From an uncultured virus (IMG/VR IMGVR_UViG_2858553787_000001) (taxonomy: Duplodnaviria > Heunggongvirae > Uroviricota > Caudoviricetes): DNA of 64,000 bases. Position numbers and translations under genes: made by a program. The notes beneath the pieces were generated by a model. It saw only the letters and a list, made by a program, of their open reading frames with translations, made no database searches and was not told where the DNA came from. The stretch lies in the IMG/VR virus record IMGVR_UViG_2858553787_000001; one strand, given 5' to 3'. Of this stretch, positions 1 to 64,000 are shown one piece after another (the first letter of the stretch is position 1; every line of letters begins with the position of its first letter).

Positions 1-73
1 TGGGTTTCACCTGCCTTTTTATTCCATTATACATGTGCGAGAGAGGCATCGCAAGATGATGCGGAAATAAGGC

Positions 74-130
74 AAAAAAAGAAGCCCGCCTACGAACCAT
101 GTAAGATTTTACATAGTGCGTAAGCAGGCT
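74..130 (-). terminator. Intrinsic terminator after Rpn-like gene
   Basis: Stem 83-94/119-130 with inner stem, followed by a T7 run on minus strand. Confidence 0.6.
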
Positions 131-143
131 GTTTAGTGTGTTT

Positions 144-1112
144 TTATACTGCCTCTGCCGGAATTTGGTTCATTTTTTCTGTGAACTCTTCCACAGTCAT
201 GTGCAAATCCTGAGCCGCTTCCTCAATGGAAATCTTGCCCTTCTTATAATACTTCACTGTCGCTCTAAGTTCACCAATGTCAATGCCCTTGTCCTCTGCT
301 CCCTTAAGCAATTCTCGTTCTGCCTGGCACACATCAACCACCTCCGCTCCTTCTGGAATGTCAAATTTAGAATTTGTGCTTACCTTAATCACCTTTGCTG
401 CGCTAACATCGAGATGCTTCAAACGCTCCTCAGATTGCAGGTATTCATCTAACTTTTCGCCATCCTTAGAGAATTTGATAAATCTGAAGACCTCTCTCAG
501 CGTAGATTGGAACTTTCCCATCTCCTCTGGGGTCATTCGCGCTGGTTCAAGCAGGTTGATTTTATAATCTGGCACATAGGAAAGAATTTTCTCATCGGTT
601 GTAGCCATCATCTCTCTTAAAGACATCGGCCCATCCCACTCGCTATCACCGAAATGAATTACCAACGTGATCACCGGTGTTAATCTGTCTTCTTTATATA
701 TACCAGATAAAAACTCCTCTTTTGATTGTTTTCCCGGATGCTCTTTTTTGTGTTTCCTTGCAAGATCCGTTACCTGCCTTCCGTACTGAAGTACATCATA
801 CACAATGTTCTTCACCGGCATCGCATAGTTGATATCGGTCTGGTTCTCTACACCCAAAATCATATATGTTGCTTTATCGTTATACATGACCGTTGTAGAT
901 TTTAGTGCATCCCTGTATTTCTGTGCTGATTCGGTCTGCATTCCCTTTTTCTCATCGAAATAGTACGGTACTGCAAGTTCCGTTGAATCCATCTCAACAA
1001 GACTTTCTGGGTCAATAATAGCTTCGCCACCATACAGGAAGTAGTTAAATGCATCTGCAAATACGGTATTATCTCGTATATAGTCCTTTGTAACGCCATC
1101 TATCAAGCCCAT
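144..1112 (-). CDS. Rpn/YhgA-like PD-(D/E)XK family protein
   Basis: RD..K, LGVENQT..NYAMPV, L.PVITLV.HFG...WDGP.SL motifs; SD AGAAAGGCGG upstream of ATG 1112. Confidence 0.75.
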   Translation of the reverse strand: MGLIDGVTKDYIRDNTVFADAFNYFLYGGEAIIDPESLVEMDSTELAVPYYFDEKKGMQTESAQKYRDALKSTTVMYNDKATYMILGVENQTDINYAMPVKNIVYDVLQYGRQVTDLARKHKKEHPGKQSKEEFLSGIYKEDRLTPVITLVIHFGDSEWDGPMSLREMMATTDEKILSYVPDYKINLLEPARMTPEEMGKFQSTLREVFRFIKFSKDGEKLDEYLQSEERLKHLDVSAAKVIKVSTNSKFDIPEGAEVVDVCQAERELLKGAEDKGIDIGELRATVKYYKKGKISIEEAAQDLHMTVEEFTEKMNQIPAEAV

Positions 1113-1221
1113 CGGTCTCACCGCCTTTCTCGTAGGAGCATACACTGCTCCTATTCTATTTTCATGTTACCATAAAGCCGCCCGTTTATCAAGCGTTCTT
1201 CTGTGATCTTTCCGGCAATTT

Positions 1222-1611
1222 TTACCGCCTTTTCAGACACAGGTACGCATCTTCGATAAAACTCATAAGCTCCACACTGGCAGTCTCGGCCATGTGTTTT
1301 CCGTCCACAGTTTTCAGTCCCTCTACAACTCTACCTGCTACATCATCCCCGCGCTCCCTCATCTCCTGCGCAGCAAACGTCACCGCCTCGTCGATGAAAG
1401 CCGCGTACTTTGCACCATCAATAATGCTTTGCACTGGCACAGCTTCGCCGCTGTCAAGCCGGATCACCTTCGGCTCGTACACAGCAGCCACCTTTCTCAC
1501 TGCTTCTCTCGGTTCCATGTTCTGTAGGTACAGCTTCATAGCTCCTGCCACCACGATTTCCGCCGCTGTCGTTCCATATTCTTCTGCCTGCATCTCTGCT
1601 ATATTTTTCAT
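1222..1611 (-). CDS. Hypothetical protein
   Basis: 129-aa ORF with AGGGAG SD, protein-like composition. Confidence 0.6.
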   Translation of the reverse strand: MKNIAEMQAEEYGTTAAEIVVAGAMKLYLQNMEPREAVRKVAAVYEPKVIRLDSGEAVPVQSIIDGAKYAAFIDEAVTFAAQEMRERGDDVAGRVVEGLKTVDGKHMAETASVELMSFIEDAYLCLKRR

Positions 1612-1776
1612 TCTCGGTTCTCCCTTGCTATGTTTTCTGTTATGTTTTTTCTTCTGCTATGTGTATTTCTCGCCACCCACAACATATAACAGAACTCTGC
1701 ACATAGCAATCCCCACAGGTAAAAAAGACCAGACAGATAAAAAGACCAGACAAAAAACAATACTACCCCCACAAAC

Positions 1777-1823
1777 AAAAAAAGCCCTGCCAGATGCAGT
1801 CACAAAAGCCACATCCGACAGGG
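1777..1823 (-). terminator. Terminator after recombinase operon
   Basis: CCCTGTCGGATGTGG / CTGCATCTGGCAGGG stem then T7 on minus strand. Confidence 0.7.
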
Positions 1824-1840
1824 TACTCTTTCCTATTACA

Positions 1841-4141
1841 TCATACTGCTTCTTCTCTCTCACGCTTTGCTGCAGTCGTCAGATACCGCCTATACTGAAC
1901 GCTGAATCCATACACTTTGTAAGGGGCGTCAATAAAAACCACATTGCCGTTCAGGTCGCTCCGCTTATAGCCCATAAAGCTGGTGAGCGTCCTGCGGTTG
2001 CCTTTTGAGGTCAGTGTCACACCGAAGTTCGTCTTGTAAGTTGCCACATCCCCCTGCAAAACTCCGCTCTCGATAAAGGCGCAGTAAATGCCCTTTTCAA
2101 AGTGGAGCATATCCGGTGCTTCTGCGATTCGCTCCGGCGTCACCTTGAGCTTTCCTCTGGTGATGGCGTACTTCCGCCCTTCGATGGTGTTGCCATCGGC
2201 ATCTCGCATCAGGCTTCCCTGCACATCCAACCCATTAACTTTCAGCGGCATTCCGCTGGCATTGGCATCCGGCAGTTCTTTCAGGCAGGCGATGAAGTAT
2301 TCAAAGTTCTTTTTCATAATGGCTAGAACGCCCTGCTCCTGCTCGATAGTCTGCTGTTCCTGCCGGAGTGTCTGCAAGTGTTCCTGCAGGTCATTCACAA
2401 GTTCTGTATAAATCTGTGCTTCCGAGCCTTCCTCCGTTTCTGTCCCATAGAAGCTCACTCCAATACTGCCCGGTGTCAGTCCGCTTCGGATGTCCAAATC
2501 GATATCATCAATGGTCACCTCGCCGTTGGAAAGAGCTTCATTCAGTTCCGCACTCTGTTCCAGCGCGGCTTCCCGAAGTGCCGCCACCTGATGGCTGATA
2601 GCATCCTGCAAGCGTTCTTCCATCTCTTTAATTTGATTCTCCACCGTTGCCATCCTCTGCACCGAGATGCTGCTGTTGTTTGCCAGCCGGACGGCCTGCT
2701 CATAGGCATTATCGAACATGGTCACGATCATGGAAGCGTCACCGTGCTGTTCGTAATCCCGCTTCATGCTGTAGAGCAGTTCCATAAAGCTCTGCTCCAA
2801 TGCACACTCGTGATAAAGTTCTGATGGGCAACGCTTGTCCGCGGCTTCCTTTTCCTCATCCGACATACAGCCTTTCTTGCTTCGGCTGTACATTTTCTGA
2901 TCGGGAGTGCCATTTTTCGGCGGCTCACCGTCCCGTTCTCCGACTTTCCGCTTGCACCGCCAGACTGGGTAGGAATAAGTATACTTTTCCAGATACTCTC
3001 CGGTATCATCCCCGGTTGCTTTAAGGCTCCGCTCATCGGTATAACCGTTTGCCACACCCGTGTAGGTCACTCGGAAGAATCCCTCACTGCAGGGCTTTCC
3101 TGCATCCGGTCCATTCTCCAGAATCGCACCGCAGCGCAGATTCCCAAAAGGAGAACCCTTGATCGTCTTTATTTTCTTCCTGCCTGGACCTTTGGTCATG
3201 TCCGTCCTAGGCTTCTCGAACAGCATCGTCTGTACCTTATCCCACGTCACGCGGTCAATGATACCGACATGATGGTTCTTTACATAGTAACGGGGTGCTT
3301 CACCCTTGTTGATACTGGAACGGTGGGTCAGGAAGTCTTTGGTGATGGTCTTCTGCATCTCAAGGTCGCCCACATATTTCTCATTCCGCAGTACAATCAT
3401 AATCGTGCTTGCACTCCACTTCTTTCCATTGACCGTAAACTTCTCCATCTGATTCAGTTCCCGTGCGATTTTATTCGCCGTTTGCCCTTTCACAAAGCGG
3501 TCGAAAATGTACCGGACGATCTCTGCCTGCTCCGGCACAATAACCCACTGCTGGTTAGGTCCCAGTTCATACCCCAACATCCGTTTCAAATTGATATGCG
3601 GGATGCCTGCCTGGAAATTCTTCTGAATACTCCAACGGATGTTGTCCGAAATGGAACGGCTCTCATCCTGTGCCAGGGCAGAAAGAATTGTCAGGATAAG
3701 CTCACCTTTGGCATCCAGCGTGTCGATGTTCTCCTTCTCGAAATAGATACCCACAGGCGGCTTCAGCTGTCGAAGCTCACGGGTACAGGTCAGGGAATCA
3801 ATGGTGTTTCGGGCGAATCGGGAAATGGACTTCGTAACAATGTAGTCCAGCTTGCCATCCATCGCATCCTTCATCATGCGGTTGAATTCCTCACGATGCT
3901 CTCGGTTGGTACCAGACTTTGCCTCATCCGCATAAATGCCTGCAAAAATCCAACCAGGCTTCCGAGTAATGAGGTCTTTATAAAATGCCTTCTGGGTCGT
4001 GTAAGAAGTCTGCTGGCTTTCATCTCCCGTGGAAACACGGCAGTAGGCCGCCACACGGATGTTGGTCTGGCTTTTCAACTGCCCACCGTTCTGCACCGAC
4101 CGCACACTGGCCGGAATCACATCCACTTTTTGTCTTGTCAT
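1841..4141 (-). CDS. Large serine recombinase
   Basis: AAYCRVST catalytic motif, TKSISRFARN, AQDESRSIS, recombinase domain (L.NEKYVG), Cys-rich zinc ribbon, coiled coil. Confidence 0.95.
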   Translation of the reverse strand: MTRQKVDVIPASVRSVQNGGQLKSQTNIRVAAYCRVSTGDESQQTSYTTQKAFYKDLITRKPGWIFAGIYADEAKSGTNREHREEFNRMMKDAMDGKLDYIVTKSISRFARNTIDSLTCTRELRQLKPPVGIYFEKENIDTLDAKGELILTILSALAQDESRSISDNIRWSIQKNFQAGIPHINLKRMLGYELGPNQQWVIVPEQAEIVRYIFDRFVKGQTANKIARELNQMEKFTVNGKKWSASTIMIVLRNEKYVGDLEMQKTITKDFLTHRSSINKGEAPRYYVKNHHVGIIDRVTWDKVQTMLFEKPRTDMTKGPGRKKIKTIKGSPFGNLRCGAILENGPDAGKPCSEGFFRVTYTGVANGYTDERSLKATGDDTGEYLEKYTYSYPVWRCKRKVGERDGEPPKNGTPDQKMYSRSKKGCMSDEEKEAADKRCPSELYHECALEQSFMELLYSMKRDYEQHGDASMIVTMFDNAYEQAVRLANNSSISVQRMATVENQIKEMEERLQDAISHQVAALREAALEQSAELNEALSNGEVTIDDIDLDIRSGLTPGSIGVSFYGTETEEGSEAQIYTELVNDLQEHLQTLRQEQQTIEQEQGVLAIMKKNFEYFIACLKELPDANASGMPLKVNGLDVQGSLMRDADGNTIEGRKYAITRGKLKVTPERIAEAPDMLHFEKGIYCAFIESGVLQGDVATYKTNFGVTLTSKGNRRTLTSFMGYKRSDLNGNVVFIDAPYKVYGFSVQYRRYLTTAAKREREEAV

Positions 4142-4177
4142 AATCTTACCCCTTTCTGCCAGTCTTATGACTGGCTC

Positions 4178-6538
4178 TTATTTTTTCACATACCGTTTCC
4201 GCTGGCTGCCATCTCGCATGGTATGACCGTCGTAGTAGCTGGCGGTATTGCGGTAATCTTCAATATTGGAATCCATCTGTACCTCGGTCTTGGTGTCGTC
4301 GAACCAGTGGACCGTAAACTTCAACGGCGAATGGATGGTGATAGAAAGGATGAACGCCTTGCAGTGTTCTTCGGTCACTTCATTTAAGAAATCCACCGTA
4401 CCATCCCGACCCGCCGGGAGATTCTTCATCCACTCAATTGCTTTCTCCCTGCGTTCATAGTCACTCTCCAGTTCTTCCCAGTAGTTTTCCATGTAGTCGA
4501 GCTGTTCAGTTAGCTTCTGCTCCGTGTCCGTGTCTTTCTGAACATCCTGCTCCAGCTTCCCAATGAGCTTTTTCTTTTCCTCAATAGACGCGGGATCAAT
4601 CATCTCATCTCCGAGAATTTCCAAACGGGTCTGCATCACATCCACCTGACTCTTCAGAAGCCGAATCTTTTTATTGGCACTTTCCATGCTGGCGTGGACA
4701 GCGGCAATCTGTTTCTTATAAAAAGCACGGTCACGTTCCATGAAGTCCAGCTTCTGGATGCTTTCCAATCTCGCAATCATCTGGCTCACAAAGGAATCCG
4801 CTTCCGGCGTGAAATTGTCATACTGCTCTTTGAAGCGGCCGCTCATGATATCTGCCACAGCCACATTGTCGTGGATGGGCTTTATGGTCAGCCGGAATCT
4901 CTCCAGAATCGCCTTGCGGAATGCGCGGACAACCTGTTCCTCGTACACTTTTTCCGCATGGCAGATGCACTTTCCTGTGGTCTGGCTGCTCGTAGGACAT
5001 CTCCAAATCGGATTGTTGTTCGCATTCGTCACATGGAAGAACCGACCGCATTCCCCACAGATGAGCCTTTGGGAAAACGCTCTCGGCTTCTTGGGAAATC
5101 TTGTCCTGTTATACAGTTCGCTGTTTATCTTTACGACCTCCTGCGCTTTCTGAAACAATTCCTCATCAATGATTGCCGGATGATGGTTCCGGACAAAATA
5201 CTGTGGGACTTCCCCTTTGTTATCCCGAACTTCATGGGTCAGGTAATCCGGAGTAAACTTCTTTTGGATGAGGACTGCTCCCATGTACCGCTCGGCACGG
5301 ACGATTCTTGTAATATGCCCTCCCGTCCATCCATCCTGTAAGTCACTGTTGAGCTGTCCTTTCTTGGAATTGCGCTTTCTGGCCCTCACCGCATCTGTTT
5401 CCGGAGCAGGAATCTTATCCAGATTCAGTCCTCTTGCGATTTCCGTATAGGCTTTGCCTTCCACGACTTCATTGAAAATGCGCCGGACGACCTTAGCTTC
5501 TTCCTCCACAATCTCGATGTCCTTATATTCATATCCACTCTCGGAGGTGACCTTCTTCCCGTTGTAGCGGTATCCATACATGATCTTGTTTGGAACTTCC
5601 CCTTTCGGGAATCGCATCTTCTGACCCAGCCGGATATTACCGGAAATGCTGCGGCTTTCTTCCTGCGCAATAGCGGCCAGTGTCGTAAGAATGAAGTCGC
5701 TGGTCGGGTCTGCCGTATCCAGATTTTCTTTCTCAAACAGAATCGTCACTCCGCAGTCATGCAGGGTATCCAGTGCACTCATGAAGTCGGCCGTGTTTCG
5801 AGCAAATCGAGAAATGGACTTACAAACAATGCGGTCGATTTTCCCGTCTTTACAATGACGCATCAGTCTGCGGAATCCGGTTCTCTTTTCCTTGGAAGTA
5901 CCAGAGATGCCATAATCGGAATACACACCAACCGCATTCCATTCTGGATTGCTTTCAATCAGCTGGTTAAAATATTTTTCCTGCGTTTCGTAGGAGTTTT
6001 CCTGATCACTCATGTCCGTAGAGACGCGGATGTAAGCCGCCACATTCAGGGTTCCCACTTTCTTTTTCGTAGCGCGGAATGCCGCCGTCGAAATAAATTT
6101 GTTCTCCTGTGGTTCTTCCGGTATGAAGAGTCTTGAAAACTCGCTCTCCCTGCTGGCCTGCAGTCGCTCTGCAATGTCTGGCTCTTCCATGACCTTTTTA
6201 GCATCCAGAGCTTTCTGGATAAGTGCTGTAATACCAGCATCCACGATGTCTTTTGATTTTGAGGTCGATTGTTTTTTATCTGATACGCTTTTCGGCTTTT
6301 GTTGAGTAGACTTGCCTTGATGCGTGTCAGTTGGTGGTAAAAAAGAAGCTGTGACGACATCCGCACTTTGACGAACATCTGCCACAGCTTCTGTAGGTTT
6401 CTTCTGCCTGAGAGCGGCTTCCAGTAAAGCCGATACATCCACAGCGGATGCATTCACTCTCTTTTGCTGTTTCTGCTGCACTGTATTCTTCACAGTCGCT
6501 TTCTGCAAATTTGCAAGGAAATCCGTACCAGCACTCAT
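4178..6538 (-). CDS. Large serine recombinase with ~160-aa N-terminal extension
   Basis: AAYIRVST, KSISRFARN, AQEESRSIS, CGECG zinc ribbon. Confidence 0.95.
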   Translation of the reverse strand: MSAGTDFLANLQKATVKNTVQQKQQKRVNASAVDVSALLEAALRQKKPTEAVADVRQSADVVTASFLPPTDTHQGKSTQQKPKSVSDKKQSTSKSKDIVDAGITALIQKALDAKKVMEEPDIAERLQASRESEFSRLFIPEEPQENKFISTAAFRATKKKVGTLNVAAYIRVSTDMSDQENSYETQEKYFNQLIESNPEWNAVGVYSDYGISGTSKEKRTGFRRLMRHCKDGKIDRIVCKSISRFARNTADFMSALDTLHDCGVTILFEKENLDTADPTSDFILTTLAAIAQEESRSISGNIRLGQKMRFPKGEVPNKIMYGYRYNGKKVTSESGYEYKDIEIVEEEAKVVRRIFNEVVEGKAYTEIARGLNLDKIPAPETDAVRARKRNSKKGQLNSDLQDGWTGGHITRIVRAERYMGAVLIQKKFTPDYLTHEVRDNKGEVPQYFVRNHHPAIIDEELFQKAQEVVKINSELYNRTRFPKKPRAFSQRLICGECGRFFHVTNANNNPIWRCPTSSQTTGKCICHAEKVYEEQVVRAFRKAILERFRLTIKPIHDNVAVADIMSGRFKEQYDNFTPEADSFVSQMIARLESIQKLDFMERDRAFYKKQIAAVHASMESANKKIRLLKSQVDVMQTRLEILGDEMIDPASIEEKKKLIGKLEQDVQKDTDTEQKLTEQLDYMENYWEELESDYERREKAIEWMKNLPAGRDGTVDFLNEVTEEHCKAFILSITIHSPLKFTVHWFDDTKTEVQMDSNIEDYRNTASYYDGHTMRDGSQRKRYVKK

Positions 6539-6584
6539 AGTTTTCGCTCCTTTCCTGCCCTTTTTCTTCTCTTTGGGCAGTCAC

Positions 6585-6613
6585 ATATTCCCTCTGTTTC
6601 GTGATATTATCAA
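6585..6613 (-). promoter_or_regulatory. Putative promoter of recombinase operon
   Basis: TTGATA-17bp-GAATAT, same type as repeated promoters at 35-43 kb. Confidence 0.55.
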
Positions 6614-6707
6614 GTAATTTCGGCGCAGAAAGACGGAGAATAATCTGGTGGATTATTGTCTTATCTGCACCATATGTACGCCCCGCCCAAGGAGGACGGG
6701 GACTGCT

Positions 6708-8171
6708 TTAGATACGGGTGCAATAATCAAGTGCGACCCAGCCTGCGCCGGATTTCAGCTTGCCCCAACCTTTCGTGGAACCAGCACCAGCGGATTCTGC
6801 CACGATGGTGAACACGCCCTTGCCGGTGTAATAACCGGTCTTCGCATAGTTCGTACCCGGACCTTTGCGGATATTAAGGTCGTTGATGGACACACGGACT
6901 GCATACGGCACAGAAGACTTCTGCTCCGGATAGACTGCCTTGCCATCAGGGTCGAACACAAAGTAGCCCGGATTCTGATCCGCACACTGCTTTGCATAGG
7001 CAAGGTCGCGGAATGCACCTTTCTGGGAAGCCGCACTCTGCCAGCTCTTACGCACACGGTACCAGCCGGAAATCGTAGTGCTGGAAGCGGCGGCATTGTA
7101 CTGTGTCAGATTCCAACGCTCGATGATATTGCAGAGGTTCTGCACATAGGTGTGACTGGTCGCATACCCGCCATCCTTGATGATCTGAGCAGCCTTCTTG
7201 TAATCGGTGCAGCCAGCCAGACCTTCGTAGCGTTTCTTGTTGCCGTTCATCGCACCAAGCAGATACGCCGCATGGTCGGCAATGGAGTCCTCCACACAAG
7301 CGTACTTGCGGAAGTCAGCGGTAATCGTAACCATCGAGCCATCCGCATTCTGCTCCTGCGTTTTCTTGGTGTAGACGGACTTGCCGTCCCAACTGCTGCC
7401 GCTCCAGCTGTTCCCGGACAGCGAGGTCTTCATGCCAAAGCAGTTGTTGGCATTCTGCGCCAATTCGCTCTTACCGTATCCGGACTCCAGAATGAACTGC
7501 GCCATCGACACACAGGCAAGGATGCCACTGGTTTTCTGGTTCGCAGTAAACAGCGGACCAATCTTTGCAACTGCTTCTGCTTCGGTGAGATTCTTCAGCG
7601 AAGTCGCCTGCATACCGGATGAGGATGAACCGCCCAGTGCGGCAGTTACTTTTGCGGCCAGATCACCCAGACGGGCATACAGCCAGTCTCCTGGACACGA
7701 CTTAACGGCAAACCAGCGGTGAACGGTCAGTACCATCTCATCCGCTGCCGGGGTGTAATTGAGCGTTTTGTTCTTATCCCCAAGCCAGAGGAGCTTCTTC
7801 TTACCATTACGCTGACAGATGTCGGTACAGAGTTTGATAAGCGAGTTATATACCGCACTGTTCATGGCATACGGCTCATTCATGTCGCTGGCACATTCGA
7901 TGGTGACAGCCCTCTGGTCATTGGCATTGCTGGACGAACACCAGCTGCGGTTCTTTTCCTCGACACAAAGCGACACACGACCGTCCGTACCAATGCCGTA
8001 GTTGCAGCTTGCCTGACGGCTTGTGCTGGTGAAGCATCCGCAGATGCTCTCCGCAGAAAGCTGGCCGACCACACAATGCGGTGTGATACGGTCGATGCTG
8101 TGTGTCCTCTGCCCGGAATGGTTCGGGGAGAGCTTGGTGTAAACAACGAGTGGACTATTGGTATATCCCAT
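6708..8171 (-). CDS. Endolysin: amidase + glucosaminidase + cell-wall-binding domains
   Basis: ITPHCVVG/TIEC/VHRWF..K.CPG amidase; AQFILESGYG..NNCFGMK..GYAT glucosaminidase; LNIRKGPGT SH3b-like end. Confidence 0.92.
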   Translation of the reverse strand: MGYTNSPLVVYTKLSPNHSGQRTHSIDRITPHCVVGQLSAESICGCFTSTSRQASCNYGIGTDGRVSLCVEEKNRSWCSSSNANDQRAVTIECASDMNEPYAMNSAVYNSLIKLCTDICQRNGKKKLLWLGDKNKTLNYTPAADEMVLTVHRWFAVKSCPGDWLYARLGDLAAKVTAALGGSSSSGMQATSLKNLTEAEAVAKIGPLFTANQKTSGILACVSMAQFILESGYGKSELAQNANNCFGMKTSLSGNSWSGSSWDGKSVYTKKTQEQNADGSMVTITADFRKYACVEDSIADHAAYLLGAMNGNKKRYEGLAGCTDYKKAAQIIKDGGYATSHTYVQNLCNIIERWNLTQYNAAASSTTISGWYRVRKSWQSAASQKGAFRDLAYAKQCADQNPGYFVFDPDGKAVYPEQKSSVPYAVRVSINDLNIRKGPGTNYAKTGYYTGKGVFTIVAESAGAGSTKGWGKLKSGAGWVALDYCTRI

Positions 8172-8241
8172 AATGATTTCCTCCTTCTAAAAAAATCGAG
8201 ACCCAGATCACTCTGAACCTCGTGCTGTGGTTATTCTGTTG

Positions 8242-8940
8242 TTACGGGATCAGCAGTTTCATGCCGACCCGGATGGCGTTGGAAGTCAGGCCATTCATCA
8301 CACGGATATCTGCGCAGCGGCTGCCGCTCCCCAGTTCCTTATCCGCGATCTTCCAGAGATTATCACCGGGAACAACGGTATAGATCCTGCCTGCTGTGAA
8401 CGCATAGGTGTCCGCACTGTTCAGGACATAAGCCACACCGGCCTCTGCTTCGGCACACTTGATCTTCAGCCAGCCATCACAGAACTGCACCACTTCCACA
8501 AGGGCGTTCTTCTTATAGACCGCTACGACCTCCGCCTCCAGACTCGGCTTCTTGCGGATGTTCATGAGGGTCTTGAGCTTGCCATAGGCAATGGTCGCCG
8601 GAAGCTCCTCCGCAGTCGGGAACTCGTTCTCATCCACTTCAGCTTCTTTCTCCGCCGGGGTATCTTCCACAGGGGCTGTGGTTTCCGGCTTTTCTTCCGG
8701 GATATCATCCACGACTGCTTTCTCTTCACTCTCATCTGCGCCAGTATCCGGTACAGCCTCTTCCGGATAGATCACGTTACCGTCATTGTCGAACACACGG
8801 CTGCCGGGGTTCTCATCACACTTGGCTTTTGCATTCGCAAGCAGACGGTATGCGCCAAACTGGGATGCCTCATCTTCCCAGACTTCTCGCACACGGTAAT
8901 AACCGGTCGTCAGTTTTGCGGGATACTCTTTCTTACTCAT
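8242..8940 (-). CDS. Non-catalytic cell-wall-binding protein (SH3b-like + LysM)
   Basis: MNIRKKPS SH3b-like; YTVVPGDNLWKIA...IRVGMKLLIP LysM. Confidence 0.85.
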   Translation of the reverse strand: MSKKEYPAKLTTGYYRVREVWEDEASQFGAYRLLANAKAKCDENPGSRVFDNDGNVIYPEEAVPDTGADESEEKAVVDDIPEEKPETTAPVEDTPAEKEAEVDENEFPTAEELPATIAYGKLKTLMNIRKKPSLEAEVVAVYKKNALVEVVQFCDGWLKIKCAEAEAGVAYVLNSADTYAFTAGRIYTVVPGDNLWKIADKELGSGSRCADIRVMNGLTSNAIRVGMKLLIP

Positions 8941-8993
8941 GGTTCATTCCTCCTAAAATTTGAGGGAGAGGCTGTTACACCTCTCCCCATTGA

Positions 8994-9407
8994 TCAATCG
9001 TCCTTATTCTCTTTTTCTGCCTTCAGCTGTGCCAGCATCTCCTTGAGCTTCTCCGGCACCGGAAGACTGATAACGGCTGCGTTTTCGAGGCAGCTCAGGC
9101 CTTCATTCGCCAAATAGAAAAACACCACCGCTGTACGGATGGCGGCTCCATTCTGGAGGATCTGTGTGTCAATGATGTTGGCGATCCCAACCAGCACAAA
9201 GATGCACACCTTCTTGGCGATGCCCTTAAAACCAACTTCAGAAGAAAGTTCATGCTTGATGGCTGCTGCCAGCACCCCGGTGAAGTAGTCACAGACCACG
9301 AACACCACCAGTGCATACAGGAAGCCGTCAAACCCGCCAAAGAACCAGCCCAGGAAACCACCCAGACCTGCGAACATCCATTCAATCTTGTCGATCACAT
9401 TCTGCAT
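8994..9407 (-). CDS. Holin (phage holin 4 / toxin-secretion type)
   Basis: DYFTG..A...LSS..G.KG..KK, FY.ANEG.S.LEN motifs; TM segments; next to endolysin. Confidence 0.92.
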   Translation of the reverse strand: MQNVIDKIEWMFAGLGGFLGWFFGGFDGFLYALVVFVVCDYFTGVLAAAIKHELSSEVGFKGIAKKVCIFVLVGIANIIDTQILQNGAAIRTAVVFFYLANEGLSCLENAAVISLPVPEKLKEMLAQLKAEKENKDD

Positions 9408-9536
9408 AATCTTGTCCTTTCCTGCCCAATCCGGGCATAAAAATAGACGGTCGATGCCGCCTTGTGTATACTCCTTCTATAATGAACACCGTTTCACAGG
9501 CATTTGGGAGGTATGTCTGTCAGGGACGGTGGAAAT

Positions 9537-12500
9537 TTATTTGCTGTCTTCCGTCAGCCACGCACGGATCTGGCAGTAATAGCCGTCTGCCCATGCCTGA
9601 TAACCTCTTCCGGACGGATGGATGCTGTTGGTCAGCGTCCGGCTGGTTTCCGTGAACCGGTTCGTCACCGGCTTGTCCGAATACGGAAATGCCAGACGGC
9701 GGTCAGTGCGAAGTCCGTGGGCAAAACAGGTCACGTTCTTGTGGTACTTGCCAGCATCAAATGCCTTGATCAGTGCAAGATTCAGCGTGTTGATACTCAT
9801 ATGGAAGATACCCATGCTGGAACCGCACTGAAAAGAATAATCCGAGCCGGGACCACAAAGACCGATACCGATCTTGCAGTTCGGGAAGCCCGTCTCCTTA
9901 TCCAACAGCGCATCAATGAACTGTTTTGCCTGATCCACGAACTTCTGCACCTCTGCTTCCGTGCGGTACAGAGTAGTGCCCTGCGACACATCATTGGTGC
10001 CAAGTGCGATCAGGAAGTAGTCGATACCCTCGTAGCCGTTGGTCTCGCAGTATTTCTGGAAATCCAGACGGCCTTTGATCTTGTCCCAGAACGCATTCGT
10101 TTTGCCGGCGTAATCCGTGTCTGCCAGATACCGGGCAAAGGTCCAGCTACCGCGTCCTTCGTGCTTGCCGCCAGATGGTCCTCTCGTTCCCAGCTGGTGG
10201 ATCACGCAGTCATTATCCTCTGCCAGCAGACGATACACTTCCGTTGCCACAGAACCATTGTCCACGAGAGAGTCTCCACAGATGCAGATATTCTTCGTGA
10301 GCTTGTCCTTCAGCTTATGGTGGACCCTGACCTGGACAGGTTTGGACGATACCGTATGGCAGTCATCTTCATCCAGACGGCGGACGGTCAGTGCAAAATC
10401 CGTACTGTCCTTCGTCGGCGTGTAGTTCATGCAATACTCGTTCCGGGTCAGGCTCGGTGCATTCGTGCCTCTGGCGAGCACATACAGATTTTCCTTGCCA
10501 TCGTGTCGGGAAAGACAGTCAAAGAAGATGGAAAGCTGGCGGCCCTCCATGCAGTCCCAGTGGGACGGGGTCACGATGTCATCCTCTACAGCCGGAGTAA
10601 TGGCTTTCTGCACATAATCCGTGATACGCTTCGGGATGAAAGATGCCGCGTTATCTGCGAAGAGATCACCCGCTTTGTATTCCTTACCGCCCACAATGAA
10701 CTTCACATCCGGGTGGATGTGCGGATTATACAGCTTGTTCAGATACCAGCTTGCAATATAGAACCCATCCGTGCCCAGCTTTCGGAACAGGCTGGTGTCG
10801 TACAGATTGATGGTTTTCGTACCAGAGTCATAAGCGAGAATGCGCATCGGCATGCCGAAAGACGGACTCGGCGTATTGAATGCCATCTCTACCGGATCGC
10901 CTGCAGTGATCCATTCAAAGTTGAACGTATCCGGAACACCCAGACACTTGGTACTGACCTGGATCGTACCAGCATCCTGGTCAATGGTAATACCGCCGCT
11001 TGCCAGATACATATGGCGGGAATCCTTACCGGCAAGATCCGTGCGGAGCTGCTGGAAGCGGCTCTCATACTTCTTCTCGATATAAGAATCACGCCGCTCT
11101 TCATCGAACAGCTCACCAGCCTTATAAGTCGTCCCATCCAGCACAATGCTGAAAGAGGAACCCATGTGCGGATACCAGAAATGGTTTTCATACCATGCGG
11201 CGATATAGTAGCCATTTACTCCCAATGCCCGGAACTGTGCAGTGTTGTAAAGATTGATCTGATCTATGGACGAGTCATAGGCAAGGATCAGCATGTGATG
11301 CTTTTCCGCTTCCGTACTATCCAACATCGGCACCGGCTCCTCGCTGACACTGATCCAGAGGTAAGCACCGTTATCAACCACCGCCAGGATACGCTTCGTG
11401 ACCTGAATGGTGCGGTTGACCCTATCGATCGCAAACTGGCCTGTAGCAAGGAACATCTTTGCTGAACGGTACTTATGCCATGTCATCGCAGTATTCGCAA
11501 TCTTGGCTGGATTGCCATAATCGATCCCATTGATGACTGTACCGCTGCTTGAAGGAGCTGCATACACCACATTCCAGTCAAAAAAGACCGCAAACACAAA
11601 GCGGCCCTTTGTGAATAGATCGCCCCAGCTATCGCCGCTTGTATTTTCCACCTTAATGACAGGGACTTCTGTCTTTTCTCCCGTCTCGTCTGCGGATGCC
11701 TCCGCGCCATCATAATAGATCGCCCACCATTTTCCCACCACTGCAAAGTCAGCCGAAATACTGTTTTCCGCCACCAGTTTCGTCTGCTCATACTGTGCAC
11801 CGTTTGTACGGCGGCAGACATATACACTCTTTCCCGCCGGGAATGTGACCGTCACCTTGCTGCCCGTGAACCTGATATCCACGCTGCCGTTCATCCACTG
11901 CCAGCCTGTTGCGTAATTTGACAGCAATCTCAGCGGGAGCATGTTGTCATAAAGGTAAACAGAGAGCTTCGAGAACAGCTTTTCATTGGTGGTGACAGAG
12001 ATAAATCGGGTATTCGGAAGCAATGTGATCACATAGTTGTCATAGACCTTGCCGCTCTCTGCCCGGAAACAGCCGCCGAGGAATTTGCGGTCCATGTCAT
12101 AGCAGACCACGTTGCTGTAGTCATCCCGGCCGCTCATATAGCCGAACTGACCGTCCACCAGAATCGCATCACCGCTGACCGGGACCATGTGCGCCACGCG
12201 CCAGCTTTCCGAAGCTACAAGGTTGCCGTTCTGGTTTGCGTAACCATTTTTGATCACCCAGTTCTTCATGATATTCTGCATGGAACGCACCCTGCCGATG
12301 GCACGGATATTGTCACCGGCTGTGGGATAAGTCTTTCCCTCATCATCCACACGGGCATCTACCAGCTCCTGTGCATAGTTGGCATTTTTGTCTGTAGATG
12401 CCTTGACATTGGCATTGATCTGGGCTTTCAGCGTTTCTGCAGTCTTATCCATCTCGGACTTACTGGCCGCAACCGCACTGTTTGCGGCATCGACCTTCTG

Positions 12501-12842
12501 GGTGATATCCGCCACATCCTGCGCGGTCATCTTGCGCAGGGCTGCCACATCTGATGCAGTATCTGTACGAAGCTGCTCTACATCTGCCGCAGTATCCTTA
12601 CGGAACTGCTCCACTTCTTCTGCCGTATTCTGACGGTACAGAGCCATCTGCTCAGAGAACCGGGAACACATCGCCCAGTATTCCTCCTGGGACAAAAGCG
12701 TTCCGGCCGGCACAGGTTTCCGGCTCATATAGCTGTCGCCTGTGGATTCCTCATACACAATCGTAAGAGGCTCGTACTCTTTTACTTTGTCCCAGACACC
12801 ATCATGGCGAGGGACGATTCGGTTTCCGATATATTCCGACAT
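9537..12842 (-). CDS. Tail-associated protein with C-terminal SGNH/GDSL esterase domain
   Basis: GDSL, LGTND, HP motifs; N-terminal tail-anchor-like segment and coiled coil. Confidence 0.8.
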   Translation of the reverse strand: MSEYIGNRIVPRHDGVWDKVKEYEPLTIVYEESTGDSYMSRKPVPAGTLLSQEEYWAMCSRFSEQMALYRQNTAEEVEQFRKDTAADVEQLRTDTASDVAALRKMTAQDVADITQKVDAANSAVAASKSEMDKTAETLKAQINANVKASTDKNANYAQELVDARVDDEGKTYPTAGDNIRAIGRVRSMQNIMKNWVIKNGYANQNGNLVASESWRVAHMVPVSGDAILVDGQFGYMSGRDDYSNVVCYDMDRKFLGGCFRAESGKVYDNYVITLLPNTRFISVTTNEKLFSKLSVYLYDNMLPLRLLSNYATGWQWMNGSVDIRFTGSKVTVTFPAGKSVYVCRRTNGAQYEQTKLVAENSISADFAVVGKWWAIYYDGAEASADETGEKTEVPVIKVENTSGDSWGDLFTKGRFVFAVFFDWNVVYAAPSSSGTVINGIDYGNPAKIANTAMTWHKYRSAKMFLATGQFAIDRVNRTIQVTKRILAVVDNGAYLWISVSEEPVPMLDSTEAEKHHMLILAYDSSIDQINLYNTAQFRALGVNGYYIAAWYENHFWYPHMGSSFSIVLDGTTYKAGELFDEERRDSYIEKKYESRFQQLRTDLAGKDSRHMYLASGGITIDQDAGTIQVSTKCLGVPDTFNFEWITAGDPVEMAFNTPSPSFGMPMRILAYDSGTKTINLYDTSLFRKLGTDGFYIASWYLNKLYNPHIHPDVKFIVGGKEYKAGDLFADNAASFIPKRITDYVQKAITPAVEDDIVTPSHWDCMEGRQLSIFFDCLSRHDGKENLYVLARGTNAPSLTRNEYCMNYTPTKDSTDFALTVRRLDEDDCHTVSSKPVQVRVHHKLKDKLTKNICICGDSLVDNGSVATEVYRLLAEDNDCVIHQLGTRGPSGGKHEGRGSWTFARYLADTDYAGKTNAFWDKIKGRLDFQKYCETNGYEGIDYFLIALGTNDVSQGTTLYRTEAEVQKFVDQAKQFIDALLDKETGFPNCKIGIGLCGPGSDYSFQCGSSMGIFHMSINTLNLALIKAFDAGKYHKNVTCFAHGLRTDRRLAFPYSDKPVTNRFTETSRTLTNSIHPSGRGYQAWADGYYCQIRAWLTEDSK

Positions 12843-12864
12843 AATTTCCCCTTTCCCGGCTGTA

Positions 12865-13533
12865 TCAGCCGTTTGCAAATTCTACGATCAGCCGCCCGTC
12901 ACCATCCATTGAAAAGATGAGCTTCAGACCGTCTTCGGTGGTGAAAGCAAGATAGCCGTCATCCGTAACCGTACAGTTCAAAAGATTCTCGATGAATTTC
13001 TGGATGGTGCTGGATTCCGACTTGTCACTAAATCCCAATCCATCCTCCGACACAACGGCAAAATAGCCATCGTCCGTGATATACACTTCCAGCAGTCCCT
13101 TGCGGATGGCTTCCACAACACCGGCGTAGGTATAAGTGGCGATCTTGCCGTTGTTGATGGCTGCCCGCTCCACCTTCAATGTGAGGGAAAACGAACCAAG
13201 GACATCCCCCGCTGTGCTGAGCATAACAACATCCAGCGGAAACCACCCGGCCTGTGCGGTCATGAAGGTCGTGATCGTAAAGACGACCGCCCCATTTTCA
13301 ACAAACACAAGGTCGGACGCCGTCTCGCTGGTGTAATGAAAGATCGTGCCGTCCGGTCTGGTGCCGGAGCAGGCAACAATGCAGTCCTGCGGCACGGAAT
13401 ACTGCACCGAGTTGTTATACAAGACACATCTGACCTTCCGTGCCCTGTTGTCATACTGCTTGACCGGAACTGTCACTGGAATGAGATTTTCCGTCAGCGA
13501 CAGTTCCACTTCCTGATAAATGCTTGTGATCAT
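12865..13533 (-). CDS. BppU-like upper baseplate protein
   Basis: KQYD..R....LY, RPDG motifs; position after tail spike gene. Confidence 0.75.
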   Translation of the reverse strand: MITSIYQEVELSLTENLIPVTVPVKQYDNRARKVRCVLYNNSVQYSVPQDCIVACSGTRPDGTIFHYTSETASDLVFVENGAVVFTITTFMTAQAGWFPLDVVMLSTAGDVLGSFSLTLKVERAAINNGKIATYTYAGVVEAIRKGLLEVYITDDGYFAVVSEDGLGFSDKSESSTIQKFIENLLNCTVTDDGYLAFTTEDGLKLIFSMDGDGRLIVEFANG

Positions 13534-15473
13534 TACGCGCTCCCTCCTTCCGGATCGGTCTTCTTGTCATCTGTTTCTTCTTTGCCCCCATTATCTTTTT
13601 CTTCGGTGTCCGGGTTTTCCGGCTCTGTCGGCGTAGTCGGTTCCGTTGGCTGCTCCGGCTCATAGCCGATGGTTTGCCACTGTTCTCCATCCCAGAGCTT
13701 GAACCGCCGGTTTTTCTTATCGACCCAGAGCGTATCTGCTGCCGGGGTCTCCGGTGCGTTTTCCGATACCGGGATACTCGGCTGGTACTTTTTATCCAGT
13801 TCTTTTTCGACATCTTCCGACAGCTTCTTCGCCACGCTGTATCTCTCATCCAACTCCTTCTGCAGATCTTCTGGGATTTCCGTAAAGGTGCCATACCGCT
13901 TATCCAGTTCCTCATACAACTCTTTGGAAAGCTTTTTGGCAGTTTCGTACCGCTGGTCGAGTGTTTTCTGAAGTTCGGCAGAGATAGCAGCCGCTGTTTT
14001 GTACCTCTCATCCAGTTCTTTCAGCAACTCCTCGGAAAGCTCCGTGGCTTTCTTATAGCGGTCATCCAGTTCTTTGAGGGTCTGTTCCAGTAGGATCGCT
14101 GTCCTGACTGCGGTGTCATCCGCCTCCCAGCCATATCCCCACGTCTTACCGCCATCCGTGGATACAAACAACCCGGCAGCGCTGTTCTTCCATGCGACCG
14201 TTGACTGTTTCAAAGTCGCCGCATTGAATGCATACCGGGTCGTATTTCCCTTACTGTCAGTTTCATTTTTATAATGCAGTCCAAACAGCGCAGCAAAAAG
14301 CGCACCGTCATAAATAATGGATGCTGTAATCCCACCGACCTGCTCTCCCACTGCTGTCTCCGCACGGACTGCCGTATCATAGGCAATCGTTGCTGTATTC
14401 CGGATGCTATTGAGCGAACCGGTCAGAGAAGAATTCCGGCTGCTGACTGTGGAGTTCGACAGCGTAATGCTGTTATAGCGTTCCAGCAGCGCATCATACT
14501 CGGTTTCCGTGACTTTGGAACTGACTTCGATTCCCAGCTTTGAGATAAACACATGGACCGTATCGCAAAGGGAGACTCGCTCTGCTTCCACGATGTCTTC
14601 ATATCCCGGCGTATTCCAAAGCTGCAAAAAGTCGATCTTGATGTCGATTTCCGGCTCCGTTAAGTCCGTGGTGTCGATATAGTTCTGTGCGTATTCCCGG
14701 AGTGCCGCTTCGCTCGGCTTTTCCTGAAAATTACTGGTACAGTCCAGCGCGGTAATCTTCTGGTAAGGAACTGACCGTTTGCTTTGCAACACCACCTTCT
14801 CCGGCAGTTCCATGACCGCCTGCGTTTCGTTGTCTACCCAGTACGGATGCACACCTGTGATCGTGTTCTCGATGGATTTTTCCATCTTGAAATCCGTCAG
14901 GTTCTTACCGTAGATGATGTGGACGTTATGGTCAGCACCTCTTGTCTTATAGAACTTGACCGTATACCGGTTCCACTCGAATTCACCGCCAAAAACGTCC
15001 AGAACTGACCCGGCCATACCTCCAAGGCAGTTTCGGAAGGAGGATGGAACTCCCAGCGTAAAGGTTGCACTGGATTCCACATCCGTCCAGACATCGAAAG
15101 GGCAGTCAGAAGCAGCGTGGCTTTTCAGCCCCTGCATTGCTCCCACACACCCAGTCACTGAGAACGGGGAAACTGTGATGAAGTTCAGCTGGTAGGAAAT
15201 GTGCCGAGCCTGCACTTCCAGCTTTCCATCTATCGGGGTCGTGATCTTATAAATGCGGAATGGCTGGCTCTGCATCGTGTCCGATGGCTTGGCAAGGATG
15301 ATGTTCCCCTCTTCCAGCATCTCTGCATGGATGCCATCTGCCGGGCAGATGAGTTTCAGTTCATAGCTTCCGTTTCTCTTTTCGGTCACCGTACAGGACT
15401 GTGCATCTGCCAGCTTTCCGATGCCGTTATGGCCGAATTTCATTTCTCTAGAATCATATAAACATGGGATCAC
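13533..15473 (-). CDS. Tail spike / Tal-like minor structural protein
   Basis: G.L.DA..C.V.E.RNG.Y.L, YGKNL, L.D.V motifs; GTG start with GGAGG. Confidence 0.85.
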   Translation of the reverse strand: MIPCLYDSREMKFGHNGIGKLADAQSCTVTEKRNGSYELKLICPADGIHAEMLEEGNIILAKPSDTMQSQPFRIYKITTPIDGKLEVQARHISYQLNFITVSPFSVTGCVGAMQGLKSHAASDCPFDVWTDVESSATFTLGVPSSFRNCLGGMAGSVLDVFGGEFEWNRYTVKFYKTRGADHNVHIIYGKNLTDFKMEKSIENTITGVHPYWVDNETQAVMELPEKVVLQSKRSVPYQKITALDCTSNFQEKPSEAALREYAQNYIDTTDLTEPEIDIKIDFLQLWNTPGYEDIVEAERVSLCDTVHVFISKLGIEVSSKVTETEYDALLERYNSITLSNSTVSSRNSSLTGSLNSIRNTATIAYDTAVRAETAVGEQVGGITASIIYDGALFAALFGLHYKNETDSKGNTTRYAFNAATLKQSTVAWKNSAAGLFVSTDGGKTWGYGWEADDTAVRTAILLEQTLKELDDRYKKATELSEELLKELDERYKTAAAISAELQKTLDQRYETAKKLSKELYEELDKRYGTFTEIPEDLQKELDERYSVAKKLSEDVEKELDKKYQPSIPVSENAPETPAADTLWVDKKNRRFKLWDGEQWQTIGYEPEQPTEPTTPTEPENPDTEEKDNGGKEETDDKKTDPEGGSA

Positions 15474-15489
15474 TGGCTGCACCTCCCTC

Positions 15490-16266
15490 TTAAAGCGTCC
15501 ACCAACGTGGAGTCACCTCCACCGCTGTGATACCGCCTGTCCAAGTGATCTGTGTCTTGCCCTCTGGCAGTTCCGGGAAATCATCCGAAAGAATGGTCTC
15601 ATTGCAAAAACCAGAAGCGTTGTAAGCATTGTGCGTCTCACAATTGAGCAGCACATAGTCCTTGATGCTGTGGATGGTGATCTTCTCCTCACCCACATAC
15701 AGCTCACCGCCAGAATCTCCGTAGACCTTGAAGATAGGCTGCGCCGGAAATGCAAATGGGTTCTTCAAAGTTGATCTGCTGTCCAGCCGAATCGCCCTCT
15801 GCCCGTCCACGCTCCACCGCTGGGGCTTACAGTTGAAGGTCAGCTCCATCTCAGCGGCTTTCTGGGCTGTCACATCGAATTCCAGGGCGTCCTTGCAGAC
15901 TGCCATCCGGAAGAAATCCGGGTCGTAGGTGTCCTGCAATTTCTGATACCCGATCGGAGATAACAGCCATGCCTTGACCGCTGCTGTCTTGGCTGGCAGA
16001 CCGTTGAAGAAAAATGCCTTATACTTGATATCCACGTTCTGATATCTGCGTCTTCCTGTCCTTGCATTCTCGGTGATGATGTCCCCGTTCCTGCCGGGTA
16101 CGGAGGTACTCTCCACATCCGCAGCCGGGGAATCATACACACCGGGACCAGACAAATATAAAAGGAAATCTTTGCTGGACTTCCCTGCAAAGGACAGATA
16201 CTGTCTGGCGTATCTGCCTTTTAACTGAAACTGTGATACTGTCTGCTTTGGGGTGTTGTAGCCCAT
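15490..16266 (-). CDS. Distal tail protein (Dit)
   Basis: VPGRNG, L.DTYDP, F.CKP, FP.L..G...I, PRW motifs; follows TMP. Confidence 0.85.
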   Translation of the reverse strand: MGYNTPKQTVSQFQLKGRYARQYLSFAGKSSKDFLLYLSGPGVYDSPAADVESTSVPGRNGDIITENARTGRRRYQNVDIKYKAFFFNGLPAKTAAVKAWLLSPIGYQKLQDTYDPDFFRMAVCKDALEFDVTAQKAAEMELTFNCKPQRWSVDGQRAIRLDSRSTLKNPFAFPAQPIFKVYGDSGGELYVGEEKITIHSIKDYVLLNCETHNAYNASGFCNETILSDDFPELPEGKTQITWTGGITAVEVTPRWWTL

Positions 16267-16280
16267 ACGCATCTCCTCCT

Positions 16281-19200
16281 TTACTTGAAGACTGAATCAT
16301 CCTCGTGGATCATGCCGTTGATCTTATCGGCAACGGTCTGTGCGAGTTCATCGTCGTTCCGAGCGTTATAGCCATTGACCGTGATATACACACCGCCAAG
16401 GTTGGTCGTCCGGGTGGTACCGCCTCCGGCCAGAGCTGCCTGCGGGAAGTTCCAGCTAGAGCCATCGAAGTGCGGCAAGGTCAGTTCTGGCAGGATGAAG
16501 GAACTGATACCCTCCATACCCTGCTGCACCTTTGCTGCCATCGACCTGATCTGGCTGATCAGTCCACCCTCGCCTTTCTTGATGCCGCCGGAAAGCAGCT
16601 TCATGAAGTCGGGCATATAGGTGTCCGCATCTGCCAACGGCCCCTCATCCGGCACCGAGAAGTGCAGGAACGAACGGATACCACTTGCCACACTCTTGAC
16701 CGCACTGCCGACCCAGCTCACACCCTTTTTGATGCCTCCTGCAATGCCGCCAACGATGTCCTTGCCCCAGCTGACTGCCGAGGAAGCCACGTTCTTGATA
16801 CCGCCCCAGATGGACGATGCCACGTTGCCGATGGCAGAAGCCGCATTGGAAATACCATTCTTAATGGCGTTTACTCCATTCGAGAATACCGAAGTGACCT
16901 TGTTCCAGATATTCGTGACTCCTTCCCGGAATCCATCGCAGTTTTTCCAGAGAGCGGTCAGTCCAAGACCGATGCCGCCAACGGCTGCCACTGCGATACC
17001 TGCAGGACCCGCCAGGCCAGCAAGTGCTGTACCTGCGGATGCGAGGAAACCACCTGCGGAGCTTGCTACCCCTGCAAGGGCTGTACCTGCGCCAGCAGCC
17101 AGACCGGATACGGTCGTACCCACAGAACCGAGCAGACCGGAAAGCGTTGTGCCGACTGTCCCGGCAATACCGCCCAGCGAAGAACCAATAGACGATACGA
17201 TGCCGGAAAGACTGCCGCCTAAGCCACCGATCTTCGACACTACACTGGAAAGCAGCCCGTCCAGATTCGACAGGATTCCCCCACCGCTGGAACCAAGGCT
17301 TCCCAGCTTCGAGATGATGCCGGAGATTCCCTCTCCCAGACCACCCATTTTGGAGGTCAGCCCGGAGATCAGGTTGCCAAAGTTCGACACAATCTGACCG
17401 CCATCTGCGCTGCCGATCTTCGACAGGAAACTGCCGAGGTTGGACAGCAGACCGCCTCCGTTTTCGGAGCCAAGAACATTGCCGAGGTTCTGCAACGTAC
17501 TTCCGAGGTTTCCGATGGTATTCTTCATGGAGCCGAGCTTGTCCACAAGACCGGTGACCGTATTGACCGTGTCACCGACTTTACTGATGCCATTGCCCAG
17601 ACTCTTTAGAAAATCCGAGTTGAAGGTATCGCCAAGGCTGCGGATCGCATTTCCAAGGGAACTGGTCTGAGAACTCAGTTCACCAATGGAATCCTTCATA
17701 TCCGCAAAGCCCTGCTTCACCTCATCGCTCATGCCGCCGACTGCAGTTTTGGTGATGCCCTGCAGGTCTGTCCAGAGCTGCTGGAACTGTGTCTTCAGCC
17801 CGGAAAGTCCGGACATCAGCTGGGACTGGATACCGCTGCCCACATCCTTTGCAGCACTGCCGATACCGCTCTGGCTTCTCTTGATCGTGGTAGCAAAACT
17901 GCCGACCACGGAATCCATCCAGTCGCCCAGAGAATCTACCGGGGTCGTGAGGTTGCTGCTCATAGACCCGGCAAGTCCCTGCACGGCTTTCACCACTGAC
18001 TTGACATTTTTCTTAATGCCGGTTGCCAGCAGCTTCATGAAGTCCGGCATATAGGTGTCTGCATCGGACAGAGGTCCTTCGTCCGGCACAGAGAAATGCA
18101 GCAGACTTCTGACCCTGCTTGCGACATTTTCTGCCGCTGCGATCACGGAACCGGCTGCTGCCCGGACACCTGCCGCCATCTGGGAACAGATATCTGCGCC
18201 CCAGCGGTATGCTGAAGAAGCAATCGAACCGAGCGAGTTAAAGCTGCTCCTGATACTTGCGACACCGGAAGAAACCGTGCTGCGCAGGCTGGACATTGCC
18301 GAAGACACCGTGGACTTGATGCTGTTGAAAGCAGAGGTCGTAGTGGATTTCAGTGTGTTCCAGCCGCTCGTGACCGTACTGCGAACTGCGGATACAGAGG
18401 AAGTTGTAAGACTCTTGATGCTGTTCCATGCAGTCGTGATGACTGTTTTGATACCATTCCAGCTGGTGCTTGTCAGAGTTTTCACTGCGTTCCATGCGCT
18501 GGTCATGGAAGATTTTACAGATGCGGTCGCCGAAGTGGTAAGGGACTTGATTCCGTTCCACGCTGTGGTAATGACCGTTTTAATTCCGTTCCAGCTGGTC
18601 GTTGTCAACGACTTCACCGCATTCCATGCACTGGTCATGGATGTTTTCACTGCTGCTGTCGCAGAGGTCACATTGGATTTCACCGCCGAGAAGCTGTTCT
18701 GGATGGTGGTCTTGATACTGTTCCATGTGCTTGTGGTACTGGTCGTAATGGAACTCCATGCGGATCTCATCGCGGCACTTACACCTACCGTTCCGGTTTT
18801 CACCGTCTGGCTGATGGCTGCCCAGCTCTTACTGTATGCCTGCTCTACTCCCCTCATGGAGTTGGTAATGGAGGTAGACAGCGTGGTGGACAGGTTCTCT
18901 GCCGCCGCAGTCACAAGACCGGTGTTGGTCGTGATGCCGTTTGCCAATCCCTGCATGAAGTCCGGCATCCAGCTTTCCATATCCGCCAACGGTCCTTCGT
19001 CCGGCACGGAGAAGTGCAGGAAGGAACGGATACGGTCCGCCACTCCCGATACGGCACTTGCCACATCCTGAATTCTCGACTGGATACCGGACACAATGTT
19101 GCCGATCATGTCAGAGCCCCACGAAAATGCCTGTCCAGCCAGCCCCTTGATAAAGGAGACTGCACTGTTAAAGCCGTTCGTGATGGTGTTTTTGATACCG

Positions 19201-22190
19201 GAAATCGTAGAGGAAATCCCAGATTTCATCGAGTTAAAAGCTGTCGTCGCCGCACTCTTGATGCTGTTACTGAGGGACGATACCGTGGATTTCATGGCAT
19301 TCCAGCCGGAAGAAACCACCGATTTGATGCCATTTATCACACCGGATATCTTGCTGCCGATGGCGCTCCAGATGGAAGAAACCGTGGACTGGATCGCAGA
19401 AAGGACCGTCGAGATGACCGTCTTGACCGCATTCCATGCCATACTCATTCGGGTCTGGATGCCAGTCAGCAGCGGAGACAGGAAGGATACAATGGCATTC
19501 CACACCGTCGTCACTGCAGTCTGGATCGCAGTCAGTACAGTAGAGATAGCCGTCTTGATTGCCGACCAAACCGTAGAGAAAGTCGTCTGCAATCCAGTCA
19601 GGATCGGAGTCACAAATGCAACGATAGCGTTCCAGATGGAAGTGATCTTCGTCTGGATCGCGGTCAGTGCTGCGCCGATCAGGATCTGTATTGCCTGCCA
19701 GATGGTCTCAAACAGATATTTGAACGCATCCAGCAAAGGCTTGATGGTGTTGTAGATTCCGTTCCACACTGTAGTGATCGTGGTGCTGATGGTGTTCATG
19801 ACCGTAGAGATTGCGGTCGAGATCGCCGTCCACACAGTTGTCACCGTGGTATGGATCGTATTCAGCACAGAAGAAACTGCTGTGGAAATGGCAGTCCAGA
19901 TGGTGCTGAAGGTCGTCTGAATACTCGTAAGGACGGTAGTAAAAAATCCAGACACTGCTGTAAATACAGTCGTTGCCACACTCTGGATAGCAGAAACTGT
20001 ATTTGAAAAGAAGCTGCTGATTCCACTCCACACGGTCTCGAAGAAGCTCTTGATACTGCCCCAGACCGTCTGCCAGTCCGTACCAAACAGACCAAGGAAC
20101 ATATCCAGTGCGCTCTTTAGTGCGGTAAGAGTCGTGGAGAATACGGACTTCACACCTTCCCAGATGCTGGAGAAGATGCCTTTCACTGCTTCCCATGCAC
20201 CGCTCCAGTTGCCGGAGAACACATTGGAAAAGACGTCGAATAGACCGAGCAGTGTATCCAGAACGACACCTAGGATGGTGGCAATATTCTGGAATGCTCC
20301 CTCAAACAGCGGTGCAAGCACCTGACAGAAGCCATCCCAGACTGCTTTCAGTACCTCAGTGACATCCTTAAAGTCAAAGCCAAGCCCATTGATCCGCTGT
20401 GTCAGCTGGTCGCAGAATCCTTTCACCTTGGAAACAATGTCGTTCCAGATGCCGGTAATGGCAGTACGGAACTCTTCATTTGTGTTCCAAAGGTTCATGA
20501 ATGCTGCCACCAGCGTGCCGATGACCGCCACTACTGCTACGACCGGTCCGGACAGGCCACCCAGAACCACACCCAGCTTGCTGAACACACCGCTGGCACT
20601 GCCCACATGGGTGATAAGAAGCCGGACACCCTTTGCAAGAGAACTGAACCCTCGCATCACTGTGCCGACAGTCGATATGGTCTTGCCAAGCACAATGAGC
20701 AGTGGACCGATGGATGCCGCTAGGAGCCCGATCTTGATGATCGTTTCCCTGGTGCTTTCATCCATGCTGTTGAGCTTGTCCACGAACTGTTGCACGGCAG
20801 ATACGATCTTGCGGATGGTCGGCATCAGGATATCGCCAAAAGAAATAGCCAGCTCCTCCAGCTGAGATTTCAGTATGGTGAGCTGACCATTTAAATTGTC
20901 CTGCATGGTCTCTGCCATGCTCTCGGATGCGCCATCGCAGTTTTCAATGGCACTGCTTAATTTATCGATATCCGGCTGGCTGGAATTCATCAGGGCAAGG
21001 AAGCCGGACATCGCATTCTTGCCGACCAGTGCCTCCGCATTGGCTGCCTTCTCAGATTCCGACAGTCCGGAGAATGCCACACGGCAGTCCGCAAGGATAT
21101 CGTTCAGGCTCCTCATACTGCCATCTGCGTTGCTGGTCGCAATCGTGACCTCACCGATGTTTTTACCAACAAAGGTCACTTCGCCGGAAAGGTTGTTCAT
21201 GATGGTACGAAGGGAAGTACCAGCCTGCGAAGCCTTGATACCACTGTTTGCCATAAGTCCGATGGCTTCTGCGGTATCTTCTGCCGAAAACCCCAGCGCA
21301 CCAGCAATAGGCGCACAGTACTTGAACGTCTCGCCCATCATGGAGACATTGGTGTTCGCATTGGAAGAAGCAGCTGCAAGGATATCTGCAAAATGCCCGG
21401 AATCCGCAGCAGATAAGCCGAAAGCTGTGAGGGCATCAGTGACAATATCCGAAGTCGTGGCGAGGTCTTCACCCGAAGCCGCCGCGAGGTTCATGATACC
21501 CTCGATGCCGTTCAGCATGTCGGAGGTCTTCCATCCAGCCATGGCCATGTATTCCATCGCCGAAGCTGCCTCAGATGCAGAGAACTTGGTCTTCGCACCC
21601 ATCTCACGGGCTTTCGCACGGAGCTGGTCAAAGTCATCCCCGGTCGCACCGGAAATGGCAGAGACCTTGCTCATCTCGGAATCGAAATCTGCTGCCGTCT
21701 TCACTGCGGCAGTGCCAAGACCCGTTACGGCGGTAGTCACCGGCAGGAACTTCTTGCCGACATTTTCCACAGAAGATCCTATGTTCTGGAGCTTTTCTCC
21801 GGCTTCATCGATCTTGGCAAGCGTCGCATTCGTGGTCGCCGCTTGGTCCTGTAAGGATCGCAGATTCTGTTCGGTCTCCACGATCTCACGCTGAAGGGCA
21901 TCGTACTGCTGCTGGGTGATTTCACCGTTGGCAAGCTGCTCATTGGCCTGCTGTGCGGCAGTTTTCAGAGTTGCCAGCTTTTCCTTGGTAGCTTCAATGG
22001 CATCCTTCAGCATCTTCTGCTTCTGGACGACCAGTTCTGTATTGGAAGGGTCCAGTTTCAGGAGTTTGTTGACATCCTTCAGTCCGGACTGCGTCCCCTT
22101 GATTGACTTGTTTACACTTTCCAGTGCTTTGGAGAGCTTTGTGGTATCGCCGCCGATCTCAACGGTGATGCCCTGGATTCTGGATGCCAT
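16281..22190 (-). CDS. Tail tape measure protein
   Basis: ~1970 aa; T.FSASEAA core; long 11/22-aa W-spaced repeats. Confidence 0.95.
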   Translation of the reverse strand: MASRIQGITVEIGGDTTKLSKALESVNKSIKGTQSGLKDVNKLLKLDPSNTELVVQKQKMLKDAIEATKEKLATLKTAAQQANEQLANGEITQQQYDALQREIVETEQNLRSLQDQAATTNATLAKIDEAGEKLQNIGSSVENVGKKFLPVTTAVTGLGTAAVKTAADFDSEMSKVSAISGATGDDFDQLRAKAREMGAKTKFSASEAASAMEYMAMAGWKTSDMLNGIEGIMNLAAASGEDLATTSDIVTDALTAFGLSAADSGHFADILAAASSNANTNVSMMGETFKYCAPIAGALGFSAEDTAEAIGLMANSGIKASQAGTSLRTIMNNLSGEVTFVGKNIGEVTIATSNADGSMRSLNDILADCRVAFSGLSESEKAANAEALVGKNAMSGFLALMNSSQPDIDKLSSAIENCDGASESMAETMQDNLNGQLTILKSQLEELAISFGDILMPTIRKIVSAVQQFVDKLNSMDESTRETIIKIGLLAASIGPLLIVLGKTISTVGTVMRGFSSLAKGVRLLITHVGSASGVFSKLGVVLGGLSGPVVAVVAVIGTLVAAFMNLWNTNEEFRTAITGIWNDIVSKVKGFCDQLTQRINGLGFDFKDVTEVLKAVWDGFCQVLAPLFEGAFQNIATILGVVLDTLLGLFDVFSNVFSGNWSGAWEAVKGIFSSIWEGVKSVFSTTLTALKSALDMFLGLFGTDWQTVWGSIKSFFETVWSGISSFFSNTVSAIQSVATTVFTAVSGFFTTVLTSIQTTFSTIWTAISTAVSSVLNTIHTTVTTVWTAISTAISTVMNTISTTITTVWNGIYNTIKPLLDAFKYLFETIWQAIQILIGAALTAIQTKITSIWNAIVAFVTPILTGLQTTFSTVWSAIKTAISTVLTAIQTAVTTVWNAIVSFLSPLLTGIQTRMSMAWNAVKTVISTVLSAIQSTVSSIWSAIGSKISGVINGIKSVVSSGWNAMKSTVSSLSNSIKSAATTAFNSMKSGISSTISGIKNTITNGFNSAVSFIKGLAGQAFSWGSDMIGNIVSGIQSRIQDVASAVSGVADRIRSFLHFSVPDEGPLADMESWMPDFMQGLANGITTNTGLVTAAAENLSTTLSTSITNSMRGVEQAYSKSWAAISQTVKTGTVGVSAAMRSAWSSITTSTTSTWNSIKTTIQNSFSAVKSNVTSATAAVKTSMTSAWNAVKSLTTTSWNGIKTVITTAWNGIKSLTTSATASVKSSMTSAWNAVKTLTSTSWNGIKTVITTAWNSIKSLTTSSVSAVRSTVTSGWNTLKSTTTSAFNSIKSTVSSAMSSLRSTVSSGVASIRSSFNSLGSIASSAYRWGADICSQMAAGVRAAAGSVIAAAENVASRVRSLLHFSVPDEGPLSDADTYMPDFMKLLATGIKKNVKSVVKAVQGLAGSMSSNLTTPVDSLGDWMDSVVGSFATTIKRSQSGIGSAAKDVGSGIQSQLMSGLSGLKTQFQQLWTDLQGITKTAVGGMSDEVKQGFADMKDSIGELSSQTSSLGNAIRSLGDTFNSDFLKSLGNGISKVGDTVNTVTGLVDKLGSMKNTIGNLGSTLQNLGNVLGSENGGGLLSNLGSFLSKIGSADGGQIVSNFGNLISGLTSKMGGLGEGISGIISKLGSLGSSGGGILSNLDGLLSSVVSKIGGLGGSLSGIVSSIGSSLGGIAGTVGTTLSGLLGSVGTTVSGLAAGAGTALAGVASSAGGFLASAGTALAGLAGPAGIAVAAVGGIGLGLTALWKNCDGFREGVTNIWNKVTSVFSNGVNAIKNGISNAASAIGNVASSIWGGIKNVASSAVSWGKDIVGGIAGGIKKGVSWVGSAVKSVASGIRSFLHFSVPDEGPLADADTYMPDFMKLLSGGIKKGEGGLISQIRSMAAKVQQGMEGISSFILPELTLPHFDGSSWNFPQAALAGGGTTRTTNLGGVYITVNGYNARNDDELAQTVADKINGMIHEDDSVFK

Positions 22191-22305
22191 TTGTGTAACC
22201 ACCTCCTTGCCGGCATGAAAAAAGCCCATCTGCACGGAGCAGACAGGCTAAAAATGGGTATAAAAATACCCTGCCAGCTTTCACCAGCAGGGTTGATTAG
22301 AATTT

Positions 22306-23703
22306 TTACTTGTAAAGGTCTTCCAGCGTTATCAGCCGAACTTCACCTCGCTCTTGTGCCTGAAGAAGTCCATCTGTGAATCCGCCTTTCGAGAAGATAT
22401 AGTAGTGATAGTTGTTGCCCTTTCCAAAAACTGAGGCATAATCCCGAATCAAATCGAGTTCATCCACACCGATTTTCTCATTCCGGTATTTGCATGAACC
22501 GATGATATAGTCTTTGCCCTCAACAGGAGTTCCGACGATATCAATCTGTATCTGCTTTTTCTTCTTCGGGTCTGTCCCCCACCACTGGCCGATTTCACTC
22601 AGCTCAATAGGAAGGCTATCCGAATAATAGAGCAGGTAATCCTGACACATCTTCTCATAAATTAGACCCATGTAATCAGGAAGATACTGCTTTACAGCGT
22701 GTGGATAGGTCTTTGCAATTCTGCCAGAGTCAATGGCACTCATATTGATTGGCACAAACCGATACCAGAAACGGAAGAAGTTATCAGCCAGCAGATAGAT
22801 GGTTTTCTTACCCGGTTTTTCTGTAATCGGTGTTTCTTTCTTCGCAATGCCAAGGTCGATCAGCGTTTTCAGGTACTTCGATACGACCGAGTTTTCCTCG
22901 CCAACCTTCATCTTGATATCGTTCATTCGGGAAGCACCTTCTGCAATCGCTTTAATGATTGCATTATAAATGGCCGGCTCCCGGAGTTCCTGCTTCAGTA
23001 AGTTCCCCGGTTCCTCATACAGATAGCTGGAGCGGTCAAAGAAATTATCCAACAGAGCTTCATCCACACTATCTCGCACATCCAACTTATTGATATAGTG
23101 GGGAACTCCTCCCGTGATTCCATAAATCAGGGAATTGTCTTCTGCAGACAGATTTGGGTGGAACACAGCGGTTTCTTTATAGTCTAGCGGCTCAATCTTA
23201 AACTGGCCAGTACGTCTGCCATACAACGGACTTTCCTTTCCAAGCACCTGACTCTCCATGAAGCTCATAGAGGAGCCGCAAAGAATCAGGTACATCTTGG
23301 ACTCTGTCCATTTGTGGTCGATGATGTGCTGCAGCATCGCTGAAATAGCTGGTTTTGCTTTTGCAAGATAAGGATACTCATCAATGACAAAGACAATCCT
23401 CTTTTCCTTTGAAAGTGCTGTCAGCTCATCCAAAGCTGCATCATAGGACCTGAACTCCGGTGCAGACTCCATATCCGGCCGCTCAAAACTCATAATCGAC
23501 TTTGAGAGAGCTTCCAGATTTTCCTTTCCTGTCGTGTTCAATGCAGAAAAGAAAATGGTAGGCTTATCTTTGCAGAACTCGTTGATCAGTGCCGTTTTAC
23601 CAACACGCCGTCTGCCGTAGATGACAATGCACTCAAACTTATCACCTGCATACCGTTTATTCAGTTTCCGCAGCTCATCCTCACGGCAATAGAATTGACT
23701 CAT
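22306..23703 (-). CDS. AAA ATPase with wHTH and DUF234/nuclease-like C-terminus (moron)
   Basis: YGRRRVGKT Walker A, VIDEYPY Walker B, LILCGSS, DNFFRFW, IDIV..GSCK; lower GC. Confidence 0.88.
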   Translation of the reverse strand: MSQFYCREDELRKLNKRYAGDKFECIVIYGRRRVGKTALINEFCKDKPTIFFSALNTTGKENLEALSKSIMSFERPDMESAPEFRSYDAALDELTALSKEKRIVFVIDEYPYLAKAKPAISAMLQHIIDHKWTESKMYLILCGSSMSFMESQVLGKESPLYGRRTGQFKIEPLDYKETAVFHPNLSAEDNSLIYGITGGVPHYINKLDVRDSVDEALLDNFFDRSSYLYEEPGNLLKQELREPAIYNAIIKAIAEGASRMNDIKMKVGEENSVVSKYLKTLIDLGIAKKETPITEKPGKKTIYLLADNFFRFWYRFVPINMSAIDSGRIAKTYPHAVKQYLPDYMGLIYEKMCQDYLLYYSDSLPIELSEIGQWWGTDPKKKKQIQIDIVGTPVEGKDYIIGSCKYRNEKIGVDELDLIRDYASVFGKGNNYHYYIFSKGGFTDGLLQAQERGEVRLITLEDLYK

Positions 23704-23720
23704 CTGCTCACCTCCAATAA

Positions 23721-23793
23721 TTATACTCGTGAGTTAGTAACTCGTAAGTTACTTCTTTACGAGTATAATAAATCAGATAGTCTGCAAAGTCAA
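23721..23793 (-). promoter_or_regulatory. Moron promoter with repeated ACTCGT operator boxes
   Basis: TTGACT-17-TATTAT; 10-bp IR 23721-30/23759-68; ACTCGTrAGTTA at 23725 and 23740. Confidence 0.6.
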
Positions 23794-23811
23794 GTAAAAT
23801 AAGTCGAACCT

Positions 23812-24003
23812 TTAGAATCGATCGAAGTCCGACTGACTTGCCAGCTCTTTGTACGAATAGTCGTCATTCTGCCGCTCCGTGAACATATCATTGACCAACC
23901 CGATGGTCAGCAGGTCGAGGTCGGCAATGCTGATACCGAGCTGTACACAGCGCAGCAGAAAGAGCGGGGTGGTCATTTCCCGCTCACTTTTTCGAGGTTT
24001 TTT
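23812..24003 (-). CDS. Tail assembly chaperone -1 frameshift extension (gpGT-like)
   Basis: Open -1 frame entered at A AAA AAC (24003-23997). Confidence 0.75.
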   Translation of the reverse strand, partial: KKPRKSEREMTTPLFLLRCVQLGISIADLDLLTIGLVNDMFTERQNDDYSYKELASQSDFDRF

Positions 24004-24353
24004 CTGGATTCCACCTCCGTCTGCACATTCAGGCCCCACAGTTCGATCAGCTGGGGCAGGATCTGGTAGATGGAGAAGGTGTTGAACTGGTCCAGGAACT
24101 CCTCCGGGCTGTCTGGCACATTCGCAGGGTCAGCATGACGGGCCATCAACCATGCCAGGTCCTCGAACATCTCCAGACTGAAAAGGTCGAGGTTGGAATT
24201 GTCCTCATCGTTCTTCCCTACGCTCTTTTCCAGCTGGCGCAAGTCTTTGTAAATGTCACGGCCGAACTTGATGCGGTACAGGCGGGGTACAGCGGCACTT
24301 GCCTTAAAGGTGACTTCCTTGCCATCGATCTCGATTTTCTTTGTAACTGCCAT
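23973..24353 (-). CDS. Tail assembly chaperone (gpG-like)
   Basis: Between major tail and TMP; slippery site near 3' end. Confidence 0.85.
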   Translation of the reverse strand: MAVTKKIEIDGKEVTFKASAAVPRLYRIKFGRDIYKDLRQLEKSVGKNDEDNSNLDLFSLEMFEDLAWLMARHADPANVPDSPEEFLDQFNTFSIYQILPQLIELWGLNVQTEVESRKNLEKVSGK

Positions 24354-24386
24354 AATCGTAATCCTCCAAAATTTCATGTAAAATTG

Positions 24387-25293
24387 GCAGAGCCGAAGCC
24401 CTGCCGTATATCGTGTTTCTTACTCTGCCGGGTCAATGCTGACCAGTGCATTACCGCCGCTCACAGTCGGCAGCTTTCCATCCCACTTCTGTATCTTCTG
24501 GTACTCGATCAGCGTATCGGACAGGCTTTCTGCCAGTTTGCGGTTTGCATCCGCCTGTGCGTCTGCAGCGATGGAAGTTTTCTGTGCTTCCGCCTCTGCA
24601 TTGGTGATCGCCACCTGCTTATCCGCTTCTGCCTTGGCAATGGCCGCTTCATTCTCGATCTTCTGCTTATCTGCGTTCTGCTGTGCAATGGACTTCTGCT
24701 GGATGGCTTCGTTGTAGGCATCCTCGAAATTCATGTCGTTGACGACGACCTTGTTTACGAACACAACATCCTCACCATATTTCTGCACAAGGGACTCTGC
24801 CAGCTTCTGCTGTGCCAGAGGTTCGATCTTGGTGCGGTTGGTTACCTCTTTGGGACCAAGTTCAGCCATTGCAGACTTGATGGCAGATGCCACCAGCTCG
24901 TCACCGACCAGATTCTTGATGTCAGACACATTCGCATACAGCCATGCACTCTTCTCAGGAAGCACCTGATAGGTCACGATCACATCAGCGGCATACACAG
25001 GCGTCTTGTCGGAGGCTTCGCCCCAGACCTGTGCCTCGATATGCTTATCCTGCTGCTTGTTGTTGACCTTGTGGATGCTCTGCACAAAAGGAATGCAGAA
25101 ATTGAGCTTGCCACTCTGGATGGTGGTCTCCTGGATCTGGCCAAAGCTGGTCTTCACGCCCGTGTATCCGGTGGGGATGATGTGGAACGAGCAGACAGAC
25201 AGCACCAGAACGATGATCACTGCAAACACGGGAAAAATCCTCTTCATAATCATATACCTCTTTATAATAATGTAAGCAGAGCCGAAGCCCTGC
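24387..25293. repeat. 18-bp direct repeat GCAGAGCCGAAGCCCTGC flanking SPFH gene
   Basis: Identical copies at 24387-24404 and 25276-25293; each forms a UUCG-loop hairpin on minus strand. Confidence 0.9.
24420..25253 (-). CDS. SPFH/prohibitin (band 7) membrane protein (moron)
   Basis: N-terminal TM, G..GV...FG, AEA coiled coil, KWDGKLP motif. Confidence 0.88.
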   Translation of the reverse strand: MIMKRIFPVFAVIIVLVLSVCSFHIIPTGYTGVKTSFGQIQETTIQSGKLNFCIPFVQSIHKVNNKQQDKHIEAQVWGEASDKTPVYAADVIVTYQVLPEKSAWLYANVSDIKNLVGDELVASAIKSAMAELGPKEVTNRTKIEPLAQQKLAESLVQKYGEDVVFVNKVVVNDMNFEDAYNEAIQQKSIAQQNADKQKIENEAAIAKAEADKQVAITNAEAEAQKTSIAADAQADANRKLAESLSDTLIEYQKIQKWDGKLPTVSGGNALVSIDPAE

Positions 25294-25309
25294 AGTGTGT
25301 GTCGGTCAC

Positions 25310-25924
25310 TTAGCCCTGCGGCTCCTCAGTTTGACTGGTGTCTTCGGTGTCCACAGCTTCCGCCTGCGGCTCATAGACCGCATCGTACCACTTGTTATAG
25401 ACATCATCGGTGGTGTTGGTACCGGTCTTTGCCTTGACATAACCATTTGCCAGAGGGGTTGCCTGCAGGTTCAGGGTGTCCGTCTTGACTTCCTTGCTGT
25501 CCTCATTGGTCTCACCCTCGATGGACGGACGGCTTGCCACACAGTTGTACAGCACATGACGGATGTGGCGCTGGTCGCCATCGAACTCGAACAGGAAAGC
25601 AAAATGCTCCAATTCCACATTGGCGTTCTCAGCAAGCACGCCATTGCCATCCAGTTCCTCGTGCATGATGTCCGTGAGGAAACTCTCCGGGATCAGCGCA
25701 ATCTCCAGATCACCCTCGTAGCCGGAGTTGTTATTCACGACATAGTAGGCGATATTGTCCGCATAGAACGGCTCGATCTCGCCATTGGCATCCATAGAAA
25801 GACTGACTGCACCGGGGATGCGGACCGGCTTCGCATAGGTGACACTGCCATCTTCGTCAAAGGTTGCCTTTGCATAGTGGCAGTTTTTCAGGCCAAATTT
25901 GACCTTATTGCTTTTCTTCGACAT
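25310..25924 (-). CDS. Major tail protein (phi13-like)
   Basis: GLKN.HYA, FYADN..Y, GY.G.LE.A motifs. Confidence 0.9.
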   Translation of the reverse strand: MSKKSNKVKFGLKNCHYAKATFDEDGSVTYAKPVRIPGAVSLSMDANGEIEPFYADNIAYYVVNNNSGYEGDLEIALIPESFLTDIMHEELDGNGVLAENANVELEHFAFLFEFDGDQRHIRHVLYNCVASRPSIEGETNEDSKEVKTDTLNLQATPLANGYVKAKTGTNTTDDVYNKWYDAVYEPQAEAVDTEDTSQTEEPQG

Positions 25925-25958
25925 AGTGTTCCTCCCATAAAAATACCCTGCATGAGCA

Positions 25959-26276
25959 TCACACGGTCAGCTCATACAGGACTTCATACATTTTTTCGGT
26001 TTCGATCCAGACCTCGCTTTTCTCATAGTAGAGTTCGTGTGCGGTCAGGACTTCTTCAATAGTTGCTTCCATATCCGGGTCTTTATAATCGGTGTACACC
26101 TCGATGTCCAGCCGGTTGAAATGGTGGTACACAAGGTTGTCCGCACCGAAGTTCTCAGCCTTGGGATACAGGAAGCAGATAAACGGTGGATCAGGGCTCT
26201 CCCCTTCTGCGAAATGGTCATACGCATAGGGAAGCCCCATCTCCTCCACCAGAGCTTTTACTTCTTCGTGGGTCAT
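25959..26276 (-). CDS. Tail terminator/completion protein
   Basis: Position; AY..F, PPFI, ADN motifs. Confidence 0.75.
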   Translation of the reverse strand: MTHEEVKALVEEMGLPYAYDHFAEGESPDPPFICFLYPKAENFGADNLVYHHFNRLDIEVYTDYKDPDMEATIEEVLTAHELYYEKSEVWIETEKMYEVLYELTV

Positions 26277-26288
26277 GGGGTTCTCCTC

Positions 26289-26666
26289 TTATTTCAATGC
26301 CTTTTCGATCAGGGATTGGAGCTGCTCGATACCAGCCTGCTCCGCCGGAGCAATATGCGGTCTTCCTGCCACCCGGCCACCGCCGCGCTTGGCGTGACCT
26401 TTTTCCAGCAGATGCGCCAGCTGGTAGCGGTTCTTGGAATGCACCACCATCTGAAGGCTCTGGCTGGACTCCGACTGTTTGGTAGCCACCCAGCTCCCTT
26501 TGTACGCACCTGTTCTGGACGGTGCATTAGCTGAAATCTGGTCTTTGACCGTTTTCGCAGATTTACGGACAGCTTTCTTGACCTCGGTGGAGGCAAGGGT
26601 CGCATACTCTTTCAAGCCCTCATTGATGACATCTGCCATCTCATCGATACTGACGGTTCTGCTCAT
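26289..26666 (-). CDS. HK97 gp10-like neck protein
   Basis: AP.RTG.Y...W, HLLEKGH, G.PHI.PA. Confidence 0.85.
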   Translation of the reverse strand: MSRTVSIDEMADVINEGLKEYATLASTEVKKAVRKSAKTVKDQISANAPSRTGAYKGSWVATKQSESSQSLQMVVHSKNRYQLAHLLEKGHAKRGGGRVAGRPHIAPAEQAGIEQLQSLIEKALK

Positions 26667-26997
26667 CCGGCTGCCTCCTTTCCAAACGGCAATGAATCTT
26701 CAGCGTTTTCTTCTGGAAATTCATCGGGTCGATGCTCTCAATGTCGTAGAGCTGCTCCCGGAAACGAATGCGATAGCCCGTGGAAGTAAGGCCTCTCGTC
26801 TCACTGCACCAGCGCACCGTAAACACCACGCTCTTCTGTTCGGCTGTGATCTCACCCTCTTCTTCCTGCGCCTGATAGGTCGAAGCGTAGGCAAAGCAGG
26901 TGAAATATTCCTCACATGTGTTCCGATGGTTTCCGACCTTATCGGTCACGACCGTACTTTTCTCGATCGTGATCCGCTCATTCAGTTTCTCGATCAT
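26641..26997 (-). CDS. Head closure protein
   Basis: L..RI.I, D..GN, F.VR, RI.F...Y.I. Confidence 0.85.
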   Translation of the reverse strand: MIEKLNERITIEKSTVVTDKVGNHRNTCEEYFTCFAYASTYQAQEEEGEITAEQKSVVFTVRWCSETRGLTSTGYRIRFREQLYDIESIDPMNFQKKTLKIHCRLERRQPDEQNRQYR

Positions 26998-27335
26998 CAG
27001 AACACACCCTCCCTCACAGCAAACAAAATGGAACGAAGCGTCAACATCAGCTGGTGATGGTCAGCTTCGTCCCGGTGCTCATAGAGATATCCCAATGCAT
27101 ACAGAATCGCCACACGGCAGGTGCTGCGCAGGGCTTCCAGTTCCCTTGTGGGCTGTACTCCGTTCTCGGCATCCCGGTCAGCGGCATTGACTGCCTCCCA
27201 CTGGTCTTCCGATAGACGGCCCACGTCCTTGCACATCTGCTCCGCAGAAGATAAAAGGATGCCGATCAGGGCATCCTCATCACTGCTGTCCACGCGGAGA
27301 TAGGTCTTCGCTTCGTAAAGCGGGATCAGTGCCAT
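26997..27335 (-). CDS. Head-tail connector (gp6-like)
   Basis: EAK.YLRVD..DED.LI, LYEHR. Confidence 0.88.
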   Translation of the reverse strand: MALIPLYEAKTYLRVDSSDEDALIGILLSSAEQMCKDVGRLSEDQWEAVNAADRDAENGVQPTRELEALRSTCRVAILYALGYLYEHRDEADHHQLMLTLRSILFAVREGVF

Positions 27336-27360
27336 AACCGGCTCCTCCTTTCCGGGCTTT

Positions 27361-28566
27361 TTAGCCCTGCGGTGCCATCTGCAGAAGCTGTACAGCTTCC
27401 GGCAGGATCAGCTTGCCATCCACACGCTGGGTGGTCAGGAAACCGACCTGATCAGTACGGGCATACAGCTCGTTCAGACGGCGGAAGGTGCGGTTCTGGC
27501 GGTCAGCCACCCAGTAGTAGCTGTAATCGCCAAAGGCCATGACCTTGCTGCCACCCTTGATCTCCGGCATGAAGGCGGAAGTCTTCAGCGGACGGTTCAG
27601 CAGGGTATCAGGCTTTCCGATCTCCAGACCCGGCTTCCAGATATAGTTGCCGTTGTTGTCCTTGATGGTCATCAGCTGCAGCACCAGGGCTTCGTTGCAG
27701 AGGAACTGTGCCTTCTTGCGGTACGGAGCCTTCAGTGCATAGTAGAGCTTGAAGATCTCATCAAAGGACACAGCATCCTTCTGGGCAGCGGTCACACCGA
27801 CCTTGGCGCCGCCGGTCTCAGCCAGCAGACCCAGAGGCTTGCCCACACCGTCACCGGTGATAAAGGCGCGCTCCTCTGCGTTGCCCATACGCACACCGAA
27901 ACGGCGGGCAATATAGGTGGCGAGGTCGAAAGCGGAATCGTTCAGAAGCTCATTGGAGATCTTGATCATAGTGCCCAGCTTGTACGCAGACAGCATGGTC
28001 TGGCCGAAGGTGGTATCGCTCTCCGGGATCTCCTCGCCCTCATCGTTCCAGCTGGCTTCACCGGTATCCTCTGCGATAGGGATCTTACGGGTGCCGGAGC
28101 TAGTGCGGATGACGGTCGCCATGCCACGGAAGATGTTGTTCTCCTCCAGTGCCTCCACCAGCTTCTTCTCGAACTCATCGGGAACGGTAAAGCCGCCCTC
28201 GGTGTCCTCGCCCACAGACAGGGCATTGCGAACCTCGCCGTAATGGCCACGGTTGCGGATCATGTTCCAGAAGTTCTCGGCATACTCGGCAGTGGCGGTC
28301 GGCTTGACATCCTTCTTGGCACCGTTCTTCGGGTCAGCGTGGACAGGGCTGGAAGTCGGTGCGGACAGCTGTGCCTCGATCTGTGCCTGCTGCTCCAGAC
28401 GCTCGATCTCTGCACCCAGGTCCTTGACCTCCTGTGCCATCTTGTTGTACTGCTCCACGGCCTCAGCCTTTACCAGACCGTTCTCGCCGCGGTTCTTCTC
28501 CAGAAAGTCCTTGGTCTGCTCCCAGAGAGTGTTGCGCTTGGTGCGCAGTTCCAGAATCTTACTCAT
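27361..28566 (-). CDS. Major capsid protein (HK97 fold)
   Basis: Coiled-coil delta domain, GG..VP, IS.ELL.DS, G.G..KP.G, FGD, R.DG. Confidence 0.95.
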   Translation of the reverse strand: MSKILELRTKRNTLWEQTKDFLEKNRGENGLVKAEAVEQYNKMAQEVKDLGAEIERLEQQAQIEAQLSAPTSSPVHADPKNGAKKDVKPTATAEYAENFWNMIRNRGHYGEVRNALSVGEDTEGGFTVPDEFEKKLVEALEENNIFRGMATVIRTSSGTRKIPIAEDTGEASWNDEGEEIPESDTTFGQTMLSAYKLGTMIKISNELLNDSAFDLATYIARRFGVRMGNAEERAFITGDGVGKPLGLLAETGGAKVGVTAAQKDAVSFDEIFKLYYALKAPYRKKAQFLCNEALVLQLMTIKDNNGNYIWKPGLEIGKPDTLLNRPLKTSAFMPEIKGGSKVMAFGDYSYYWVADRQNRTFRRLNELYARTDQVGFLTTQRVDGKLILPEAVQLLQMAPQG

Positions 28567-28627
28567 AGTGTTTTTCCTCCATAAATTTGTGATGGTTGAT
28601 TGGATATAAAAACAGCCTGAATGCACA

Positions 28628-29527
28628 TCACTTCATGCACTCAAGCTGTTTCATCAGGATATTGTAGGGGATGCTGCCATCCTCGGTCTTACCGTCCATG
28701 TCAAGGACAGGTCCCGGATTAGCGGACGGCTCTGCCGGAGGGGTAGGCTCTGCGGACGGTTTCGGGTCAGCAGGTGGCTCCTTCGGCTCAGTGTGTTTCT
28801 GGCCCACATCTTCCGGTTTCACACCCAGACGGTTCAGGACGATTAGATCCATCTGACGGCTGGAGAAAAGGTGCCCTGCCGTATCCTTCTGGAACGGCTT
28901 CTTTTCTCCGCCCTCGCCCGGTTCACTGTCGGGGTCTTCTTCCGGATCCTCCGGGTCTGCCGGGTCACTGTCCGGCTCGTCCTCTTTCTTTGCAAAGAGG
29001 ATCTCGTCTGCAAAGCCCAGCTCCACCGCCTTCTTCGCATTCATCCATGTCTCATTGCTCATGAGGTTGGCAATACGGGCATGGCTGAGACCGCTCTTTG
29101 CAGCATAGGCATTGATGATGCTCTCCTTGACTTCGTTCAGCACCTCGATGGCTTTCTCCATATCCTTGGTGTTGCCCATCGCAACGGTGCTGGGGTCGTG
29201 GATCATCAGCATGGCAACAGGACTCATCTGGACGGTATCACCGGCCATTGCCACAACGGATGCCGCCGAAGCTGCAATCGCATCGATCTTGACCGTAATG
29301 CTACCTTTGTAGTCCTTAAGCATGGTATAGATCTCAGCAGCGGCGAACACATTGCCGCCCGGAGAGTTGATCCAGACGGTCACATCCCCCTCACCGGATT
29401 CCAGCTCATCCCGGAACATCTGCGGCGTAATTTCATCGCCCCAGAAAGATTCCTCGTCGATGGGCCCTTCCAGCCGGAGGATTCTGGTGTCATCACTGTT
29501 TTTGATCCAGTTCCAGAATTTCTTCAT
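28628..29527 (-). CDS. ClpP-like prohead protease
   Basis: INSPGG, AASAAS, MIHDP, ETW..A..A...GFAD. Confidence 0.93.
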   Translation of the reverse strand: MKKFWNWIKNSDDTRILRLEGPIDEESFWGDEITPQMFRDELESGEGDVTVWINSPGGNVFAAAEIYTMLKDYKGSITVKIDAIAASAASVVAMAGDTVQMSPVAMLMIHDPSTVAMGNTKDMEKAIEVLNEVKESIINAYAAKSGLSHARIANLMSNETWMNAKKAVELGFADEILFAKKEDEPDSDPADPEDPEEDPDSEPGEGGEKKPFQKDTAGHLFSSRQMDLIVLNRLGVKPEDVGQKHTEPKEPPADPKPSAEPTPPAEPSANPGPVLDMDGKTEDGSIPYNILMKQLECMK

Positions 29528-30930
29528 CGGGTTCTCCTTCCTGTTTTTCGTGGCTTACTCTCACTCAGCCGGTTATCGCTGTCAGGTTCTTCTTCCGGGT
29601 CTTCCTCCTCCGGCTGTGTCTGTTTGGGCTGATTCTGCTGGACTGCGGCCGCTTTGTTCTGCTGCGCCACACCTGCATCTCTCAGCTTCACATAGCCGCC
29701 GTTCAGATAGTAGTCGTCACCGCCCTCCTCTGCCGGGATCAGGTCCATGTTTTCGAGCCGATGCACATCATTCGGAGAGAGGAAGCCGTTGCTGATGCCG
29801 GTCGCATAACCGTTCATCCGGCTCTGGTAATCCCCTCGGAGCAGACCGTCCACATTGAATTTCGGGAAGTAGGTATCCTGCTCCTCCTCCAGCAGCAGGT
29901 CCTTGATGATGCCCTGCTCGATGCGGACAAGCCACGGGGTCAGGGAATGCATCACGAAGTTCAGCGACTGGTATTCGATGTTGGAAAAAGTAGCTCTCGA
30001 CAGGTCAGCCACCAGATGCGGAGGCACACGGAAAATGCGGCAGATCTCCGTCACGGAAAACTGCTTCGTCTCCAAAAACTGGCTGTCCTCTGGCGGCAGA
30101 GAGATTGGTTTGTAGGACATCCCCTCTTCCAGAACTGCCACACGATGCGCATTGGAAGCACCGCCATAAGCCGCTTCCCAGCTATCCCGAATACGGTTCG
30201 GGTCTTTCACAACGCCGGGATGTTCCAGCACACCGCTGGGCTGTGCGCCGTTTTTGAAGAAGGACGAGCCGTACTTATCCACCGCAATGGAAGTACCGAG
30301 GCTGTTCTTCATCATGGCGATTGGCGAGAAGCCGATCAGACCATTAAAGCCCAGACCCGGTACATGGAAGATCTCATCCCGGCGAAAGTAGAGGTCTTTG
30401 TTCTGCTCACCCGGAACTTCATCTGTGTAAGCGTGATAGATATAGTAAAGTTCTCCGCTCTCGTCACGGTCCACTTCGACATTTTCCGGCATCAGCGGAT
30501 ACAGACCCAGCACCGTATTCTTGCCATCCCGGACGATCTGCGCATAAGCGTTTCCCCAGAGAAGCAGGTGGGTCATCATCGTTTCCCAGAAGACAAAGGA
30601 TGTCATTTCCGGGTTGGGCTGCCGATACAAAATCTTGTACAGCGGATGATCTCGCGCCTTCTCCTTATTGCCGTTTTTGTCTGTCACCCGGTACAGATGC
30701 AGCGGAAGTGCCGCAATGGACTCTGCCAGCAGACGGACACAGGCGTACACGGTCGGAATTTGCATGGCGGCTTTTTCATCCACCTGCTCCCCGGCATTGG
30801 AACGGCCAAACACAAAGGTCTGCCCGGAATCGCGGACATTATCCGTGATCTGCGGCAGACCCTCTTTCGGCTGTTCTGTTTTGGGAGAATCTCTCGGATT
30901 CTCAAATCCCATCCATTCCCAGAATCCCAT
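29524..30930 (-). CDS. Portal protein (HK97 family)
   Basis: VYACV, PNP.MT, GNAY, G.SP, FF.NG..P.G, F.VPP. Confidence 0.95.
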   Translation of the reverse strand: MGFWEWMGFENPRDSPKTEQPKEGLPQITDNVRDSGQTFVFGRSNAGEQVDEKAAMQIPTVYACVRLLAESIAALPLHLYRVTDKNGNKEKARDHPLYKILYRQPNPEMTSFVFWETMMTHLLLWGNAYAQIVRDGKNTVLGLYPLMPENVEVDRDESGELYYIYHAYTDEVPGEQNKDLYFRRDEIFHVPGLGFNGLIGFSPIAMMKNSLGTSIAVDKYGSSFFKNGAQPSGVLEHPGVVKDPNRIRDSWEAAYGGASNAHRVAVLEEGMSYKPISLPPEDSQFLETKQFSVTEICRIFRVPPHLVADLSRATFSNIEYQSLNFVMHSLTPWLVRIEQGIIKDLLLEEEQDTYFPKFNVDGLLRGDYQSRMNGYATGISNGFLSPNDVHRLENMDLIPAEEGGDDYYLNGGYVKLRDAGVAQQNKAAAVQQNQPKQTQPEEEDPEEEPDSDNRLSESKPRKTGRRTR

Positions 30931-31145
30931 TAGGCATTATCCCCTTTCTCCAGCTCCGGCAGACCGGCAAGGCTGGTACCGAGCGAAGCAACGCCAGCCA
31001 CGATAGCGGCACTGCCAACAGCGACCCAGTCCACACTGCCGCCGGGAAGTTGTGTCACGACCAGAGCCGCGCCGGTCTGACACATGGTCTTCACCGCACG
31101 GATGCCGGCTGCCTTCCACCATTCTGCACTCATCAGATACTTCAT
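30930..31145 (-). CDS. r1t-type holin-like small membrane protein
   Basis: W.KAAGIRA.KT..QT, VDW, S..TS.AGLPE. Confidence 0.75.
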   Translation of the reverse strand: MKYLMSAEWWKAAGIRAVKTMCQTGAALVVTQLPGGSVDWVAVGSAAIVAGVASLGTSLAGLPELEKGDNA

Positions 31146-31169
31146 AGCTTTTTCCTCCAAATCTTCCTA

Positions 31170-32795
31170 TCAAAAAACGATCATGTCACGCTCATCGTAG
31201 ACGCTTCCCTGCTGCTGTCCTTCGTTTCGGATGCAGCGGTCCAGTGCCATGATCGCAGCGACGATACCGTCAATCTTCTCCGGCGACTTTGCCTTGGTCG
31301 GCTTGATGTTGCCTGCCGGGTCGGTGTCCACAACTACGTTGCCGGCCATCCATGCCATGACCGGGTTGCCGCCGTGGACGATGTTGCCCTCCATCAGGAG
31401 CTTGTAGAACTCCTTGGTGGGAGGGCTCATATCTTTGAAGCCCTGTCCGAAAGGTACGACCGTGAATCCCATCCCCTCAAGGTTCTGGGTCATCTGCACC
31501 GCTCCCCATCGGTCAAAGGCAATCTCCAGAATGTGATAGGTCTTGCCCAGCTCCTCGATGACCTTTTCGATAAATCCGTAGTGGATGACATTGCCTTCTG
31601 TCGCCATCAGGTAGCCCTGCTGGTACCAGACATCATACGGAACGGATGCCCTGCGCACACGCTGGGGGATCGTATCCTCCGGAATCCAGAAAAACGGGAG
31701 CATGATGTATTTCTCCTCCGAGGTTCTTGGAGGGAACATCAGCACAAAAGCCGTGATGTCTCCGGTGCTGGACAAGTCCAGTCCGCCATAGCAGTCACGG
31801 CCCTTGAGGGCTTCCAGGTCGATTGGCTGATTGCCGAGGTTGTAGATGTGTTCGGGAATGAACCGGGTCAGCGAGGACACCCACATGTTCAGACGGAGCT
31901 GCTTAAATACGTTCTCCTCTGCGGGGTTATCCAGTGCTTCCTGATACGCATCCCGGACACGCTGGATCTGAATGGTCTGCCCCAATGAGGGATTTGCCTT
32001 ATACCAGTTGGCTTCATCGTGCCAGTCATCTTCATCTGTCAGACCATAGACCACGGGGTAAAAGGTGTGGTCGATCTTACGTCCGGCCAACAGGTCAAGT
32101 GCCTTCATGTGGAGCTCGTAACAGATGCTCTCCTTGTCCGTACCGGCCGTGGTGATCAGGAAGAACAACGGCTGTTCACGGGCATCACCGGAACCTTTGG
32201 TAAGGACATCATAGAGCTTTCGGTTGGGCTGGGCATGAACCTCATCCAGCACCAGACCCGACACGTTCAAACCGTGCTTCGTGCCGACTTCGGCCGACAG
32301 GACTTGATAGAATCCTGCATTGCCGTAATTCACGATACGCTTCGTTGCCGCCATGATCTTGCACCGTTTCAAAAGTGCCGGGGTCATCTGCACCATCTGG
32401 TGGGCTACATCAAAAACGATGGACGCCTGCTGGCGGTCAGCCGCAGCACCATAGACTTCGGCAGAGGGTTCGTTATCGGCAAAAAGCAGATACAGAGCCA
32501 CCGCAGCGGCAAGTTCGGACTTGCCGTTCTTCTTACCGATTTCGACATAAGCCGTGCGAAACTGACGGTTGCCACGCTCATCCACAATGCCAAACACATC
32601 CCGGATGATCTGCTCCTGCCAAGGAAGCAGCCAGAACCGCTTGCCCGCCCACTTGCCTTTGGTATGACGCAGGTTTTCAATAAAGGTCACTGCCCGGTCT
32701 GCTTTTGCAGCATCATAGTGGCAGGTCGGAAGCATGAACCGACTAGGCCTGTAGTCTTTCAGTTTCGGATAGTTTTTGGGTCTTGTTTCTGCCAC
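31170..32795 (-). CDS. terL: Terminase large subunit
   Basis: L.PWQ, KKNGKS, LDEVH, ITTAG, GLDLS, KIDG; GTG start. Confidence 0.95.
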   Translation of the reverse strand: MAETRPKNYPKLKDYRPSRFMLPTCHYDAAKADRAVTFIENLRHTKGKWAGKRFWLLPWQEQIIRDVFGIVDERGNRQFRTAYVEIGKKNGKSELAAAVALYLLFADNEPSAEVYGAAADRQQASIVFDVAHQMVQMTPALLKRCKIMAATKRIVNYGNAGFYQVLSAEVGTKHGLNVSGLVLDEVHAQPNRKLYDVLTKGSGDAREQPLFFLITTAGTDKESICYELHMKALDLLAGRKIDHTFYPVVYGLTDEDDWHDEANWYKANPSLGQTIQIQRVRDAYQEALDNPAEENVFKQLRLNMWVSSLTRFIPEHIYNLGNQPIDLEALKGRDCYGGLDLSSTGDITAFVLMFPPRTSEEKYIMLPFFWIPEDTIPQRVRRASVPYDVWYQQGYLMATEGNVIHYGFIEKVIEELGKTYHILEIAFDRWGAVQMTQNLEGMGFTVVPFGQGFKDMSPPTKEFYKLLMEGNIVHGGNPVMAWMAGNVVVDTDPAGNIKPTKAKSPEKIDGIVAAIMALDRCIRNEGQQQGSVYDERDMIVF

Positions 32796-33236
32796 TGTTA
32801 CACCGCCTCTCTTTCCAGATTGCATCCCTGTTCGTCTTTCTCAGGAAAATTTAGTGTTGCAAAATCACCGAAGAACTTTCTCGCTGCTTTGTCATAAGCC
32901 ACCGCAGCTTCCTCAGCTGTGGCATACGCCCCAAGATAATGTCTTCTACCATGCTCACAGATGCGGGCATGATATTTTTCAGTGCGTTTATCCTTGTAAA
33001 TCCCTTTGTAGCCAGTTGTGTTTCTGTCTGACAGCCTATAATTCCAGTGATTCTGCACATTGGTAGCCACTCGCAGATTACAACGGCGGTTGTCAAACGG
33101 ATTGCCGTTGATATGATCCACTACAACTTCGTTTCCCACATTGAGCAGCAAATGAGATACCATATCTTTTTTTCTATTGGTAGTTACATATCCCCGCTCA
33201 TCAACCGTGCAGATTTTATCTTGGAAGAACGTCAAA

Positions 33237-33923
33237 GTCAGTACCACCAGCTCTGCTGGTGGTTTGGGTTTGCCCTTCCAGGGCGCATTGCATTTCCGCC
33301 TGAAGGCGGTCTAACAAACCATTCCTTTAGTTACTGGTGGCCGCTTAAAAGCGGCTCTTTTTTACTTTTCTGAGTCCCCTTCTAAGCGATCTCTTTCGTA
33401 TTGTTCTTGTATATATTGTTTTATTGTTTCTTCATTAACGTTACCTACCGTTTCGCAATAGTATCCTCTTGCCCAAAAGTGACGATTATTTCTATCTCTA
33501 TATTCTGGATGTCTGTCGAATATCATTAATGCACTCTTTCCTTTGATTCGACCTATTGTTTTTGATACATTTAACTTAGGCGGAATTGATACATACATAT
33601 GTACATGTTCTGGAAGGGTCGCTGCTTTTAATATTGTTACTCCTTCCATTTTACATACTTTTCCTAATATCTCTCCTACATCTTTTCGTAACTTTCCAAA
33701 CATCACTTTCCTTCTATATTTTGGAATAAATACAATATGGTACGTGCAATTATATCTACTATGTGCTAAACTTTGATTATCCATGGATACCTCCGTTGTT
33801 TTTTATGTGGTTTGCTAGACCCACATTCATTGTACAACGGAGGTTTTTAATTTGATACTACATTTATCGCCCCTTGCGTCCACGAGTCTCCCCAGCTCTG
33901 CTGGGGGTTTGAGATTGTTTCAA
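33237..33923 (-). mobile_element. IS200-type element (~687 bp, tnpA only)
   Basis: Low GC; subterminal hairpins sharing CCAGCAGAGCTGG at 33243-33263 and 33890-33906; no target duplication; ends uncertain by 2 bp. Confidence 0.9.
33362..33784 (-). CDS. tnpA: IS200/IS605 Y1 HUH transposase
   Basis: YHIVF.PKYRR, HVH, IKGKS, FWARGYY, YI..Q. Confidence 0.95.
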   Translation of the reverse strand: MDNQSLAHSRYNCTYHIVFIPKYRRKVMFGKLRKDVGEILGKVCKMEGVTILKAATLPEHVHMYVSIPPKLNVSKTIGRIKGKSALMIFDRHPEYRDRNNRHFWARGYYCETVGNVNEETIKQYIQEQYERDRLEGDSEK

Positions 33924-34008
33924 TCACATTTATCAAAGAGAAATTCCCGACCGTTTGCACATCGATATCTGCAGAAATGCTCACCCAACTCAATCCTGTT
34001 TGTCATCA

Positions 34009-34485
34009 TCATTTACCACCTCCCAGCAGGTTCTCCATTTCATCGGCTGCATCCGCAGAGCCGCTGTCCGAAGCAATGATCCGGCTTCGAGAGGACGGGG
34101 TCAGACCGAACTGCTCTGCGAACTTGTTCATGATCTTTAGATAAGTCTGGGCGATGGACACCTGCGGAATTGTCTGCCAGTACCCGGACGGGGTCTTGAC
34201 GATGGTGCCGTGCTGGGTGCTAAACTCCTCCGCCTCTTTCCATCGGGCATACGCCTGACAGTAACCGGCAAAGGCAGCCATATCCACTTCGGTCAGGATG
34301 CCGATGGCTTCCATCTGTTTGGCCAGTCTGCGCCACTCTTTCTTTGCTTCCGGCTCCAGCCACTTCGGACAGGCCGGCGCTTTCTTGTTGGGCTTCGGTT
34401 CGCTGGTGTTCAGCGGATGCTTGCCCGGATTGCCTTCCAGTTCCTTCATGGCGGTCGGCTTTGGTTTTCTGCCTCTGGTAGCCAT
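34009..34485 (-). CDS. terS: Terminase small subunit (P27 family)
   Basis: GRKPKP..K.L.GNPG, P.WL..AK.EW, FGLTPSSR. Confidence 0.92.
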   Translation of the reverse strand: MATRGRKPKPTAMKELEGNPGKHPLNTSEPKPNKKAPACPKWLEPEAKKEWRRLAKQMEAIGILTEVDMAAFAGYCQAYARWKEAEEFSTQHGTIVKTPSGYWQTIPQVSIAQTYLKIMNKFAEQFGLTPSSRSRIIASDSGSADAADEMENLLGGGK

Positions 34486-34613
34486 TGGCATCTCCTCCTT
34501 TCTGCAAAAATGGGTAAAGAAAAAGGACCTCCGAAGAAGTCCTTGAAATCTATATAAAACACATCGGATACGAGGCACATCCCCTTTTCGGGGCGTGTAC
34601 CTTTTGGGTGCTG

Positions 34614-34991
34614 TTATGCGTTGGGGTTGGCTTCCTTCCAAGCCTCGTATTCATCGACCAGCTCCGCTTCCTCGATGACCTGCCAGACGCTGCAGCAGCG
34701 GCTTCTTTGCTGCTCGATCTCCGCTGCTGTCCAGTCTTCCGGCTTGCGGCTCATGTCGTGGTAGGCATCCATCTCCGCTTTCGTCCGGAAGAAAAGGATC
34801 TGCTTCAGCTTCAGCGTTTCCTCGTTGTTCCGCAGGCTGTACCGCCTGTCCTCTGCCGCCCTGCAAAGGCTTCCGAGGTCGTTGCAGCTGAGGGTCATAT
34901 CCTGCTTGAAGGCGATCTCGATGCCGATCAGCTTCTTCTCGGTGTCGGCTTCCTGAATGTTCTTAAGGTAGGTTTTTGCTTTGTTCGTCAT
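34614..34991 (-). CDS. Hypothetical protein
   Basis: GGAGG SD, own promoter. Confidence 0.75.
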   Translation of the reverse strand: MTNKAKTYLKNIQEADTEKKLIGIEIAFKQDMTLSCNDLGSLCRAAEDRRYSLRNNEETLKLKQILFFRTKAEMDAYHDMSRKPEDWTAAEIEQQRSRCCSVWQVIEEAELVDEYEAWKEANPNA

Positions 34992-35190
34992 GGTCTGTAT
35001 CCTCCGTGTGTTTTGTTTTCCGTAGGGCTTTTCCCTTCGTTGTGACTGTATATTACCGTCACTGCCGGATACTATCAAGCGGCTATGCTGCACGATCATA
35101 CACACCTCTTTTTGTCGGATTTATGTGTATTTCCACACTGGAAGAATCCGCCACTACGAGCAAAAGCCCCCGAAGGAGCTCTGCCCTTTT

Positions 35191-35475
35191 TCAATGTGCG
35201 TTCTTGATGCACCATTCAATTGCGTGTCCTGCATCGGTGTAGGTCTCATCGGAAATCTTCAGAAGCTCCAGTCGGCACTCAATCGGTGACCAGCCTTCCT
35301 CTGGGTCTTCCACAAAGCCGTATACCGCTCCCTCCAGCATACCGTTCCAGTTCATCTGGGCAACCAGAACCCTGTCACCGAACTGCATGATGCTGTCGTA
35401 GCAAGGTCTGAGCCTGTCGTAGAAGTTCTCGATGCTGATGTTGTTTTCCGGGAAGTCAATCAAATGCTTTTTCAT
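35191..35475 (-). CDS. Small acidic hypothetical protein
   Basis: GGAGG SD, own promoter. Confidence 0.75.
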   Translation of the reverse strand: MKKHLIDFPENNISIENFYDRLRPCYDSIMQFGDRVLVAQMNWNGMLEGAVYGFVEDPEEGWSPIECRLELLKISDETYTDAGHAIEWCIKNAH

Positions 35476-35610
35476 GGTAAAATCCTCCGTGTTTTCGTTT
35501 TTCCCTTGGGGCTTTCCCCTTTCGGTATGTGCATATTACCGTCAGGTGCAAAGGATAGCAAGCGGCTAAAGTACACGATCTTCCGCCCGGAATACCAAGC
35601 AGAATGTACA

Positions 35611-35817
35611 TCACTCTGCATCCTGTTCCATGCGTTCCACAATGGTATCGTAGAAGAACTGCGGGTCATATGCCAGCGGTTCCCGTCCGGCTTCCTTATC
35701 CATCCTGATCTGGTCTTCCACCATATCCTCGGCATCCTCCAGCGTGAAGGCATCCTTATCGCTGTCGTCCATGTGGTTGTAGATTTCCACGATGACATCC
35801 ATCATCCGTTCTTCCAT
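35611..35817 (-). CDS. Small acidic hypothetical protein
   Basis: AAGGAG SD; D/E-rich 68 aa. Confidence 0.7.
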   Translation of the reverse strand: MEERMMDVIVEIYNHMDDSDKDAFTLEDAEDMVEDQIRMDKEAGREPLAYDPQFFYDTIVERMEQDAE

Positions 35818-35945
35818 GTGCTTCTCCTTCCTGGCGCATCCACGCCGCCACATCTGCCCCTGTCTGGGGCGTTGTCGGTTCACTCGGATTGTTTTGCCAC
35901 CCGTGGCACAAGCCCCTTCGTGGGGCTGTGTCGGGGGCTGCCGGT

Positions 35946-36137
35946 TTATCTGCTCATCCGTCCCAGCAGGTAGGCTTCTTCCATTGCTTTCTGGATGCCC
36001 CAGACCGGAACCTCGATGAAGTCCTCGCTGTCATTGTCGCGGGCTTCGAGGTCGCCCCGGCTGTCTACCGCTGCCATCAGGCGCTTGGCGATCTCCAGCA
36101 GGGCTTTTTCCTCTTCCTTGGTGATGTTCTTCTTCAT
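35946..36137 (-). CDS. DUF6900-like small protein
   Basis: LE.R..D..DF.EV.VW.I..A...AY..G pattern recalled for this family. Confidence 0.65.
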   Translation of the reverse strand: MKKNITKEEEKALLEIAKRLMAAVDSRGDLEARDNDSEDFIEVPVWGIQKAMEEAYLLGRMSR

Positions 36138-36308
36138 GGTATTTTCCTCCGTTTTTCTTGGTTTTCCGTTTCGGTATGTGCATATTACCGTCACTTCCAC
36201 ACACTATCAAGCGGCTATACTACACAAAGATTGGAAATCAGAACTGTGAGTATTACGGTAGAAGAAAAGGGCTGCCGTTTTCCGGCAAGCCCCATGTGTT
36301 TCTCTGGC

Positions 36309-36770
36309 TTAGTAGTCTTCTTCCTCGTCATAGTCCTCTTCGTCGTAGTCCTCTTCGTCCCAGTCATCTTCTTCCTCATCCCAGTCATCATCCTGGTCTT
36401 CTTCCTCATCCTTGAAGTCCCACATGTCTTCGGTCGGCTGGTTTCTAAGGTCTGGGTTCTGCTCGACATAGTCGGCAACCGCTCCGCAAAGGATGTCCAG
36501 AACCTTTTCGTAGGCTTCCTCGCTGTAGACTGCCCAGGCATCTGCAGTCAGCTTTGCGATTTTGTCGTTGCCCTTGACTCCAAGGAACCGCCCTGCAGGG
36601 TTGCAGGTTTCCTTGCCGTAGCCGATGCCCAGCTGGTCGCCGTCGTTGTAAAAGCGGTATCCGATGCGGCTCATTGCCCTTACCAGCTCCCCTGCGAGGC
36701 TGTCTGCCTTGCCCGTCTCCGGTACCAGTTCCCTGAAAAGTTTATTGATGCGTTCTTCGTTCTTCGTCAT
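36309..36770 (-). CDS. Hypothetical protein with poly-acidic C-terminal tail
   Basis: GGAGG SD; tail of DEED(W/Y) repeats. Confidence 0.8.
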   Translation of the reverse strand: MTKNEERINKLFRELVPETGKADSLAGELVRAMSRIGYRFYNDGDQLGIGYGKETCNPAGRFLGVKGNDKIAKLTADAWAVYSEEAYEKVLDILCGAVADYVEQNPDLRNQPTEDMWDFKDEEEDQDDDWDEEEDDWDEEDYDEEDYDEEEDY

Positions 36771-36972
36771 TGTCGTATCCTCCATTTTTGTTGTTTTCCC
36801 CTTTCGGTGACTGTATATTACCGTCACCTCGGAGCACTATCAAGCGGCTAAACTACACGATCATCAAGCCCTGTAATTGTCATATTTATGTGCTTTTCAT
36901 GCCGGCTTTCGGAAGACAGACACGAGCAAAAGGCTGGTCATTTCCAGCCCCTTGCGCCTGTCGGTCTTGCCT

Positions 36973-37233
36973 TTAGCGGATGATTTCGAGGTAGCTTACA
37001 TTGCCCCAGCAGTCCGTTCCCTTGAAGCGGATTCGCTTGTCGGTCTCCCTGTCGAGGGTGAATTTCCGCAGGAGCTTCATCTTCTGGATGCGGTTCAGAA
37101 GGTCTTTGCCGTTCTTCGCATCCTCAACAGCATCCCTGATCTCGACCACCGCGCTGTCGCTTCCGTACCAGAGGTTACTGAGTGCCTCCGGAATTCCGTT
37201 TGCAAGGTAAAGGTTGATTTTTGTGTAGGTCAT
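36973..37233 (-). CDS. Hypothetical protein
   Basis: GAGGAGG SD. Confidence 0.75.
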   Translation of the reverse strand: MTYTKINLYLANGIPEALSNLWYGSDSAVVEIRDAVEDAKNGKDLLNRIQKMKLLRKFTLDRETDKRIRFKGTDCWGNVSYLEIIR

Positions 37234-37248
37234 CGTATTTTCCTCCTC

Positions 37249-37455
37249 TCAGAATGTCATCGTTTCCAGAATCTCATCCATGCCTGTCTCCCAGTCATGG
37301 CGGCTAAGTTCAATTTTGCTGTACATCTCTGCGCTGTCCGGCTCATCGAAAAGCCGGAAGCATTCTCTTGCCAGCTCCTCGCTGGTGTGCTGCTGGATTT
37401 CATCCGGCTGTCCATCCAGCCGTGTAAAGGTGATCTCGTAAGTGTAGCGTTCCAT
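37249..37455 (-). CDS. Small acidic hypothetical protein
   Basis: Own promoter, AAGGGG SD. Confidence 0.7.
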   Translation of the reverse strand: MERYTYEITFTRLDGQPDEIQQHTSEELARECFRLFDEPDSAEMYSKIELSRHDWETGMDEILETMTF

Positions 37456-37663
37456 GTTCTTTGCCCCTTTCGTTTTGGTAGCTGTATATTACCGTCACTG
37501 CCCTGTGATAGCAAGGCCATAAAACGTCATATTATCAACGATCTTCGCCCCTCATGTTTGGTACATATATGACCCCTGATTGACTTGCTATATATGTGTT
37601 TCTGCGGCATTATACACACAACGAAAGCAAAGAAAGCCAAACCAAAAACGGAGGACAAAAACC

Positions 37664-37915
37664 ATGAAAAAGACCATTACAGAAGTTGAAACCGCAATCG
37701 AAAACCGCATCGCAGAGCTTGAAGAAGAATACGAGCTGGACATTTACGACCGCAACGACATCCGGGAAGAAGAATACCAGAAAGCCGGATGGCGGCACGA
37801 CCCTTTCCCAGAGGAGCTTGAGGAAGAGGACGAAGAAGAGGAAGAGGATTGGCACTACCACAGCATGGAGGAACGACTGAACGAGGTCGGCATGAGCAGG
37901 AGGGATTTCTTCTAA
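37664..37915 (+). CDS. Highly acidic small protein (only convincing plus-strand gene)
   Basis: Promoter 37585-613, GGAGG SD, downstream hairpin. Confidence 0.8.
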   Translation: MKKTITEVETAIENRIAELEEEYELDIYDRNDIREEEYQKAGWRHDPFPEELEEEDEEEEEDWHYHSMEERLNEVGMSRRDFF

Positions 37916-38114
37916 GGAATCCCCCAGAGGCTCCCCAGCAGAGGCTGGGGCTCTGCCTCGTATCCCCTGTTTGGGTTTGGTATGATACACAAAACCGCTG
38001 CCAGATGTTTGTGTACATTATGGCGGCGGTTCTCCTTGCTATTGTTGCTTTCCAGAGCTAATATACAGTAAACTGGAAGGGGGTTCTCATTCTTTTGAGG
38101 CCCCCATTTTCCGT

Positions 38115-38306
38115 CTAATCGGCTTCGCCCTGTATTGTCAGATGCATCAACCTGCGGTTATGCGCTCTGGCTTTCTTTTTCAGGTCCCTTTTCCATCTGC
38201 GGATGGTCACCGCCCTGCAGTGGTTTCTTGACCATTCGTATTCATCCAGAATGTATCTGCCGCCGTGTTCCCTCTCGCCATAAGCAGGCATCTTTCTGTG
38301 TCCCAT
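38115..38306 (-). CDS. Small basic hypothetical protein
   Basis: AGGAGGAG SD. Confidence 0.65.
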   Translation of the reverse strand: MGHRKMPAYGEREHGGRYILDEYEWSRNHCRAVTIRRWKRDLKKKARAHNRRLMHLTIQGEAD

Positions 38307-38378
38307 AGGCTCCTCCTGTTAAACCAAGCCCTCCCGGTCTTTTCTGGCCGAGAGGGTATTTTTTCTAATTGTGGTATC

Positions 38379-38753
38379 TTATTCCGGCTTCGTTCCGTCA
38401 TCCATCTGGATAACTGCCATCTGCCCGAACATGCTGACGAATGCCTCCGGCACCCAGAAGCGTTCCCTGAATTTCCGGATCAGGTCTTGGGGCAGCTCTG
38501 CGAAATCTTCCTCGCCCAACCCGCAGATGAAGAAGTTCCCCTTGATGGGCTGCTCCAGCTCCGGAATGTACCGGCTGAACGGCTTCTCAGTGAACATCCC
38601 ATTGTCGTCCGTTACCAGTGCCACGGCATCCGCTTCCCAAGGGTACGTGGCTGTGATGCAGTCGCAGTCGAGGATGCGGTAGAACTCTTTCAGGGAGTTT
38701 TCAATGTCCACCACCTGCGGATGCTCCATCGGCTTGATCAGAAGAACCTTCAT
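38379..38753 (-). CDS. DUF3846-like protein
   Basis: MKVL.I.P...P, D.G, I.G.FFICG...F..L pattern. Confidence 0.7.
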   Translation of the reverse strand: MKVLLIKPMEHPQVVDIENSLKEFYRILDCDCITATYPWEADAVALVTDDNGMFTEKPFSRYIPELEQPIKGNFFICGLGEEDFAELPQDLIRKFRERFWVPEAFVSMFGQMAVIQMDDGTKPE

Positions 38754-39217
38754 TCGACCCAGCCCCCTTTCACGATTGCCCAGTCTGCAAGATGCATCTT
38801 CTGCTGTCTGCCCCATGCGATACTTTCCAACGCTTCCTCAGTTCCGCAGCGGTTGCAAATCTGGATGTCCGCCCTTCGGCTGAGTGCCTGTTGCTGATGG
38901 TCGTAGCAGTCAGGCTTTGCTCCGCACCTGGGGCAACGTGGGCCGGTCTGTCGCGTTTTACCAAGGCGGTCGAGCGACACCTTGACCTCGGCATCCGTTG
39001 CCACACGGTGGCAACTGTCCGCGCCGTAGGCAACGTTCAGATGGCTTCCGGTATCCCAGCTCACTAAGACGTTTCCAGCATCATCGACCCCGTTGCAGAT
39101 TCCCTGTGTTCCGATGGGCGGTGCCTGCCTGTCATCCATCTCATCGAGGACGATCCTGCATCCAACCGGAAACTCTTTTCTCAGCTTCTCGACCGTTTTC
39201 TTATCTGCGAAATTCAT
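38750..39217 (-). CDS. DUF4314 protein with C-terminal zinc ribbon
   Basis: P.G.R..L..M.D..PP.GT.G...VDD.G...V.WD.GS.L; CPRCG...ALSR..IC..CG. Confidence 0.8.
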   Translation of the reverse strand: MNFADKKTVEKLRKEFPVGCRIVLDEMDDRQAPPIGTQGICNGVDDAGNVLVSWDTGSHLNVAYGADSCHRVATDAEVKVSLDRLGKTRQTGPRCPRCGAKPDCYDHQQQALSRRADIQICNRCGTEEALESIAWGRQQKMHLADWAIVKGGWVE

Positions 39218-39693
39218 GCCTGCACCTCCTCGATCATCCGCTGGGCGGCATCCTTATCCATGCATTCCTTCAGCGCACCTTCGAGGATGTGCATCGGGAA
39301 GTGGAATGCCTTGTAGCCGTCATGCAGAACTTTGTAGTAATACCGGCTCGGTGCGCGGTGTCCGAAGTCGTTCTCCATGATGTAGACCATTGCGGTCACC
39401 ATCTCCGGCTCTGCCCCTTCCCGGAGCAGTTCAATGTTCAGGTCTTCCTTGCGGTAGTAGTTCGGGTAGCCCTCATAGAGGTCGAGGTTTCCTTCGTCCC
39501 TCTCGGAAATCTCCCACACCAGAACCGGTGTGTTCTTCTTCGGGTTCGGTGCGATGGTGGCGCAGCCGCGGAACAAAAGCTCCCAGCCGGCCAGCACCGC
39601 CTGCCCTGCAATTTTTGCATCCGGGCATCGGTCTGCCATCTGCTCCACCGACAGGTTGCTGCCGTAGGCGATGTAATATTTCTTGTTCTTCAT
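39214..39693 (-). CDS. Gamma-glutamylcyclotransferase (AIG2-like)
   Basis: AYGSNL...M..RCP, LD.YEG.P..Y. Confidence 0.9.
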   Translation of the reverse strand: MKNKKYYIAYGSNLSVEQMADRCPDAKIAGQAVLAGWELLFRGCATIAPNPKKNTPVLVWEISERDEGNLDLYEGYPNYYRKEDLNIELLREGAEPEMVTAMVYIMENDFGHRAPSRYYYKVLHDGYKAFHFPMHILEGALKECMDKDAAQRMIEEVQA

Positions 39694-39823
39694 TTGAATC
39701 TCTCCCTTCGGTTTTCTCCGCTCTTGTCTGGCGGTATGGTATATATCACTCTTTTGCCCTGATTTATCAAGGCCGATGAGCATCATATACTGCACAATGT
39801 TTTTTGCTTTTGACCGTGTACTT

Positions 39824-40354
39824 TTACACCATCCGCAGTTTCCTCAGATACCGGATTGCTTCCGTTCTTCCGATGCTGGCGGAAAGCCCTCGCTTCAGTG
39901 TGTCCAGCGGGAACTCCCAGTCGCTGTAGCCGCCACAAAGCAAATCGAAATACTCGATATCCGGGCAACCAAGCTGCCGCTCCTCGTGCATCACATAGGC
40001 CATGCAGGTCTTCGGCTTCTTCATGCGGTTGCCGCTCATGTTCCAGACTGGAAGCTGGAACTGCTTCTTGTAGTAGTACCGTGGGAAACCCTCATACCGA
40101 TCCAGCAGAAGCTCATCGTATTCCGAGAGTTTCCAGACCACAGCCGGTACGCTTTCGTTGGCATCCTGCTCGATGGTAGCGTAGCTTCCGGTCTTGCTCT
40201 TTTTGAACAGGAGCCGGTAGCCGTAGATCTCAGTCACACCGACCGGTACTGCGTATGGGCATCTCCGTCCCATCCGTTCCATGTCGAGGTTGCTTCCGTA
40301 GGCAAGGTAGAACTTCGATGGTGTCCGACTGATGAGTTCAAACCGCTCATTCAT
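39824..40354 (-). CDS. Gamma-glutamylcyclotransferase (AIG2-like), second copy
   Basis: AYGSNL...M..RCP, LDRYEGFP..Y. Confidence 0.9.
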   Translation of the reverse strand: MNERFELISRTPSKFYLAYGSNLDMERMGRRCPYAVPVGVTEIYGYRLLFKKSKTGSYATIEQDANESVPAVVWKLSEYDELLLDRYEGFPRYYYKKQFQLPVWNMSGNRMKKPKTCMAYVMHEERQLGCPDIEYFDLLCGGYSDWEFPLDTLKRGLSASIGRTEAIRYLRKLRMV

Positions 40355-40586
40355 CCGAAGCACCGTCCTCCCTGCCCATAAATTCCACACCCTGAAAATC
40401 TTCCTTTTCAAGTTCAATCTGGCTGTCCTGCCACCAGTCCTCCGCCATGCGCTCGGCTTCCTGGACGGTCGGCTCTTTCATTTCGGATTCATACACCGTG
40501 ATGGTTCTCTGGTAGGTTTCGGTGATGGTCACCTTGAATGCCCTTCCCATCTGGGTGATTTCATTTTTTACCGTGCTTTTTTTCAT
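40347..40586 (-). CDS. DpnD/PcfM-like small protein
   Basis: F.V.I.ET..R...V, EA....E..W...I.L...DF pattern. Confidence 0.65.
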   Translation of the reverse strand: MKKSTVKNEITQMGRAFKVTITETYQRTITVYESEMKEPTVQEAERMAEDWWQDSQIELEKEDFQGVEFMGREDGASDE

Positions 40587-40653
40587 AATCCTGCACCTCC
40601 TTCTACCACCTCAAGGGCGGTTGCCCGCCCAAAAGGTGCCCGTGCATTCCGGC

Positions 40654-41592
40654 TTATTTGTTCCGCCAGGATGCGTTGCCCTCCATGTTCCGCAGAAGGA
40701 TTTCCCTTGCCGTTGCAAATTCCTCACCGATGAATCCCAGCCTCAGCATCCAGCACCGCATTGCGTATTTGTCGTTGTCGGTCTGCTGGGCTCTTGGGCT
40801 TGCCGTTCTGACCATCTTGGCAAGCTGGCTCATCGCAAGGCAAAGCTGGATGTAGGCTTTCATCTCACCGGCATGCAGTCCGTTGCGCTTGCCGTCCGCA
40901 GGGTCTGCGAATTGGAAAAGCCGGAATTCAATGGTCCCCTTTGTGAAGGTGGCATGCAGGTTCAGCATATGGTATCGGCTTGAATTGTAGTGGGCATTCC
41001 GGTTTTCCCAGCTGGAACCGTTGCCTTCGTACCAGATGTCTGCCAGCCGGTTCATGGTGGTCGGCTTCTCTCGGTTCAGCCGTTCAAGGAAGCGGTGGTT
41101 GACCACCTGACAATAGTGTCCGGTGCGTCCGGCATCGATGCGGATGGCTCTGCCAATCTGCCGCTCATGTGCCGCCATGATGTTGACCAGATTCCGCAGG
41201 GTCTTTGCGGTGTGGTCGCCCACACCTATGTGAATGTGAACACCGCAGCCGCGGCTCGGTCCGCTTTTCCCGCCTGCCTTGCGGAGCAGCCGGATGATGT
41301 CCTGCAGGGTTTCGATGTCTTCGTAGATAAGGATCGGAGTGACCAGTTCGCATTTCTCTGCATCCGGTCCGTAGATGCTCACATCCTTCTGGAATTTCCA
41401 AACTCTGCCCTGCGGGTCTTTACAAGCCCAGCTGGAATATCCGTATTCTCTGTCCGCGTACCATGCTCTGGTTCCGAAGTATTCGGCTACCTTCTTGGCA
41501 GCTTTTTCTCTGGTGATGTTGTTCATCTCGATCTCGACCCCGATGGTCTGCTTCTTCATGGCTTCAATCTGCTCTCTTGTCTTATCGTTCAT
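40654..41592 (-). CDS. Putative amidoligase (COOH-NH2 ligase type 2)
   Basis: GVEIE, W....D.SI, ELVTP, CGVHIH, RY..LN, TIEFR. Confidence 0.9.
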   Translation of the reverse strand: MNDKTREQIEAMKKQTIGVEIEMNNITREKAAKKVAEYFGTRAWYADREYGYSSWACKDPQGRVWKFQKDVSIYGPDAEKCELVTPILIYEDIETLQDIIRLLRKAGGKSGPSRGCGVHIHIGVGDHTAKTLRNLVNIMAAHERQIGRAIRIDAGRTGHYCQVVNHRFLERLNREKPTTMNRLADIWYEGNGSSWENRNAHYNSSRYHMLNLHATFTKGTIEFRLFQFADPADGKRNGLHAGEMKAYIQLCLAMSQLAKMVRTASPRAQQTDNDKYAMRCWMLRLGFIGEEFATAREILLRNMEGNASWRNK

Positions 41593-41825
41593 GGTATGTT
41601 CTCCTTTGGCTTTTTCCTTGTTTTCCCTTTCGGTATGTGCATATTACCGTCAGGTGCGGATAATAGCAAGGATATAAAAGAACATATATTCGACAAATAT
41701 GAGGTGGAATGATCGTGTACATTTCTGCAGTTTATCCGCTTGATAATGTACATTTTCAGAGTTAATATCGGTACAATGGAAGAGGGTGTCGCATATTTTC
41801 CGGCCCCCATTGGGGGCTTGGGAGC

Positions 41826-43001
41826 TTACGCTCCCGCCTCCAGCATCTGCGCCGTGTCTGCCCCACAGTCGGGCTGTGTCGGCTGGGCTGCATCCGGTGC
41901 GACCGTTTCCCCTGTGGCAGGATTGCCGTTCTGTGCGGCTTGTTTCGCGGCTTTCAGGGCATCCCGCTTTGCCTTTTCCCTTGCAAGGAACTTCTGTGCT
42001 TCCTCATCCGTGCGGAAAGCCGCATGGCCGGAAAGGTTCTCCATGAGGATCTTGCGTGTTTCCTTGAAATCCGGACCGTTCATGCCCAGCCGTAGGAGCC
42101 ATGTGCGGAGTGCGTATTTCTCATTCTCATCGTTGACATCCTTTGCCTGGATGCGCTTCTGGCTGATAGCCTGCTGGTTCATCAGCACCGCCAGCTGTGC
42201 AAAAGCCGTCAGATGTTCGTGGTCCGGTGCAGTCGGGAAGCCGGTGAAGGTAACCTTCTCGGTGGTGATCTTCAAGCCTTCCAGTGCAGCACCATGTTCA
42301 GTCTCATAGTCGCTGACCGCGTTGATGAAGTTCATGATGGCAAAGGTGCAGCTATCGTCCTTCAGCTTCTCGACCAGCCCCTCTTCCACATGGAAGTGTC
42401 CGCCAGTCGCCTTGCCGATGAGCTTGCCGCGGCTGTAAAGAAGGTTGACCAGGTTGCGGAGAGTCACACCATTGTGCTGGCTGACCGGGAATGCAAGTTC
42501 CAAGTCCAGCGGCACTTCTCCCGGCTGGTCTTCTGCTTCTGATTGCTCCTCGCTTTCCGGCCCCTCTGCATCCGGCTCATCCTCTGCCGCATTATCCGGC
42601 TCCGATGCTTCCTCGGATTCGGCTTCCGCAAGCTCGTTTTCCTCTGCGGTATCTGCATCTTCGGATTCCTGCTCGTCCGGAGCTTCCGGCTCTGCTTCGG
42701 TATCCTCAGTCACAGGCTCCTCTTCCAAATGGTCGGTCGGCTCTGTGTCCTCCAACTGGTCATCCATGCTCTCAATGCTCTCGCCGCCGCGGATCAGTCC
42801 CTCATTCAGCAGGGTCGTCAACAGTTCGGCATCTGCATTCTCAGGCTCGACCAGAAGGTTGCCATTCCGGTCGATTGTGTAGCTCCCAATGTCGTAGGAG
42901 TACAGAGGTGCTTTGGTATAGTAAGGGTGAATGCCGGTCAGTTCCTCCATGCGTTTTGCGAGGGTCTTGCGCTCGGCTACGTTCAGTTTAAATTTCAACA
43001 T
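41826..43001 (-). CDS. Phage protein with long acidic insert and amidoligase-like C-terminal module
   Basis: 391 aa; NEKYA.R.WLLRLG..G...K..R.IL..NL.G. Confidence 0.75.
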   Translation of the reverse strand: MLKFKLNVAERKTLAKRMEELTGIHPYYTKAPLYSYDIGSYTIDRNGNLLVEPENADAELLTTLLNEGLIRGGESIESMDDQLEDTEPTDHLEEEPVTEDTEAEPEAPDEQESEDADTAEENELAEAESEEASEPDNAAEDEPDAEGPESEEQSEAEDQPGEVPLDLELAFPVSQHNGVTLRNLVNLLYSRGKLIGKATGGHFHVEEGLVEKLKDDSCTFAIMNFINAVSDYETEHGAALEGLKITTEKVTFTGFPTAPDHEHLTAFAQLAVLMNQQAISQKRIQAKDVNDENEKYALRTWLLRLGMNGPDFKETRKILMENLSGHAAFRTDEEAQKFLAREKAKRDALKAAKQAAQNGNPATGETVAPDAAQPTQPDCGADTAQMLEAGA

Positions 43002-43198
43002 GATTCATCGCTCCTTCTCGTTCATTTTTTGCGTCCCGATGTTCTTTTCGGTAGCACATATATCACTCTAAACCGGATGAATAGCAAGGCCATTTCCCGA
43101 TATTCTTCATGTTCGACCATTTACACAAGGGACTGCGAAACCTGTTGTGTAAATAGGACCAATATGTAAGCCCACCATATCACCAGGTCGCTTTCTAC

Positions 43199-43342
43199 CT
43201 AGTATAACTCGATTTTAATAAGTTTACATTATTATCCTGAAAACCAAGGGAAACGTGCGCCCAAAGCACGGACACGTAAGCCAAGAAATCAGATTACTAC
43301 CAATGCTTAAATTGTAAGCTTATTTAAATCGAGTTATACTAG
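43199..43342. mobile_element. MITE-like element (~140 bp)
   Basis: 30-bp terminal inverted repeats with 2 mismatches, including flanking CTAG on both sides; AT-rich, non-coding. Confidence 0.75.
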
Positions 43343-43359
43343 TAATATAGCGGGCCAGT

Positions 43360-45714
43360 TTATTCTTCCAGACCTGCGCACCATGCGATGCCGGCCAGAA
43401 CAAAGAATGCGTTGGCTAAGCATATGCCATTACCCCAGATACGGTACTCTGCCGAATCCGTGTAAGGGTCAGCCAGCCATTTCCGGATCTGCTTCTCCGT
43501 TTTCGGCTTCTTGGCATGGGTCACGATCTTGCGGTGCGTTTCAAACACATCCGCCCAGAACGCCAGCTCTTCTTCGGTCGGGTTTTCCGTTCCAAGATCC
43601 CTGCACCACCAGTCCGGGAAGCCCTGCAGTCTGGCACACTCGGTCGGTGTCAGACGGCGGACGGTATAGGTCACAGGTGTCGGCTGTGCTTCCGGATTGT
43701 CGATGACCAGACGGTCATTGAAAGCATCCTGCCCGTTGAAGCCGCTGGGATGCGCCCCGGCTGCTACCGTTCCCATGACACCCTCGTTCAGATGCGGCAC
43801 CGGTGCGATGGTGGTCGGGTCTTTGTAATCCCGTGCCATCAAGGTCGGTGCGACTTCTTTTGCCACCTGCATATAAGAGCCGGTGGTCATGGCATACACA
43901 TCCTCCGGTGCGCAGACTGCATGGCGGTCAGTGGCATCCAGTGTAAAGCAGACATCCTCATTGACGCCATCCCCCTGCGGACCGTTCTCATCCTTGCGGC
44001 CGATCATGTTGCCCTGCAGAACGAAGGTCTGCATCTGATCACTCCGGGTCGCCATCAAAGCTCCGGACTTGCCATGCAGGTCGATCAGCTCATTGCGCTG
44101 GTTCACATGGAACGCAGTCACATCTTCCGGCTGTGCCACAAAGGTCTGCTGCTTCATCCCCGGCTCTGCTGCCAGTGCCGCTGACTTCTCTCCCAGATCC
44201 CGGACTTCATCCCTCTGGTTCTGGGTAAAGGCGACAGCTGGCGCACCGCCGTGTGTACACGACAGTGTCGGTGCCACCTGCTCGTCCACCGTACAGTTCG
44301 ACTTACCGCCACCCTGATCCACACAAACTACAGGTTCGCAGATACACAGTCCTCCCTGATTGCAGGTCGGGTCACCACCGCTGCGGTCCAGTGTCCGGGA
44401 AGTTTCGGCCTCATAAAAACCGCTGTGCGGATTATCGGACATCATGGAGTGGCTGGCTTTGGAGCAGACACCATAGCATTTCGGAACGAACAGTGTCTGG
44501 TCGTTGTTGCAGCCGAGGGTGGCTGACTTTTCTTCCTGCCAGATGGCTCCCTTGCCGCCACCCTCGCAACCGGAGCGGATCTTCAGTGTGACTGCCGGGG
44601 AGTTTTCAACTTCTTTCACCGGACTTTCCACTGAATTTTCAACAGCGTCCATGACCATCGGGACATTACCGCCGCCCGTACCACACCGGCTTGTCAGTGT
44701 CTGCACCTTACCGTCCTCGGAAATCTTCACCCGGCTGTCAGCAGGATGATTTTCCAGTGCGATGGCGGCAGGCACAACACCAGCCCGGAGGGTCGGTGAG
44801 CGTTCCTCCTCGTATCCGATGCTTCTGGCATCTGCCGAATGCTCGGTACAGAAACCGGCAGCTTCCAGAACACACGGCTGATGCCCATGCTCCTCTGCCC
44901 GGAGGGTTCCGGTCACATCCTGGGAAACATCCATCTGCTTACCGCCCTGGTCGTTCAGACAGATCCGTCCTCCTGCTCCGCTGAAGCCTGCCTCTCCAGT
45001 GCCGCTTTCAGCACCGGCGGCAGCTCTTTGCCACGCACGGAAGCCCTCCGCAGAATACCGAGACACGCCTTCGGACTCAAATAGTACCTTTGGGGCACTC
45101 TGGTCTGCAAAATCTGCGACAAGGTAGATACGTTTTCTTCTTTGGGGAACGCCCCACCATTGTGCATCAAGAACTCGATACGCGACGCTCCATCCGTCTC
45201 CCACGTAGTAGTCAGCGTCGGGCCATCCTTTCTTCTCAGGCGCAGGCACCGAGGCGGCCGGTTCTTTAACACCGATGACAGCTTCGAGGACTGCTTTGAA
45301 GTCCTGTCCTTTGTTTGAGGAGAAGGCCCCTGGCACATTCTCCCAGACGATAAATCTTGGTTTTTCTCCATTGGTCTTACACCTCATTTCCTTCACGATT
45401 CGGATTGCTTCATAAAACAGGCTGGACCGTGAACCATCCAGACCATCTCTCTTACCGGCGATGGACATATCCTGACAGGGACTGCCAAAGGTGATGATGT
45501 CTACAGGAGGCAGGTCTGCACCGCTGATGGCGGATACATCTCCGTAATGCTTCACCTGCGGCAGACGCTTCGTCGTGACCCGGATGGCAAACGGCTCGAT
45601 CTCGCTGCTCCACACCGGAGTGATCTGCCCGGTCAAAAGCCCACCCAATGGAAAACCCCCGGAGCCATCAAAGAGGCTGCCGAGGGTCAAGGTCTTATTC
45701 TGTTCTGTGCTCAT
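43360..45714 (-). CDS. DNA cytosine-5 methyltransferase with very long variable region
   Basis: LFDGSGG (I), GSPCQD (IV), ENV (VI), QRRKR (VIII), RRLTP.ECARLQGFP (IX), GNG (X). Confidence 0.95.
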   Translation of the reverse strand: MSTEQNKTLTLGSLFDGSGGFPLGGLLTGQITPVWSSEIEPFAIRVTTKRLPQVKHYGDVSAISGADLPPVDIITFGSPCQDMSIAGKRDGLDGSRSSLFYEAIRIVKEMRCKTNGEKPRFIVWENVPGAFSSNKGQDFKAVLEAVIGVKEPAASVPAPEKKGWPDADYYVGDGWSVAYRVLDAQWWGVPQRRKRIYLVADFADQSAPKVLFESEGVSRYSAEGFRAWQRAAAGAESGTGEAGFSGAGGRICLNDQGGKQMDVSQDVTGTLRAEEHGHQPCVLEAAGFCTEHSADARSIGYEEERSPTLRAGVVPAAIALENHPADSRVKISEDGKVQTLTSRCGTGGGNVPMVMDAVENSVESPVKEVENSPAVTLKIRSGCEGGGKGAIWQEEKSATLGCNNDQTLFVPKCYGVCSKASHSMMSDNPHSGFYEAETSRTLDRSGGDPTCNQGGLCICEPVVCVDQGGGKSNCTVDEQVAPTLSCTHGGAPAVAFTQNQRDEVRDLGEKSAALAAEPGMKQQTFVAQPEDVTAFHVNQRNELIDLHGKSGALMATRSDQMQTFVLQGNMIGRKDENGPQGDGVNEDVCFTLDATDRHAVCAPEDVYAMTTGSYMQVAKEVAPTLMARDYKDPTTIAPVPHLNEGVMGTVAAGAHPSGFNGQDAFNDRLVIDNPEAQPTPVTYTVRRLTPTECARLQGFPDWWCRDLGTENPTEEELAFWADVFETHRKIVTHAKKPKTEKQIRKWLADPYTDSAEYRIWGNGICLANAFFVLAGIAWCAGLEE
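44955..45371 (-). CDS. Overprinted +1-frame ORF inside C5 MTase (beta-subunit-like)
   Basis: GAGGTG SD 8 nt upstream; TLSQIL...VP..YYLS.KAC.GILRRA..RGK.LP..L..AL. Confidence 0.7.
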   Translation of the reverse strand: MEKNQDLSSGRMCQGPSPQTKDRTSKQSSKLSSVLKNRPPRCLRLRRKDGPTLTTTWETDGASRIEFLMHNGGAFPKEENVSTLSQILQTRVPQRYYLSPKACLGILRRASVRGKELPPVLKAALERQASAEQEDGSV

Positions 45715-46484
45715 GCGGAAGCCTCCTCTCCGAGCATCTGCTCATTTGCTTTCCGGTAAAAATCTCTGGATACTTCAAATCCGTAACTGTTGCGCCCAAG
45801 TTCTCTTGCTGCTCTCAGCGTGGAGCCGCTGCCGGCGCAGGGGTCAATGACCACATCGCCCTCATCTGTAAAGGTCTCGATCAGTCGTTTCAGCACAGAG
45901 ATCGGTTTCTGGGAGGGATGGATCTTCGGATATTCCTTGCCATCCCGCTTCCAGCCAAACCAGTTGAAGATCATGTGGGGCTTTCCATCCTCACCGAGAT
46001 TACGGAACTTCGGGAGCTTTCCCCGGTACAGTACCAGAGCGTACTCCGTTGCACCCACGATCTTCATGTTGGCTTTTAAGACCTGCGGACTGTAGTCCTT
46101 GCAGAACACCAGAGGGATATAATTCTTGAAGCCGTATTTCTCTGCTTCGGTGAGCACCTTCGGGATCTGCTGGAACGCACAGAACACGATCATGCACGGC
46201 GCATCCTTCTCGCCCGTGCCGGGTTCTTTCTTCAGCAGTCGGTTGCAGAAATGGAAATACTCTGCAATGTTGAAGGTGAAGTCGGTATTGAATGCCGCTT
46301 TCCTTGCCTTGCTGCTCTCCCCGTTTTTGTTGTCGCCATCCACATACCAGTCCGGCCGGCTGGCGTAGAAATCCGTACCGATGTTGTACGGAATGTCTGC
46401 GATTACCAGCTGCGCCTTGGGGATGTTGTAGGACTTGAAGTTCTGGAAGTTGTCGTGGATGAGGACGCATTTCACATTACTCAT
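45711..46484 (-). CDS. N4C/N6A DNA methyltransferase (beta class)
   Basis: DIPY, HPSQKP, VIDPCAGSGST. Confidence 0.9.
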   Translation of the reverse strand: MSNVKCVLIHDNFQNFKSYNIPKAQLVIADIPYNIGTDFYASRPDWYVDGDNKNGESSKARKAAFNTDFTFNIAEYFHFCNRLLKKEPGTGEKDAPCMIVFCAFQQIPKVLTEAEKYGFKNYIPLVFCKDYSPQVLKANMKIVGATEYALVLYRGKLPKFRNLGEDGKPHMIFNWFGWKRDGKEYPKIHPSQKPISVLKRLIETFTDEGDVVIDPCAGSGSTLRAARELGRNSYGFEVSRDFYRKANEQMLGEEASA

Positions 46485-47101
46485 TGGCGACCTCCCCAGA
46501 AAAACAAAATGTGCCACAAACCGCAAAGTCTGCAAAGCGCATACATTTTTCCGTAACCTGTTTTCTTATCCACTCTGGAGCATCGGCCACATCGTTATAC
46601 CGACCATAATCTCCAAACATACACCGCATACCAACATTTCGAGCTTGTACCGCTTCCTCAAAAGTCAGGTAATATCCAAGATGGATATCATGCTGACTTG
46701 CTTTGATTCTTGCACGGTATTTATTTCTTGGAGGATAAAAGCTCACGCCCGATACACCTGAAGTATTGTTTCTCTGCAAGGGCTGATTGCACTGGTTCTG
46801 CTGGTGAGTACATACACGAAGATTGCACTTCCGATTATCCAGCGTGTCCAGACTGATATGATCGACCTCGTAACCCGCAGGTACATTTGGAAAAATATAC
46901 CGGTGCAGGTAGGTTCCGTTATGGGTAGTGATATAAAGTCGATGGCTATCATCTTCATTTAGATTACGATACCAGTTCGTGTCTCTAATTTTCTCGAAGT
47001 CTTCTGCATCAAACAGAAACCGAGTTCCATCATGAAGCCAGCCATATCCCGTTTTTCCATCATCGGAAAATGTGTATTTCACATTACTCATTGGCAACCT
47101 C
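46469..47101. repeat. 26-bp direct repeat (1 mismatch) flanking HNH-AP2 gene
   Basis: ATTTCACATTACTCATTGGCrACCTC at 46469-94 and 47076-101. Confidence 0.9.
46477..47091 (-). CDS. HNH-AP2 homing endonuclease
   Basis: LHR, VDHI..D.LDNRK.NLR, N.SG..GV, LG.Y...EEA. Confidence 0.88.
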   Translation of the reverse strand: MSNVKYTFSDDGKTGYGWLHDGTRFLFDAEDFEKIRDTNWYRNLNEDDSHRLYITTHNGTYLHRYIFPNVPAGYEVDHISLDTLDNRKCNLRVCTHQQNQCNQPLQRNNTSGVSGVSFYPPRNKYRARIKASQHDIHLGYYLTFEEAVQARNVGMRCMFGDYGRYNDVADAPEWIRKQVTEKCMRFADFAVCGTFCFSGEVANE

Positions 47102-48364
47102 ACTTTCCGGCTCAAAGGTTGCCACCTCATCGAACTTCAACTTCTGACCATCTCGGATGACATACACATCATCGTAGTGACCTTCCTTAAATTGGACGTA
47201 CCGCTTAACCGCCACATCTACAAACTTCGGTTCCAGCTCCACACCATAGCAGATTCGATCAATCTGTTCACAGGCAATCAGGGTAGATGCACTGCCGAGG
47301 AAGCCATCCAGCACAATGCCATTGGTCATGGTGGACTGCTTGATCAGATAGGCAATCAATGGAACCGGCTTACTAGAGGGATGACCGAAACCGTCCTCTT
47401 TTGAATTCTTGATGCCATCAAATTCAAACACATTGGTCTGCTTCTGGTCGCCGTACCAGCGGTGACGGCCATCCTTGCGCCATCCAAAGATGATCGGTTC
47501 GGAGTTGAACTTCCAGTCAGTACGCATCAGCGGCGCACGTGGCTTCTTCCAAATCAGTCCGGCTCCCACCTTGAAGCCCGCATCCTCGAAAGCATCGTAA
47601 AACACACGGGCTTTCATCGTGGCGTAGAATTCATAGATGGAAGCGTCCAGTGCCATCGCATTTTTGAAGTTGGCGTAGACCTTCATCAAAAACTCATAAG
47701 CGGACTTGTCATCCAGATCATCATTCTTGATACTGCCAGAAGCATTCTCCAACTTCACGAAGTAAGGTGCATCCGTACAAACCAGATTGACCTTGGTATC
47801 GCCCAGCAGATTCTTGTATGCTTCCGGGTCAGTGGAATCTCCGCAGATAACCGTGTGCTTACCAAGATGCCAGATATCCCCGGTCTTGGAAAAGCACGGC
47901 TGCTTCAGCTCGGATTCCACATCGAAGTCATCTTCCTTGACCTCTTTGCTGTGTACCTTGTTGAACAGCGTCTCGATCTCAGGCGGATCAAAACCTGTCT
48001 TGCCAAGGTCAAAGTTGGAATCTTCGATGTCTTTGAGCAGGTCAGCCAGCAGGGAATCATCCCACGCACCCGTGATCTTATTGAGCGCAATGTTCAGGGC
48101 TTTCTCCCTGGTCTTGTCGATGTCCACCACCGCGCAAGGCACTTCGGTGTAGCCCAGCTCCATCGCTACGGTCAATCTCTGGTGGCCGCCGATGATCGTC
48201 ATGTCGGCATTGACTACCAAAGGATCTGCGAAACCGAACTCCGTAATGGAGTTCTTGATCTTCTCGTACTCTTTATCCCCCGGCTTCAGCTTCTTCCGGG
48301 GATTGTATGCGGCCGGCTTGAGTACGGACACCGGCAGCATCTTCAGTTTAGCAGTCGCTTTCAT
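47084..48364 (-). CDS. ParB-like domain + N6A/N4C DNA methyltransferase
   Basis: YNPR, IGGHQR, DAPY, HP..KPV, LDGFLGSAST. Confidence 0.9.
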   Translation of the reverse strand: MKATAKLKMLPVSVLKPAAYNPRKKLKPGDKEYEKIKNSITEFGFADPLVVNADMTIIGGHQRLTVAMELGYTEVPCAVVDIDKTREKALNIALNKITGAWDDSLLADLLKDIEDSNFDLGKTGFDPPEIETLFNKVHSKEVKEDDFDVESELKQPCFSKTGDIWHLGKHTVICGDSTDPEAYKNLLGDTKVNLVCTDAPYFVKLENASGSIKNDDLDDKSAYEFLMKVYANFKNAMALDASIYEFYATMKARVFYDAFEDAGFKVGAGLIWKKPRAPLMRTDWKFNSEPIIFGWRKDGRHRWYGDQKQTNVFEFDGIKNSKEDGFGHPSSKPVPLIAYLIKQSTMTNGIVLDGFLGSASTLIACEQIDRICYGVELEPKFVDVAVKRYVQFKEGHYDDVYVIRDGQKLKFDEVATFEPESEVANE

Positions 48365-48380
48365 GTAGACTCCTCCTAAT

Positions 48381-48605
48381 TCAGATTCCCATGCGTATGA
48401 CCCCGGAGAATGGCACGAAAAAGGAGCCGAACAAAAAGCCCGACTCCATCTCATCTCCATCTTCCTGCGGCCGTTCAGCCATCTCACACCATTCCGGGTT
48501 TTCCCCGTTCACAGATGCCAGCACCTTTTCTTCCGCATCGTCAATCGCATGTACACAGATACCCCCGGTGTTGAACAACGGATACACACCGATAATCTTA
48601 CTCAT
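48381..48605 (-). CDS. Hypothetical protein
   Basis: Translationally coupled ORF. Confidence 0.65.
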   Translation of the reverse strand: MSKIIGVYPLFNTGGICVHAIDDAEEKVLASVNGENPEWCEMAERPQEDGDEMESGFLFGSFFVPFSGVIRMGI

Positions 48606-49092
48606 CCTGCTTCTCCCCTTTCATCCCATATCGATAATCCCAGTAACAATTCAGACTGCAAAACTTCCGCTGCCGTTTGCCTTCATCTACGGCACGGAAC
48701 TCCCGCCCACAGTTTTTACAGACCTCTAACCGGAACGGCTTATGTTTCCTGTAAAATTCCTCCCGGCAATCCTGAGAACAGAACCGTCTCAAGCCGCTGT
48801 TTCCTCTCTGCACGAGAATCCGTCCACACACCGGGCATCGGCGTTCGCCTGAACCATCCGGCGGCTGCAGCTGGCAGCTTCCCGTTTCCGGCAGCCCCAG
48901 CTCCCGGCAGTAATCCGTGACCTGCTCCAAAGACAGCCCGGTGTTTTCTGTGATCTCTGAACACTCAAACCCGGCAAGCCGCTGGCTTCGGACTTCTTCT
49001 CTTTCCGGGCGATACTCATAGCCCTCAAATACACAGTCCAGCCGGACACCGTTCTTTACCACATCACGCTCTATGTTCAGCGGTCCTTCCAT
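48598..49092 (-). CDS. HTH + zinc-ribbon protein
   Basis: EI....GLS...V..YC; two CxxCG...FCS..C units. Confidence 0.7.
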   Translation of the reverse strand: MEGPLNIERDVVKNGVRLDCVFEGYEYRPEREEVRSQRLAGFECSEITENTGLSLEQVTDYCRELGLPETGSCQLQPPDGSGERRCPVCGRILVQRGNSGLRRFCSQDCREEFYRKHKPFRLEVCKNCGREFRAVDEGKRQRKFCSLNCYWDYRYGMKGEKQDE

Positions 49093-49384
49093 CTGTATCG
49101 CCCTCCTTCCAGCGTCCTTTGTTTGCACAGGCACGGCTGCAATATTTTCGTTCCAGACCATACTGGTGCCGGTAGGAAAACTCCCTGCCGCACACCGGAC
49201 AGATCTTTGACCGCACGGTCTTCCAGTTCTCTGGTTTCGGGTGGGTGTTGTTCCACCGTGACCGGCATTCCGGTGAGCAGAACTTCCGTGGTCTGCCTTT
49301 ATGGTTTGGTACGATTGCCGTACCGCACTGAGGGCAGAAGGAAAAAGCCATGTCCCTGATCATCTCAGCCGTGTAATCTTCCAT
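49064..49384 (-). CDS. Zinc-ribbon protein
   Basis: CPQCG..RKFCS..C, CPVCG..RKYCS..C; GAGGTG SD. Confidence 0.75.
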   Translation of the reverse strand: MEDYTAEMIRDMAFSFCPQCGTAIVPNHKGRPRKFCSPECRSRWNNTHPKPENWKTVRSKICPVCGREFSYRHQYGLERKYCSRACANKGRWKEGDTDGRTAEHRA

Positions 49385-49784
49385 CTGCCCTCACCTCACT
49401 CTCATTTTTCGCCGTTTCTTCGGCGGTTTCTTAGAAAAATCTCATAATTCATGCGAAAAGCGGCGAAGTGGAAATCGGCACTGCCCCGCCAAGTTGGATC
49501 GTTGTTGCGGCGGCCGATTCCCGCTCGCCCCTGCTCCTCCCGGAACAAGCTAAAATGTGCGAAAGCTCCCTGTTTACGAGAGGTTTCACACACTTTGGTT
49601 CATTTCGGGGAAAAAGAATAGCACCGGAACGAAAGCTTCGATGCCTGTACATTTTCCTGTTTCATTTTGCGCCGTTAATCCTCTGACCCCCGGCCTATCA
49701 ATTTTGCGCTTTTTCACAGAAAAGGGGCCACCGGTCTCCGTGTGACTTCACCGTAGAGAAGTGACCCCGGCCCCGGTGGGGCTG

Positions 49785-50144
49785 TCAGTAGGTGTAGGTC
49801 GGGTTGATGTCTTCGGTCAGCGTCTTCTTATCGTGACAGCTCTTGCACAGCGACTGCCAGTTGTTCTGATCCCAGAAAAGTTTCTGGTCACCACGGTGCG
49901 GAACGATGTGATCCACCACCGTTGCCCGGACGTACTTGCCCTGCTTGGCACACTGCACACAGAGCGGATGCGCTTCCAGGTACGACTTTCTTGCTTTCTG
50001 CCACCGTCTGTTGTATCCACGCTTCGCTGCCGGGCGGGTGACTTCTGGATGGAGAGCCAGGTGCTTCTCACAGTAGAGCCGGCCGACTTCCACCAGCTCC
50101 GGGCAGCCGGGATGACGGCACGGTGTCTTTGGTCTGTACGGCAT
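49785..50144 (-). CDS. Packaging-associated HNH endonuclease (HK97 gp74-like)
   Basis: C..PGC, HPLC..C, VDHI.PH.GD..LFWD..N.Q.LC..CH..KT. Confidence 0.92.
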   Translation of the reverse strand: MPYRPKTPCRHPGCPELVEVGRLYCEKHLALHPEVTRPAAKRGYNRRWQKARKSYLEAHPLCVQCAKQGKYVRATVVDHIVPHRGDQKLFWDQNNWQSLCKSCHDKKTLTEDINPTYTY

Positions 50145-50147
50145 GGG

Positions 50148-51215
50148 TCAGTCCTCCCACGGAAGACCAGCCTTGCCGAAGTGACCGTAAGCACTGACCT
50201 TGTTGTAATCTACATCCAGCAGTCCCAGCCGCTTGATGATACCCTGCGGGGTCAGGTCATAGCTGTCATGGACGTAGGCTTCGATGAAGTCAAGGGACTG
50301 GTGCGCCGTACCGAAACACTCCACCGACACACCGACTGGCTGTACCACGCCGATGGCGTAAGCCAGCTGGACTTCGCACTTGTCTGCGTAGCCCGCCTGC
50401 ACGATGTCTTTGGCGATCTTCCGAGCCATGTATGCTGCGGAGCGGTCCACCTTGGTAGGGTCTTTGCCACTCAATGCACCGCCACCCATTCGTCCAATGC
50501 CGCCGTAGGTATCACATGCCAGCTTGCGTCCGGTCACACCACAGTCAGCGTAACTGCCGCCCAGCACAAAACGGCCGGTAGGATTGACCAGCTTCGTAAA
50601 GTCACCGTCCAGACCGTACTCGCAGGCGGCCAGCACCATCATGGATTCGATGATGTGGCGGAAATCGCTGACCTCCACATCCAGGCTGTGCTGCACTGAA
50701 CAGAGGAAGGTGGTGATACGACCAGTGTCGTAATCGTAGCTTACCTGCGCCTTGGCATCTGCACGGAACATCTTAGACGGATGTGCCTTGAGAAGCTGTA
50801 GGAACTTGGTAGCGACCATGTACGGGATCGGCATCTGCTCTGCCGTTTCGTTGGTGGCGTAGCCATACATGATTCCCTGGTCACCGGCACCGCCTTTGTC
50901 CACACCGAGCGCAATATCCGGGGACTGCTTGTCCACCAGAATGCCTATGCGGAGAAGCTCGGTCAGGTTCCACCCCAGCTTTTCGGTGCCGATGCGGTTG
51001 AACACATCGTGGACGATCTGATTGTAGTTTGGCCGGTAGTCGGTGGTGACCTCACCGGCAATAAAAAGCTGGCTCTTTTTCAGCAGACACTCGATTGCCA
51101 CACGGGCGTTCTTGTCATGCTGAAGAATATCGGTCACGATGGCATCTGCGATCTGGTCACAGATTTTATCGGGATGGCCATTGCTGACCTGTTCACAGGT
51201 GATAATCTTACTCAT
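50148..51215 (-). CDS. metK: S-adenosylmethionine synthetase
   Basis: GHPDKICDQI, GAGDQG, NPTGRF..GG, D.G.TGRK, GGGA.SGKDPTKVDRS, YGHFG. Confidence 0.95.
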   Translation of the reverse strand: MSKIITCEQVSNGHPDKICDQIADAIVTDILQHDKNARVAIECLLKKSQLFIAGEVTTDYRPNYNQIVHDVFNRIGTEKLGWNLTELLRIGILVDKQSPDIALGVDKGGAGDQGIMYGYATNETAEQMPIPYMVATKFLQLLKAHPSKMFRADAKAQVSYDYDTGRITTFLCSVQHSLDVEVSDFRHIIESMMVLAACEYGLDGDFTKLVNPTGRFVLGGSYADCGVTGRKLACDTYGGIGRMGGGALSGKDPTKVDRSAAYMARKIAKDIVQAGYADKCEVQLAYAIGVVQPVGVSVECFGTAHQSLDFIEAYVHDSYDLTPQGIIKRLGLLDVDYNKVSAYGHFGKAGLPWED

Positions 51216-51648
51216 GGGTTTCGTCCTCCTCACTTCCATCAGGATTCAGCTTGACCGTCCGGTCACAGCATTCACAGCGGTACTTTGCCTCAAAGCCTTC
51301 CTGACCAGGTTTGAGGAGGATCTTCATCTCCCTGCCGCATTTGCCGCACTTATGACGGTTCACCAGCTGGGCTTCGATTTTCAAATCGCCTTCCACAAGG
51401 TCGATCGGGTAACAGCCCACGCCATCCTTGAGTTTCACCACAGCCAGCCCAGTAGGCCAGTTCGTGTCGCGGCTGTCGCAGCAGACAGGCTCATCGTCTG
51501 CATTCACTTCCACCAGCATAACTGCCATGTTCTCCGGGATCGGCATCACCTGCTGGATCTCCGCACCCTCGAAGTGTTTCTCAACATTTTCAAAGAGGTC
51601 CTTGTCATTTGCTCGCTGTCCCAAATCGATTCTAAAATTGCTCATCAT
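51208..51648 (-). CDS. Hypothetical protein with C-terminal zinc ribbon
   Basis: GGAGG SD; CGKC...CECC. Confidence 0.65.
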   Translation of the reverse strand: MMSNFRIDLGQRANDKDLFENVEKHFEGAEIQQVMPIPENMAVMLVEVNADDEPVCCDSRDTNWPTGLAVVKLKDGVGCYPIDLVEGDLKIEAQLVNRHKCGKCGREMKILLKPGQEGFEAKYRCECCDRTVKLNPDGSEEDETHE

Positions 51649-51649
51649 T

Positions 51650-52060
51650 TTAGATATCCTCCAATCCAAGCTGTACCTTTACAGCTCTTTCTATTTCATT
51701 TACCTGCACTTCATCCGTGCAGCTGCACAGTTTCCTGTGCAGTCTCCACTTCGGAATTGCTGTGATCTGTTCTGCCAGAACAACAGAATCCTCATCCAGC
51801 AGATCACGAATAATGCAGTGCGTCGGCAGTTCGATTCTCTTCATCTGACTGGTCAGCGGGATCACAGTGACCACATCGGAATTCTTATTTGCCATATCAT
51901 TGCTGATGACCAGTACCGGACGACTGCCCTCCTGCACCGAAGTGCCTGTATTCTCCCTCAAATGTGCGTACCAGATATCCATCCGCTTTGGCGGCTGAAT
52001 TCTGGTGACATCAGGAAGCGACTTCTTACGTATTTTTACAGGTCGGTTCTTTCTGCCCAT
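51650..52060 (-). CDS. PemK/MazF-family endoribonuclease
   Basis: R.DIWYA.L, Q.G.RPVLVISND..N, V.PLTS, EQI..I. Confidence 0.88.
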   Translation of the reverse strand: MGRKNRPVKIRKKSLPDVTRIQPPKRMDIWYAHLRENTGTSVQEGSRPVLVISNDMANKNSDVVTVIPLTSQMKRIELPTHCIIRDLLDEDSVVLAEQITAIPKWRLHRKLCSCTDEVQVNEIERAVKVQLGLEDI

Positions 52061-52159
52061 CTTATCCTCCCCCTTCCGGGCATAAAAATAGCCCTGGGGG
52101 AATTGATCCTCCAAGGCTTCTGCTCTCCCGGATTTCCTCCGGGCCTATTTTCATGGTAC

Positions 52160-52290
52160 TAGCATAGCACACTTTGTCCGCCATGTCGTCCACGATTTTA
52201 CTCATTCGCTCCGGCCATTCTCGTCTGGCCTTTTTTCATGCTCCCATCATAACACACTCCTGCCATAAAGTCGTCCACGATTTTACTCAT
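52160..52290 (-). promoter_or_regulatory. Two tandem putative late promoters with a 21-bp direct repeat
   Basis: ATGAGTAAAATCGTGGACGAC at 52185-205 and 52270-90, each followed at equal spacing by TGnTATG(C/A)T. Confidence 0.65.
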
Positions 52291-52363
52291 CTCCCAAATC
52301 CATAAAATACAAAAACAGAACCGCCAAACAAAAAAATCGAGGCTCCTTTCGGAGCCCCGTGAA

Positions 52364-52813
52364 TCAATCCTTGCCATAGAGCCGTGTAACCAGCTTGTCC
52401 AGCGCACGGTTCTTTTTGTTATAAGCTGAGGAACGCTCAATACCAAAGTGGTCGCAGATCAGATTCACATCGCTACTTTCCGTCTGATAGAAACATTCCA
52501 GAACATACTTGTCATCTTCCGTCAGACCATCCCACGCTGGCTGGAACCAGTCCATGTACTCGACCGCCTGCCGATACCGTTCTTTCAGAATATCAATTTT
52601 CTCAATGCCATCCAGAATCCTCTCCTCTCCCGCCTGCGGATTGTGGGCGTGCGGCATACCATCCATGTTCGGACTTCCCACACCCACCATTCGGTCACTC
52701 TCAACCGTAATCTCATCTTTTGTATTACGGATAATGAACTGCATATTATCGTAATCACCGATAGCCTTAATTGCTGCCGCTCTCTTATCCAGATACTTCC
52801 ACATAATGCTCAT
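52364..52813 (-). CDS. RinA/ArpU-like late transcription activator
   Basis: C-terminal sigma-r4-like HTH (L....VL..FY...I......SS.Y.KK.RAL); position after replication module. Confidence 0.7.
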   Translation of the reverse strand: MSIMWKYLDKRAAAIKAIGDYDNMQFIIRNTKDEITVESDRMVGVGSPNMDGMPHAHNPQAGEERILDGIEKIDILKERYRQAVEYMDWFQPAWDGLTEDDKYVLECFYQTESSDVNLICDHFGIERSSAYNKKNRALDKLVTRLYGKD

Positions 52814-52884
52814 CTTGCATACCTCCGATTTTTTATTCCACTCGGATTGGCATGTTTTGTCTTTGTTTGTCATCGTTTCCCGTT

Positions 52885-53118
52885 TTATGCTGCTTCAACT
52901 TCTTTTCTGATACGGGCCATCAGATACTCACCGTCAACATCCGTCAACACCCCAAACCATGCTGACCGGAAAAAGCTCTCCAAACGGTCAACTGTGTGTT
53001 TTGTCTCTTGTCCGCCGGGATGCCGCATCTGTCTGCGGAGTGCGACCCGGTAGTCCTTCGCTGCCGAAATAATAATCGCATTGGCCAGATTCTCATATGA
53101 TTCAAATTCACTTGCCAT
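52885..53118 (-). CDS. Phage hypothetical protein
   Basis: LANAII..A.KDY, E.FF.S.WF..L. Confidence 0.75.
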   Translation of the reverse strand: MASEFESYENLANAIIISAAKDYRVALRRQMRHPGGQETKHTVDRLESFFRSAWFGVLTDVDGEYLMARIRKEVEAA

Positions 53119-53122
53119 CTTC

Positions 53123-54502
53123 TTATCCTCCTAAATTTGCTTTTACTGCATCGATCAGCTCCTCCTGTGTCGCATCCTTACCTTTGAGCACTCGGAGAAT
53201 CCTCTCATCTATAGTGCCAGATGTGATGATATGATTTATAACCACTGTCTGAGAATTTTGTCCCTGCCGCCATAATCTTCCGTTGGTCTGCTGGTAAAGT
53301 TCCAGCGACCATGTAATTCCAAACCAGATGATGCAGTTTCCGCCGCTCTGAAGATTCAGACCATGGCCGGCAGAAGCCGGGTGGATCAGACCAACGGGGA
53401 GCTGACCGGAGTTCCACCGTTTAATGCTCTCGCCGCTGTCTATCTTGTCATACTCGATCTTCTTCTCATCCAGTCTTTTCCTGATCCGTTCCAGATCATG
53501 CTGGTACCAGTACGCTACCAGAACCGGTTTTCCATTGGCTGCCTCGATCAGGTCTTCCAGTGCATCCAGCTTCTTCTCATGAAACTGCATCACCTTTTTG
53601 TCATCGGTATAGATTGCACCATTCGCCAGCTGGGAAAGTTTTCCGCAGAGAGCAGCTGCATTTGCTGCGGTGATCTCGTTTTCTTCCCCCATGTTCAGCA
53701 CCAATTCTTTTCTCAGCTCATCATATTTTTTCTTTTCCTTTTCATCCATCGTGACCATGCACTCAGTCATGATCTTTTCCGGCATCAGTAAGTAATCCGT
53801 AGACTTCATGGAAATGGTCATGTCAGAAATCTTTTTATAGATTTCCTCCTCAGCAAACGGGAGTGGCTTGTAGGAATAGACCACTGCTCCGTTCATCTTG
53901 TCCGGCTTGAAGTAGTCGCTTCTATACCTCGTAATGAATCTTCCCAGCCGCTTTCCCTTATCCAGCAGCTTATACTCAGCAAAGAGATCCATTAAGCCGT
54001 TGGATGCAGGTGTGCCTGTCAGACCTACTGTTCTTTTTATCTTCGGTCTTAATTTCATCAACCCCTTAAACCTCTTACTGTCTGAATTCTTAAAAGAACT
54101 CAGCTCATCCACCACGAGCATGTCAAAATCCAGAACGGCTCCGCTTTTTTCTACCAGCCATGCCACATTCTCACGGTTTATCACATACACGTCCGCACTT
54201 CTCATAAGCGCGATCTTCCTCTCCTGCTCGGTCCCGACAACCACGCTTACCCTCAAATCCGACAAATGCTCCCACTTTCCGACCTCCGCGATCCACTGAT
54301 CTCGCGCCACTCTAAGCGGTGCCACCACCAGCACCTTTCTCACCAGAAAGAAGTCATAGACCAAATCGAAAATCGCCGTCAGTGCAATTGCTGTTTTGCC
54401 AAGTCCCATATCCAACAATACAGCTGCCTCTTCGTGGGTCTCTATGAAATCCACACAGTACCTCTGGTACTCGTGCATATTCTCCCTCTTTAACTTTTCC
54501 AA
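53123..54502 (-). CDS. SNF2-like helicase
   Basis: DMGLGKT, VDELSSFK, LTGTP, GHGLNLQ, Q...RL.RQGQ. Confidence 0.93.
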   Translation of the reverse strand: MEKLKRENMHEYQRYCVDFIETHEEAAVLLDMGLGKTAIALTAIFDLVYDFFLVRKVLVVAPLRVARDQWIAEVGKWEHLSDLRVSVVVGTEQERKIALMRSADVYVINRENVAWLVEKSGAVLDFDMLVVDELSSFKNSDSKRFKGLMKLRPKIKRTVGLTGTPASNGLMDLFAEYKLLDKGKRLGRFITRYRSDYFKPDKMNGAVVYSYKPLPFAEEEIYKKISDMTISMKSTDYLLMPEKIMTECMVTMDEKEKKKYDELRKELVLNMGEENEITAANAAALCGKLSQLANGAIYTDDKKVMQFHEKKLDALEDLIEAANGKPVLVAYWYQHDLERIRKRLDEKKIEYDKIDSGESIKRWNSGQLPVGLIHPASAGHGLNLQSGGNCIIWFGITWSLELYQQTNGRLWRQGQNSQTVVINHIITSGTIDERILRVLKGKDATQEELIDAVKANLGG

Positions 54503-54774
54503 TCTTCTATCTCCCTCATCAATTCCTGAATTCCCTGTTCGCTGTCCACAACCCGGACACGGAACCCCAATTCCCTTATTTTCCGCATCTGTACCTCCTG
54601 CAGCTTCCTTGGCTTCTCGCCCTCTTTCTTCAGCTCCACGAAAATCACCAGACCACCAGGGAGTAAAAGGATGCGGTCTGGCACACCAGAAACAGATGAC
54701 AAGAACTTAAAACACATTCCTCTTTGCTTTTCTGTTTCTTTTTTTAATTTCTGTTCAATCTCCCTTTCCCTCAT
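54490..54774 (-). CDS. VRR-NUC nuclease
   Basis: E..IE, GVPDR, FVELK, Q. Confidence 0.9.
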   Translation of the reverse strand: MREREIEQKLKKETEKQRGMCFKFLSSVSGVPDRILLLPGGLVIFVELKKEGEKPRKLQEVQMRKIRELGFRVRVVDSEQGIQELMREIEDWKS

Positions 54775-55339
54775 TTGCTTTTTTCTCCTTTCTCGCCTTC
54801 TCAGCCAGAATGAATCCGGCATGATCTGCTGTGACTTCGTCCACTATCTTTTTTCCTTTGTATTCACTCATCTTCCTTCCACCACAGATTACGCAGCCAT
54901 TATGGAAATAAACTTTTTTTCCTCCGCAACTTTTGTACTTCACTCCCCATTCATCCTGTCTCCACTCCCTCTTCAGAAAACTTCTCTTTCTTCCAGCACG
55001 GTTTCGCATCTCCCGATCACGCTCCACTGCTGCCGGAATATTACCCTCCATAATGCCGGCACAGATACAGCCGACATTCACTTCCTCAAAATAGTCCGGA
55101 TTGCCCATGACGTGCAGGAATCGGACGCGCTCGCAGCCGCAAAGCTCGCAGGTTGCCAAACCAGCCCCATCATCCCAGTCATCCTCATCTCCCTTTACAT
55201 CCACTACACTCTCACAGTACCAGCCTTCCAATGGAGCACCCCACTCTTTTAACTGCTTGGTACAACGATTCTGATAAGTGTCCTCCCGCATTTTTCTCGT
55301 TCCTTTCTCTATTTTTCGCATTTCTCGTACTTTCGTCAT
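54755..55339 (-). CDS. Hypothetical Cys/His-rich protein
   Basis: CELCG...RF.H.M, VGCICA; start uncertain. Confidence 0.65.
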   Translation of the reverse strand: MTKVREMRKIEKGTRKMREDTYQNRCTKQLKEWGAPLEGWYCESVVDVKGDEDDWDDGAGLATCELCGCERVRFLHVMGNPDYFEEVNVGCICAGIMEGNIPAAVERDREMRNRAGRKRSFLKREWRQDEWGVKYKSCGGKKVYFHNGCVICGGRKMSEYKGKKIVDEVTADHAGFILAEKARKEKKANEGKGD

Positions 55340-55352
55340 TTTTTATTTCATC

Positions 55353-55645
55353 TGGAACAGAAACACAACTACAACAACTTTTTCTATATACCCTATATGC
55401 GCTTATATGCGTATTACACAGGCTTCTATTTTCTCTTTTTACCAAAACACTCTATATAGAAAAAGTTGTTCCTGTTCCATATAGTTGATTACTTTTGACC
55501 TAAGCTACCGCCCTCCCACCCTCTGCTTTTCTTCCGTTTTTTCCTTAATTGCCCTGTTCCGTTGTTCCACTGTTTTTCTTTTCCTGTTTATCTGCCTTGT
55601 TCTATTGTTCCTATTTATTTTCTTATTTTTCCTGTTCCGTTGTTT
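55353..55645. repeat. Candidate replication origin: TGTTCC repeats and 18-bp inverted repeat
   Basis: AACAACTTTTTCTATATA 55373-90 and its complement 55453-70; several TGTTCC; AT-rich, downstream of primase. Confidence 0.55.
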
Positions 55646-57974
55646 TCTTGTAGATTCTCTGTTTGCCGTAAATGCCAAAGCGAATGCTCTCCTTTGTCCT
55701 CGTCCAGCCGTAAACCTGTGTCATAAGGGCAGCGATAGCATAGGAATCAGCAGGCTTCATATCAGACAGAGAACGGCCAAAGCATTCACACCAGATTTCG
55801 GCATTGCAGACCACACTCCGCATTCTCACACCTTTTTCTACCGTCGGGCTGTCTTTCTCGCTGATATAATTTCTTCTCTCATAGAGATCCATCATATCCC
55901 AGCGTTCCGGCAGCAGCATATTCAGATACTGTTCGACCATGCCCTGGCGCTCATCCATTTCCATTGCACTCTTCTGGGCCTCCTGTGCGCTCTCCAATAA
56001 ATCACCTTCCAAGTACAGCTTCTCGCCGTCCTCGTAGTATTTCTTGGTTTCCGCCCAGATCTGGTCCTTTTCTTCTTTCGTAAAATGCCACTTACGCTTC
56101 TGCTCCGTCTGCTTCAGCTTAACAACCCAGAAGCGGCGGTTACCCGTAATATCGCGCAGGTATCCTCTCTCGCCGTTGACACTTGCAATCACCACACACT
56201 GCCGTGGGTGAGATTCGACAGTACGGCCATAAGAAGGGCGATACTTATCATCGGTGGTCGTAATGAATGCTTTCACCTTTTCAATGTCCGCTTTCTTCAT
56301 GCCGGCCAGCTCCGGGATCTCCACGATCCAGAATCCCTGCAGTTTCTCCGCGGCAGCCTTATCGTTCATATCCGTCAGGCTCAGGTTGTCGGCGTAGTAT
56401 TCCTCTCCGCACAGATCCTTCAAGAACGTACTTTTTCCAATTCCCTGCTCACCATCCAGTACCGGAACAGAGTCAAACTTCGTGCCGGGATGGTAGATAC
56501 GGGTGACTGCTGCCACCAGCATCTTCCGGGTCACCGCACGGACGTATGGGGTATCGTCCGCATCAAAATAATCAATCAACAGGGTATCCACCCGTTCCTT
56601 ACCGTCCCAAGACGGCAGGCCGTCCAAATAATCTCTAACCGGGTGAAAGCTGCGGTCGTCCGCCACCTTCAAAAAACTCACATCGTGATTACGGGTAGAG
56701 AATGAAGTATAGCGGGTATCAAGAATGGCTTTCAGCTGTGCGGTATCTGCATCGCGCCAGAACTTGTTATCGTCCGGGCGGTTCCACGGCACTTTTCCTG
56801 TGATCTGGATGCGGTTTGCCATCTCATTGAACGCAAAATTCTGGAAGTCCGGGTCATTATTAAGGATCAGCACCTCGTTAAAGACACTGTTCTCCAGCAC
56901 CTTGCTTCTGGGCATATACCTTAACTTCTCTCTCCAGTCCTCACCGTCATCAAAGTCCATGTCGGCTTCCGCTTTCTTCTCCTCTGCCGCCAGCACCCTG
57001 ACCTTATCCAGACTCATCGCAAAATCGCACATTGCCTGGAAGCTCTTTTTCTCATCTTCGTCCCCAAACTTGTGTACACGCACAAGGTCAAAGGAATTCA
57101 AGGAACGACCGCAGGCAGGGTCGGATGCATGGAAGGAATGTGCGAACTTCTCCTCAAAAATCTGCACACCGGCAGAGGAATCCGCCGGGATATAGGAATA
57201 GCGGCCGGGAATGTTGGCAGACGGCTCATAGACATTGGAAAGGAAGGTGTCGATGGCTTCACGAATCGGATAAGCACGGCAGAACAGTCCAACCACGCCG
57301 CCTTTCGCCTCCGGGTCTTCCATCTTCTTGCCGCTGCTTTCCTTTACCTCGCTCTCTCTACTGCTGGTCGGAAGTAAAGAACAGTCCTGCCAGTTAGGGT
57401 GAAAAGAGAGAAAAACATCCGGGTCAAGCCATTCGCCCTCCACCTTTTCGCAGATATACTCTCCATTCGATGGCGTAGTCGGCCAGTACATCAGCTGATG
57501 CGGACGGTACGAGCATTCATCAAACTGGTCGATGCCCCATTCGGCTGCGAAGTACCGGGCAATGGCCTGGTATTCATCCGGTGTCACATCACGGGTCAGC
57601 GGGATGATGATGCGGAAACGAGGTGCTTCCGGGGTGTGTCCGTGGGTGGTATAGAGGACAGAGGTATACGAGGCCAGCATCTCATAGCTTTCGATGAAGC
57701 CTTTTTCACCCTTATCCACATCCATCGTCAGCATAGAACGGCTGACCACGTTTTCTCTCTTTCTTCTGCCGCCCTTCAGCTGACCGCCGACAAAGCCGCC
57801 CTTATCCTTGGCAGCTTCACGCTCGGCGCGCTTCATCTTCTGGTATTCCTCGACTGTCTCCGTGGTTCTTATCGTATTTTCCAGCCGGCCGCACAGCTCC
57901 CCAAAGGTGATCGTCTTATTCGACCATTTCTTCGCCATGCAGCTGTTGCCGTAGGCAATATTCAAGTCTCTCAT
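55623..57974 (-). CDS. Primase-helicase (VirE/VapE family)
   Basis: N-terminal primpol-like (D.D, TH.H..PR.R); G.QG.GKST, EL, R..YGR, D.TGNRRF. Confidence 0.92.
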   Translation of the reverse strand: MRDLNIAYGNSCMAKKWSNKTITFGELCGRLENTIRTTETVEEYQKMKRAEREAAKDKGGFVGGQLKGGRRKRENVVSRSMLTMDVDKGEKGFIESYEMLASYTSVLYTTHGHTPEAPRFRIIIPLTRDVTPDEYQAIARYFAAEWGIDQFDECSYRPHQLMYWPTTPSNGEYICEKVEGEWLDPDVFLSFHPNWQDCSLLPTSSRESEVKESSGKKMEDPEAKGGVVGLFCRAYPIREAIDTFLSNVYEPSANIPGRYSYIPADSSAGVQIFEEKFAHSFHASDPACGRSLNSFDLVRVHKFGDEDEKKSFQAMCDFAMSLDKVRVLAAEEKKAEADMDFDDGEDWREKLRYMPRSKVLENSVFNEVLILNNDPDFQNFAFNEMANRIQITGKVPWNRPDDNKFWRDADTAQLKAILDTRYTSFSTRNHDVSFLKVADDRSFHPVRDYLDGLPSWDGKERVDTLLIDYFDADDTPYVRAVTRKMLVAAVTRIYHPGTKFDSVPVLDGEQGIGKSTFLKDLCGEEYYADNLSLTDMNDKAAAEKLQGFWIVEIPELAGMKKADIEKVKAFITTTDDKYRPSYGRTVESHPRQCVVIASVNGERGYLRDITGNRRFWVVKLKQTEQKRKWHFTKEEKDQIWAETKKYYEDGEKLYLEGDLLESAQEAQKSAMEMDERQGMVEQYLNMLLPERWDMMDLYERRNYISEKDSPTVEKGVRMRSVVCNAEIWCECFGRSLSDMKPADSYAIAALMTQVYGWTRTKESIRFGIYGKQRIYKKTTEQEK

Positions 57975-58004
57975 CGCTTTCCTCCTGCTTTTCTTTCCAT
58001 TTCC

Positions 58005-58763
58005 TTACTCACGCTCCATAACCGGCAAAATCCCGTCTGCCTTCAGAAGTTCATAAATAAACAGCCGGCCTTTCTGCGTCCAGAGCGTATGCATGGCTGT
58101 ATGGTTATCCTCGTCATAGAGGTAAGTCCTGCTCTGGGTGTAGCCCTGCTCGGCATACTTCTGATACAAAAACCATGTCCTGCCCTGCTTGAACTGGATC
58201 TTCTTTTCCTTCAAAATCTTATTGAGCTTTTTCGCTGACAACCCGAAATCCTTTGCGATCTGGGTAATGGTAACGAGATCCGGGCAGGCAAGGACGATAT
58301 CGTAGTAAGAAACTTTCGGCTGCATCTCGGCGATCTGCTGTGCCTTGACTGCATTCTCCAGTTCCAGACGTTTTTTCTCCTCGCGCTCCTTCTTCAGCTC
58401 CATCAACGCGCTGATCAAAAGATCCGGGTTATTCAGCACTTCATCCACAGCATACAGACCATGCTTGCGGATGGACGGCAATACGTCATGCGTGACCCAA
58501 CGCTTGAATTCCTTTGCCTGCGGTTTACGGCTCGTGAGGATCAGAGAATAAAGCCCGGCTTCATTCACCACTACCATCTGCTGATCTCCGCCAAGGGTCT
58601 TAATAGTAGTAAGACCCTTTTCGTCATCGTCCAGGCGTTCTACTGTTCTGGTGGGATTTCCGAGTTCCAGCACACGGCACACATCCGCTGCAACAAACCA
58701 CACAGCTTCGTCCTTGTAATCCGTTCTGACCTGCTGACCCTGATAATCAAAAACTTCAAACAT
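58005..58763 (-). CDS. Phage antirepressor (BRO-N + ANT/KilAC)
   Basis: WFVA.DVC, NE.GLY.L...SRKP.A..F..WVT..VLPSIR; IAK..G.SA..LN, WTQKG. Confidence 0.92.
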   Translation of the reverse strand: MFEVFDYQGQQVRTDYKDEAVWFVAADVCRVLELGNPTRTVERLDDDEKGLTTIKTLGGDQQMVVVNEAGLYSLILTSRKPQAKEFKRWVTHDVLPSIRKHGLYAVDEVLNNPDLLISALMELKKEREEKKRLELENAVKAQQIAEMQPKVSYYDIVLACPDLVTITQIAKDFGLSAKKLNKILKEKKIQFKQGRTWFLYQKYAEQGYTQSRTYLYDEDNHTAMHTLWTQKGRLFIYELLKADGILPVMERE

Positions 58764-58887
58764 AATAAAATAACCTCCGAAAATCTATAGAGTAAGGGAG
58801 CGTTCCCCTCTACCACGCCAGATTTTCGGAGGTCTTTTATAACCTGTTTCTCTTAAATTTTTTTCTTGTTCCTTTTTCTCTCGTCCC

Positions 58888-61755
58888 TTAATCCTTCATA
58901 TAAAAATCCGAGGTAAAGCCATCTGCTCGCAAAACCAGCCCCGGTGTCCAAGGCGGGGTTCGTCCCATCTGCTCACAAATTGCTTCCAGGCTGACCCGTG
59001 GGTCTGCTTCGATGATCAGCTCGTCATGCACATGCATCACAATGGAACAACAACGGAGTGTGCGCATGGCATAGCAGAGGATGTCCCGGCTGATTGCCTG
59101 GATCACGTTCTCGGTCAGCTTGCCGCCAAAGCTCTCCAGCCTCTCCCACTTCTTTGTACCGCCAACACCTTCATAGGTAATGGAAGTTCCGCCGAACTGG
59201 TTTTCTCCCAGTCTCGGTTTCACATATGCCAGCTTTCTGCCAGAGGGAAGATAAATAAAGAGAAAGCCAGACTGGTAAGTGAACCGCAGGCACTTCACCT
59301 GCTGTGGCTCTTTGGTCTTGATGACATGGATGGCCGCCCTCTCGATCTCACCCCAGAGTCGGACGATATTCGGATTTGCTGACCGCCAGGAATCCACCAG
59401 CGGTTTCAGTTCTTCCTCTTTCATGCCAAGCTCCAGCGCCCCCATCGCTTTCAATGCACCAACGGAGCCGCCATAGCCGCAGTTGTGGACGAGATGTCCC
59501 GATACGGTAAAACGGTGATGTCGTCCGGCATTTCGTATATCATAAAGTCGAGCCGTGCGCTTATAATTCGCCAGTTCTTCCTTTTCTCGAATACCGCAGT
59601 CTGTGCATCCTGAATGATTTCGTCCCGGTTCATCCCACTGCTCAGTTTCCGGACAACAACATTCTGGCAGTACGGCCAATACTTCTGCTCGAATCTGCCG
59701 AGTACCGTTGTCCTTCGATTTGCAGAATTCTCCTGTCTTGTTACCAGACGAATATTCCCAGGGGCATAGTTGCCGTTGTTGTCTATCCGGTCCAGTTCCA
59801 TCTCCCGTTTTAGATGTCCGTACTGCCTGATCAGATAGAGTCCGGCTTCTATCACACTGGGAAACTCGAACTTTATCCCTCTCGCACCGTAATTGGCATA
59901 CCCTGCATCGTTTGGATTCTCGCATCTCTGCTTGGCTGCTGCCAGTCTCTTTTCCAGCCAGCTCGGAATGGGACGTTTCTGAGTACAGTTCTGGCACCCT
60001 TTCGATTTTCCACTGGTCAGATTTGTCCTGAGCTGCCACTGTATCGCACCGCAACCCATGCACTGTGTCAGAACATAGCAGTGATTCTGCTTTTCGTTCC
60101 ATCGCTTCTCCGGACTGATAATTTTTACCCAGCCGTAATGCTCTCCCACCATCTCCGGTTTGTACGAGATGCGCGCCGCAGGTGGCGGCGAATCCAAGCT
60201 GTACCGGCTCCGATTTCCCTTCAACCCAGACGAAATGGTCTGGAGTTGCTGTGAGTCCTTCGTAGGTGATGACTTCCCTTTCTCCTCTGTATATGACACC
60301 ATCATGGGACACCCACTCCTCTCCGTCCCAGACTTTATCTTCCTGTTTTACTTTTTCTATAGGCACCAGACCTCTATCCGTCAGCACCAAACTGCCCTCT
60401 GCAATACAGCTTAACTCGGCCTGTTTTCCTTTTTGTCGCAGCTCACCATTCTCACCATGCTTTACGACCGGCACTCCGAACATACGGGAAGCCGTTGCAC
60501 AGTAAATGTCGCCACCGGAAGCAAAGACCTCCATGCGCCATTCTTCCCCTGCGATCCAGGAAAGCACTCTGGCTTCGATGGCGGAAAAGTCTGCCACATA
60601 GAACCTCGCGCCCTCTCTGGGGATGAATGCGGTACGGATGAGCTGGGACAATGTGTCCGGCACATCCTCATACAGCATCTTTACTGCTTCCAGATTTCCC
60701 TGCCGTACCAGTGCCCTCGCCTCTGCCAGATCCGGCAGATGGTTCTGCGGAAGGTTTTGCATCTGAATGAGGCGGCCTGAAAACCTGCCGGTGCGGTTGG
60801 CTCCGTAAAACATGAACATCCCTCTTGCCCGGCCGTCCGAGCAGGCAGCATTCTTCATGGCCTGATACTTTTTCACACTGCTCTTTGCAAGCTGCTGACG
60901 CAGGCGCAACACTTCCCGAATCTCCTCCGGCACTTCTTCCATAAGAGCTTTGACCTGCTTCTTTCCAAGACTGTCCGTCTCCACCCCGTTATCAGCAAGC
61001 CACCCTGACAGCTGGGATACCGAGTTCGGATTTTCCAGTGCAGTCAGCTCCTGCATCTTTGTCTTCAGTTCTTCCTTGATCTCGGTGTCCATTGCAATGG
61101 CATTCTGTACCAGCACACCGTCAATCCTTACGCCCCGGTCGTTGATTTCCTGATCGATAGCGTATTCCTCCCATACGGAATCCGGCACAGGGAAACGCTC
61201 CAGCTTCTGCTGGATCTGCATCTCGACCTCAACATCCCGCACATTATACTTTTTGAAGACATCCCACTTATCCGGTGCATCGGACGGAAGATTTCTTGTC
61301 CGGCCGCCGTTGGTCTTGGTTGGCGCACAGGGTACGCAGAAATAACGGATCAGGTCTTTGCCTTCTCCCATCTTCTGCTTATCCAGCCCCAGCACAGCAC
61401 CGACTCCGGCCAGTGACAACGGCAGACCCATATATGCCGACCAGACCATCGTACACTTCCATTCCTCTGGGTTCAGATATTCCCCGGTCGGATAGCCCAG
61501 ATACCGGGACAGGCAGACACGCTCGAATGAGGCATTGTGTGCCAGCTTCGTTACGCTCTCATCCTCCAGCGCAGCCAGTATCTCCTTTGGCAGCTTCTCT
61601 CCGCAGGCCAGATCCACGACCCTGACCTCACCGCCGTCACAGGAATAGCCAAACAGCAGGATCTCAAAATCCGGGGATTCTGTGTATTTATAGACACCGC
61701 ACTTTGCAAGGTCGGCAGAGGAATACGTTTCTATATCAATGTGTAATTCCTTCAT
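58888..61755 (-). CDS. Family A DNA polymerase precursor containing an intein (646 aa after splicing)
   Basis: DIET, AHNA.F, RTGR, Q.QNLP, DFSAIEAR, K..EL.CGYGG, HVHDE. Confidence 0.95.
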   Translation of the reverse strand: MKELHIDIETYSSADLAKCGVYKYTESPDFEILLFGYSCDGGEVRVVDLACGEKLPKEILAALEDESVTKLAHNASFERVCLSRYLGYPTGEYLNPEEWKCTMVWSAYMGLPLSLAGVGAVLGLDKQKMGEGKDLIRYFCVPCAPTKTNGGRTRNLPSDAPDKWDVFKKYNVRDVEVEMQIQQKLERFPVPDSVWEEYAIDQEINDRGVRIDGVLVQNAIAMDTEIKEELKTKMQELTALENPNSVSQLSGWLADNGVETDSLGKKQVKALMEEVPEEIREVLRLRQQLAKSSVKKYQAMKNAACSDGRARGMFMFYGANRTGRFSGRLIQMQNLPQNHLPDLAEARALVRQGNLEAVKMLYEDVPDTLSQLIRTAFIPREGARFYVADFSAIEARVLSWIAGEEWRMEVFASGGDIYCATASRMFGVPVVKHGENGELRQKGKQAELSCIAEGSLVLTDRGLVPIEKVKQEDKVWDGEEWVSHDGVIYRGEREVITYEGLTATPDHFVWVEGKSEPVQLGFAATCGAHLVQTGDGGRALRLGKNYQSGEAMERKAESLLCSDTVHGLRCDTVAAQDKSDQWKIERVPELYSETSHSELAGKETGSSQAEMRESKRCRVCQLRCERDKVRVSQCDRSRTLSDQAVRTSKTGDGTGPDRQQRQLCPWEYSSGNKTGEFCKSKDNGTRQIRAEVLAVLPECCCPETEQWDEPGRNHSGCTDCGIREKEELANYKRTARLYDIRNAGRHHRFTVSGHLVHNCGYGGSVGALKAMGALELGMKEEELKPLVDSWRSANPNIVRLWGEIERAAIHVIKTKEPQQVKCLRFTYQSGFLFIYLPSGRKLAYVKPRLGENQFGGTSITYEGVGGTKKWERLESFGGKLTENVIQAISRDILCYAMRTLRCCSIVMHVHDELIIEADPRVSLEAICEQMGRTPPWTPGLVLRADGFTSDFYMKD
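59451..60305 (-). CDS. HNH-like homing endonuclease overprinted in +1 frame within the intein
   Basis: CMGC/CQNC, RCENP..Y.NYGARGI, LDRIDNNGNYAPGNIRLVT..EN..NRR; GAGGAG SD 10 nt upstream. Confidence 0.82.
   Translation of the reverse strand: MMVSYTEEKGKSSPTKDSQQLQTISSGLKGNRSRYSLDSPPPAARISYKPEMVGEHYGWVKIISPEKRWNEKQNHCYVLTQCMGCGAIQWQLRTNLTSGKSKGCQNCTQKRPIPSWLEKRLAAAKQRCENPNDAGYANYGARGIKFEFPSVIEAGLYLIRQYGHLKREMELDRIDNNGNYAPGNIRLVTRQENSANRRTTVLGRFEQKYWPYCQNVVVRKLSSGMNRDEIIQDAQTAVFEKRKNWRIISARLDFMIYEMPDDITVLPYRDISSTTAAMAAPLVH
59482..60408 (-). mobile_element. Intein, 309 aa (precursor residues 450-758)
   Basis: Block A CIAEGSLVLT, block B TPDH, block F LYDI, block G LVHN followed by extein Cys. 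Confidence 0.93.
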
Positions 61756-61880
61756 GGCTACCTCCTTACCCAGTCCGTCTGTGCATCATCCTGCCGATGC
61801 TCTTTCGCTGGTCTGTATACTGTTTTTTGGGTGTCTGCTTGATCTGCTTCTTTTTCTTCTGTTCCTTCTCCTGCTTCTTT

Positions 61881-62915
61881 TTATACATACAGTTCTCTCC
61901 TTTGCATGATCTGCCAGCCAATTCCTTCCAACGCAGTCGCACGGTCATAGGACTCCACATCCTGAGAGGCACGGGTGACCGCATTGGTCAGTCCATAAAG
62001 GGAAAGGTCTCCGCCCTCCACCAGATACTTGAAGATACCGTTCTGCTCGTCCTGCGTGATACCAAACTCCCTGCCAGTCAGTTCCACGACTTCCTGCACA
62101 TTGCCCTTGATTGGGATACCGGCCGCTTCCTTCAGCTTATCGACTACCTGTGCAAAACGACTCTCCTCGATGGCTGCCATTGTGGTGTCGCGTAATTTCA
62201 GCATAAAGGCCTTATCCTCTGCCTCCAAAGTTTCATCCGAGTACAGCGTGAAATCTTCTGCCATCTTTGCCTGCCGGCCGACATGGTTCCTGCGCTCCCC
62301 GAAATCGTTAATAATAAGGCCATTGGTACAAACCAAGCGATATACCAGTGGCTGTACGGACACTGCACCAAGGCCGACTTCGGAATTGGAGATTATGACT
62401 CCTGCCTGTACGATATCGCCTTTCCGGACTTCCATCTCCAGCCTCTTGTTCAAAATCTTCAGATACAGTCTGTTCTCTGTCACCTCACAGCTCTCCACGC
62501 TGTATCCGTCATTGCCTGCAAACAGCGGCAGCACCGCAGAGGCGATCTCCATGTTGTCGATCCTTCTGTATCTTTCCGAGAGAAGTGCTCTCGCTACAGG
62601 ACCAGTGCCGTAATCCATCGACCGGATCATGTAATTGCTCTGTCTGGTATCCAGCCAGGCATTCGCATTCTCTGCCAGCAGTTCCGGCTTTTCTTTCTGC
62701 ATCAGATCATAATACTTTGCCGGGATCGCCAGCGTGGATGCCAACTGACGATGGAACAATTCCGTTGTGGAGAATATTTTCTCCTGCCCCATCTGAAAAG
62801 TCCGTCCATCCTTTTCCAGCTTCATGCTCTGCGCCGGAGCGATATAGTCTTTCTTTGCCTGGTTCTGCCGCTGAAGTTCCATCAGCACTTCCTGCAAACT
62901 TCTTCCTGCCTTCAT
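61881..62915 (-). CDS. DUF932-like protein
   Basis: ISNSE.G, RLVCTNG, H.G, L.NAVT motifs. Confidence 0.75.
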   Translation of the reverse strand: MKAGRSLQEVLMELQRQNQAKKDYIAPAQSMKLEKDGRTFQMGQEKIFSTTELFHRQLASTLAIPAKYYDLMQKEKPELLAENANAWLDTRQSNYMIRSMDYGTGPVARALLSERYRRIDNMEIASAVLPLFAGNDGYSVESCEVTENRLYLKILNKRLEMEVRKGDIVQAGVIISNSEVGLGAVSVQPLVYRLVCTNGLIINDFGERRNHVGRQAKMAEDFTLYSDETLEAEDKAFMLKLRDTTMAAIEESRFAQVVDKLKEAAGIPIKGNVQEVVELTGREFGITQDEQNGIFKYLVEGGDLSLYGLTNAVTRASQDVESYDRATALEGIGWQIMQRRELYV

Positions 62916-62916
62916 C

Positions 62917-63228
62917 TTATTTCTCCCTTCCGATCATCTTTACAATCAGGTTCAGTGTTTCCCGGATCGCTTTCCGGTCCATACGGGGCTTTTCCATCAG
63001 CCTGAGCACCTCCTCGGTCTCATCCCGGATGTTCAGGAGCACCTGCTTGTAGTGGTCGGTGATCTCATCATCCGTGATCTCCTCTGCATCGCTCTCCACA
63101 CCTTCCAGATACTCCTCCAGATACTGCCGGATGTCGGTCCCCATATAATCCTCGACCGCATCCATCACATCAAACACATTAAATGGGGTGAGCAGCTCAC
63201 CGCCCTTGATTTCCAATACATGTGGCAT
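62917..63228 (-). CDS. Hypothetical protein
   Basis: GGAGG SD, acidic 103 aa. Confidence 0.7.
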   Translation of the reverse strand: MPHVLEIKGGELLTPFNVFDVMDAVEDYMGTDIRQYLEEYLEGVESDAEEITDDEITDHYKQVLLNIRDETEEVLRLMEKPRMDRKAIRETLNLIVKMIGREK

Positions 63229-63318
63229 AATTTTCCCTCCAGAATTTATGTACTTCTGCCGTGTCCCGGCAGAAAAAGGTTAAAAGAAAAGAGGGGCAGC
63301 GGACCGCCCCTCCCATCA

Positions 63319-63885
63319 TCAGCTGAGGAAATCGTCGTCCTCTTCCGTTGCAAAGTCATCCTCTGCACTTGCCTTGCCGCCCAGATGCTCACCATCGGCG
63401 ATCTTCTGCAGGTTGTTCAGCGAACACGCGATGCCCTTGTTGCCAGAGCTGTTGAACGCATAGAACGAGATGGATGCACGGCCATACACACCGGAATACA
63501 CCTCGGAACGCTGCAGGATCGGCTGGCGGTCGGCATCCACGATGCCCGGAGCAGTCGTGTTGTTGGCGTTCAGGAAGTAATGCCCTGCATAGGACTCATC
63601 ATCCGGCTTCTCCACATCGCCATCACGCAGCGGCGTCTTCAGCGCAGCCAGCGGAGGTACACTCTTGCCATTGCCCTTCAGCTTTGCCTCGCCTTCCTTA
63701 TAGGCGGCTTCGATTGCCTTCTTGATCTTCTCGACCGTCACCGTATCCTCTTTCGGGATCAGCAGGCACACGGAGTATTTCGCTGTGCCGCCGTTGATGC
63801 TCTTCGGCTCCCACACATTTGCGTAGCTCCAGCGGGTCTTCGGACCAGTGATCACCTTCATCGGATTTGTCATTTTGTTTGCCAT
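63319..63885 (-). CDS. DUF2815 single-stranded DNA-binding protein
   Basis: SYAN...P, KYS..LIPK, PLRDGD, YSG.Y.R, L.N.Q...DG, acidic tail DDDFL. Confidence 0.9.
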   Translation of the reverse strand: MANKMTNPMKVITGPKTRWSYANVWEPKSINGGTAKYSVCLLIPKEDTVTVEKIKKAIEAAYKEGEAKLKGNGKSVPPLAALKTPLRDGDVEKPDDESYAGHYFLNANNTTAPGIVDADRQPILQRSEVYSGVYGRASISFYAFNSSGNKGIACSLNNLQKIADGEHLGGKASAEDDFATEEDDDFLS

Positions 63886-63887
63886 GA

Positions 63888-64000
63888 TTAATTTTCCTCC
63901 TTGAAATCATCGTTTATCGTATTCATCTCAGGACGCTTATCATCCCTTGACACTAAGACAGGTTTTCCCTGGGGTTTTATAACCATTGCCCCCAGAATTT
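63888..64000 (-). CDS. 3' end of DUF2800-like (Cas4-like) nuclease, partial
   Basis: KP.GKP.LV...DKRP...DF motif; typical position before DUF2815. Confidence 0.7.
   Translation of the reverse strand, partial: ILGAMVIKPQGKPVLVSRDDKRPEMNTINDDFKEEN

Follow-up and report, generated by a model that had tools for sequence, protein, structure and literature searches.

In M.EcoHK31I (E. coli HK31, YGGCCR) the reading frame of the second chain lies entirely within the methyltransferase gene, out of phase with it and with its own start, and both chains are needed (PMC2836561 and PMC3404938). The nested chain of this enzyme has motif IX and the large chain is without it (PMC2836561). M.AquI (CYCGRG) is cut in the variable region, with motifs I-VIII in the alpha chain and the rest of the protein, including motifs IX-X, in the beta chain (PMC3404938). 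In Streptococcus pneumoniae phage MM1 (GenBank AJ302074) the annotation has an ORF14 (141 aa, "putative methyltransferase") nested within ORF13, a C5 methylase, in its +1 frame. The dmt gene of coliphage P1 (NC_005856) holds inside it a +1-frame ORF of 162 codons (locus L158, 2183-2671) ending in LLSQVLEQTSIPQRYFLSSKACAGILRRGEKRRKSLPPLLQMALQ; P1 differs in that this ORF is unannotated in the record and in that Dmt also bears an adenine methylase domain. Here we describe a nested frame of this kind in a stretch of 64,000 nucleotides, hereafter the window, from an uncultured virus of the Caudoviricetes (IMG/VR IMGVR_UViG_2858553787_000001). The methyltransferase gene in question belongs to a prophage.

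The methyltransferase gene and the frame nested in it

The features of the locus are the following:

43360..45714, minus strand: main gene, a C5 DNA methyltransferase of 784 aa, frame 0 (ORF list and Pfam)
44955..45371, minus strand: nested +1-frame gene ("betaN"), 138 codons plus TGA (ORF list and selection tests)
45384..45386, minus strand: upstream in-frame TGA bounding the nested frame, formed from main-frame ATG-AGG and found at the same place in every homologue
45380..45385, minus strand: Shine-Dalgarno sequence GAGGTG, 8 nt ahead of the nested ATG, formed from the main-frame M-R-C codons (ATG AGG TGT)
45369..45371, minus strand: nested start ATG, formed from main-frame Asn-Gly (AAT GG) of a conserved T-N-G
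44979..45134, minus strand: conserved C-terminal domain of the nested product, residues 80-131 (STLSQIL, RYYLSPKAC, GILRRASVRGKELP, ALERQ)
44965..45108, minus strand: main-frame residues 203-250, facing the conserved nested domain
44955-44957, minus strand: nested stop TGA

The main gene belongs to the C5 methyltransferases both by its Pfam score (PF00145, E 1.3e-41, 143.6 bits against a cut-off of 22) and by the presence of motifs I, IV (PCQ), ENV, VIII, IX and X in order. Motif I lies at residues 14-20, PCQ at 78-81, ENV at 124-129 and motif VIII (QRRKRIYLV) at 191-199, and beyond these come repeated recognition modules, then motif IX (RRLTPTECARLQGFP, 686-700) and motif X (761-764). Up to motif VIII the chain aligns to E. 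coli Dcm (Dcm 164-282, probability 96%). With all ten motifs it could be active alone, which speaks against a need for a small chain.

The nested start is offset by 343 nt from that of the main gene, which places it in the +1 frame. The initial annotation, made from the window's letters, had reported a 138-aa ORF in this frame with GAGGTG at 8-nt spacing, and the ORF list and the coordinates agree with it, as does the translation it had quoted (TLSQIL, VPQRYYLS, GILRRA, RGKELP). It had also placed the overlap on motifs VI-VIII; these are indeed covered, but the description was too narrow, as the overlap spans main residues 115-254, that is from ENV through motif VIII and a further 55 residues past it.

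As in M.EcoHK31I, the second ORF of the window lies wholly inside the methyltransferase gene, on the same strand, in another frame and with its own start. Unlike in that enzyme, motif IX is in the main chain, where the initial annotation had put it, and there is none in the 138-aa product; the split is therefore a different one, as had been proposed. The nested chain would bear the segment adjoining motif VIII, and the likeness to M.EcoHK31I is one of gene layout. Nor is the window's enzyme cut as M.AquI is, since frame 0 is continuous over 784 aa and only the first ~135 residues of an M.AquI-type beta chain persist as a separate reading frame.

The nested product is basic, with a pI of 10.0 (family median 9.67) and a net charge of +10. 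Modelled alone with AlphaFold2 it reached a mean pLDDT of 63 and was confident only at residues ~100-131, the predicted helices of the C-terminal domain having a pLDDT of about 90. In its last ~55 residues the prediction shows a short LSQIL helix, then a strand segment at YYLS and, with confidence, a helical hairpin (GILRRA..RGKELP..L..ALERQ). The N-terminal ~80 residues are predicted to be largely unstructured alone (pLDDT about 50), and the confidence for this part is also low inside a natural beta chain. A Foldseek search of the model against the PDB returned no match at E<=0.001 and the family profile had no hit among PDB sequences at E<=10. Pfam holds no family for the nested products of the window, of P1 and of phage Porcelain, and for that of a Vibrio phage it gave only a sub-threshold, chance-level match to Spaetzle (E 0.023; 15.7 bits, the cut-off being 27). 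All that the ESM Atlas matched were clusters of 132-163 aa without a name other than "hypothetical protein".

Selection on the nested frame

The chance of finding the +1 frame open in the window gene, calculated exactly from its amino-acid sequence and codon usage, is 0.116, so that the ORF taken alone is unremarkable and it is the comparative evidence which makes it remarkable. The frame is open for 133-159 codons from the same TGA in 65 of 68 rows with the ENV motif (67 loci and the window); two of the three remaining rows are cut by contig ends and the third, L008, is frameshifted in both frames. In a non-redundant set (n=39, <90% amino-acid identity, main proteins 48-89% identical to that of the window) it is open in every homologue, with a median chance per locus of 0.08. 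Conservation across homologues had been named as a check in the initial annotation, and in these 39 the frame is not broken by stops.

In bins with a sufficient number of pairs, the synonymous codon identity of the main gene is generally 0.32-0.49. Residues 106-195 reach 0.48-0.64 and residues 196-255 reach 0.88, 0.79, 0.92 and 0.63, after which the value falls back to 0.42 at residues 256-270, the raised zone having the exact extent of the nested ORF. The variability at main codon positions 1/2/3 is 0.25/0.14/0.60 in the controls and 0.37/0.19/0.19 at residues 196-250, and the latter is the pattern of a +1-frame gene, variation in this 3' third of the overlap being greatest at the position expected for the +1 frame. 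Moreover, over main residues 210-254 the amino-acid identity of the +1 frame (0.85, 0.70, 0.54) is above that of the main frame (0.64, 0.38, 0.44). Facing the conserved nested domain, the main frame has a conserved LFESEG (211-216), and the remainder of this stretch is a poorly conserved linker rich in Gly, Ala and Ser, up to CLNDQGG; in the homologue alignment the main-frame identity is 0.38-0.44 in residues 225-254. In the 5' two-thirds of the overlap the identity amounts to 0.35-0.55 in the +1 frame and 0.24-0.49 in the +2 frame, and here part of the +1-frame similarity stems from the conserved main frame.

The start signals are likewise conserved. The Arg codon which forms the Shine-Dalgarno sequence is AGG in 38/39 homologues, as against 13% of 1206 Arg codons elsewhere, and the N/D codon which forms the ATG ends in T in 38/39, as against 55% of 2539 N/D codons elsewhere. 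The sole exception is L044, which is without both the Shine-Dalgarno codon and the ATG. By these codon counts, start codon and Shine-Dalgarno sequence are maintained in the 38 homologues through the choice of synonymous codons. Judged by the sequence comparisons as a whole, the nested ORF is a real gene under selection and not a product of chance, and the proposal of an overprinted gene has strong support from the selection tests. A return from the nested to the main frame by a -1 shift close to the nested stop was also considered and was dropped because the tail past ALERQ varies in length and sequence and the constraint fades there.

Relatives in split enzymes and in other phages

Over its whole length the nested product is homologous to the first part, N-terminal ~130 residues, of the beta chains in split relatives, so the wording "beta-subunit-like" of the initial annotation was apt. 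In these M.AquI-like relatives the alpha chain holds motifs I-VIII and the beta chain consists of the nested-type module, recognition modules and motifs IX-X. P0112 (500 aa, from a cluster of 6205 sequences), P0027, P0129 and others have the module at their start and continue into motifs IX-X. In the DNA of L081, L088, L089 and L093 the alpha chain stops and the +1 frame continues, whereas L082 and L083 have separate alpha and beta genes without an overlap and the beta chain still has the whole module (35-40% identity). By layout these six loci and the P0112 cluster are cut like M.AquI. A remnant of the alpha frame, which would have pointed to an origin by duplication, was sought in the other frames of the L082 and L083 beta genes and none was found. 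The AlphaFold2 model of the natural beta chain P0112 (alignment A3) has a mean pLDDT of 46.6 with the recognition region unmodelled; it is confident only in the helical hairpin (pLDDT 93-95) and in the part with motifs IX-X (pLDDT 71-86), and no packing can be read from it.

The window product belongs to the family of nested and beta N-terminal modules (alignment A1; PHROG 16143). It is similar over its full length, shows the motifs LSQIL and YYLS..AC.GILRRA..RGK.LP, and has L45, W57 and P76, which are invariant in the module, the L082 and L083 beta chains included. It also has the frame layout of the family, namely the +1 frame of the alpha part, the TGA of E-M-R and the ATG from T-N-G or T-D-G. 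The profile phrog_16143 was matched by 29/43 family members (best E 9.7e-10), the window product matching only at E 0.0092. The resemblance to the segment which follows motif VIII in one-chain enzymes is weakly borne out: the best hhalign match of the nested family to E. coli Dcm is indeed at 290-336, directly past motif VIII, but it is weak and not significant (E 0.024, probability 2%). The C-terminus of MM1 ORF14 (SLSDILEEEVDERYFLS) matches STLSQILQTRVPQRYYLS of the window at E 2e-6. MM1 differs in having a shorter enzyme (385 aa) and in that ORF14 ends soon past its YFLS segment, without the helical hairpin; hhalign of the nested family against the main frame of MM1 ORF13 gave no match.

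The nested +1 ORF was present in 5/5 distant phage records that were examined (PV036431, Javan105, P1 dmt, Vibrio PS17B.1 and Porcelain), and thus in a Vibrio phage and a mycobacteriophage as well as in P1. At E<=1e-3, 4818 cluster representatives match the profile of the nested module. Among the best 150 of these matches the module begins within the first 25 residues in 144 and at 44-119 in six, and in none do PCQ and ENV occur together in one chain. Classing of 155 loci by regular expression under-counts nested ORFs, and 12 loci with "no motif" were inspected by eye. Routine annotation misses the nested gene, even in the classic coliphage P1. A full-text literature search of partial coverage (EcoHK31I, M.AquI, P1 dmt, and overlapping or nested genes together with C5 methyltransferases) found no description of it. 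In 49 of the best 150 relatives the N-terminus has a motif Q-hydrophobic-S/T-hydrophobic-F, which resembles the bacterial sliding-clamp-binding motif.

Role of the small protein

The nested product is most likely a small detached piece of the methyltransferase. Its gene would be translated from its own Shine-Dalgarno sequence and ATG by internal initiation within the methyltransferase mRNA, and the product would be the module that starts the beta chain in split relatives, where it is followed by recognition modules and motifs IX-X. In the window a loose linker may have come to join the alpha part to the recognition modules and motifs IX-X, leaving the module behind in the +1 frame with its own stop and still under strong selection. 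The small protein would bind the full-length enzyme non-covalently and supply the element by which one-chain enzymes pass from motif VIII into the recognition domain, and the active enzyme would thus have two chains. On balance we consider it probable that the ORF is a real gene for a small basic subunit which acts in trans on the full-length enzyme in this way.

The product can also be real and translated without being a structural part of the enzyme, for instance as a DNA-binding or tethering partner, as a regulator of the methyltransferase or as a protein that serves the phage in some separate way. Its basic character, the predicted disorder of half of it and the complete set of motifs in the main chain are consistent with an accessory factor, and the clamp-like motif of some relatives suggests a tether in those lineages. 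However, the N-terminus of the window product (NQDLSSG) is without this motif, and in split relatives the module is covalently joined to the chain which has the recognition modules and motifs IX-X, as would be expected of an integral part more than of a regulator. We regard an accessory role as unlikely.

A bolder form of the two-chain proposal is that phage cytosine methyltransferases, a very large family including P1 Dmt, have in the small protein a third module which is obligatory and yet detachable, and which evolution has shuffled among nested, fused and free-standing arrangements. The clamp-type N-terminus (Q-L-S-L-F-like) present in many lineages would dock the enzyme on the replication clamp and couple cytosine methylation of the phage DNA to the fork, as may be compared with DNMT1 and PCNA, and the window copy would have lost the motif and kept the part that binds the enzyme. 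This is speculative and we give it little credence.

The conserved +1 segment could instead be made by +1 ribosomal frameshifting or slippage, and not from the internal ATG, giving a product of ~250 aa with motifs I-VIII and the helical domain. Database proteins of about 250 aa do exist in that form (P0001, P0004, P0018, P0020) and L164, another locus in this genome, reads so behind a G10 run, but these fusions switch frame at a different place in each protein, like random indels, and no conserved slippery site was seen. In addition, all homologues keep the frame open over the 80 codons that precede the conserved domain, the Shine-Dalgarno sequence and ATG are kept in all but one, the synonymous constraint starts at these signals, and the non-overlapping beta chains hold the whole N-terminal part as protein. 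All this makes frameshifting very improbable. That the ORF is untranslated, its conservation being a by-product of the main frame, an RNA or DNA signal or the relic of a former split gene, is hardly credible: the chance of an open frame in the window alone and the +2 frame identity, which is also raised in the conserved part, are compatible with it, but over residues 210-254 the main frame is the less conserved one, the variability by codon position matches a +1 gene, the constraint goes no further than the nested stop, and a relic would be expected to have gathered stops in some of the 39 lineages.

In bacteria and phages, genes nested on the same strand hardly ever receive an annotation, and the two-chain reading concerns one which is found across thousands of methyltransferase gene clusters, a textbook phage included, with clear selection in the tests on the 39 homologues. 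The family, in which one module occurs nested, fused or free-standing, offers a good natural example for studying the origin and resolution of overlapping genes. If the small chain is needed, the cloned "orphan" phage C5 methyltransferases would be two-chain enzymes, and silent recoding or truncation of the methyltransferase gene would inactivate the enzyme. The assignment of methylomes to genes and the engineering of split methyltransferases would then have to reckon with the nested gene.

The methyltransferase gene and the reading frame nested in it

The main gene considered here is a minus-strand ORF (43360-45714) encoding a C5 DNA methyltransferase of 784 aa, with matches to PF00145 (E 1.3e-41) in Pfam and to DNA methyltransferase families in PHROGs. 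Repeated recognition-type modules lie between motifs VIII and IX of this chain.

Features of the main protein (residues) and of its surroundings (window positions)
14-20, main protein, motif I
78-81, main protein, PCQ
124-129, main protein, ENV
191-199, main protein, motif VIII (QRRKRIYLV)
686-700, main protein, motif IX
761-764, main protein, motif X
44955-45371, minus strand, nested ORF inside the main gene
45711-46535, minus strand, N6_N4 methylase upstream of the C5 gene, its stop overlapping the C5 start by 4 nt
46477-47130, minus strand, HNH_3 protein upstream of the C5 gene
47084-48487, minus strand, ParB_N-N6_N4 methylase upstream of the C5 gene

The nested ORF has 138 codons and starts 343 nt downstream of the main start, and therefore lies in the +1 frame, covering main residues 115-254. 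An in-frame TGA stands just upstream and the sequence GAGGTG is found 8 nt before its ATG. The initial annotation, which had reported this ORF together with a strong Shine-Dalgarno (SD) sequence, was correct in every detail that could be checked. Given the main protein and the codon usage of the gene, the chance of such an open +1 frame is 0.116; in the window alone the ORF is thus not more than chance would give, and it is the comparative evidence that is decisive.

The window is part of a 5.87-Mb bacterial genome and the closest phage records are gut Oscillospiraceae phages and related ones, so it is regarded as a prophage-type region. Three further genes of DNA-modification type (45711-48487, minus strand) are placed directly upstream of the C5 gene, and a 156-codon ORF of low-complexity appearance (46000-46470) is nested in the N6_N4 methylase gene. 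Just downstream, a 391-aa ORF (41826-43001, minus strand) has a long acidic middle and matches no Pfam family. In the same place Streptococcus phage Javan105 has a gene annotated as "virulence-related protein", whose C-terminal part is similar by eye to the 391-aa ORF.

Conservation of the second frame

With the main protein as query, a scan of viral contigs found 76 loci. The +1 frame is open over 133-159 codons, always from the same TGA, in 65 of the 68 rows bearing ENV (67 loci and the window); two of the other three are cut by contig ends, and in L008, from the same contig as L123, a frameshift breaks both frames. A complete main gene is present in 62 loci; thinning these so that every pair is below 90% protein identity left 39, and in all 39 the +1 frame is open, with a median chance per locus of 0.08; since these loci are related, the product of the per-locus chances is not a probability. 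The stops in homologues that the initial annotation had named as evidence against a second gene were found in none of these 39.

The start signals are conserved too. The Arg of a conserved E-M-R is encoded by AGG in 38 of the 39 homologues, compared with 13% for the 1206 other Arg codons of the same genes, and this AGG supplies the bounding TGA as well as the GAGG of the SD. The ATG arises from an Asn/Asp codon whose third base is T in 38/39, against 55% of 2539 elsewhere, L044 being the sole exception in both cases.

Synonymous conservation was measured as codon identity between sequence pairs sharing the same amino acid. Along the gene it is 0.32-0.49 (bins with enough pairs), while in successive bins it takes values of 0.62, 0.48, 0.63, 0.64, 0.48 and 0.49 over residues 106-195 and of 0.88, 0.79, 0.92 and 0.63 over residues 196-255, returning to 0.42 at 256-270; the raised stretch runs from the SD/ATG to the nested stop. 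Moreover, sequence pairs differ at main codon positions 1/2/3 by 0.25/0.14/0.60 upstream and by 0.26/0.21/0.61 at the C-terminus but by 0.37/0.19/0.19 over residues 196-250, where the most variable position is the third of the +1 frame. Over residues 210-254 the +1-frame protein is better conserved (identity 0.85, 0.70, 0.54) than the main protein (0.64, 0.38, 0.44). In the 5' two-thirds of the overlap the main frame dominates (0.28/0.23/0.50) and conservation of the +1 frame exceeds that of +2 by a modest margin only (0.35-0.55 vs 0.24-0.49). These comparisons show that the nested second frame is under purifying selection and that its start signals are conserved; beside them, the explanation that the ORF is not translated has little probability.

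The family is wide. In tblastn searches of phage records the nested product matched 138 records and its last 63 residues 162. Frames were checked in five (Oscillospiraceae phage PV036431, Streptococcus phage Javan105, coliphage P1 dmt, Vibrio phage PS17B.1 and mycobacteriophage Porcelain), and in all five what matches is a +1 ORF lying inside an annotated methyltransferase gene. When 1.84 billion cluster representatives were searched with a profile, there were 4818 hits at E<=1e-3 (3628 at 1e-10, 597 at 1e-30). Among the best 150 of these, 61 have at most 180 aa, 27 have 181-250 aa and 62 are longer; in 144 the module begins no later than residue 25 and in the other six at 44-119, and none carries PCQ and ENV in the same chain. 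Gene callers had called the small ORF 745 times (75-242 aa), only ever as "hypothetical protein". The nested gene is real, conserved and usually unannotated.

The nested product and the beta chains of split relatives

The nested product matches no Pfam family. PHROG 16143 ("DNA methyltransferase", a 139-position profile) is hit by 29 of the 43 family members (best E 9.7e-10) and by the window's own product with E 0.0092. This product is basic (pI 10.0, net charge +10). Predicted alone, it has a mean pLDDT of 63, with about 50 over residues 1-80, where the hairpin at 44-58 is weak; helices follow at 83-87 (short) and, with pLDDT about 90, at 100-113 and 119-131; no solved structure matched by sequence profile or by fold. 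Within their first 35 residues, 49 of the best 150 relatives carry a motif Q-[LMIV]-[STDEN]-[LMFI]-[FLP] (GQMSLFDL, EQLTLFDL, DQLDLF), which we take to resemble the bacterial sliding-clamp-binding motif. Carriers include P0367, P0374, P0387, P0390, P0401, L086 2501-2959 and L160 1704-2177, and opposite the motif the alpha chain (motifs I-VIII) of such relatives contains an insertion rich in Arg. The motif is absent from the product of the window (NQDLSSG).

Longer proteins containing the conserved C-terminal 63 residues (155 hits) are of two kinds. In those of about 250 aa an N-terminal methyltransferase part passes over into the nested frame, and the crossover point differs from one protein to the next (P0001, P0004, P0018, P0020); most are singletons, with the appearance of random indels or sequencing errors, and expression of the nested frame by frameshifting is given little weight. 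The others, of 340-620 aa, are beta chains: a whole module like the nested ORF comes first, followed in the same frame by recognition modules and motifs IX-X, and motifs I-VIII are absent (P0112, a cluster of 6205 sequences; P0103, 609; P0077, P0129, P0131, P0027). Sequence comparison shows the nested product to be homologous to this N-terminal module, whose packing could not be read from the poor predicted fold of P0112. In the singleton P0110 motifs I-IV are joined to a P0112-type chain; therefore the P0112 N-terminus overlaps an alpha gene.

The DNA of relatives falls into four layouts. A full-length main chain with a nested ORF, as in the window, is found by regex in 108/155 viral loci, and was seen in several of 12 further loci read by eye (L095, L109, L118, L130, L135, L137, L142, L100, L151). 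In a second layout alpha ends about 100 codons past motif VIII and the +1 frame continues as beta (L081, L088, L089, L093, L094). Mycobacteriophage Porcelain (L160, 1529-2729) appears to have three pieces, gp116 as alpha, an unannotated nested +1 ORF of 157 codons, and gp117 with motifs IX-X. Finally, alpha and beta can be adjacent, non-overlapping genes (L082, L083). These non-overlapping beta chains keep the whole module (35-40% identity to the window) while their other frames are filled with stops and hold no alpha remnant; the N-terminal half, being kept there, is therefore a protein sequence in its own right and not merely a shadow of the alpha frame. L45, W57 and P76 are invariant in the module across 43 sequences.

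Some relatives have irregular frames. The genome that holds the window has another C5 methyltransferase related to this one (L164, contig 2 near 970 kb; minus strand, locus positions ~872-2205). It is broken at a G10 run between ENV and motif VI, into a 248-aa ORF (motifs I-IV and the C-terminal half of the nested module) and a 277-aa ORF (motifs VI-X). One extra G would make the main frame continuous, and the break may reflect phase variation of the tract, a pseudogene or a sequencing error in the homopolymer. Chains P0122-P0125 and P0132 (P0123 representing 155 sequences) begin in the nested frame and are back in the main frame from motif VIII on, with two extra segments of about 20 residues, e.g. 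DSPQCGEMSRSDRGDGTVRV, as if short insertions had shifted the frame twice. In L088 (2498-3709) the beta-type ORF does not end after motif X but continues into the beginning of a further methyltransferase (TMGSLFDGIGGFPL...), two tandem methyltransferase genes being open in one frame.

Proposed role and known two-chain enzymes

On E. coli Dcm the window's main chain aligns (hhalign) from 164 to 282, ending at motif VIII, with a probability of 96%. The best Dcm match of the nested-ORF family is the segment next after it, 290-336 (TLAQLLDPMVEAKYILTP vs STLSQILQTRVPQRYYLSP), although it does not reach significance (E 0.024 in a single comparison, probability 2%). The resemblance to the segment after motif VIII proposed in the initial annotation is one of position and of weak similarity. 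Because of this adjacent position, and because recognition modules directly follow the module in beta chains, it fits a lead-in from the catalytic to the recognition domain, which the main chain may replace by LFESEG and a loose linker. We consider it fairly probable that translation is initiated at the internal ATG and yields a basic protein of 15 kDa, which would bind the full-length enzyme and supply the missing lead-in element, the enzyme then working as two chains. That the product is a real protein with some accessory role instead seems rather unlikely.

Passages of PMC2836561 and PMC3404938 describe two natural two-chain C5 methyltransferases, and in one of them, M.EcoHK31I, beta is nested in another frame of alpha and carries motif IX. 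In the other, M.AquI, alpha has motifs I-VIII, and beta holds what is left of the variable region together with IX-X. With M.EcoHK31I the window has the nested layout in common but not this defining content, because its motif IX is in the main chain, and the different split that had been anticipated is borne out. Its split relatives are cut as in M.AquI, whereas the window itself is not split. In the 2003 GenBank record of pneumococcal phage MM1, the C5 methylase ORF13 encloses an ORF14 ("putative methyltransferase") in its +1 frame, and the end of ORF14 resembles the LSQIL..YYLS segment of the window (E 2e-6). The literature searched yielded no description or test of the nested gene studied here. 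With its function inferred, this nested gene would be a further instance of the known nested-subunit principle, in a new form.

Follow-up and report, generated by a model that had tools for sequence, protein, structure and literature searches.

The window is a stretch of 64,000 nucleotides of DNA from an uncultured virus (IMG/VR record IMGVR_UViG_2858553787_000001). On its minus strand lies a gene for a family A DNA polymerase precursor (58888..61755), given in the ORF list as a single frame of 955 aa that stays free of stops through an intein of 309 aa (59482..60408, minus strand, polymerase aa 450-758) with motifs of the class-1 type. Pfam matched DNA_pol_A to polymerase residues 228-448, and PHROG polymerase families matched residues 1-451 and 759-955 (the latter being the match to phrog_10285), exactly either side of the insert. 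The N-extein (60409..61755, minus strand, aa 1-449) ends ...RQKGKQAELS and the C-extein (58888..59481, minus strand) begins CGYGGSVGALKAMG. The intein starts with Cys1, contains a TPDH motif and ends ...LVHN, followed by Cys+1, and its flanks are KQAELS and CGYGG. All the class-1 end and block motifs (C1, T55-P-D-H58, H308-N309 and C+1) are present in the window, and C1, T55, D57, H58, H308 and N309, together with C+1, were invariant in 11 aligned sequences. The insertion site is polymerase motif B and, compared with the intein-less alleles L034 and L035, the insertion of 309 aa is exact and in frame.

The intein can be divided into three parts, all on the minus strand: an N-terminal splicing region (60124..60408, about aa 1-95) constrained in the polymerase frame, a frame-0 linker (59560..60123, about aa 96-283) rich in E, S, R, G, C, Q, K and D, in which the amino acids are unconstrained and stops are absent, and a C-terminal splicing region (59482..59559) ending ...ARLYDIRNAGRHHRFTVSGHLVHN. 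A Pfam search of frame 0 found DNA_pol_A only and no endonuclease domain. Hint_2 matched the first 96 aa of the intein with an E value of 0.0075 and 17.1 bits, below its cut-off of 28.4, and TIGR01445 matched at E 0.14, also below threshold. A phmmer search of PDB sequences with the intein gave a match at E 0.22 to NEQ068, the N-terminal half of a split intein. The predicted structure of the intein was poor (mean pLDDT 34.6, and 21-30 in the frame-0 linker). On comparison with 48,161 PDB chains, Z was at least 2 for nine, all nine of them inteins, with weak scores of 2.0-2.7; for Npu DnaE the Z score was 2.7, with an rmsd of 6.5 over 78 aligned residues. Structural matches to the first 126 residues of the model were to inteins alone. 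The polymerase precursor is predicted to undergo protein splicing.

The same DNA carries a second ORF on the same strand (59451..60305, minus strand, 284 aa) in the +1 frame, which would encode a putative HNH-like (His-Me-finger-like) homing endonuclease. Its stop lies 31 nt beyond the last base of the intein. Upstream of its ATG at 60305 is a Shine-Dalgarno (SD)-like sequence, GGAGAGGAG (60316..60324, minus strand), formed from the intein codons G-E-E; the GAGGAG within it ends 10 nt before the ATG, and its duplex with the anti-SD has an energy of -8.7 kcal/mol. The product has two CxxC pairs (C82, C85, C104 and C107; 59985..60062, minus strand), presumed to form a zinc ribbon and all four invariant in alignment A1. 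C-terminal to them is the HNH-like core (59712..59927, minus strand), which reads RCENP...YANYGARGI and then ELDRIDNNGNYAPGNIRLVTRQENSANRR. The initial annotation had reported an open polymerase frame with intact splicing blocks, a motif-free frame-0 middle, and an overlapping 284 aa ORF with these CxxC and core motifs, its own SD made from intein codons and its end just past the splice junction; each of these was found again here.

Against PHROG, the nested ORF matched phrog_374 ('HNH endonuclease') at E 3.9e-23 and eight further families, seven named as nucleases, among them phrog_3377 at 4e-18 (also named HNH endonuclease), and one of unknown function. The match to phrog_1035 ('endonuclease VII') was weak (E 0.00054), the best matches being to other families named HNH. 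Pfam HNH_3 matched residues 163-194 at E 0.062 and 13.4 bits, below its cut-off of 24.8, and the remaining 10 members of alignment A1 had no match to it at E<=1. No NCBIfam profile matched the nested ORF, no sequence relatives of it were found in the PDB, and Foldseek with the nuclease model gave no match at E<=0.001. The model has beta strands at residues 41-100 (pLDDT 79-90) and, further on, two strands (169-171 and 187-189) followed by a helix (190-195), a strand-strand-helix arrangement with pLDDT 53-81. Among nucleases its best structural match was PacI (3m7k_A), with a Z score of 4.3, no higher than noise, and an rmsd of 3.6 over 74 residues.

The core differs from HNH_3 proteins at one position. 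The window reads ELDRID, with Arg (in D172-R173-I-D, 59781..59792, minus strand) at the position of their catalytic His, and Arg occupies this column in 139 of 139 representatives. Two genuine HNH_3 genes (HNH_3-AP2) in the same prophage read EVDHIS and VVDHIN (profile positions 13-45); the equivalence of the Arg and His columns comes from shared HNH_3 profile coordinates, hhalign having aligned only 17 columns after it. A catalytic His at the end of the first strand is absent from the window ORF and from all 139 representatives. D172 is kept in 137 of 140 representatives and N184 in 137 of 137; the N193 column holds N or Q in 133 of 137, and the N196 column N in 124 of 136 and H in nine. A neighbouring His (profile column 164) is found in 94/137 but is Asn in the window. 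The earlier claim of an HNH-like nuclease is supported by the strong match to phrog_374 and qualified by the Arg and the sub-threshold HNH_3 score. The product is presumably an HNH-like homing endonuclease, but the invariant Arg in place of the catalytic His makes its DNA-cutting activity uncertain.

The layout was then compared across related loci. In none of these 53 loci (23 from phage and IMG/VR records, 30 from bacterial genomes) does a stop interrupt the polymerase frame within the intein. In the 23 phage and IMG/VR loci this frame runs for 895-1019 codons; the open stretch of the +1 frame measures 259-298 codons in 22 loci and 197 in L003, and that of the third frame 80 at most. Of the 30 bacterial loci, 26 have a +1 frame with no stop over at least 259 codons, the exceptions being L059 (146 codons), L061 (194), L069, which is at a contig end, and L070, which has a mini-intein of 155 aa. 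Relatives with both frames open share about 58-72% identity. Among 18 distinct full-length inteins, 16 are of 309 aa, one of 310 and one of 305, and every indel is a multiple of 3.

Selection changes frame along the intein. Over nt 1-225 variability is highest at the third codon position of the polymerase frame, and over nt about 270-850 at its position 1, the third position of the +1 frame; the C-terminal splicing region has low diversity at all three positions. For the polymerase frame, the 66 pairs formed by 12 of the 18 sequences gave a median dN/dS of 0.16 in the N region, 1.49 in the middle and 0.32 in the C region. In the +1 frame the median for the middle was 0.15, from the 11 pairs with usable dS, the rest being saturated. 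Mean amino acid identity in the middle was 0.67 for the +1 frame vs 0.35 for the polymerase frame. The polymerase frame is thus selected at the splicing ends and the +1 frame in the middle.

The absence of stops was assessed by shuffling synonymous codons with the +1 protein and codon usage kept (5000 shuffles). For the intein of L010, which is identical to that of the window, a mean of 10.2 stops was expected in the polymerase frame over 199 codons and none is observed. For each of the 18 sequences the polymerase frame was open in 0 of 5000 shuffles, with mean expectations of 7.4-15.7 stops against none observed. The third frame served as a control and behaved as expected across the set (12 stops against 11.6 expected in L010). 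Both frames are conserved, stops are avoided and the layout is kept by selection. The predictions made from the window alone, that the polymerase frame is stop-free beyond chance, that homologous inteins keep both frames, and that purifying selection acts on frame 0 in the two end regions and on the +1 frame between them, are all borne out.

The start of the nuclease varies among the relatives. The ATG and SD of the window are shared by L011 and L027, and the other sequences start 43 nt downstream, behind an SD formed from R-E-V codons; each of the 14 sequences scanned has an ATG accompanied by an SD with an energy between -6.4 and -9.1 kcal/mol. Which of the two alternative positions a sequence has varies with the stretch that is open in it. 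These patterns suggest that the nuclease would be translated independently, from 60305 in the window, although the SD motifs are conserved intein codons and may be kept for frame 0 reasons. An internal ATG (Met52, ...KPEM/VGEHYGW; 60150..60152, minus strand) is present in 17 of the 18 sequences, with no spaced SD and a duplex energy of -1.1. The 38-codon leader from the upstream ATG to Met52 is open in 18/18, but its openness is significant in no single sequence of the 18 (P 0.2-1.0), so the true start could be Met52 rather than the upstream ATG.

Polymerase alleles either have the element at exactly this site or lack it. Intein-less alleles read KIAELA/LGYGG (L034) and KIAELA/CGYGG (phi1207.3, L035). 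Short inteins with no nuclease ORF occupy the same site in L036 (140 aa), L070 (155 aa) and L076, in which a nested +1 copy is also found at a second Pol A site. In Javan422 (L005) an in-frame deletion leaves an intein of 168 aa that retains the first 102 residues of the nested ORF. In protein cluster P0275 (962 aa, 7 member sequences) the nuclease core is in frame at the same site, and four clusters, P0271-P0274, are polymerase::nuclease fusions in which the frame changes at nuclease residues 66, 83, 100 and 117. The initial annotation had regarded an in-frame nuclease in homologues as evidence against overprinting; the overprinted arrangement is found in the 53 loci and P0275 carries the core in frame, so both layouts occur in this intein family. 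Identity of the nuclease correlates loosely with that of the exteins (r 0.49), which neither proves nor excludes recent horizontal transfer.

P0275 and the fusions P0271-P0274, frameshifted at four different points, could be taken to mean that the nuclease truly lies in the intein frame and that an assembly or sequencing artefact, two compensating indel errors, has displaced it. The frame layout is nevertheless identical in 53/53 related loci, the intein indels are all multiples of 3, and errors would not yield a polymerase frame free of stops where 7-16 are expected. Moreover, contigs of four runs from four studies showed 0 differences and 0 gaps against the window (two of the four sets, X3 and X7, may be the source sample). 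On the strength of the relatives and these contigs the artefact is rejected for the window, its probability being negligible. The same fusion proteins, and an overlap of the frames for about 50 codons ahead of the nuclease core, would suit programmed +1 ribosomal frameshifting, by which the nuclease would be made as a fusion to the N-extein and the N region of the intein. Since the four fusions change frame at four places they look sporadic, with no conserved site; in most relatives there are +1-frame stops just upstream of the common ATG, and every sequence scanned has an ATG with an SD. Frameshifting is accordingly considered very improbable. Next to no weight is given to a group I intron with an endonuclease ORF, even though the SO-1 record annotates a 'type I self-splicing intron' for the homologous gp38/gp39: a search of 58800-61800 gave no Rfam intron match at E<=1, a stop-free host frame would not be required by an intron, the intein end motifs are invariant, and the first 126 residues of the model resemble inteins alone.

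A further possibility is that the +1 ORF is the unexpressed remnant of a decaying endonuclease, with selection acting on the polymerase frame alone. The premature stops in L003 (197 codons), L059 (146) and L061 (194), the deletion in Javan422 and the nuclease-less inteins of L070 and L036 are the kind of change that such decay would leave. In the window, however, the ORF is unbroken and agrees with alignment A1 at each of its 89 invariant columns; the dN/dS of 0.15 and the 67% mean identity, against 35% in the polymerase frame, and the retention of a start codon and SD with compensating alternatives all make a relic quite unlikely. It is harder to dismiss the idea that the +1 product is a DNA-binding or otherwise non-canonical protein that hitch-hikes in the intein loop and is not a DNA-cutting homing enzyme. 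Such a protein might, for example, recruit another nuclease or have a role in phage DNA metabolism. R173 is invariant (139/139) and the neighbouring His, common in the representatives, is Asn in the window; HNH_3 falls below its cut-off or fails to match throughout alignment A1; and the prophage has two canonical HNH_3-AP2 genes besides. On the other side are the strong matches to PHROG families named HNH endonuclease, the conservation of the acidic and Asn metal-binding positions of HNH enzymes (D172, N184, N193 and N196), and the position of the gene, exactly where inteins carry their homing endonuclease, with presence, absence and decay as in a homing cycle. A non-cutting product is on balance improbable, though deserving of some weight.

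The locus is very probably a composite selfish element, in which a class-1-type intein and an HNH-like endonuclease gene of the free-standing type are combined within a prophage Pol A gene. The intein sits within polymerase motif B, flanked by ...AELS and CGYGG..., and the loop between its N- and C-terminal splicing regions holds the nuclease gene, on the same strand and in the +1 frame. Ribosomes in the polymerase frame would cross the nuclease gene in the wrong frame, leaving about 190 aa free to drift, barring stops, after which the splicing regions would remove all 309 aa and join the two parts of the polymerase. The nuclease would be made separately from an internal ribosome-binding site (the ATG at 60305 and the GGAGAGGAG SD) and would presumably cut intein-less polymerase alleles, so that repair would copy in the whole element, i.e. 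homing.

The initial annotation knew of no description of this architecture, while leaving its novelty unverified; the out-of-frame layout is of a kind already known in other inteins from preprints of 2025-26. Same-strand, out-of-frame endonucleases in actinophage inteins are reported by Gosselin et al. (2025, bioRxiv 10.1101/2025.01.02.630785). Their inteins, like this one, are reported to have a same-strand endonuclease ORF in another frame within the endonuclease region while the intein frame stays open, and the origin proposed, as here, is invasion of an intein by a free-standing endonuclease gene. An ORF of this kind between the splicing blocks, an open intein frame and purifying selection on the endonuclease frame were all found for the present element. 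Their enzyme is endonuclease VII-like (IPR004211) and their hosts are those of actinophages, whereas here a presumed zinc ribbon accompanies a 'YGxRGI...DRIDN' HNH-like core in the +1 frame at Pol A motif B, in prophages of gut Bacillota and relatives. The dnaX intein, too, is reported to have an endonuclease in an overlapping frame under purifying selection, thought to be a secondary invasion of a mini-intein, but the extein is dnaX and the Synechocystis enzyme is described in the actinophage preprint as an anti-sense LAGLIDADG, in contrast to the sense-strand ORF here. The ShiLan domain, where an HNH is concealed in another frame of a phage DNA methylase gene (Arsenault et al., Genes 2025, PMC11855218), is similar in that the HNH ORF lies out of frame within a host gene whose own frame is stop-free; splicing domains are reported to be lacking there and the protein is thought to retain the insert, whereas intein end motifs flank the insert here. 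In fractured genes (Dassa et al. 2009, PMC2677866), too, the N and C splicing parts, there of a split intein, are separated by a free-standing endonuclease gene, but the host gene is reported to be in two ORFs. Assignment of the present locus to this class is ruled out by its one continuous polymerase ORF of 955 aa.

Closer comparisons come from other phage records. In APSE-1 (NC_000935) the P45 polymerase and P46 'HNH endonuclease' are nested on the same strand, and the record coordinates, on which this comparison is based, put P46 in the +1 frame. Sodalis phage SO-1 has a nuclease ORF nested on the same strand within its Pol A gene (gp38/gp39), and a Jerseyvirus record names an 'intein-containing DNA polymerase precursor'. 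SO-1, AV129, LP31 and VT223 have an intein and a nuclease homologous to those of the window, and their polymerase frames avoid stops (P 0.0002-0.0034); they differ in that the intein lies 4 codons upstream (GKA/CELGLGYGG) and the nuclease is in frame +2. It is tempting, if rather doubtful, to see in this Pol A intein-nuclease lineage every stage of a 'splicing first' acquisition of endonucleases by inteins. The short inteins with no nuclease (L036, L070 and L076) and the deletion derivative in Javan422 may represent some of these stages, the overprinted +1 forms (the window and about 50 relatives) another, and the homologous frame +2 unit 4 codons away, in Jersey- and Dhillon-type phages, a further one; the second site of L076, and P0275, where two indels may have brought the nuclease core into the intein frame, may be others.

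The locus lends support to the view that inteins acquired their homing endonucleases in the form of free-standing genes. Two frames are read over about 0.6 kb, one of them selected only for the absence of stops, and this makes it a clean natural example of overprinting. The nuclease, which lacks Pfam or NCBIfam coverage, has 622 related protein clusters and belongs to an abundant Arg-for-His family of 71,976 representative clusters; if these proteins cut DNA, their chemistry would differ from that of textbook HNH enzymes. In four distinct related phage records (Javan113, Javan255, PhiSdyV1524 and Gardnerella AB1) gene callers give the polymerase alone, and the nuclease gene is thus missed.

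The family A DNA polymerase is encoded on the minus strand by an ORF of 955 amino acids (58888..61755 in the ORF list). The Pfam DNA_pol_A match is confined to residues 228-448, and the PHROG polymerase families cover residues 1-451 and 759-955, with an insert between them at residues 450-758. The insert (60408..59482, minus strand, 309 amino acids) begins with Cys, contains TPDH, ends in ...FTVSGHLVHN and is followed by Cys. Its flanks in the window polymerase are KQAELS and CGYGG. Related polymerases without the insert read KIAELA/LGYGG (locus L034) and KIAELA/CGYGG (phage phi1207.3, L035), so the insert is precisely delimited and lies in the conserved R..GK..EL..GYGG motif. Left unspliced in this motif it would very likely inactivate the polymerase, judging by the conservation of that motif.

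The end motifs of the intein were invariant in an alignment of 11 sequences and the insertion is exact when compared with the insert-free alleles. The curated intein models all scored below threshold on the insert. An AlphaFold model of the whole 309-residue intein was too poor (pLDDT 34.6) for disorder of the linker to be read from it alone. The nine PDB chains matching it at Z≥2 were all inteins, aligned over residues 1-126, with low Z values of 2.0-2.7. An Rfam search of 58800-61800 gave no intron, the single row being a chance snoRNA (E 0.17).

The nested ORF (60305..59451, minus strand, 284 amino acids) lies in the +1 frame relative to the polymerase frame, crosses the insert and stops 31 nt beyond it; the sequence details given for it and for the intein in the initial annotation were all correct on re-checking. 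It matches nine PHROG families, eight of them named as nucleases, the best being phrog_374 ‘HNH endonuclease’ (E 3.9e-23, residues 51-202). A translated search of phage records placed it, at 63-69% identity, inside the polymerase genes of seven phages, six from Streptococcus and one from Gardnerella, where the annotation gives the polymerase alone at this locus. In the protein database 622 clusters were related to it at E≤0.001, most of them from short contigs, and a profile search with its family gave 71,976 representative clusters at the same threshold; 7,418 relatives of the nuclease reach E≤1e-10.

Compensating sequencing errors in an intein with its nuclease in frame had been considered in the initial annotation as an alternative explanation of the two open frames. 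Phage records and IMG/VR gave 23 loci; around the insert the polymerase frame was open for 895-1019 codons in every one of them and the +1 frame for 259-298 codons in 22, the exception being PhiSdyV1524 (L003) with 197; the third frame was open for at most 80 codons. Bacterial genomes, with Oscillospiraceae, Lachnospiraceae, Ruminococcus, Acidaminococcus, Anaerococcus, Peptoniphilus and a Synergistales MAG among the hosts, gave a further 30 loci. In these the polymerase frame was always open through the intein and 26 had a +1 frame of 259 open codons or more, the other four having premature stops (L059, L061), a contig end (L069) or a mini-intein (L070). The 18 distinct full-length inteins gave a near-gapless alignment in which all indels were multiples of three, and positions 59400-60500 of the window showed no difference and no gap when compared with contigs of four sequencing runs from four studies, two of which are possibly from the source sample. 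The open frames of the relatives, the indel lengths and the identical contigs exclude compensating errors. As had been expected for a dual-coding element, the polymerase frame stays open in all 53 loci and the +1 frame in most. Stops outside the intein shorten the polymerase open frame in L012 (895 codons), L041 (746), L044 (826) and L054 (658).

The initial annotation had also predicted purifying selection on the polymerase frame at the ends of the intein and on the +1 frame in its middle, and this was seen both in the diversity at each codon position and in dN/dS. Over nt 1-225 of the intein, position 3 of the polymerase frame was the most variable (0.38-0.54) and position 2 had a diversity of 0.10-0.16. 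From nt ~270 to 850 the most variable was position 1 of the polymerase frame, which is position 3 of the +1 frame (0.47-0.58), and the last 90 nt had little diversity at all three positions. Median pairwise dN/dS, estimated from 12 of the 18 sequences (66 pairs), was 0.16 for the polymerase frame in the N region and 0.32 in the C region. In the middle it was 1.49 for the polymerase frame and 0.15 for the +1 frame, the latter from the 11 pairs with usable dS, the remainder being saturated. For this middle part amino-acid identity averaged 0.67 in the +1 frame versus 0.35 in the polymerase frame.

The absence of stops from this drifting sequence was assessed by permuting synonymous codons, keeping the nuclease protein and its codon usage, over 195-200 codons with 5000 shuffles per sequence. 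From the shuffles the polymerase frame should have contained 7.4-15.7 stops on average; none was observed in any of the 18 sequences, and for every sequence the frame was open in 0/5000 shuffles. Stops in the third frame matched the shuffle expectation. Stop avoidance combined with sequence drift implies that the middle of the polymerase frame is selected solely for the absence of stops, a requirement of read-through and subsequent excision.

In 16 of the 18 sequences an ATG lies 146 nt from the start of the intein, and 8-9 nt before it the intein codons R-E-V form an SD-like sequence such as AGAGAGGT or AAGGAGGT. In the window and L011 this common ATG has been lost by a change that is synonymous in the polymerase frame, and the open +1 frame there extends to an ATGATG that has a GGAGAGGAG SD and lies 43 nt 5' of the common start. 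Both starts are present in L027, with a strong SD at the upstream one alone. The compensating start, together with the SD patterns, argues for independent initiation of the nested ORF, short of proof; conserved codons of the intein make up the SDs. That the 38-codon leader is open in the +1 frame was not significant for any one sequence, and residues 1-38 of the nested product have pLDDT below 50. Met52 (60150..60152), conserved in 17 of 18 sequences, could be an alternative start.

The model of the nested product (mean pLDDT 63) comprises three regions: one that is beta-rich and zinc-ribbon-like and contains the four invariant Cys; one with a helix, the YGARGI segment and a strand-strand-helix unit at residues 169-195; and a helical C-terminal region. 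A Foldseek search of PDB with the nuclease model gave nothing at E≤0.001. The top Z in a wide VIA-align search was 4.7, with PacI, an HNH restriction enzyme, at 4.3, all within noise. The sole match of the nuclease profile to PDB sequences was irrelevant (E 0.26) and NCBIfam gave no match to the nuclease. Residues 163-194 aligned with positions 13-45 of Pfam HNH_3 at E 0.062, and among 30 representatives of the wider family Pfam found HNH_3 below threshold in two and nothing else. Alignment of 11 nested-ORF nucleases with a genuine HNH_3 protein by hhalign covered 17 columns with a probability of 3%. The ESM Atlas leads were NUMOD4/HNH_3 clusters (score 0.82).

Two free-standing HNH_3 genes of the prophage, both on the minus strand (46480-47136, 38.3 bits with Pfam; 32801-33310, 27.2 bits), align with these profile positions too and have ...VDHI..., the canonical D-H, where the nested ORF has ...LDRI.... 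In both genes an AP2-like segment was seen by eye after the HNH_3 match. Among 150 representatives of the nested-ORF family the Arg was present in 139/139 filled positions and the preceding Asp in 137/140, and the downstream Asn residues were conserved. The nested protein thus looks like a relative of the His-Me-finger nucleases in which the general-base His has been replaced by Arg. Because of this replacement it is labelled HNH-like here and its cleavage activity putative. The HNH-like nuclease of the initial annotation finds support in the HNH-named PHROG matches and the retained Asp and Asn residues; the catalytic His is absent and Arg is invariant.

Compared with one another, the sequences of the intein family display the states that a homing element should have: intein-less, full, decayed, deleted and mini. 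L034 and L035 are intein-less. Premature stops leave 197, 146 and 194 open codons of the nested ORF in L003, L059 and L061 respectively with the polymerase frame open, a pattern that fits endonuclease decay. In Javan422 (L005) an in-frame deletion has given a 168-residue intein that retains residues 1-102 of the nested ORF, and L036 (140 amino acids) and L070 (155) have short nuclease-free inteins at the same site. The pig-gut run X7 holds both the window sequence and an intein-less relative, with contigs that join across the insertion point 59479/59480; two of its contigs match the window only over 59441-59479, the 39 nt 3' of the intein, with three differences, and then read ...QKGKIAEFAL. 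L074 and L075 have near-identical exteins (95-96%) and no intein. Comparison of extein and nuclease identities gave no decisive sign of horizontal transfer.

Two inteins are present in L076:3-2333, a mini-intein at motif B and a 330-residue intein at GGKLAEN/C...LVHN/CVQAIARD; the latter contains a +1 ORF of 245 codons that belongs to the same YGGRGI/DRIDN family. At this second site (GGKLAEN/CVQAIARD) L073 carries a mini-intein. In the protein record of cluster P0275 (962 amino acids) the same-site intein has ~160 residues of the HNH-like core in frame, with the N-terminal strands and C-terminal helical part of the nuclease missing or shifted. The DNA of P0275 was not found in viral_contigs, where the scan gave intein-less and other relatives. 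Clusters P0271-P0274 (760-781 amino acids) are polymerase::nuclease fusions, all terminating at the stop of the nuclease; each of the four passes from the polymerase frame into the nuclease frame at a different place. They represent either sequencing errors or sporadic frameshift alleles.

Jerseyvirus and Dhillonvirus carry a homologous intein-plus-nuclease unit that differs in lying four codons upstream in motif B (GKA/CELGLGYGG) and in having the nuclease in frame +2. In Salmonella phages LP31 and VT223, Escherichia phage AV129 and Sodalis phage SO-1 the nuclease ORF is 248-253 codons long in frame +2, and the polymerase frame has no stops compared with 4.0-5.2 expected (P 0.0002-0.0034). 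In the SO-1 record the nested ORF is gp39 and the insert is described as a group I intron. The accessible parts of the Jerseyvirus and Edwardsiella phage papers contain no description of the nested ORF.

The architecture had been suspected to be undescribed; same-strand out-of-frame intein endonucleases are, however, already reported by Gosselin et al. (2025, bioRxiv 10.1101/2025.01.02.630785), who in the accessible text suggest the same origin and refer to anti-sense cases of 1998. The available portions of two further papers give a dnaX case (Phillips et al., bioRxiv 10.64898/2026.09.14.751524) and an HNH concealed in an insert that is not an intein (Arsenault et al., PMC11855218). The literature search found no paper on the Pol A intein case; the supplementary tables of the preprint lay outside it and may list related cases. 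The layout in the window is real and well supported, and is not new as an architecture. Most worth pursuing are the Arg-for-His nuclease family and the coexistence of +1, +2 and in-frame forms. A similar arrangement is seen, by coordinates alone, in phage APSE-1 (NC_000935, L037), where P46 ‘HNH endonuclease’ (29132-29554) lies within polymerase P45 (28827-31808) on the same strand and one base out of frame. In the window itself, the polymerase gene is followed on its 3' side by two minus-strand ORFs, one of 252 amino acids (58005-58763) that by eye resembles an anti-repressor-type gene and one of 783 amino acids (55623-57974) that by eye resembles a primase-type gene.
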